A stretch of 64,000 bases of DNA, from positions 5,456,001 through 5,520,000 of the forward strand of contig JBPQGU010000016.1 in NCBI GenBank assembly GCA_051362555.1, read 5' to 3'. The first letter of the stretch is position 1, and every line of letters begins with the position of its first letter. Origin of the DNA: Lingula anatina (lineage: Eukaryota; Animalia; Brachiopoda). Under the pieces are notes generated by a model. The model was not told the DNA's origin. It did not search any database and saw only the letters and a program-made list of their open reading frames with translations. Shown in pieces: positions 1 to 64,000 of the stretch. The translations under genes were made by a program, and so were the position numbers.

Positions 1-816
1 TAACATGGTGACAGGAGTTAAATTCAATGATTAGACAGTCAAAGTGCCACTTCATTTCAAGACATTTACCTGGATTTTTTTTTCTTTGAAAAAAGAAATT
101 TTTCTTTCACTTTCAGCTTTGCTGGTGATATTTTAAAGAACAAATGTCCAGAAGCACTGTTAATGCTGCACCAAATTGTTGCTATTCAATATAAATTGAT
201 AACCAGTTGTGTTTACACTTCTTAATGATGGAAGTGATGAAAAGGAAAATGCCTTGAGCTGTTTTTACATCATGTGTACTGATTTTTGATATTCAAAATT
301 TTCAATAAAGAGCTTTAAAGTGCAATAACCTCTTTTTTCATGTGTGTGTGTGTTTGGGGTGTCTGTGTGTTTGGAGTGTGTGTATGTGTGTGTGTGGAAG
401 AGAGGATGTCTTGGGAGAGGGGTAAGGACTTTTTATTGTTTTACACCTCACCCACTTATACTGGGGCTTGCGGTTACATATGCTCACGTTTGACAACTTT
501 TACTCTATCAGGAAAATGATGAACCAAGATTGAATTAAAGCACCTGTTGTAGTTAGCCTTTATTATTATTATTTAAGAATCAATTCAGTTGCTAAATGTA
601 CAATTCATAAAGACTATAGGTGCACTCTTTTCATGGACACAAAGCTGTGACAATGTAAATTGTGACTTGAATTTTTTTTTTTGCTTCTACTCTACCTAAT
701 ATCATACACCAATATTCCTGTAATTTAAGAGCAAACAGACCTTTTGTGCTGTAGATCTACATTACTCAAACAGCTGCTACAGTTTACACAAGATGCAAAA
801 AAGACCAAGAAAAGAA

Positions 817-1806
817 TTAATTAATCTCTTTTTTACTGCCTTTGTTCATTTTCTTCAACTTTTCTAAGCTGTACCAGAAGCTTTTCATGATCCCAGCTGT
901 CCATATACTTTTTACACTCTGACTCCAACTAGAATGGCTCACAATTTTAGACACACAATTTCCCACCACCTCTCCACACTCGTAATCCTTGGCACATATT
1001 CTTAAAACTTCCTCCGCATCTCTTGTCCGCTTATCCCTGTTGTAAAAATCAACTAATCTCTCTTCAAGCGTCTTCGGCAGCAGACTTAAATGATGGAAAA
1101 TTGCTGCTGGATCTTTCAGCTGCTCCAGTCTTCCTTGTGACTTACACCAGTTCACATTATCCTCATGGTCGAGGATCCCTTCGTACAGCTCACGGAACTT
1201 CTCCATATTTGGTTTGACAATATTTCTCACCTTGTTCTTGTCCTCACCAATGACCATACGGAAATCCCCAGAATAGGAGAGGTTACAGATGGTGCAGTAA
1301 AGCTCCTCCTCAGTGAAGTGTTCTGGGAGGATAATTAATGCCGTGTGCACTGCGCTGGCCAGGTTAGTATGAAGAGCTGCCTTCAGGTTCTCTCCACTCG
1401 GCTCCTTAAGGATCATCACAGGTTTGTGGAGCCTGCCGCCTACATACAGGGTGTCCCAGTCTAACAGGTCTGCAGTCAGCCGTCTTGTGCTGATTACACC
1501 ATACTTAATCAGCCTCTCCTCACACATGACACGTGAATTAAAATAAACACCAGCACCGTGTTTTTCTTGTATGTTGGCAACTCTTCGGCTGCCGAGATAT
1601 TTCAGGAAGGAATAATGAGAGCGATTTTGAGCAATATTAGCACGGTGCCACTCCACTGGGTCATCCACTACAAAGAAGAAATCTAGCATGTTTTTGGTTG
1701 GGTCTGTGTGCCCCAGTTGTTTGAAGACCCCTGAGCCATATGCAAATGCCATGTGCTGCTCTGGGAAATGGGAGATAATCTGTTTATACAGCTGTCTTGC
1801 TGCCAT
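817..1806 (-). CDS. TAMM41: Mitochondrial phosphatidate cytidylyltransferase (Tam41/Mmp37), single coding exon
   Basis: ORF with AFAYGSGVFKQ, MLDFFFVVD, GAGVYFN, IKYGVIS, LLDWDTLYVGGRLHKPV, LSYSGDFRM motifs; ATG at 1806 in AAAATGG context (the track's 1848 start is a GTG). Confidence 0.95.
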   Translation of the reverse strand: MAARQLYKQIISHFPEQHMAFAYGSGVFKQLGHTDPTKNMLDFFFVVDDPVEWHRANIAQNRSHYSFLKYLGSRRVANIQEKHGAGVYFNSRVMCEERLIKYGVISTRRLTADLLDWDTLYVGGRLHKPVMILKEPSGENLKAALHTNLASAVHTALIILPEHFTEEELYCTICNLSYSGDFRMVIGEDKNKVRNIVKPNMEKFRELYEGILDHEDNVNWCKSQGRLEQLKDPAAIFHHLSLLPKTLEERLVDFYNRDKRTRDAEEVLRICAKDYECGEVVGNCVSKIVSHSSWSQSVKSIWTAGIMKSFWYSLEKLKKMNKGSKKEIN

Positions 1807-1981
1807 TTTGATGACCTGATATCCTAAAAGATGATGTCTCGAATACACAAGAAGATATAAAACTGATCCTAAAAAATGAGAGAGATATCCTTTTTCAAAA
1901 ACTCCTTTTATTATGTGTTACTCAATAGAATGCAAAGTATGTGAGTGATACCGAAATAATGTCACACAGACTATTAATTAA

Positions 1982-2230
1982 TTATCCACGTTTTGGTCCT
2001 TCATAGAACACTCCACCCCCTTGGACCCCAGGGGTTTTCAGCGTCTCCAGCTGGCGTTCTCCTCTTCTCAACAGGTAATCTATGTGCATAATGTTACTCT
2101 TGGGTACTGCCGCATTTTTCTTAAACTCACTGCGAATCATATTCTTGAGTCCTGGTTTTCCTTTTGTGGCTGTAAGCATATCTCTATACAGACTGAGAAC
2201 TCGGAGCTGTACCTTGCTGTATCTGACCAT
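1982..2230 (-). CDS. SDHAF1: Succinate dehydrogenase assembly factor 1 (LYR-motif protein), 82 aa, single coding exon
   Basis: SKVQLRVLSLYRDML..GKPG....IRSEFKKNA.VPKSN..HIDYLLRRGERQL parallels human SDHAF1 SRLQRQVLSLYRDLL..GKPG....VRAEFRQHA.LPRSD..RIEYLYRRGRRQL. Confidence 0.92.
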   Translation of the reverse strand: MVRYSKVQLRVLSLYRDMLTATKGKPGLKNMIRSEFKKNAAVPKSNIMHIDYLLRRGERQLETLKTPGVQGGGVFYEGPKRG

Positions 2231-3583
2231 AGTTTCTTGTCACATAAACATTTTGCAGGCAGACTTCATGCAACTGTGCTTTGCTGAAAAGGTGATCAAT
2301 ATGAAAATCTAGTTAATAAAAAATAAGATAAGCATATATAAATGATGTTATATAATAATACACATAGAATACATTTCTTATGTCTGGGAATTTGAGATCT
2401 GATAGGACTCAATAATGACAGCTGATGTTACCACCAAACTAACAATGACACATTGTCGTGTCCGACATAGATATCTTATGATGTAACATGTTGTGGTCCA
2501 ATAGTTCTCAAGTAATGTGGCAGCCTCTTTGTTTAACGCCGAGATAAAGAAATTAATTATACAATTATAGGTAGTTAAAGTTAGCGTCACTGACCATACA
2601 TATAGATAAGAAATAAGTATATAAGTGATACCAAGAGAGGGAAAGGGGAGACATGTACAGGAGAACAACAGAGAAGAGGAGAGGAGCGACGGAGTACGGA
2701 GCAAGAAGTAATTTAGGAGAACTAGGAGTTGGAGACTTCACGTAGAATATGTAGCTACCAAACGTCAACAAATAAATTGTTTAACTGGTCATCTGTGGAC
2801 TTGGGTTTTCTTTGAGCGACCTTATGTAAATCTGACACGAACCCTGGAATCTTTAGATTGCGCTATCCACAAATTTAGACGAAAACGTAATGTCCTATTT
2901 TGAGCCCACACTTGAATAAAGCATTCAAAATTATATAAGTTTAGGACATTCATTCCATATGTATATGAAAATGTTCATTACAACATGATATAATCTGTGG
3001 TTTTAAACAAATCAGAGTGAAGGAAACGTACAGTATACTGTACTCAGTACTGGTATATCATCAAATTGAAGATTGGCCAATCTGAGTAATGGTAACATTA
3101 ATCAATTTAACAACAAACAATCATGAATAGCAGATAACAGCAATGTTGCAACTTAAGTCAGTTCTGATGTTCTCTTTGAGAACATTTACCAATAGGTCTT
3201 TAAAATTATTTAATAAAATAATTGTTGACATTTGACTTTGATGAACATCACAAAACAATATACTGACCACAAACAATGTCAATAACTGTACCAGTAAAAT
3301 TTAGTTGTTTTGATAATAAAAATGCAATACTTTAGTTTTTCATTCTAAATGTAATCAATGTATCATATTTTTACAAATATTCTAATTTCTACGGGAAAAA
3401 GCAGACGAGGGTCTCCCGCTCCAAGCGTGAAGCACCTCACTCAGTTTGCAAGCGAGGGTGTGAAACATGACCGAATCGTGCCTAATTATTAAGCTAGAAA
3501 CAACAAATCTAAATATTTTCCAAGGCTGTAATTTTTACAATTTTTTTGACGATGCAAAGTATGTTAAGAGTTTTATGACTTAC

Positions 3584-3975
3584 CAGTGCAAAGATATTCT
3601 TACTTAACCTGACAAGTTCTCATTACATAGCACGTTTTGCTTGAAGACCGCTAACAACACTTTAAAATAATATCCTGTTCTGAATTTATCACTCTTAATA
3701 TTTAACTGCCCTATATAGGTCGTATTTATTTTTGTTGAATTTTAAATGCAAATTTTTATGTTTAAATGAATGACTGATTAAAATAAGTATGTAAAACACG
3801 ATAAAAACGGAAGATGTTTTAAGCGGTCATAACCTAATTTCCACTTTCACGCTGCTACTTTCACGACGTGATCATGCATACTTCAATCTCTTAATGTTTT
3901 TGTACTGAAAATAGTACATTATTGCCCTTTTTGTCATAACAATCGTTCCCATTCATAAATATAATTATCTGGGTA
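3584..3975. promoter_or_regulatory. Putative bidirectional promoter plus non-coding first exon of SDHAF1/TAMM41 (donor CTG|GTAAGT at 3584) and TASP1 5' UTR
   Basis: Consensus minus-strand donor at 3583-3578, TASP1 ATG at 3976, locally CpG-richer sequence with CGGAAG and ACGTGA motifs. Confidence 0.5.
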
Positions 3976-6900
3976 ATGGCTGATGATGGTATAGAAGGTT
4001 TTGTTGCAGTGCATGCAGGTATTTGATGGACAGAATTTTCAGTTCTGTTGCGTCTTTTCACTGTCCGACATGTAGCTCTCAGTGCAGTGTATCAACATTT
4101 ATAATACTAATAGTAGGAACGAGTGGTTAAATGTAGCTGTTGTACAGTGGTAATATTACAGTATTCATTGAGTGGAAAAATTAAATTGCCCAACTGGCCG
4201 ATCCTGTGATTTTGCGGTATTTGCATTTTGTTTATTTTAATAATTAAAATATTTACACATACACGTACATGTATTTTTACTTTAGCATTAGCAATACTAG
4301 TATTATTATTATTCTAGTTTAATGATTAAAATATTTACACATAAATGTATTTACACCTACATGTATTTTTACTTTAGCATTACAAGCTAGTATTCTTAAT
4401 ATTCTAGTTTTGTAGAATTGGCTGTACAACAACAAAATTAAATGCAGATCATTGTGTGAAAAGATCATCCACATATTTGTTCTGAGTCCTTGATTACGCT
4501 TAATTTACACTTAAAATTTTGTTTAAGTAAAATGGTAAAAACAGAAATATTGGTAGTACAGTGTACTGGTATATGTATTACTGTGTACACTTGCTAGTCG
4601 ATTAATTTTGGTTTGTAATTTACAATATGGTTCATTTGGCATCATTTGATATGTTTACATTTAGGAGCAGGGTTTCACTCACCAAACAAAACACAGCTGT
4701 ATTCAGAAGTCTGTCAGCTTGCATGCAAAAAGGTAATTAATTAAGCCAGCCAGGGCATTTATAGTAGCTCCTGTAATATATGTTTTGATCATGATAAAGG
4801 ATAGTGCATAACTAAATTTCTCTTTTCCAAGTGAAATGATTATTTTTCACCTGTACATGTAAAATTCTTTCAATTGAACACATTGTGAAAACTCTGTGAA
4901 TAGGTATATAATTGATGCAGGCCTAAATCACAGATAGATCATTTGTGTGTGGGTTTTAGTGTTCAAGTGTTTTATGGTCCAAACTAAAAAATTGTATGGT
5001 TTGAAACTGTTTTATGTGTTTATTTAGAGGTTTAATGGTTTCATTTTTGAAAAGCAAATTTTACCAGAAAAGAAGCAAAATATTGGCACTCTCTGGCTGC
5101 TGGTGGTGATGATTTAGAGATGTTTTCATGACCTTTAAGACCAGTGAAACTTTGGATAAATTATCTTTAAAGACTGAACAACCTGTGTTGCACCCATTGA
5201 GCATTTTATGTCTGTTTAGGCAGCAGAAGCTCTACATGACAAGAAATGTGCTCTTGACGCTGTTGTAATAGCAGTGACTCAACTAGAAGTAAGTGGTGAC
5301 ATTTGAGATAAAAATATAAGTAAAATTTCTTCACTGGTAGAAACTTAGGATAAAAACATCATTGTCTTATACAAGTATAACGAGATGTTTTAAGAATAAA
5401 AGTTATCAAAAAAAGGTAAGATGAATAAATACAATGTAATACCATTTGATGCAAATTGGGACACTTCATTTTAAAGTTTAATATTTTATTTTTCTGCACA
5501 ATTTAGATAAGATAAAAAGATAGATATGAGTACATGTAGCTGCCATGATTGATGTGTTAATTTGTGTTCCAGAACAGTGCGTGTACCAACGCTGGGATTG
5601 GTTCTAATCTGACACTAGATGGCACTGTGGAGTGTGATGCAAGTGTTATGGATGGCGCTTCTCTAAAGTTTGGGGCTGTAGGGGCCGTGGAGGGTATGCT
5701 CACATTATGATCACTATTGATTTTTGTCCTGTTAACAGTAACACTAATGATAAACTGGTGGGGGGGGGGGGGGGGTCAAATAAATGTCATTTCTTTGTAT
5801 ATTATCAAAGTGTTATTATTCAAGTAAAGTTTACAGCATATATATTAAGTGTATACGTCAGTGTCAGCTTTATAGTTTTGTCTCAGTCATGAGTGCATGC
5901 AATATGAATGTAATATGTCTTCTTTTATAGGTATTAAGAATCCTGTGAAGCTTGCAAGCTGTTTGTTGACAGAACAGAAGAAGGGATATTTATCTCTTGG
6001 CAGGGTGCCACCGTGGTGAGATGGATATTAAAATAATTATATTAAAAAAATTATCAAAATAGAACATTTTGCTTAAATTTGATTTATCTTTTAGTGTTTC
6101 AAAGGCAAAATCAAAAAAATGATGTAGATTGGTGTGCTTTCAATCTATATCATTTCTTTGATAGTTTTATTTACAGTGGAGCAGTAAATTTATCAATTTT
6201 CCTGATTTCTTATAAATCCTTTACTGACTGTGTGCTACAGTTTTGTATAAAGATAAATATCAGATCTTGTAATTAAGCATTGCAGGTTTGATAATTAGTA
6301 CAGTTTATATAAATATTAGGTCTTGTAATGAAGCAATAAAGGTTTGATAATTATTACAGTTTATATTAATATTAGGTCTTGTTATTTAGCAATGCAGGTT
6401 TGATAATTATTACAGTTTATATTTCAGTTTTCTTGTTGGCAGAGGAGCTGTGGCATGGGCTGTTGAACACAATATAGAAGTGGTAGAGAAGAAGGACCTC
6501 ATCACAGGTCAGGATGGCAGCTAGGGGCTGGTTTACAAAAAAAGTTGTTCACTAAGCCACAGTTTTGTCCATATTTAGGCATGTTTACCTATACTTGGAA
6601 AATTGACTGAAATTACCATGTAAAAATAAAGAAATGTTTTACCTGGATGTCTTCATTAGTGTAATTTTTTTTGCCTCTAATTATCCTTTCCTTTGATTTA
6701 CTAAGTGCTAGATATCTTGATTATTTATGTCCAGACTCCTCTCTGCGTTCATACAGAGACTACCAGCGGAGACTGGACAGGGCAGAAATGGGACTGGCGG
6801 AGCCCAAGAAAATAAAGAAAGATGTCAAGATGGTGGAGGTAATATCCAGTTATGACTGACATTGAGAGTGATATTGACAGTTTACTTGGAATTCATTATA

Positions 6901-9900
6901 AGATTTTATGTCAACATAAACATTTTTTGTTTTGCATTTACGTATATATTTACAATATATTCCCTTTCTTCTTATTTAGATGTGTAAAATAATGTAATAA
7001 TTTAGGGGATTTCACTAGAGTGGATAAGATCTTCCTTAATAGGCAGTCTCTGTTCTAAATATCTAATATGCAGCAATTATTTTAAAGTTAATTAATATAT
7101 CATCTTTGAGATAATGTAATTCTTTTTACTTCAAGGAAGATGAGAGTACATTGTTAGACACGGTGGGGGCTGTGTGCCTCGACTGCCAAGGAAATATAGC
7201 GGCTGCCGTGTCTAGTGGAGGAATAGCATTGAAATGTCCAGGCAGGGTGGGACAGGTATGTTAACACTGAAATATCAAATTAATATTCTACAATATTATC
7301 CTATGTTCAAATTGATATAAAGTTGCAAAACCATTGTAAACATTGCTTTCTTAAAGGTACATATGAACTGGGCATCCATGGAGCTTGGATTCCCAGTAAC
7401 ACATATAAACCACTTCTACTAGTTTCTTATACAACTCAAATAAAAGAGTTGAAAACTGACACTTCTTTATTAAAAATTCTTGGCTGTAAATTTGACCTAC
7501 TTAATTATCTGACCTTCTTTGTTTGCCCAGTTTATATGCAGCACTGCAAGCAAACAGAAAAATTTGTTCAAATATCCTTTTTTGGCTAATATGAAACAAT
7601 ATCTTTCGGTATTTCTTTAAGTGATACTATTTGAAAAAATGTGTTGACATTTGATCGACTTTTGTAGCCAAAAATTGAGTTCATATGCATCTTTAAGTAA
7701 TTGTTGTAAGTGTTATTGAAAATGAACACGGCAAGTATGCATATTTGTCACTGCCCCTTGTATGATGATGATGATAATGGTTTTGTTTACAAATGTATCT
7801 CATTTGATTTAGAAACTGAATTGTCTATGTTCTGTTTCCCAATAAGGCAGCAGTGTTTGGTTGTGGGTGCTGGGCAGATAATATGAAAGGTGTCACACCT
7901 GGCGTGGCAGTCAGTACTTCAGGTAAATAGGTCTTTAAAGGCAAAAATATATACTTAAAAGTACTTACAGTTTTTGATTATAATGATTTGTGCTTTTGTC
8001 TTTCAAATAAATATTGGCAGCTGAATGACTTTTAACAAAATGTTTCTTTGCTCCATTTTTTTAAAAACATGCAAAAAATTTTTTCCTGTGATCATTGCTC
8101 TATGGAACAATGACACAAGTCCCTCACCCTCACTTTATTAAGCCAGTTTTGGGTGTCTTTCAGGCTGTGGAGAGCACCTCATCTACACCCAGCTGGCCAG
8201 GGAGTGTGCCCTTGAGGTCAGGGGAGCAGACGACATTTCACAGGCTGTGACAGATGTGTTCTCCAGGCAGTTTATAGGTATTCAGTTTTACATTTCACAA
8301 TCACAGCCATTATATGACCTACGTATGTATGCAAGAACATTTTTCTGCATTTTTACTGTATAAAAGATTGGGTGAATGGTTGCTGGGTTTCATATGAAAT
8401 GTTCTGAAGGGGGTAAAATTCAGTGGAAGGGGTTCCTCTTTCTTTTAGCAAGAGCGTCCTGGTAGTCCAAAGTTTTGTTGCCATGTTGCTTTACCAATAA
8501 CTACACACGTAAGTCATGCATTAATTAGACCAACAAATCTTTGGAGCAATGAACCTTCTGGCTATTGCTACAGCCCCCTTTAGCCATGACTATTGCTACA
8601 GCCTCCTTTAGCCATGGCTATTGCTACAGCCCCCTTTATCCATGACTATTGCTTCAGGCCCCCTTAGCTATGGCTATTGCTACAGGCCCCTTTAACCATG
8701 GCTATTGCTACAGCCTCCTTTAGCCATGGCTATTGCTACAATCCCCTTTAGCCATGGCTATTGCTACAAGCCCCTTTAGCCATGGCTATTGCTACATGCC
8801 CCTTTAACCATGGCTATTGCTACAGCCCCCTTTATCCATGACTATTGCTACAGCCTCCTTTAGCCATGGCTATTGCTACAGCCCCCTTTAGCCATGACTA
8901 TTGCTACAGCCTCCTTTAGCCATGACTATTGCTTTAGGCCCCTTTAACCATGACTATTGCTACATGCCCCTTTAACCATGGCTATTGCTACAGCCCCCTT
9001 TAACCATGGCTATTGCTACAGCCTCCTTTATCCATGACTATTGCTTCAGGCCCCCTTAGCTATGGCTATTGCTACAGGCCCCTTTACCCATGGCTATTGC
9101 TACAAGCCCCTTTAGCCATGGCTATTGCTTTATGCCCCTTTAGCCATGGCTATTGCTACATGCCCCTTTAGCCATGGCTATTGCTACAGGTCCCTTTAGC
9201 CATGGCTATTCAGGAATATATTCAGGACCTATTCTTATAGCTTTATGTGGTAAGCTGATTGGTCTTTTTATCTCAGTACAATGGCTTTTCTCTTTTTTAC
9301 AGAATCTGATATGTTATCAGACCAGCTAGCTAAATATGGTGGTGCAATAGTTTTAAAATACTCAAGTAGTGCAGCAGAAAGAAGAGAAGGTGAGTCTGTC
9401 CTGTCTTCCCTCTACTCAACTTTTGATTTAATTTAGTAAGAACATGGCTTCCTTTTAATACCACATTAAAACCAGATTCTTATATTTGAAATCACCAAGT
9501 CTTCAGTGTGACCAGTAGCCAGAGTTGTACAAAGAAGAGAAAACAGTTTTATAGAGATGTTAAAATAAGTTTAATATCTTGATATTGACATTACAGTTGA
9601 ACTAGTTTGGGCCCACACTACAGAAAGTATGTGTATAGGTTACATGAAGACAGGGGATCATAAACCAAAGGTAAATTTTGAATGTGTGGATCCATGAAAT
9701 GAATCTGTAAATGTAATAGTATTTTTTTTCACGACGTTTGTATTGAATTTTTGGTGTTACTTTGAAGTCAAATTGAACTGTTTTCAAATAATAATCAATT
9801 TAAAATTCTGTTGATGGAAACAGATACTTTGCAAGTTTTTGCTTATGTTTAATTTTCTAATATTTTTGTTGTCACAAGACTATTGTTTCAAAACACTCCC

Positions 9901-9993
9901 TGTCCTCTCCAGGTACATATCAGCCGTATGCCGTCCACCTCTACCGTAGGACAAACAACCTCTGTAATGGGAAAATACTTTCATCTCAGGTAG
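3976..9993 (+). CDS. TASP1: Threonine aspartase 1 (taspase 1). Exons approx 3976-4018, 4665-4732, 5220-5288, 5573-5693, 5931-6015, 6428-6507, 6735-6838, 7136-7255, 7847-7922, 8164-8277, 9303-9389, 9597-9670, 9913-9993
   Basis: Spliced translation gives [36 protein letters not shown]|TVGAV (autocleavage Thr nucleophile), [47 protein letters not shown]; GT-AG boundaries keep the frame. Confidence 0.93.
4241..4411. repeat. Direct duplication of about 85 bp in TASP1 intron 1
   Basis: attaaaatatttacacata...tacatgtatttttactttagcatt...tagtatt...attctagttt occurs twice. Confidence 0.75.
6266..6422. repeat. 56-bp tandem repeat (about 3 copies) ending at the TASP1 exon 6 acceptor
   Basis: ggtttgataatta at 6285, 6341, 6397. 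Confidence 0.8.
8560..9210. repeat. 28-bp minisatellite, about 23 copies, TASP1 intron 10
   Basis: Unit atggctattgctacagccccctttagcc; junctions form the palindrome tagccatggcta. Confidence 0.95.
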
Positions 9994-12900
9994 CAGGACC
10001 ACAATGGAGAAATTAAAAGGCAGTGAAATCTGAGTCTATGAATATTTGGTCAGGCCAGATTGTGCATGGTAAATAATACTTTGACTTCTATGTGAATGTT
10101 AGTAGCTAGGAAGAAAAGTGTAATATTCAGTGTTGTTGCAGCAGAGGCAAAAGCAACTTTGAGAGCAACACTGATACAAGAGAGCTGAAAGTATTGCTAG
10201 CATTGAACAATATATTAATGCCAACACAGCTAAAAGACAGGGAGAAGAAGATGGCAAAGAACTCATTATCCAAACCATTCTCAAGACTACCTTTTGAATA
10301 GTGTTTAATTCATTAAAGCTGAAGTTATTTTTTTCTCTATCGGCAGCTTGTTTCTTTCTGCATGATCACTTAAAAATCTATAATGCATTAATGATATTAA
10401 AATAGTAGTGTCTCGGTGTTAAAGGATATATGAGACCAATATTATTTATGTATTCATTGTATTTTTTCCCCTTAAAATCTAACATTGATGACTCTTAGAT
10501 CCTACACTAAAAGAAACTATTTCTTATCCGAGTTTTTTCAATTCCAGTTATGTGACAAAAACTTAAACAAACAGATCACCAAGCCTTACTTTGGCTTTCT
10601 TTTAAAAACATTTATTTTGCAAAAATAATATAATAAACTTGATGTTTTTAATGGAAATAGATATGTATTCCTAAAAGGAAGTAGTGTGATTCACAAGAAA
10701 AGCTGAAAATAGTCAAATAATAATAATTAAATATTCAAGACAATGAGATACTCAATCAGGTATTTAGTGAGGTACCTACACGTCTTCATAATCTGACCTT
10801 TGAAACGGTGACCACATTGTTCAAAGAAGACAGGGATTCTGTCCTCAAGACAGATTAAATATTTTTGATAACTAATCATAATATACTCTTCTGCAGCAAA
10901 GTGACTGTAGAACTATAAAACAGTTATAAATTACAGTAATAACATGAAGAACTAAGCTGTTAAATGGCTGGTTAACAATTTAATTTCAATATGAAACAAA
11001 ACTGGTTTCGATGAACTTTTCCCTGACCAATGAAAATCCTAGTGTTCAATTTGCAGGAAAATATATGTGCATCCCTTCTACTGTTGCTAAGGGAACACTT
11101 GATTTGCTAAGAAATAAACTACTTTACCCTGTTAGTGGTACCTGCATCAGTGATTACAAAAACTGCATGCAAATATAATCTTCATGTGGCATTATAACAG
11201 CCCTTCAAGGTCCAGTCCCTTACTCCAATTCAACCACAGTTTATATATATTTGTACATAAATCAGTTCATCTCCAATCTTCTGTAAAATCCCTTTTTAAA
11301 TCCACAAAGGTCATGTGTTGTCAGCTACAGGTGCTTTTGGCCAAATAAAACTTGGCTCACAATGGTGTCCCTGCTACCAGTAACATTAGTCTTTTTCACA
11401 ATGTTAATGTTTTACTGGTAAGTACGCTGTCTTATCAGGATACAATTCTAAGCCACATTCAGCTATTTTTTAACCATTTTAGGGCTAATTTCTAAAAATG
11501 GACAGCTTAACAGCAATGAAATTGCAATCAAACTGCTAACTTATGGTCAGCTGATTATATTATCTTAAAAACATTTTCTCCATTGATAAATGGTGTTGAA
11601 TGCAGATTATGTGAATTCATGTGGTCTGCATTCAACAAGGAATTGATGAAATATATGGAATTACAATAAACACATCTAAATGAATTCAATGACAGATTAA
11701 ACACATTCAAAAAGTGCCAGGTCCTTTTTCCATACACTGGATATATTTGATATAAAAGTAATCATATCTAATGTCTTTCATAAAGTGTAAGTTATTTAAT
11801 TCTTAAGCATTTATATAAAAATAAAAAGCCTTAGGACTGATAAATCTGAACATGATTCAAATGAACATCTATATGTAAAAAATAAAAATAAAACTTGTCC
11901 AAAGGTGCATAAATACAGAAAACCTTCAAAATTCTTTTGAGAAAAGGTTTATGCATTTTAATGCAGCTGTAATTGTAACCCAAGTAAATTCACATATATG
12001 CACTCTATATCAAAATTTATAGGCCTGGACTGGAATAAAACTTTTTAAAACATAATTAACATCAACAGCAACAAAAACAAAATTCCCCGCCTTAAAATTT
12101 TCACAACAAGTCACAACCATTCATCTTTTACATTCTAATCTTTGTATCACAGGCACATAAAATATCCTCCCAGCAACTTATATAACAATGCATAATGATA
12201 AATAACTTCTTGGTGCATACTTGACTGATGGAACATATTTGGTGAATAAGAAATGGAGTCACAAGCAATATATTGATTGTCGTGATGGTAGATGTGGTGC
12301 AAAAAAATGAAGCTCATAAAACCATATTGTGACACTGTCCAGCTTAGTTTATTATTTCACCGTGATAATAAAACTTCTCCCTTCTCAGAACTGAGGCTGC
12401 TGTTGACCTCTGACCTCCATCAACCTTCAGGCCCCTTTTCATTTGACCTCTGACCTCCACCAATCACCAAGCTTTTGACTGTCCAGTAAGAGCTGAGGCT
12501 GCTGTTGACCTCTGACCTCCAGTATTTAGGGGGAGGATGATGTCCACCATGGGGTCCTCATCTTCATCTTGTACACCACTGGACAGCTCAGTGGCCTGGA
12601 AACAGAGCAGAAGACAGAATTACCCACCAAACTTGCACTCATAGGAGCCTATTAAACCTTTCAAACTGAAAGCTTTGTCTTAAAAATAAAACCAATTTTA
12701 AAATGTGCATCACCAAATTTTGATACATTTACAGTGTATGAAAACTTATGACATCATCAATTAAGCACTATACATTTTATAGCAAAATCCTGCAAAATAA
12801 TTTAAACTGTATCAACAAAATAATAAATTCCCTTTTTGGAAAAAATTCTTCAGCACAAAATCAAACAAACCAAAACTAATAAATTAATACCTATCTCCAA

Positions 12901-13887
12901 ACAAACCATGTCAGCACAACGTAAATTGGATATACTTGCAACAAAATTTAAAAATTAAAACAGTTTTAGATACAAAAATGAAAGTTACAGTGATATTAAT
13001 ACATTAGAATTCATTCCTTCTACAAAACAAAACTTGGGAGATAAAAAAAGACCACTGTAAAGCTTACAGTTAAACTGGTTAAGCTAATGTATATTTTCTA
13101 GAGTTCTTAGTTTACACACTCTGCGTGTGTGCTCTATGTCAATATATCTGTGTACCTACCAGCACCTACCTCAGCTAACTGTGACTACATCTTCAACTGG
13201 TGACTTGGGTTAGACTTGAAAAGAAGAAAACACAGGCAAGTGCAGCTATGCAGTGAAATAGCAAGTGAGGCTAGGACTAAGTCCTAAAGTGAAAGCACTG
13301 GTTCTGGCAGACGTTTTATCAAAATATTATATCTCCTCTTCCTCTTATAACAGAATACTATGTGGTACATAATTTTGCATGCAGGTTATTCACCAATGTT
13401 TATACTATATGTCCTGCAATTAAACAGAATTAAAAATTTTCAACAGAGAAATTTGTCTTTGATTTCCAATCAAAATTCAGACTTGATCTCTCACTGCCAG
13501 CACCAGTATTTATTGCTATAATATTGAATTGCTGAGGCACATGTATTATATGCAACATCTGCAGATGGTAAAATTGAGTGTGGCAATTTCATGTAATGTT
13601 AACTCTGATGTAAATCATACTTTCAGAAACAAACTCTACAACATTGCACCATTTCAATCAAGTGCACAATCAAATCTACAGCCCTTCCTACCAGTGATGA
13701 GGCATCTTGAGTCCATCTTTTCTCGGTTAAACTATCATTTCCCAATGTAACTGTGTAAGTGGAAAATGCATGCAAATGAAATACTCAGAAATCTCATGCT
13801 ATTACTTCAAATCCAACTGCAAAAACGCTCCCCTGTGTCAAACAAGCACACTCCACCCTACTGGCACCATGAGTGTGTGCCAGAACT

Positions 13888-39642
<25,755 letters not shown>

Positions 39643-40269
39643 CCTGAATCTTCTGTGGTGCTTCTACTATTTTATGTCTATTTAGGTGCAAATAGAGAAT
39701 TAAAACCTCTGATAATGTGGTCACACCACCACACCATATCTCCTTCAGGGACCACCTAAAATACCAATAAAAATATAATTATAAAAGTATTTTTAACCAA
39801 AACCTATAGATAATACAGATTTGGGTAGGGATGGAAGGGGGGGGGGGGGAGAGGACTGTATGTTAATGATGCAACTGATATCATGCTTTGCTTAAAAATG
39901 ATGTTTTCGCTTGTTACCAATAAAACTAGTGCATGAGGTAGGTACGTGTAGCTTAAAACTAATATTTTCATATATATCGCCAGTAAAACTGAAGAGGGTA
40001 GGTCTTAGCATGACAGGTGAGGGAAAATGTAGTCTTAATTACTGTTATTCAGTGCATTCAAATCATGTGTTAAGATTAGAGTAAATAGTATGCATGGGCA
40101 ATAAATAAGTCACGGGCTCAAAATTATTTCTATCTAATTTTCAATGTTCTTGCGACCGTCTCAACACAAGAGCAAGACCCTGGCACTGGAGGTCTAGATG
40201 AATTATTCAGTCACATTATTTGCCAACGTAATAAGAGTAAAAACTTGATTCTTGTCAATTCTTTATTAC

Positions 40270-40600
40270 CTTAACAACTGTATTCGTCCAGAAACAGAGA
40301 GAAATAATCCAAGTTCGTCATTGATTCAAATTTTTTAATATCGAGATGGGGTGGGTGTAATCAAAATTCTGTATTAAATCGGAGAACCATCGTTCAACGG
40401 TTATCTTGGGTAGTAGGATCTCTAATCAATTATCTTATCATTAGCAAGCGGTAACTAAGGAGAATTCAATTAACTTAAGTGGCAATTAACGGACAATTTA
40501 CCTGAAGCACCTGTCCCGCTTTTCGAGTTTGTTGTGGAGAATTCCGAGCATGCGCGTTAAGCAATTACACAACTGTAGAGGGCTTCATCAAGATAATACC
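40270..40600 (-). promoter_or_regulatory. Probable TTLL5 promoter and non-coding first exon(s)
   Basis: Donor-like AAG|GTAATA at 40270 and CAG|GTAAAT at 40502; CpG-richer patch with GAGCATGCGC (NRF1-like); lies between the acceptor at 39755 and the FUT8 poly(A)-signal candidate near 40758. Confidence 0.45.
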
Positions 40601-42969
40601 AACTCTAAGGGAAAACGTAAAATTGTTGATGAAAAATATCGCATTAAACATAGATTTAACAACATTGTCATGTGTATGCTCTCTATTTCATATTCACAAA
40701 CATGACATTTTACCACTTGCCAGTGTTCTAGAAAGAAAGAAAATGACAACTATGTGCTTTATTTTGTATGCCCAACCTAAGATCTAATAAACAGATATAT
40801 GGTATATTAGATCTTAGGCCCAACTAACACAATGCAAAGCACCTTCCAACCCTTCCATGTATTAGACAAGAATACGGTGAAAAATAAATTTTTCGTAAAT
40901 GACTTAAATGCGTTTGTTAAATAAAATAAATGAAAAAAAAAAAAGAATTATTGGCAGTTTATTAAATAAAATAAATGAAAAAAAAGCATTATTGGCAGTT
41001 TTAGTAGAACATATAAAATAACATTGGGGACGTACTTTTGCTCCATAACAAAAATTAAATTCCAAGATAACAGCAAACATCACCCTTTTTGGCAAAAAGA
41101 ACTCAATGAAAAAATAATAATTGGACTACTAGTTCTTTCTTTGGCGTTGAAAAAACTGTTTTCAACTTGTAATTTATTTAACTTGAGTAAGTTCAAAGTC
41201 GCTTTATTTAAGCAACCCAAGCTAGTCTTCTACTTTTCATTAGATATATTTAACTATCTGCTATTGCACATACAATGCTCACATAATACTTTCACCTCTT
41301 GTCATACAGATATTGCAACTTACAATAGTGAAAATTGAATATTATTACATAAATGTAGTTATTTTATTACTATTTTCACCACTGGAAGCCCATAAAATTC
41401 ATTTTTTCATCCATTTGACTTTTTAAAATCCTAAAGTTTGTTATAGGCTCCCTTAAATTTAAAGTGATTAAGTAGGTCAATGTATTTTTAAGACCACAAA
41501 CAGTAAGTATTTTATAACCTTATACCATCATGACAACAGCATCATATTCAGTTTATCTATAAGAACCAAATGCCTGCCACCTTTAATCCTTACTCTTCTT
41601 AACTTCCCACAGAGGCAAATGTAAAAGTTTCAGTCATTCACTAATAAGTGTCATCACTGTTGGACTTTGAGCCACCTTAATGCTTAAAACTTTTCCACCA
41701 ACATTTTCTCAGAGGTATAGTGACATACAACACAGGTAATTGGAAAACTGCAGTAAAACCAAAGGGAGGAAAAATTTCTAAGATGAACAGTGTTGATAAT
41801 CTAGTTATTTTACCTATATAACATATTCCAAATCAGTGCTATGTTTATTTTTTTACATAACTTTTACCTTATTTTTCTTTATAATCAATGATTTAGAGCA
41901 CTAAGAGCAGTATTTCATTTCTTAATCTGGAAATAATCAACAATTATTGCAAACTGCATCAGTTTTCAACCACTGCCAACATATGTGTAAAGGGGACACG
42001 GGATGCCTCAAACACAAACATACATATAAAAATAGCTTGAGCAAAACATACAAATGCTCATTTCTAAAGTAGCTTTACTCAATACAATCAGTTGTAAAAT
42101 ACTCTAGAAATGCATAATATAATATACTAATGAAGAAGAAAATATATAGTTACAACATGCAGAAAAGTGGATACACATATATTTCAACAGCTGTAATTCA
42201 ACATGAATACAAAGTGTTGAAGGTAAAGAAACTGAGTGCTACATCACAACCATTAAAATGGAAAATATGACATCATTACAGAATAGTTACATCTATTTAA
42301 CTTACATGATAAGGTATCCAATTATTATATAATATATAATCTAAAAGTAGCAACACCATACATCATTAACTTCATTATGATATGATAATCAAATACTGAC
42401 TGTACGTATCGACATAACATCTTAAATGACAATTATTTTACATCGCATAGATGTTAATTACATAATTGTACATCAATCTGAACTGAAGAATCACAGAAAT
42501 ACATACCATAATACAACTAAACTGACTAACATTTTTGGAAGGCAGCTGTTCTTTAAAAAATTGGTACTATTTTGAAATGAAGCAAACCGAATAGTTACCA
42601 TGTCAAAAATTAAAGAGATGGTATAATCACTATCTCATATTAAAATGAATATTTTTGGCTAACTTTGAAAATTAAAGCATCTACAAATGTTGAAAACAGT
42701 AAATATGTAGATTTCTACCAACTGTTGTCTTGTATATAAAACCTGCCTGTAAAATGCACTGAACATTTTCTGTTAGTAAGTTAAAGTTAAAATTCTGTAT
42801 TTCAGGTTGAAGTCATGTGGATAACAATCAACAAAGAAAAATAGAAAAGAGGATGCTATGACCACAAAGTAAATACTCAAATCATTTCTTTTATAAAAGA
42901 AGTAACAATCGAAATAACTTAATGTATAGGACAATATATGTCTAAAAAAACTAATGTCAACCATAAAAA

Positions 42970-45900
42970 TCACGTGTTCTTATCAGCCTCAGGGTAAGTT
43001 GGGAACTTGGCTATTTCAATCTTTTCTTTAACTTTATATGATGGATATAGACCTGTCTTGGAAACTCTTTTATTTTCTCCTTTTGAATATCCATCCCAGT
43101 GGTTTCCAGCAATTCCAACTAAATCCCCAGGTTCAAGAGGAATTTCTCCTGGCCGCGGACTATGTGCATAGATTGCTATCTGATTATGTCCGTGCTGTCC
43201 GCCATAGTAATAGACATCGTCAAGTGAACGGAAGTAGGTTGAAGCGTCTGTGTGCATCGTCTGCATTATTTCGTAGGCTAATCGACATACCTGAAACACA
43301 TTTTGGAGAAGGATTATATAATTACTACAAAGTGCAAAAGAATCTTTGGCTGAAAGGAAGTAAACTAATAACACAAAAACTTTAAAACTCTAAATTCTGG
43401 AAAAGCTAAAATTTGGGATGAACTAGCAAGGTGACTTACCTGAGATGAAAAAGTACAAACAAGAAAATCCGTCATGGATAAGAAATGTATATCTATGATG
43501 ATTCCACGTAAAGACATGTCAGAGTACCTGCTGCCCAGACCAGCTGATTTGGCAATGTCTTGATCCCCAACAAATTCATAATTAGGGAACCTGAAGAATC
43601 AAGCGAACAGTGACCTAATTTAAGAGCAATATATATTATATATTGGCACTATATAGAACATTTACACAATCTAAATACAGTTTCTTCAAGAAATTACAAA
43701 GAATTATACCTATTTTGTTGAGGAATCTGTTCTTAACTTGCAATGAATTTGGTATTCAATTTAATTTTTTTGATTCTATTAAAATTTATGTTCTTTAATA
43801 ACATTAAACTTTCATACACCACAGAGCCTCTTACTTGGATCTTGCCTCAGGAAGAACTCCAGGATCATCTGAAGCCAAATAGACTCGTTTTTTCTCTATC
43901 TTTTGTCTCCTTGACAACAGTTCATAATATTCATCTACGTGAAACATGTACTCTTCAATAGAGTGGAAGGCTGCCTCAGTGCCAACTTTATCAGTCCGCC
44001 GGACATGTATTCTGGTAGAATAAGACAAGAAAACTCAGACTTAGAGAGATTCAAGTTGAATTATCAAACATTTCAATACTTATAACAACCAACTGCCAAT
44101 TACTGTATATACTTTAACTGTTAATATAGTTACAGGTTTGATTTTTCCTAAAACCTTAACATCAGACCCATCAAAGCAATCAAGACTTCGTGTATTATTA
44201 CAACACCAGCAACTTACCCTACAATTGGGTTTTTAAAACCAAATTTCGCTTGGACATTGTCCAAGTCTTGTTTTAATTCTGGTTGGTAGCGTAAGAGATA
44301 TTTCACAACCTGTCCCATCCACCACACAAAAGGGTGTCCATGGAAACGTGTGAGGCGAGGCGCCAGATCTTCTGGTATGGACTGAGGAAGTTGATCAGGG
44401 CGAGGACGGATACTGTCAACAATTGGTAAACTGACAGCCTGGACATCTTTTATCTCGTTCTCAGCTGAAATACATTGAGATTTTATCATGTGGCTGTGCT
44501 AAATAACTATATCAAATTTTGTTTGAAGAAAATATAGTTTCATTATCTGAATGATTCCAGGTACTAATTAACAACTGATAATGAAAAGACTGTTAAACTG
44601 CCAAGTTAGTCTGGCACATCATACTATAATTAATATTTGACATGAAAAGTATGTTATTTGATTACCTGCAGGTGCTTGAATGGTGGAGTGTGGAATTTGT
44701 AATGCAATTAACAAGACGTGCAAACAAGTACAGTTCTAATATATACAATGTGTTCACATGTGTACATTATTGTAACTAGAGGATCAGAGAGGCGATACCG
44801 CCTCTGGATATTGTACCACCAGCTGGAGTAAGCTCATTCGTATGGAACACCAAAAAAAAACAAGGCAGCAAAGCTGTCAAATGTACAGACAAAAACACAA
44901 AATAAAAATGCAGAAAATGGTTCATTTTGTCAATTTTGATGCCTACAATAGCACTGTCAATCAACGCTGAAATTTAATCATGCACAACAGGTGACATCGT
45001 CAATAACAGGAGCTGATCCAGAGATATTTTCTGACAGTATTCCAGATTATCTTTGTTGATCCATCCTACATTTTTGATGGTCTTCCAACAGAAAAAAGAG
45101 ATGCCCATCAATGTGATCTTTAAAATCTGAAAGACCCAGAAGATGGCCTCAATCCACCCCTGCAATAAGATTACAGTTTCAGGACCAAATTCACATAATG
45201 AAAATCCCAATATCTAAATAATGATGACAGTGCATAAGATAATATTACATAATGTTTAAAGACATAAAAACCAATGCAACTGCTTATGTGGAAATACAGA
45301 AAATGTGAAGAGCTTCAGGTGGATGGGAGCTGAAAATGCCAGTGTTTGAAAAAAAAAAAAAATTAAAAAGAAAACACAAAAATATCCCATTAAAGCTGCT
45401 ATTCAAACTTTTAATCTTGCTGTAATAACATGATATGAATAACCCCAATGTGTTTGAGGATAATAAGACACTGTTATTCATCTATTTTTTTTTGTTTTGT
45501 TAACTTATTTGCAATATTAAACAACATTTACCTGCATAATTATCATAGATTCCTAATTATGTGACACAGTTTAGAGAGCTTAACCTATGGGACTTTACTG
45601 GGAAGTCTCAGCGTGTGTTTTATGTAATCTTATTTAATGGGCACTTGGAAATCAATTAGGCAAATGATTTTATAGCTCTGAATTTAGCTTGTGACTATCC
45701 CAAGGGGCAATTACCACCACCCATACACAGTAGCCCCATATAGCACTCTATAGAGCTACATTGCTTGCAAAACAGAAAACAATCACACTGATTTTCCAAC
45801 ACAAACTGCACATCAGTCTTACGAAACTTTTCAGTAAGTTTGAGTATCATAAGTAACATGGTTTTTCCTTAATGGTCATTCCGGCAGCCATTTCCAAAAT

Positions 45901-48900
45901 TAGGGTTTTCTTCAACTTTTATGCAATATAACATAATGACCATTAATTTTTAATAATAAAATAAAAGTATCATGGATTTACAGAAAATGTGACATGGAAA
46001 TGTCTTCAAGGCCATGGAAGTTCAGAGTCACACTTTCAAAATGCTAAAATGTAAACAAAAGATAACTGTATTGAATTGATTTTCTTTCCATTTTCAACAT
46101 CTTTTTTTCATATAACAAAATAATCAATTTACTGTCATTTTTAAATGAACAACTAAGAAAATTGCTGTCATAGGAAAAATATCAATAGAACAATTTTAAA
46201 TGTCCATTTTGCTCCATTCTGAGATTCTGAACATGGTGAATGATTGAATCTGACAAACTGTAAAGATACGAGTTTATTATTATTTCCATTTTTGACACTT
46301 TGTTATATAATACACAATAACAGGTTAACCATCTTTTTTATATAATCAACTAACAATATTGTTAAGATGCAGAAAATGTCAAAAGAACACCTTTACATAT
46401 TTAATTAGTTCACAGAGGAGATTCTTAACATGCCTAAGAATTAAATCAAAGGAAAAAAAAAAACACTTATATACAAAAAAAAGGCATAACTTCACCAAAA
46501 CTGAACCATTTTCAAACTCCATCTGTATTTCAGTAAGACTGATCTCCCCTGTAAATTTCAAGACAATTGGCCAATTGATTTTTCTTGAAATGCGTTAGCG
46601 GTATTGCATACATGCTGAAAAAAGTGAAAAAAACAGCATAACTTCCATAAAATTGGTCCGATCACGCTGATTTTCAAACTTTGCCTATGTAATATGAATA
46701 TTTATCAGTTCTGTAAGTTTCAAGCCAAAAGGTAAAACAGTTTTTCACTTATCGTGTATCAGTGTTGCATATATGCTAAAAAAATGAAAAAATAGCATAA
46801 CTTCCATAAAAATGACCCGATAAAGCTGATTTTCAAACTTGACCTGCGTATTATAAATATTCATCAGTTCTGTAAGTTTCAAGCCAAAAGGTAAAATGGT
46901 TTTCCACTTATCATGTTATCGGTGCTGCATATATGCTGAAAAAAGTGAAAAAACAGCATAAATTCCCTAAAAATCACCCGATCATGCTGATTTTCGAACT
47001 TGACCTGCGTATTAAGAATTTTCATCAGTTCTGTAAGTTTCAAGCCAAAGGGTAAAATGGTTTTCCACTTATTGTGTTATCGGTGCTGCATATATGCTGA
47101 AAAAGTGAAAAAACAAGTAATTTTTTAAAAAATGGCCAGATCATGCTGATTTTCGAACTTGACCTGCATATTATGAATATTTATCAGTTCTGTAGGTTTA
47201 AAGCTACAAGGCAGCAATTGTTTATTATTATTATTGTCCTCTTTGGCCCACTTCTGACAGTTCCTGAAAATTTCAGCAAAATCGGTACATAACTTTTTGA
47301 GTTATGTTGATGACAGACAAACAGGGGTGAAAATATAACCTCCTTGGCAGAGGTAAATATAATTCCAAAGAAACTGCTATTCAAACTTTTAATCTTTGAG
47401 TTTGATATATATATATATATACAATCATAAGTAACACGGTTTTCCCATAATGGTCATCATGGCAGCAGCACCAAAAATTGTGTTTCCTTCTATTTTGATG
47501 CAACATTACATAATGCTTAACAGCAAAATGACCATCAATTTTTAATAATAAAATATACATGTCATGGATTTTCAGAAAATGTGACTAGTATGGGTCTTCA
47601 AGCCTGTGGAGGTTCTAAGTTGCACCTTGAAATTGCCAATAAGTGAAAAATTAAATTTTCACAAAAAACTGCCAGAGAAATTTACCAAACAGACTGCATT
47701 GCCTACTGAGGCTGTATGTTAGACCGATGTTTCTTTCTTGTAAGTTTGAGAACAGCAAGTGACATGTTTTCCCTTAAATGGTCATCATAGGAGCAGTGCC
47801 CTAAATAGGGGTTTCTTCCAATTTTGATGCAACGTTACATAATGTTTAACAGCATAATAACCATCAAATGTTATTAATAAAATATTAGTAACATGGACAT
47901 TCAGAAAACATGACAAGCAAAGGTCTTCAGGCCCATGGAACTTCAAAGTCACATCTTGAAAATGCCAAAATGTAAACAAGACAGCACTGTCCTGAAATGG
48001 GTTTATTTCCATTTTTAACACTTTTTTTTAACATAAAACAAAATAAACATTTTACTGCCATTTTTATATGACCAACTAAGAAAATTGATGAGATGGGAAA
48101 AGTATCAATAGAACAGTGTTAAATGTCCAATTTCCTCCATTCTGAGATTCTGAACATAGTGGATGATTGAATCTGACAAACTGCAATGATATGAGTTTAT
48201 TTCCATTTTTGACACTTTATTACACAATACATGATAACAAGTTTACCATGTTTTTTTACATAATCAACTAACAATGTTGTAAAGATGCAGGAAATATCAA
48301 ACAAACACTTTTACGCATCTAATTAGTTCAATAATGAGACTGTTAACATGCCTAATAATTGAATCTGAGGAAATGTGAAAAAACAGTATAACTTCTAAAA
48401 TAATGGCCCGATTATGCTGATTTTCGAACTCAACCTGCGTTTTAGTAAGATTGACCACTCCTGTGAATATAATGCCAATTGGCCAATCCGTTTTTCTTAT
48501 ATTGTGTTATCAGTGTTGCATTTATATTGAAAAGTGAAAAAACAGCATAAATTCCCTAAAAATAGCCCAATCATGCTGATTTTCGAACTTGACCTGCGTA
48601 TTAAGAATTTTCATCAGTTCTGTAAGTTTCAAGCCAAAAGGTAAAATGGTTTTCCACTTACTGTGTTATCGGTGCTGCATATATGCTGAAAAAGTGAAAA
48701 AACAGCATAAATTCCCTAAAAATGGCCCAATCATGCCAATTTTCGACCTTGACCTGCATATTATGAATATTCATCAGTTCTGTAAGTTTCAAGTCCAAAG
48801 GTACAATGGTTTTCCACTTATCGTGTTATCGGTGCTGCATATATGTTGAAAAAAGTGAAAAAACAGCATAAATTCCCTAAGAGTGACCAGATCATGCTGA

Positions 48901-51900
48901 TTTTCGAACTTGACCTGCGTATTATGAATATTCATCAGTTCTGCAAGTTTCAAATCAAAAGGCAAAATGGTTTTCCACTTATCGTGTTATCGGTAAAAGT
49001 GCACGGCGACGGCGACGACAGACGCAGATGATGGCTATATGTACAGACACATCTGTGTCTGTACATAAAAAAAGGGACACCACTACCAGTCTTGTGCTTG
49101 ACAAGCTCCATAAAATGCAATAAACAAGAATTCTCAAAATATCCAAAAAAAAAAAAAAAATGCAAAAAAAAAATAATAATAATAATAAATAAATAAAAAA
49201 TAACTGTAAAAATGGTCCTATCAATTTTTGAATTGACTTGTGTTTTCCTCACATTGATCACTCCTGTGATTTTCTAGACAAAAGGCCTATTGGTTTTCCT
49301 CGAAATGTATTATCAGTGTTGCATATTTGCTGATGAAAAAGAAAACCAAGGGGCAACACTGGGCATATCTCTGCTAGTTTTGAAGATATGAGGGGCAAGA
49401 AAATATGCAAAGTTTAGTTCATGGTGAAAAAGAAGATCAAAGGTCAATTTCAAGGTCACAGTATAAGACTTCCTATTCAAGTTCAGTAGTAACTATGGGC
49501 ATTTCTTTGCCAATTTTGGAGATATAAATGCCAGAAAACATGCAAAGTATAGTTCATCATAAAAAGTAAGTCAAAGGTCAATTTCAAGGCCTCAGTTAGA
49601 TTGCCAGTATATGCTTTCCTATTTAAGTTCAATAGTAACTATGGGTGTATCTCAGCTAATTTTGGAGTATTTCACATTTTATTTTCACCACTGAATATCG
49701 GATATTGAACTTTTTGACATAATGCAATGCCTAAGCTGAATCGAAAAAGGAAAAATGGACACCACCTTCTGTGTTGCACTTGATAAGCTCTACAAAATGC
49801 AAAAAACAAGAGGTCTCTAGCATTAACGGTTCCAGAATTAGAGAGAAAGTTTTCAGTTTCGGCATCTAATGGCCGCTACTCCCATAAAAATGCACCGATT
49901 GACCCCAAAATCAAAAAGATGAAAGATGACCCAAAGGGTAACAACTACCCATAATATTATAGGTAAGATCTGTGTAGTTTCTGAAAATCAGCAGAAATAA
50001 AAACTTTTTCTGCAAAAAATTAAGATTTTTAGAAAATTTTGGCCCGTTTGACCTTGAAATAAAGGTCAAAAGTCAAATCCAAGGGCATATTTGGAATCTT
50101 CACATATGACTTTTGGTCAGGCTTCTGTAGTAATTTTTCCCATAATTCCTTTGATTTGGGAGATATTTGGCATTGAATTTTCAAAAATTTTGACAAGGGT
50201 GCGTTTCAACGAGCATCATGCCCAGGCCAATGCACTGACTGAGACAAAAAGAACAGGGGGTTCAAGTTGAGATTATATGTGACCTAAATCCAAGAGATGG
50301 GGACATGAGTCCTTGCAGTCTAGGAGGAGAAGCGGTAACGGTGACTTGTATCCGGCGCCAGTACGTGGAGCCGGTGGAGCCGCAGGAGCCAGCGGAGCCG
50401 TACGAGACGGGTCGGGACTAAAACCATGAGTACCGCCAGCGTACACGCTGGCGGTACTAATTAATCAAGGGTAACAATTACAAGATTCCAAAGTCACACC
50501 ATAAAAATGTCAATGTGTGAAAAATCACATAATAACCTGTTTTTTCATGCCAAAAATCTCTCCACTAGATTTGAGGAGGATAAGTTACTCGTTTCCCATT
50601 TATTGCAATAATAGTATAACACCGTGGCAATGGTACTGATGATGACAGATGCAGGTGATGGCTTTATGTACAAACACATGCAACCTATTTATTTCCAGTG
50701 TACTTACGTCCCCAGCCTCTGGAGGATTTTGCAGCCGCGTTCCGACAGCTGTCACTCACAGGCATGAACACTTTCTCCCATCCCCCGCTAGAATACCGCC
50801 AGCCACTGGACTGGAGGATCATGGTACGTTCAGTGGCATACGCAAGAATAAAACAGTATGCGACATGGTGGATCTGGCAGCCAAAGCCACAGCCTTTATT
50901 GACATTACAGATCAGCTTCTTGGCATTTTGGCAGTCTTTGGGATTCTGAAGTAAAAATTTGCTTCAATGATCACACAATCCTAGATGTATGATGAATTTT
51001 ACCCGCTTAAAAACAAATTTTATATATTCTAACAATTCCTAGACATATGATGAATTTTAACCGTGTAAAAACAATCAATGTATTAGATATCATATTCTAT
51101 GGTACTGGCTGAATCTGTATCTCACTGTAATATGATCAATTCTTGAATATTCAAAATATCTACCTGCAAATAATGAAATCGTCGTTGTACAAGTGCTTCT
51201 AAATCTTTGGCTTCCTTTTTCCTCCAATCTTCTGCTCCATCAATTTGGCTTAAACTATGCAAATCTGTTAGTATGGACCTGTTGGAAAACAATAATTTGG
51301 AGCAATTAACATTCTCAAAATGTCAAATAACTGTTCTTATTAAGCCTTCTACATCTGATTAAATTCTAATATGTAGGCAATTAATGACCTTTTTGAAAGC
51401 CAATCTTCTAACTCAACGCTTTAGATGACCAAGCATTACCAGTTATGTAACCCTTCAACATATTTATTATCAAAAAATATAAAGTCATAAAAACATGATT
51501 CATATACTGTTTATTAGTAAAAAGTATAAAGTAATAAAACCATGATTTACATACCTTTCTTGATGCCCTGCATCATCTAATAAGTCATTCACTTTTGTGT
51601 TTAACTGTCTATTATCCTTAGCAACATTTTTTATTTTCTTTAACTCGGAGCGTATGAAGTACCACAACTCTGTCACACCGTTGTAAAGTTTTCTTCGCAG
51701 TTTTTCGTGTTCGGCACTAGGACCGTCTGACAGAATTTTACTGCCAGCAACAGCATCACCCTCAGCTACAAAAAATATTAAAAAGATACCAAATGCTTAG
51801 TCTTAATCCCCCTCAGGAAGTGATCCACAAGAGATATCAAGATAAAATCAAGGTAGCAGTTAGAACTACATGGACATGTCTTCTCGATCTATCTTAAAAT

Positions 51901-52621
51901 CATCTTTACTTAACGACAGTACAACTGAACTAAACTTTTACTAAGTCAGTGTTTAAACACCTAGTAAAGTTAATATTTCAGCTTAAGAAAAATTCTAAAT
52001 GAAATATGCATCTGCTTGCTAATACCTTGATTTAGAGGTGCTTTGTCTCCCATCTGAAGATTTAGCTGTCTTATTTCTCTATTGGCTTCATTTAATTTAT
52101 TCTGTAGTAATTTGACTGCAGCACTATTCTCACCACCTACTCCAACCACCAGCCTTACATCCCTGAAAACATGTTATGTCCTGGGTCATATCTGTTATAT
52201 GACTAATGATGGGTTTGAAAGCTCAATCAAATTTGCAGCATATCATACATCCCTGAGTGCATGAAAAAATTGGTTGTCTTCCAATTAATCTACCCTGGTA
52301 CAACACCACCTTGATATTTTCATCATATTAAAATATCATATGAAAATAGTAAATTTAATATGAAAAATTGAAATTCAATAGAATAAAAAAACATTGTCAA
52401 AACAGAATCTCAAACCAGAGAAAGCAGTACCTGAGTTCATTGGTCAACCTCTGTAGTTCTAAGTTCTGTTTTTTAAGCAGTAGAATTTCTTCCATTGCCT
52501 TAGTCAGCTGTCTCTCCATCTTGTCCCCTGTGTCACTGGGCTGCATCACCATAGTGCTGAGGTAGACTAGGATCAGCACCCAGGCCGCCACCAAACATAC
52601 CACCACACGCCACAGGTTCAT
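42970..52621 (-). CDS. FUT8: Alpha-(1,6)-fucosyltransferase. Exons approx 52431-52621, 52027-52163, 51556-51766, 51164-51278, 50708-50946, 44218-44465, 43835-44011, 43440-43590, 42970-43291
   Basis: N-terminal signal anchor, [59 protein letters not shown]3 domain [25 protein letters not shown]. Confidence 0.96.
44773..50462 (+). mobile_element. Outer HINE-like element (44773-44851 plus 49073-50462) interrupted by the inner element
   Basis: 5' aactagagg...gtaccaccagc matches the 3' 14-bp hairpin agtaccgccagcgt-ac-acgctggcggtact at 50429-50458, preceded by short ggagcc repeats. Confidence 0.65.
44852..49072 (+). mobile_element. Second, internally duplicated copy of the 23934-27204 Helentron/HINE-like family
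   Basis: Same 5' end, same ~160-bp tandem units (46600-47180, 48370-48990), identical 3' hairpin at 49038-49067. Confidence 0.8.
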
Positions 52622-53659
52622 GCTCTCCCTGCCTGCCAGATGACCTGATGGGAAAATAAGACTCACTTTACTTTCATAGGAAATGGTAAATGAACTTCCT
52701 TATTCATTATTCATCCAAATACAATGTTGGAGCCAGTAAAGAGCCACAACTGTGAAATGAACCTAGGGTGCTGAAAATGCTGTCATTACCAAAATTGAGT
52801 GCCAGCATGTTTTTTGCACATTTATACCTGAAACAGTCATTAAAACAGTCATCTTTGTCAGCCGACATCAAAAACATTGCTTATTGGTACTGAACTACAG
52901 CCAGTAGCCACAGTGACCTCTACTTACTAAGTAACATATTTCCTTAGAGATCAGTCACAGTTGTCAAATAATAACACATATATCAGACAAGTACTAGTAT
53001 GCTCAGTACATTGCACTGATGATTACAGGTATCTAAGCAGTCACCAAGAACACAATGGTCAAATGCAAAGCACTGAATACTCCAGATGTCTATACTTGAT
53101 AATCAGATCTGAAGTATGCAGTATACACAGTTATATATATATATAATAAGTGTGAAGTGAGATAGGTGGTAGTTTGATGGGGTAGACCATTACCTTACAG
53201 CTGTGACTATCTTCACCTTGTCATCAACCCTACTATAACCCTAGTGCCTTCATCTAGCCTGGAGGGGGGTCAGAGGTCACACCGCGTCTCAAGGGGCTCT
53301 GGAGTACATAAATCAAACTATCAAAGACGAATACTACATACATGTACAGATATAGGCAATAAATCTGAAAACACAGAATATCAAATAAAATACAGACCAG
53401 TGGACATACACATGACTGACTAGACTACAATACTTCAAGAAATATAAAAGGAGGAACTAGAGCTAGATATCAACAAATACATATTGAATTTAAGAATTTA
53501 TCTGGATACCAATAACAATAATAATAATTACAATTATAACTATAGTAATATAAATAATGACAACAAAAATAATCCTAATTATTTGGATACAATTATTGCA
53601 GTATACATAATATTTCAATGAAGTGAAATGCATATATATATCTTTTAATTTTTATATTA

Positions 53660-53707
<48 letters not shown>
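53660..53707. repeat. (CA)n microsatellite
   Basis: Direct reading. Confidence 0.95.
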
Positions 53708-53709
<2 letters not shown>

Positions 53710-55069
53710 CATGCGTACAGAGTCTACAGACAAAAACTCACACATGCGCCACTTTAAAATACTGGCAAATGTTCATATACTAGTTTCTGGATGATGAAGC
53801 CAATTGTGAATTATTGATGAAGGCATAATGAAGCAATCATTATCCTAATTTCCCCCACTGCAAAATGTCAATAAATTGTCATCAATAACACTGAAATAAA
53901 CAGCTCAACTGCTCACTTTGCAGGCAAGATTCTAATCAGAGAATTTTTGCACCAAAAACTTTCATTTGATAAACCTAGTCCCCATGGTTTTAACTAATTA
54001 ACTACTAGTAGTCTAGAAGTTGCGGTTTTGAAAAATTATTGCAGTGGTTAACAACATTTCAAACATGCAGACAAACATCTGAAATGTTCATGTATGTTTT
54101 ACTTGGTCCTTATCAATACACTTCAATGCAAAGCTCTATTGATAAAATTTATTTAAGATAAAATACCTACAAGTGAAGAAGTCCATAATGGGTTTCTTCT
54201 TGTAAACCAAACCTTTAAAATCCACAGGCATGCTGCTATTAAGTGTTCTAGACTTCACTCACTATATAATTAATTCTTTTGCATAACTATGTTACATATA
54301 TATATATCAACTGTCAACTGTCCTCTTCAACTGTCAACTCATTACTTTTTTATGAAGAATAGTGGCTTTTTGGTAAAGTGAATTTAGAAACATAAAACAA
54401 TTCTTATATTTTGCATTTAAACTGAAACCTCTGAAAAGACATTTATCTCTTAAATAGGCCTAATTTCAATCAAAAGGTGTGATCTTCATATATACTTAGC
54501 ATAGAAGGTATTTTGGTCTTGGGCATGTTTGCGGTATCACTGTGAACACATTATGAAGCAATGATGGCCGTCATTTTCAGAGATAAATCAGCTGCCAACC
54601 TGGACAGAGAAGATACCAGGTGTGGACATCCCGCCCAAGGACTATCTCAATCCTGGATAAATACTATGATCCAATGGGTTATTTCACTGCCAAGCTTTAG
54701 GCTTTAAAGTTTACCTTTAAGTCTAGTTAAAGACAAGCTTTATTTTTGGGTTAAGATATTAAATCAAGTTGCTTCCCTGCTGAAAAGTACACAAACTGGA
54801 TGTTTTCTTTATTGGAAACAATTGCCAGGGCACAGTCCTTCATGCTGCTACAGCTGCCACTAGATTCAGTGTTATGCTCACTACATGACTCTGCATGACT
54901 CGACATGTTTTCACACAAGTTTCCTATTACCCTCCAGCAATCTATCTGTGTCCATATAGAAACCTTTGCCAAGCTGAACATAACTGTTGTTAGAAGACAA
55001 TTCCTACTTAATCAACAAATATAAGTGACAGCAGCGAAACATTCTTTTCACAACATTTTGACTGACTTA

Positions 55070-55294
55070 GACCCCATTTCCATTGATTTTAGATCGATCT
55101 ATCCCTGCGGGGAGTCTCACTAGATTACTGTCAGCTTAGCCAGCTTAAGCGTCTGTCCCGCCTACTAAAAGCTGTAAAGCGGTAATTAACTATGGTGCGC
55201 GCTTTGCTGACTGCAATTTAGCGTGAACCCCCAGGGAGTAAGGTCGATCTAAATCTTAATCCCTGGATCGATCTAAATCTCTGGGAATGCACCC
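55070..55294. mobile_element. MITE flanked by TTA/TTA (Harbinger-like)
   Basis: tta|gaccccatttcca ... tgggaatgcaccc|tta with internal inverted gatcgatct motifs. Confidence 0.6.
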
Positions 55295-55297
55295 TTA

Positions 55298-55557
55298 GAC
55301 TGGGTTCCCATACCTGGATTGATCTAACAGGATCTATCCATCTCCAAGGGATTTCTCCCTAAATTGCTTTCAGCTTATTAAGCGGCTTAGATGTTTGACA
55401 TGCCAACTGAAGCTTCTAAACGATAATCAATTATCCCCTAGCAGCTTGAATACATGAGACAGACATCTCAGCCACTGAAGTTGATTGCAATTTAGCGAGT
55501 ATCCCCTTGGAGATAGATCGATCCACAGTTAGCATGAAAGGGTCTGGGAATGGTCCC
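55298..55557. mobile_element. MITE flanked by TTA/TAA; inverted copy at 59837-60092
   Basis: gactgggttcccata...tctgggaatggtccc aligns end to end with the reverse complement of 59837-60092. Confidence 0.8.
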
Positions 55558-56102
55558 TAAAAGTATTCTTATGTCAAGGCTATAGTTATATATACAAAAT
55601 ACAAAAACACCTGTCAGTAGAATTCATGAAAATTAAATTATGTTATACAAGTACTATGCTAATGTGATATATGAAAACTAAGACCAAATCCCAGATGACC
55701 CATTAGGACCAGGATGCTAATGTGTAGAACTGCATAATGAAAAACTGGATGATTATAAATTAAAGCAATTTGATGAAATTGCAGATAGTTAACCTAAGTG
55801 TCTATGCTGCCTCACTTTGCTGTAGCTCTTACGACCAATCCTTTACATATCATGATTACTAATATGTAGACTAATCTTACCTATTCCCTTTCAGTTTCAC
55901 CATATCTTAGTTATATCTATTTAAAAAGATGCAATTCTTTTTATCTTAAAACAGCTTTACAAACAGAAAAGTACTATTTTAAGTGGTGACATCAGCAAGA
56001 AGCCATTTGTCTTGAGAGTTGTGCTGACTCTCTGCTAAGAGACTTACTGCAGCCACAAAAATGTCAATTCACCCACAGCATCAATTACTTCATGTTGGTG
56101 AC

Positions 56103-57186
56103 CAGACTTTACGAAAGGCGTCGGACCGTCGGACATGCCTGGCAAATTTCGTCTCGGTCCGATAAAAAATCCTATATCGTCGGACCGTATGTCCGGCGAG
56201 TTTTCAAACTGACTGGGAATGTGTAAATATAAGGAATACGTTGTTGTTTCTTTTCTGGACGATATATTTTACTACATTCGAAAAGAGAGACGGGGTGAAA
56301 ATCTCGGGGAGTTCCCAGCTAATTATACATAATTTATTAACCTCAGTTTCACTTACAAATGCTATTTTGTGACTGGCTGAGGTTGGGGGATTCCTGAATG
56401 ATGTAATGTACAGTCTCGTTTTCGTTTTCGTAATACCCCTACATGACAAAATGGCTGCAACACATGTGCTCGTGCTATTTGCGTTTTACAGACTTGATCC
56501 TCTGTTTCTTCATTATCAGTCATACACAGTACTCATGGATAAGCCTTTTGTTTAGAAAATGACGTTGTTGAACTTTAAACACTTCGTTGATGCAAAGCGT
56601 GGCAAAAAATAAAAACGAAGTGAGGAAGAGAAACGGAAGTTTACTAAAATTGGAAAGAAGGTAGGCCCTGGCGGACTTGTGATCTGTAGGAGAGGAAAAA
56701 AGCTTCAATTGGATGAAAGAGACTGCCTTATTGTGCTGTTTCAATATGCATATGTTTTTGCCAAAAACAAGGTGTGAAATCATTATCTGATTAACAATAA
56801 CAGACGTTTTTATGCACATACATTTGATATTACTAGCTACACATTCTTCATACTTGTATTGTTTTTAGTCCTTGTGTCATTCCACAGCGTCTTTTTCATT
56901 AAATAAAAAAAACAACTTGTTATGCAAGTAATTTTTTGTCTATTTTTTTTTTTTTTTTGTTTTTCTTTCTTATTTTACTTTTTTACAAATAAATATATAT
57001 CAAAAATTTAATATTTGAATTAATGTCAGTGATTTAAAACGTTAGAAAATACACATGAAAACATGAATAATGGTTCACATTTCTATTATTTTACTTCGGT
57101 CTGACAGATTTTGTTTCGGTCTGACAGAATTTTCAAGCTTGTCAGACCGAATGTCTGACAGATTTTTTGGCCTTTCGTAAAGTCTG
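56103..57186. mobile_element. Non-autonomous TIR DNA transposon, 16-bp TIR CAGACTTTACGAAAGG, 6-bp TSD GGTGAC
   Basis: TIRs at 56103-56118 and 57171-57186; ggtgac at 56097-56102 and 57187-57192; subterminal tcggac/tctgac repeats. Confidence 0.88.
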
Positions 57187-57735
57187 GGTGACATTTATAA
57201 AAAGAATTAAAATACTGATTTCTGAGTTGGAAGATATTTTTTTGATAAATGCCTTATCCTATAATAAGTAATGTATAACATAATAACCAAAATAAATGAA
57301 TGCAAAATGGATTCATATTTTCTAATCAACAGTCTCCATGCCTTAAGAACATAGTCAGGGCTCCAATTAACCCCCTAAAGCAAACCCCTCTATTTCCCTG
57401 GCCATTAATCAATCCAGCAGAGTGCACAGCAGCAGTAGGAGTCTAGGACAATACATATATGGCTTATGACTGCTCTCTGCATGCATAAAGATGATGTGAG
57501 GTTGTCTTCCCACCGAGATTTCTCTTATACATTGAAATAGTCTAACTGATAATTAGCAGACTTATCTTGTACCTTGAAACAGTCTATTAGCAGGCTACTA
57601 ATCCTGGTCTAAGTTACTATCACTATATTGCCTTGAACCCAGCTAGTTATTATGGAAGTTGAATGTCAATTTAAGATATTATCAATATTTAGTATTACCT
57701 GTGACTGGCAGACAGGAAGTCGTCAACTCTGTTAT

Positions 57736-59609
57736 TAGGGAGGTCAGGTCAACTTTGATAGTAACATAAATATCATCCAAAATGATTTTATCTGATAGAG
57801 CAATTCATGAGCTTTCCAAAAAATTTTAATTTTTGAAAATCAAGCAAGCCAATCAAAAGTTATTAAATTTTCAAGAATGCTAGTCGGCCACAAAATTTTG
57901 AAAATGTCTTGTATGCAAGCATATGTAACAGTGGAAGCCAAAAGTGTCACCTAATTGCCCAATCAATAGAACAAAATTGGCATAACTTTTGAATGGAGTG
58001 AAATATCCATTTGAAATTTTCTGGAAAGTTACACTATGCCAAGAAGAATCTGACAAGATTCAATTTTCTGTAATTTATCCATTATTTCCATGGCAACCAT
58101 TGCTAAATATCAATAGCGATCGATATTTTTTTTTTATTTTTCAACCTAAGGCTTCAGCATCACTGCCCAAAGGCTACTTTTGGATGAAAATGATGCTAAA
58201 TAATGTGCCATCACTAAAATAAAAAATGATAGCTTCTAATGTATCTGTTGCTATGAAAATCGTCATTATGATAGCTGTTGCTATGGTAACTGTTTGAATT
58301 ATTTTTTACACATTATCATGAATTTTAAACTGAATATGAAGTGGGAAACACTCTTGGTACTCAGTTTATTAATTTAAGTTAAGTAGTAAACAAATACTCT
58401 GTCACTGTTGCCATGGCAACCAATATTACAATGACAATTGCATATACGATTTTAAGGTTTAACTAGTAAAAAATACCAGAATGCACAATGAAAATAAATA
58501 ATATCCGATTTTGGTAAGGTATAATTTTGCCAAAAAAAATTAATTGATATTGGACATCATAGCAGGTAGGTAATACAAAAACCAGCGAGATTTTTTGGAG
58601 AGACTGCCATAACATAATGGCAGTTTTAGGAATTTTCCGTTTTTTGTTGTTAAGAAAAAATAAATAAATATTTATTTATTTTGTTCCCTTTTGTTCGGCT
58701 GTCATAAATCATTCTAGAGTTATGGCATATTCTCCATGATTTTAATTAACATTCCCCTTTTATGTTCACTGACGAGTTCAAAGACGAAAAAAGCATTAGC
58801 CCCATCAATATCATACGTAATTTCATACTTTGTTTGAAAAATAAAATAAACTCTATATTCTTGAATTGTAGGCGTTTTATCAATATCACTGGGGTTCGTG
58901 AACAATTCAAAGATTTTCTGATTAGATATTCTGATATCTTGATCCTCTTTGGGTACTGAAAGTGCAGTTGCTTTTTCATCAGCAGAACAGCTTGGTGCGT
59001 CCGCCATTTTGTTTGCGGTAAGATCAAAGTCACTGATTTTCTAACGGCTGTTACGGCTCTATCTTACCAAAAAATGATAAATAAAAAACTGATTTGAACC
59101 GAGAATTAGTTAAAAAATTTAGGTAGGGGTTACAGAACTTTCAGAAATTCGTAATTCTAACTCTAAAACACGATTAAAAACTTTACAAGCTAGTTTTGGT
59201 TGCTGTTTTCGGTTGAGTAAACTTCTGTAACCCCTCACTCGAACGCTTGATTCATTTTCCTCATGAATATGTGTCCAAATATGAGGAAATAACATCCGGG
59301 ACGCCGTACGGAGCTTTTAGAAAAATGGCGCGAAACGCGCATGTTGAGCAAAATTCGTAAATAGTGGGAACCAAACGAGGAAGTGAAATCACCAGCGATT
59401 TCTCACAGCATTTTCGTGGCTGGAGGCTTACAACGGAGACATGATACATTGTTACACATATTGTTAGAAAGCCCATTCAATGCACTTTTTAAATATATTT
59501 TCATATTTATCATAGGACCCAAATCTTGGAAGTTATGATAGAAAACAAACAGCGAGGTTAGATTTCTTCCCGTTTTCGACTGCGTGAGCTTTGTGACCTG
59601 ACCTCCCTA
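57736..59609 (-). mobile_element. Internally deleted TIR DNA transposon, TIR TAGGGAGGTCAGGTCA, 7-bp TSD CTGTTAT
   Basis: TIRs at 57736-57751 and 59594-59609; ctgttat at 57729-57735 and 59610-59616; residual ORF 58720-59007 with AAAATGGCG start. Confidence 0.88.
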
Positions 59610-59836
59610 CTGTTATTGCTTGGTCTTATTTCTTTTCTTATTTTTTATTGCAATCGTAAAAGCTCACAGTCATTAAATTCTCTTCCAGCTTTGCTATCTA
59701 ACATCAAGCCAATCAGCACTATTTAATTCTGACGACCTTATACAGGTGTCATTTCCTACATGTTTTTTGAGGACACTTTTTTTCTTGAAAAAAATGGTCC
59801 CTATACATATTGTTACTAGTAAAAATATGTAACTAA

Positions 59837-60092
59837 GGGATCATTCCCAGACTCTATAGTACTAACTTTGGATCGAACTATCTCCAAGGGGACTCTCCCT
59901 AAATTGCTATCAACTTAAGCTGCTGAGATGTCTGTTACGCCTACTGAACCTGCTAGGGGGTAATTAATTATTGTTTAGCAGCTTCAGTAGATGTGCCAGA
60001 CATCTAAGCTGCTTAAGCAGAAAGCAATTCAGTGAAAACCCCTTAGAGATGGATAGATCCTGTTAGATCGATCTAGGCATGGGAACCCAGTC
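59837..60092. mobile_element. MITE with TAA target duplication (Harbinger-like)
   Basis: taa|gggatcattcccagac...atgggaacccagtc|taa. Confidence 0.8.
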
Positions 60093-60599
60093 TAAGTTAC
60101 CAAGCGACAGACTGCATAAGTTTTATATGTCTACTAGTTTAATCTAGCAACCAATTATGACTTCTCCTAACTTCTGCTTAATTAACACATACCACACAGA
60201 CAGCCCTGAGCGCTAACGCATGGAACTTTGTGCTACTTAAATGAGCTGTATCCCATTTTCCAAAATTTTAAAGGGAGAAGCATCTAACTTAAAAGTCAAA
60301 GTCGAAGGGGGAATCCTGTTCTCCTGTGGCCGCAAGTAGATTACAGTGTTAATATAAAGTAGTGTTTACCAATTAATTAATGACTGTTGCAGAGTTAGGC
60401 TACATGTACAGTACTAGTAGTAATACTAACAGCAGTACTAGATGTCGTCAGTGCCGGGGAAGTGGCAGTGCACTACTACGACTACTACTACTAGTGACAG
60501 TTGTGTAATGTCAGTTACCGCAGTGTCACACCTCACTCAGTCACAGCCACAGTGTCAATCGACTGTGCTGAGGCTATGTTGCCTTAACGGAGGACTTAC

Positions 60600-61221
60600 T
60601 TACTTACAGGAGGGCTACAATTCAACATAACACAGTGAAATACTCTAAATTAATCAGACATACACTACCTTTAATTACAACGGTTCTAGTATTCCGTCGA
60701 GGATCAGTGGTCTCAATGTATAACTATAAACGCCTTGCGATCATGTATGTTCCCAAACCGGAACAAGTTGCTGCTCACGCGAGATAATTTATGACGCGAG
60801 ATCGTGTAATGTGATATGACTGAGAGGCTTGCAGTAAGGCCTCGTTTTAAATCTTTAGCATCCAAATACGATAAATCCAAATGAGATGAGCAAGAGGAAA
60901 AGTTATATTATTTCTTTGCCCGCAGCGCATGTTATAGGTGTCCGCGGAAAAAAATAAGTCCTTGATATGTAGACGTTTGACTGAAATACAAAATCTTCTT
61001 CCAAAGAAGTATATAAGATATATTTTTCTTTCATATGTCTATCATAAACGAGATGCTATAGTCTCTGGTCAAAACTATGTGCGTAGGAATATGTTGAATC
61101 TATTTGAGAGACAGAACCCACGTGGGTAACACGCGTGGCGTTGTGTGGTCGCCATCTTCCGACTGTTTGACAGCCACAATATAGAATATCTGTTGCTTTG
61201 GTTCAGAGTTTTTACCCAAAG
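60600..61221. promoter_or_regulatory. Putative FUT8/MAX bidirectional promoter with E-boxes
   Basis: Minus-strand GTAAGT donors at 60594-60607 (probable FUT8 exon 1); CACGTG 61119-61124, CACGCGTG 61130-61137, GCCATCTT 61151-61158; CpG enrichment. Confidence 0.6.
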
Positions 61222-62432
61222 ATGAGTGACGATGAAAGGGATATCGACATCGAAAGTGATGTGAGTATGTTTTAGCATATGACAAATAAACAGAACTGAC
61301 TCAAGTTACAAGAATAATGGTAAATATTGTGAACTTCTGGGCGTGTTTTCGTTTCAGGAAGAGGAGGACGAAATGGGCTTGGACGGAAATCAGTCAAATG
61401 TTACACAGTTTATGAGCCAGGTAAGACAGATGTCAATAACTTACGTGATTGTGACCAAGAATTAAATTCTGGGGCCAATTATGAGAGAGTAGAAATGAGA
61501 TACAAGGACAATATGTGGACAGTGTCAGAACATGTCACGTGACGTAAACATTAACATGTGGGGGATTTTTGTCTTCTGTTGAAGTAGGATCTGTTGCTTG
61601 GTTTTCATTTTTAAATCAGAAAAAAAAAGAAAAAGAAATTGGTGGTGATCCTAAGAAGTCCTGATTTATTAAGGTATACCATTGATTTTGTACAAGTAAA
61701 AGACAAATTACTGGCACTTATGCCAATTTTTTTCCAGGCTGAAAAGCGTGCCCACCACAATGCTTTGGAAAGGAAAAGGAGAGATCATATAAAAGAAAGT
61801 TTTCACAGTTTACGAGATTCTATACCATCACTTCAAGGAGAGAAGGTAATTTATTTCCAGTGTTAATAGAGCATTGTATTATGTATTAATAACATTATGA
61901 AGAGTTAGAAATTGAGAACATGCATATTGTATGGCTAAAACCTTATACTGATCATTGCCAGAATTATTTTGCAGGTAGCAAGATCACAGATTCTGAAGAA
62001 AGCTTCTGAATATATCCAGTTCATGCGAAGAAAAAATAATACACATCATCAAGATTTAGAAGATCTGAAAAGACAAAATTCTGTTTTGGATCAACAAGGT
62101 AATACTTATCACTGTAGCTTGCTTTATTATAAGGGACTCCAATGTATCAGATAAACTTCTAATCCTTGTTTGATTTTTGCTGCCCAGGGGGGATTTCATA
62201 TATAAACATAAAATGATTACTTGAATAATGTATCAATTAATAGAGGGAATTTGTGTTTTCAGTGCGAGCCCTAGAAAAAGCAAAGACAACAGGGACTTTT
62301 GCCAGTCAGTCCTCTTCAGGATTAGAGTCAGAAACTGTTCTTAATTCAAACGAAAGACGTGGGTCTGGTTCAGAAAGTTCTGAATCAGATCTGGGACCAG
62401 GGAAGAGGAAAAAATTGAAAACTTCAACATAG
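61222..62432 (+). CDS. MAX: MYC-associated factor X (bHLH-ZIP). Exons 61222-61260, 61358-61420, 61738-61845, 61975-62098, 62263-62432
   Basis: [13 protein letters not shown]; [36 protein letters not shown]; [33 protein letters not shown]; VRALEKAK; C-terminal NLS GKRKKLK. Confidence 0.97.
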
Positions 62433-64000
62433 CAAAGATTTCAACTTATTTTTACTCAATATTGGTAATTTTTTTGATTGGTGTGTCCAGGAAGCTGTTA
62501 AAACCATCTTACATATGATATAGTTATAATGTTGTGAAAAAAAGTAGTAGAAGGTGTCCTAATTTTTGTGCCATTTAGTTTTTAGTAAAATCTAAAATCC
62601 ATTGTTACTGTATTGACCTTTTTCTTTGTAAATCAAATGTATTTGGAGTTTTGGTATCATCTACCATTAGAAGAGTTATTACATAGAAGCCAGATCAAAT
62701 TTGCTATGAAAATTTCGTAACTTTTTGGCCGTAACAGAACTGTTAAGAATAGTCATTTATTCATTTATGGCAAAATTTTCTTAAAATCAGTAAATGAGCA
62801 AGATTGAAACTAAGGCCAAGCATTTTGAATATTTTGGTGTGAAAATTATAGCATTGTAACTGGTACTTTGGTTTTAATGAGTGTATGTTCTCAGACAGTG
62901 TTACAGTGTACCCCTAAGGTTAACTTGGGGAAACTGACAAAGAGGGGTGAGCAATATTGGTACACTAATGTATTTTATTGACTTCAGAGCCCAAAGAAAC
63001 ACTGCATTCAATAAATTCATTGAATGTATTAACTATGAATGCAGTCCAGATTTTTGAAATAGCATGATTAAATGTTTTTCAAAGGCTTTTTGACTTGGCA
63101 ATGTGCTGAAATTGTATAAATTCTTGTCTGGAAAAATGAGGAAGTTAAGATCATAAACAGAGTTCTATTCTGATATTGCTGCATAGAATTAAGAAAATAT
63201 AAAGGGGTTTATTCTCAGGTGGGAAATGTTTCAGCACAAAGATAATATGTGTAACTGCTGGTAAAGGAGTTTTCTGGTGACTGAGTAATATGTCAGTTAG
63301 TATTATGCTGTGGCTGGGGTATCCTTTAAACTTGTTTGTTCAAAATTACAAGTCTGGTTATTTGTGCAAGTTGAACACAGGGACGAAAAATTAAAAAACC
63401 AGTGTTTCACCACCTGTACAATGACCTCGTAACATTTTGTGTACTCTTTCTAACAAAATATACTTTGTGGTGTTTTAAATGACGAAATTCTAAATAACTT
63501 TTGCACATTATAACCAGTGCCATCACTCACACAAGAATCCACTTTCTTTTTCCCTCTTAACATCCAGTCTTGATTTTAGCATATGTACTTAAGCAGAAGA
63601 GTAATGGATAAGTCAAACTCATGAATGTGTTCAAATAATTTTTCAATAAAATCTGGACAAAAGTTATTTTGAGTTGTGGTTATAGCCAAGACCTGAGTTT
63701 TTTACACTATGTTTGTATCATGATAATGAATAAAGTAGTCTTAAACTGTTTGTTCTTTTTGGTCAATCTTCTGATATAATGAACAAGCATTTTGTTTCTA
63801 TTATTTGCTTTGTATTTATGTTTTTATGTTTCAAAAGATGTTAATGAATACAGTCAGTTTTATACAAGGTGTACTCTGCCCTAAAAATAATGGTCACGCA
63901 TGGACCTGTCGTGACAGCAGGATCCAGTAGATGTCACTGCCAGCATTACAGATGAGTCACCTGCTGGATATTGTTGGTCACCTCTAAGGGTCCTGCCACA

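Follow-up and report, generated by a model that had tools for sequence, protein, structure and literature searches.

The analysed window, a stretch of 64,000 nt from Lingula anatina, raises the question of how two unrelated mitochondrial proteins are expressed from two intronless open reading frames (ORFs) lying on the same strand and about 175 nt apart. The sequence-only reading of this DNA had named the ORFs SDHAF1 and TAMM41, assigned them to one transcription unit and proposed that splicing and polyadenylation would switch between them, with a dicistronic read-through mRNA as a side option. Both the names and the layout were right, as indicated by the following profile matches and coordinates:

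817-1806, minus strand: TAMM41 CDS (mitochondrial CDP-diacylglycerol synthase), intronless, 329 aa, PF09139 with E = 6.6e-113
1982-2230, minus strand: SDHAF1 CDS (LYR family), intronless, 82 aa, PF05347 with E = 4.9e-9
1807-1981, minus strand: spacer of 175 nt, 30% GC, no AUG, transcribed and unspliced

The TAMM41 protein holds a full-length PF09139 domain (profile positions 2-322 of 322) and is 98% identical to the L. anatina RefSeq protein XP_013422051.1. As for the shorter protein, its LYR motif occupies residues 14-16, the nearest Atlas clusters are those named SDHAF1 (0.94-0.95, vs. 0.85 for LYRM4), and 15 phmmer matches looked up by name comprise three SDHAF1, one generic LYR protein and eleven proteins with no name. 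Judged by sequence, it is closer to SDHAF1 (LYRM8) than to the other LYRM subfamilies. R55 and G57, the residues changed in the human SDHAF1 disease alleles R55P and G57R (PMC7700678), are both present, in register with the vertebrate SDHAF1 P0133 (alignment A1); G57 is kept in just three of the eight SDHAF1 copies linked to TAMM41. By family assignment, SDHAF1 would bind SDHB and promote its Fe-S maturation, as described in PMC7657662, and TAMM41 would have the mitochondrial CDP-diacylglycerol synthase activity described for TAMM41/Tam41 in PMC4736822. Synonymous SNPs make up five of seven in the SDHAF1 CDS and 12 of 16 in the TAMM41 CDS, a sign of purifying selection suggesting that both ORFs are translated. 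The window SDHAF1 protein was not found among 5.8 billion clustered proteins, in which the Lingula TAMM41 is present; a word-index search with it returned no match and a PDB sequence search nothing useful. Rfam gave no match in window positions 1-15000.

The transcript was analysed in seven of nine listed RNA-seq runs (about 6% of each of X1-X5 and about 25% of X7 and X8 were read), junctions being listed from three reads at two starts upwards. Its features, apart from the two CDSs and the spacer, are the following:

3584-3641, minus strand: non-coding exon 1, its 5' end approximate, between 3641 and 3694
2284-3583, minus strand: sole leader intron, 1300 nt, GT-AG, defined by junction reads and loose ends
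2231-2283, minus strand: start of exon 2 (leader), holding a short upstream ORF
420-816, minus strand: 3' UTR, with AATAAA at 564-559 and 437-432 and a depth tailing off from 812 to 420
3642-3975, no strand assigned: putative bidirectional promoter region, between the transcript 5' end (about 3641) and a plus-strand ATG at 3976

Only one junction, 3584>2283, was found across the seven runs (39 reads in X1, 4 in X4, 6 in X7 and 48 in X2, four of four runs), and loose ends carrying exon 1 sequence occurred only at 2284 (69, 65, 8 and 5 reads, also in four of four runs). The donor predicted at 3584 is indeed in use and ends a shared non-coding first exon; the acceptor is 2283 instead of the proposed 2308. 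Concerning the 5' end of exon 1, the depth is 14-16 in the bin 3564-3694 and 0 in 3695-3825, and five molecules end at 3641 in X1. Exon 2 is the last exon and carries the SDHAF1 ORF followed by that of TAMM41; in the stranded runs, reads over both ORFs derive from minus-strand RNA. The two AATAAA motifs of the 3' UTR probably serve as the poly(A) signals, and the promoter region is likely shared with a divergent gene of the Asparaginase_2 family (TASP1-like), whose exon 7136-7255 matches PF01112 (E = 1.8e-10). Reads at 2385-3039 were rejected as intron retention, since they lie on both strands with extended loose ends, and thus resemble copies of a repeat located elsewhere.

None of the nine listed runs is long-read, and at 150-151 nt the reads are shorter than the 175-nt gap, so that no single read joins both CDSs. 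Coverage is unbroken over the gap in the seven runs and as deep there as over the SDHAF1 CDS: the lowest 25-nt bin of the gap has a depth of 45 in X2 and 33 in X3, the 3' half of the SDHAF1 CDS having 32-47 and 45-62, respectively. In X5 the depth is flat at 8-12. Together with the 3584>2283 junction, this supports the single transcription unit, and the dicistronic mRNA once offered as a side option appears to be its main form. Two non-overlapping ORFs lie within one processed exon structure in the seven runs, which is part of what FlyBase terms a dicistronic mRNA. Both ORFs are very probably present on the same molecule.

The adjacency of the two genes in other invertebrates, for which the sequence-only reading had suggested a search, was found in 7 of 80 metagenome TAMM41 loci, where SDHAF1 lies 21-402 nt upstream of an intronless TAMM41 on the same strand. 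These loci are mollusc-like and annelid-like by tree, with gaps of 57, 58, 44, 84, 21, 33 and 402 nt, and the eight SDHAF1 proteins of linked loci share 42-65% identity. SDHAF1 was not found within 2.1 kb upstream of TAMM41 in L007 and in the L004-L016 clade; the pairing is conserved, though not universal. The equal Logan contig size (1635) of P0123 and P0009 was dropped as evidence, as chance matches arise: P0273 and P0013 agree at 1212 yet cannot share one contig.

Merged LYR+Tam41 gene models also occur in 3 of the 120 listed TAMM41 homologues, including Pomacea and Potamilus. These three proteins with both domains, along with locus L021, in which a single stop codon parts the two frames, could speak for one fusion protein, made by splicing or stop read-through; a spliced-leader trans-spliced operon is a related possibility. 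Both are extremely improbable here. In the window the two ORFs have a frame offset of 1, in the relatives one of 0, 1 or 2; no joint was found within 1600-2320, and reads over the gap carry no foreign 5' sequence, so that no leader was seen on the downstream cistron. The fused database entries look like gene-prediction merges, because a second Pomacea model, XP_025104205.1, has TAMM41 with its own N-terminus and no LYR domain. A search for longer fused forms with alignment A1 found none, a weak result, as it likewise failed to recover the three merged models already known.

Unbroken short-read coverage would likewise be produced by two overlapping monocistronic mRNAs, with a TAMM41 start in the gap or the SDHAF1 CDS and an SDHAF1 3' UTR reaching into TAMM41. 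Such a pair, or an internal start, would fit the approximate doubling of depth at 1700-1875 in X1 (52 vs. 31), X2 (110 vs. 45) and X3 (91 vs. 33), and in the fly, according to FlyBase data in PMC4528330, most of the 159 annotated dicistronic pairs have alternative monocistronic transcripts, 45 being exclusively dicistronic. However, X5 and X8 lack the bump, and others of equal size occur within both CDSs; in the one study that shows it, it may reflect a minor internal start. Neither clusters of molecule ends nor poly(A) loose ends were listed in 1600-2320, there is no AATAAA or ATTAAA between 1906 and 590, and the gaps of five relatives, at 21-58 nt, are too short to hold a promoter outside the SDHAF1 CDS. 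We consider separate overlapping mRNAs quite unlikely.

The switch proposed at the outset would splice exon 1 either to an SDHAF1 exon polyadenylated in the gap or, by skipping it, to acceptors at 1868 or 1823 for TAMM41. The motifs invoked do exist, namely AG motifs before 1868 and 1823 and one poly(A) hexamer:

1907-1912, minus strand: AATAAA hexamer, polymorphic, with no sign of use

Such a design is also found elsewhere for a Tam41 gene, as the annotation gives the fly orthologue CG33331 (PMC4736822) a 5' UTR in common with CG33332 (PMC4528330, File S2). In the AT-rich DNA of the Lingula window, the motifs do not greatly exceed chance: on the minus strand of the window, 62 of 365 tiles of 175 nt contain AATAAA and 22 of 365 at least two pyrimidine-5-AG motifs. 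No junction or loose end at 1868 or 1823 was listed in the seven runs, vs. 48-69 main-junction reads in the deepest, and TAMM41 is as deeply covered as SDHAF1 without any skipping read. Gap loose ends are lacking in X2, X3 and X5, those of X8 correspond to local sequence divergence, and one of X7 at 1906, considered as a second junction, was attributed to gap divergence in that study's form. A SNP at 1910 alters the hexamer in 27 of 50 reads (X2), 25 of 45 (X3) and 12 of 12 (X5); the motif is absent from the divergent form as well, and none of the seven related gaps has AATAAA or ATTAAA. Nor is the AATAAA haplotype depleted downstream, the share of reference letters going from 0.43 to 0.42 in X2 and from 0.41 to 0.54 in X3 (phase being assumed), which argues with the absence of poly(A) loose ends against polyadenylation in the gap. 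The switch is refuted as the principal form in the samples analysed, and as an account of the locus it is very unlikely; an isoform that is rare or confined to certain tissues, at less than about 5% of junction reads, is possible.

A dicistronic mRNA leaves the question of how ribosomes reach TAMM41, which is preceded by eleven AUGs. Exon 1 has two of them, at 3628 (start-stop) and 3623 (7 codons), and the exon 2 leader has an upstream ORF with AUGs at 2269, 2251 and 2245 and a stop ending at 2240; a SNP at 2268 changes the 2269 AUG in the divergent form (X7/X8). The SDHAF1 start has a strong context (A at -3, G at +4), with a purine at -3 in eight of eight copies, and five AUGs are internal to this ORF. 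All upstream ORFs terminate at least 171 nt ahead of the TAMM41 AUG, itself in a strong context.

Leaky scanning, shunting or internal ribosome entry on the same mRNA could account for TAMM41 translation, and the first is the mechanism tested in the reports on fly sloth1/sloth2 (PMC9681215) and on algal bicistrons (PMC11291117). A spacer devoid of AUGs, a feature shared by only 8 of 365 tiles, would suit these routes too. In the leaky-scanning cases, however, the ORF1 context is weak and upstream AUGs are few, marks which SDHAF1-TAMM41 lacks. Internal entry is argued against by the related spacers, which are short (21-84 nt in six of seven) and dissimilar (at most 9 nt shared exactly), and by the Lingula spacer being less structured than its shuffles (MFE z of +1.4). 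Neither a motif common to the spacers nor a stable spacer fold was found, and TGGGA, the motif of the calicivirus-type element, occurs in just two of eight. On balance, these routes are rather unlikely.

Our favoured explanation, which we hold to be probable, is one constitutive dicistronic mRNA whose last exon carries both ORFs, TAMM41 being probably reached by resumed scanning after the SDHAF1 stop. Exon 1, ending at 3584, would be spliced onto the long last exon from 2283, which offers SDHAF1 and, 175 nt on, TAMM41; ribosomes would finish SDHAF1, resume scanning and restart at TAMM41. Given such an mRNA, post-termination reinitiation as the main route is somewhat better supported than not by the eleven upstream AUGs, the strong SDHAF1 start, the termination of upstream ORFs at least 171 nt before TAMM41 and the AUG-free spacer. 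According to PMC7619398, reinitiation is believed to become less frequent the longer a ribosome is engaged on the upstream ORF, and the 82 codons of SDHAF1, long for such a process, count against it. So do the AUGs contained in five of the seven related gaps, with an ORF overlapping the TAMM41 start in three (in weak contexts); pooled gap AUGs show a weak depletion (9 vs. 14.4 expected). The expected protein output would be higher for SDHAF1 than for TAMM41. With both ORFs in the last exon, the mRNA would escape exon-junction-triggered decay, a possible reason for the lack of introns in TAMM41 of these lineages.

More tentatively, the dicistron may go back to the ancestor shared by brachiopods, molluscs and annelids, with TAMM41 needing a restart after an 82-codon functional ORF in a strong context. 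If so, complex II assembly would be tied at translation to the lipid supply of the inner membrane, possibly in a stress-tunable way, TAMM41 would be kept intronless through decay surveillance, and SDHAF1 would be hidden from annotation in many lophotrochozoan genomes. With Lingula SDHAF1 unlisted and mollusc pipelines producing a false fusion, apparent lophotrochozoan losses of SDHAF1 may be annotation gaps. No description of an SDHAF1-TAMM41 dicistron was found in the literature searched, subscription journals being outside its coverage. It thus appears to be an undescribed cross-phylum animal dicistron on the theme of LYR factors riding another mitochondrial gene's mRNA and, having no leaky-scanning marks, lends itself naturally to tests of reinitiation downstream of a long functional ORF.

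The kind itself is already known from the LYR uORF of MIEF1 and from fly and algal bicistrons, and conserved-uORF transcripts of the fly are described in PMC2276209 as enriched for mitochondrial proteins. Drosophila CG33331/CG33332 resembles the Lingula locus in that a Tam41 gene has a promoter and 5' UTR common to its neighbour, but it is annotated as a shared 5' UTR, a switch-like design, and not as dicistronic. In sloth1/sloth2, as described in PMC9681215, an animal dicistronic mRNA likewise encodes small factors of the mitochondrion, whose linkage is found in some invertebrates while jawed vertebrates have them split; the two sloth ORFs, separated by 5 nt, are paralogues acting in one complex, whereas SDHAF1 and TAMM41 are unrelated and belong to different pathways. 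Green-algal bicistrons pairing a TOM22-like with an SDHAF3-like protein indicate that LYR factors recur on conserved bicistronic mRNAs (PMC7896298), but there SDHAF3 is the downstream ORF, reached by leaky scanning past a weak ORF1 start according to PMC11291117, while in Lingula the start of ORF1 is strong and AUGs are numerous. The human MIEF1 mRNA, the analogy initially drawn, is an apt one: as reported in PMC4383229 and PMC7657662, it is bicistronic, its uORF product (L0R8F8, PF05347), a mitochondrial assembly factor of the LYR family, being followed on the mRNA by an unrelated mitochondrial protein. The Lingula pair differs in the LYR subfamily and the partner, SDHAF1 and TAMM41 lying together in one last exon, with a predicted translation.

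The two intronless, same-strand ORFs, 175 nt apart, that had been noticed in the window by a sequence-only reading were both found on the minus strand:

1982-2230, minus strand: SDHAF1 ORF, 82 aa, intronless; Complex1_LYR domain (Pfam, E 4.9e-9)
817-1806, minus strand: TAMM41 ORF, 329 aa, intronless; Tam41_Mmp37 domain (Pfam, E 6.6e-113)

The 329-aa ORF shows 98% identity to Lingula anatina TAMM41, which marks the window as lingulid brachiopod DNA. As for the 82-aa ORF, it is, judged by its sequence, SDHAF1. Its nearest Atlas clusters lie at 0.94-0.95 (two of them named SDHAF1) vs. 0.85 for LYRM4, and the 15 names checked among the 150 phmmer matches listed comprise three SDHAF1, one generic LYR and 11 nameless entries. 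R55 and G57, the positions of human disease alleles, are both present. The protein was not found in the collection searched while Lingula TAMM41 is present there, which suggests that Lingula SDHAF1 is unannotated. Both ORFs look translated, since most SNPs in the displayed rows of the RNA alignments are synonymous: 5 out of 7 in SDHAF1 (P 0.008 vs. 23% possible) and 12 out of 16 in TAMM41.

RNA-seq reads were drawn from seven of the nine runs under the species label (ca. 6% of X1-X5, ca. 25% of X7 and X8), a sampling that isoforms below ca. 5% of junction reads, or limited to unsampled tissues, would escape. The sole joint listed over 420-4320 is 3584>2283, a 1300-nt GT-AG intron with 39 reads in X1, 48 in X2, four in X4 and six in X7. 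The donor predicted at 3584, the end of the non-coding exon 1, is therefore used, while the acceptor lies at 2283, 25 nt downstream of the 2308 proposed. In 1600-2320, where the list of loose ends is complete at a threshold of three reads, those bearing exon 1 occur at 2284 only (69 in X2, 65 in X3, eight in X5 and five in X8). Within the same interval and threshold, no joint was found at any position and no loose end at 1868 or 1823, and the supposed splicing of exon 1 to these two acceptors finds no counterpart in the reads. Resolution of the TAMM41 cistron by spliced-leader trans-splicing was also considered; no foreign 5' ends were seen on the RNA-seq reads in the gap. The transcript begins near 3641 and fades to about 420, beyond AATAAA motifs at 564 and 437. 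Reads of the 150-151-nt class are shorter than the 175-nt gap, and no single read carries both coding sequences.

Polyadenylation in the gap (1807-1981) had also been proposed. Neither poly(A) loose ends nor a cluster of molecule ends was detected in 1600-2320, and depth is unbroken over the gap, with minima of 45 (X2), 33 (X3), ca. 8 (X5) and ca. 8 (X8, both directions summed). The AATAAA at 1912-1907 and the acceptor motifs do exist, but such motifs are common in this DNA: of 365 tiles the size of the gap (175 nt), 62 contain AATAAA and 22 contain at least two acceptor-like motifs. Moreover, a SNP at 1910 changes the hexamer in 27/50 (X2), 25/45 (X3) and 12/12 (X5) reads, and the divergent X8 form has it rewritten. 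Use of the hexamer would predict a thinning of the AATAAA haplotype downstream; no such thinning was seen, the share of reference letters before and after it being 0.43/0.42 in X2 and 0.41/0.54 in X3 (SNP phase assumed). As a whole, the two-gene feature is real, though the splice/poly(A) mechanism attached to it is mostly wrong.

At 1700-1875, depth doubles in X1, X2 and X3, which belong to a single study; the rise may reflect a TAMM41 mRNA that overlaps or starts internally. Library bias offers the simpler explanation, since the rise is missing in X5 and X8 and bumps of similar size occur within both coding sequences.

X7 and X8 (one study, same species label) represent a clearly divergent form, possibly a cryptic species, with 0/126 and 8/52 reads at 99%+ identity; its gap is rewritten, its junction and read-through unchanged. 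In the leader intron, multi-copy repeat pieces (2385-3039) draw reads on both strands with long loose ends. Upstream, a divergent Asparaginase_2-family gene (3976-~9950, plus strand; Pfam match on exon 7136-7255), which we take from its motifs to be TASP1-like, starts ca. 335 nt from the dicistron 5' end, suggesting a bidirectional promoter. One of its introns holds a tandem array of ca. 29-nt units (~8545-9210, read by eye). Elsewhere, at 32225-32737 and 34721-35248 (both minus strand), 3' ends of coding exons appear tandemly repeated into the next intron, giving repetitive open frames.

Concerning other animals, an N-terminal LYR domain was found in three of the 120 TAMM41 homologues listed (2320 found), namely from Pomacea canaliculata, Potamilus streckersoni and one ENA protein; over their N-terminal 71-80 residues, these three share 39-51% identity with the window SDHAF1. 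We infer that these are gene-predictor merges of adjacent genes, because a second Pomacea TAMM41 model, with another N-terminus, has no LYR part.

Metagenome contigs were scanned with a TAMM41 alignment (39 of 64 parts covered, best 80 of 306 matches kept), a scan biased to intronless genes; that linkage goes with an intronless TAMM41 is therefore no independent evidence. At seven of the best 80 loci, an intronless TAMM41 is closely preceded by a complete SDHAF1 ORF on the same strand, two of these TAMM41 copies being truncated at a contig edge. The spacers measure 57, 58, 44, 84, 21, 33 and 402 nt and contain no AATAAA or ATTAAA. As in the window, an acceptor-like site precedes the SDHAF1 AUG by at most ~120 nt in six of the seven. 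Pairwise identity among the eight SDHAF1 proteins is 42-65%, and the linked loci therefore belong to distant species. In a FastTree built from 40 database proteins plus 52 of these 80 loci (the omitted 28 being low-identity loci among L051-L080), their placements are provisional: L018 and L021 adjoin molluscs (support 0.99), L002 groups with Paralvinella (0.95), and L001, L003, L037 and L048 fall in a mostly nameless group including named annelids (0.87). Within the clade holding named animals, SDHAF1 is present at 7 of 22 loci; the 15 others are one 13-locus clade (at most 2.1 kb upstream searched, two members uninformative), L007, and L023, which has only 43 nt upstream. None of the other 58 of the best 80 loci has SDHAF1 upstream. 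Brachiopods, molluscs and annelids split in the Cambrian or earlier and, because it spans mollusc-like and annelid-like loci, the link is apparently old and lost in some lineages.

L007, at zero tree distance to Paralvinella, and L004-L016 and L042 are annelid-like, with an intronless TAMM41 and no SDHAF1 upstream; an acceptor-like site directly precedes TAMM41 in those inspected (L005, L007, L010, L016). They are possibly dicistron relics left after SDHAF1 moved away. Several molluscan TAMM41 (P0043, P0110, P0287, L021:785) have long N-terminal extensions resembling targeting presequences; Lingula and annelid-like copies begin almost at the catalytic domain.

Most likely, SDHAF1-TAMM41 is a constitutive, cross-phylum dicistronic mRNA rather than a splice/poly(A) switch. 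Ahead of the TAMM41 start, the modelled mRNA has 11 AUGs: the leader contributes five, SDHAF1 its own start, with A at -3 and G at +4, and five internal ones. Leaky scanning, demonstrated for fly sloth1/sloth2 and for algal bicistrons with weak first starts (PMC9681215, PMC11291117), fits this arrangement poorly. An IRES is unlikely, spacers of 21-84 nt having no common sequence or fold, and so is a fusion protein or stop read-through, given varying frame offsets and the lack of an internal joint in RNA-seq. As these and trans-splicing fit poorly or are unlikely, the best inference is that ribosomes would finish SDHAF1, then reinitiate at TAMM41. None of the ORFs opened by the 11 upstream AUGs extends past 1978, and the spacer itself is free of AUGs. 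Flies reportedly have a factor that promotes reinitiation downstream of long uORFs. Weighing against reinitiation are weak-context AUGs in five of seven related spacers and the length of the SDHAF1 ORF (PMC7619398). No exon junction follows the SDHAF1 stop on the modelled mRNA, a layout matching the decay-immune one proposed for polycistronic transcripts (PMC3951408). The linkage may serve regulation or may be a compaction that is merely tolerated.

No description of an SDHAF1-TAMM41 dicistron was found in the literature searched, whose coverage excludes most subscription journals. According to PMC4528330, CG33331, the Tam41 gene of the fly, has an annotated 5' UTR in common with CG33332, and 159 fly dicistronic pairs offer a likeness, SDHAF1-TAMM41 being orthologous to none of them. 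Algal LYR bicistrons (PMC7896298) are similar, again without orthology. Finally, the analogy drawn with human MIEF1 stands: the window pair works like MIEF1, whose bicistronic mRNA carries a LYR uORF (PMC4383229), though the two are not orthologous.
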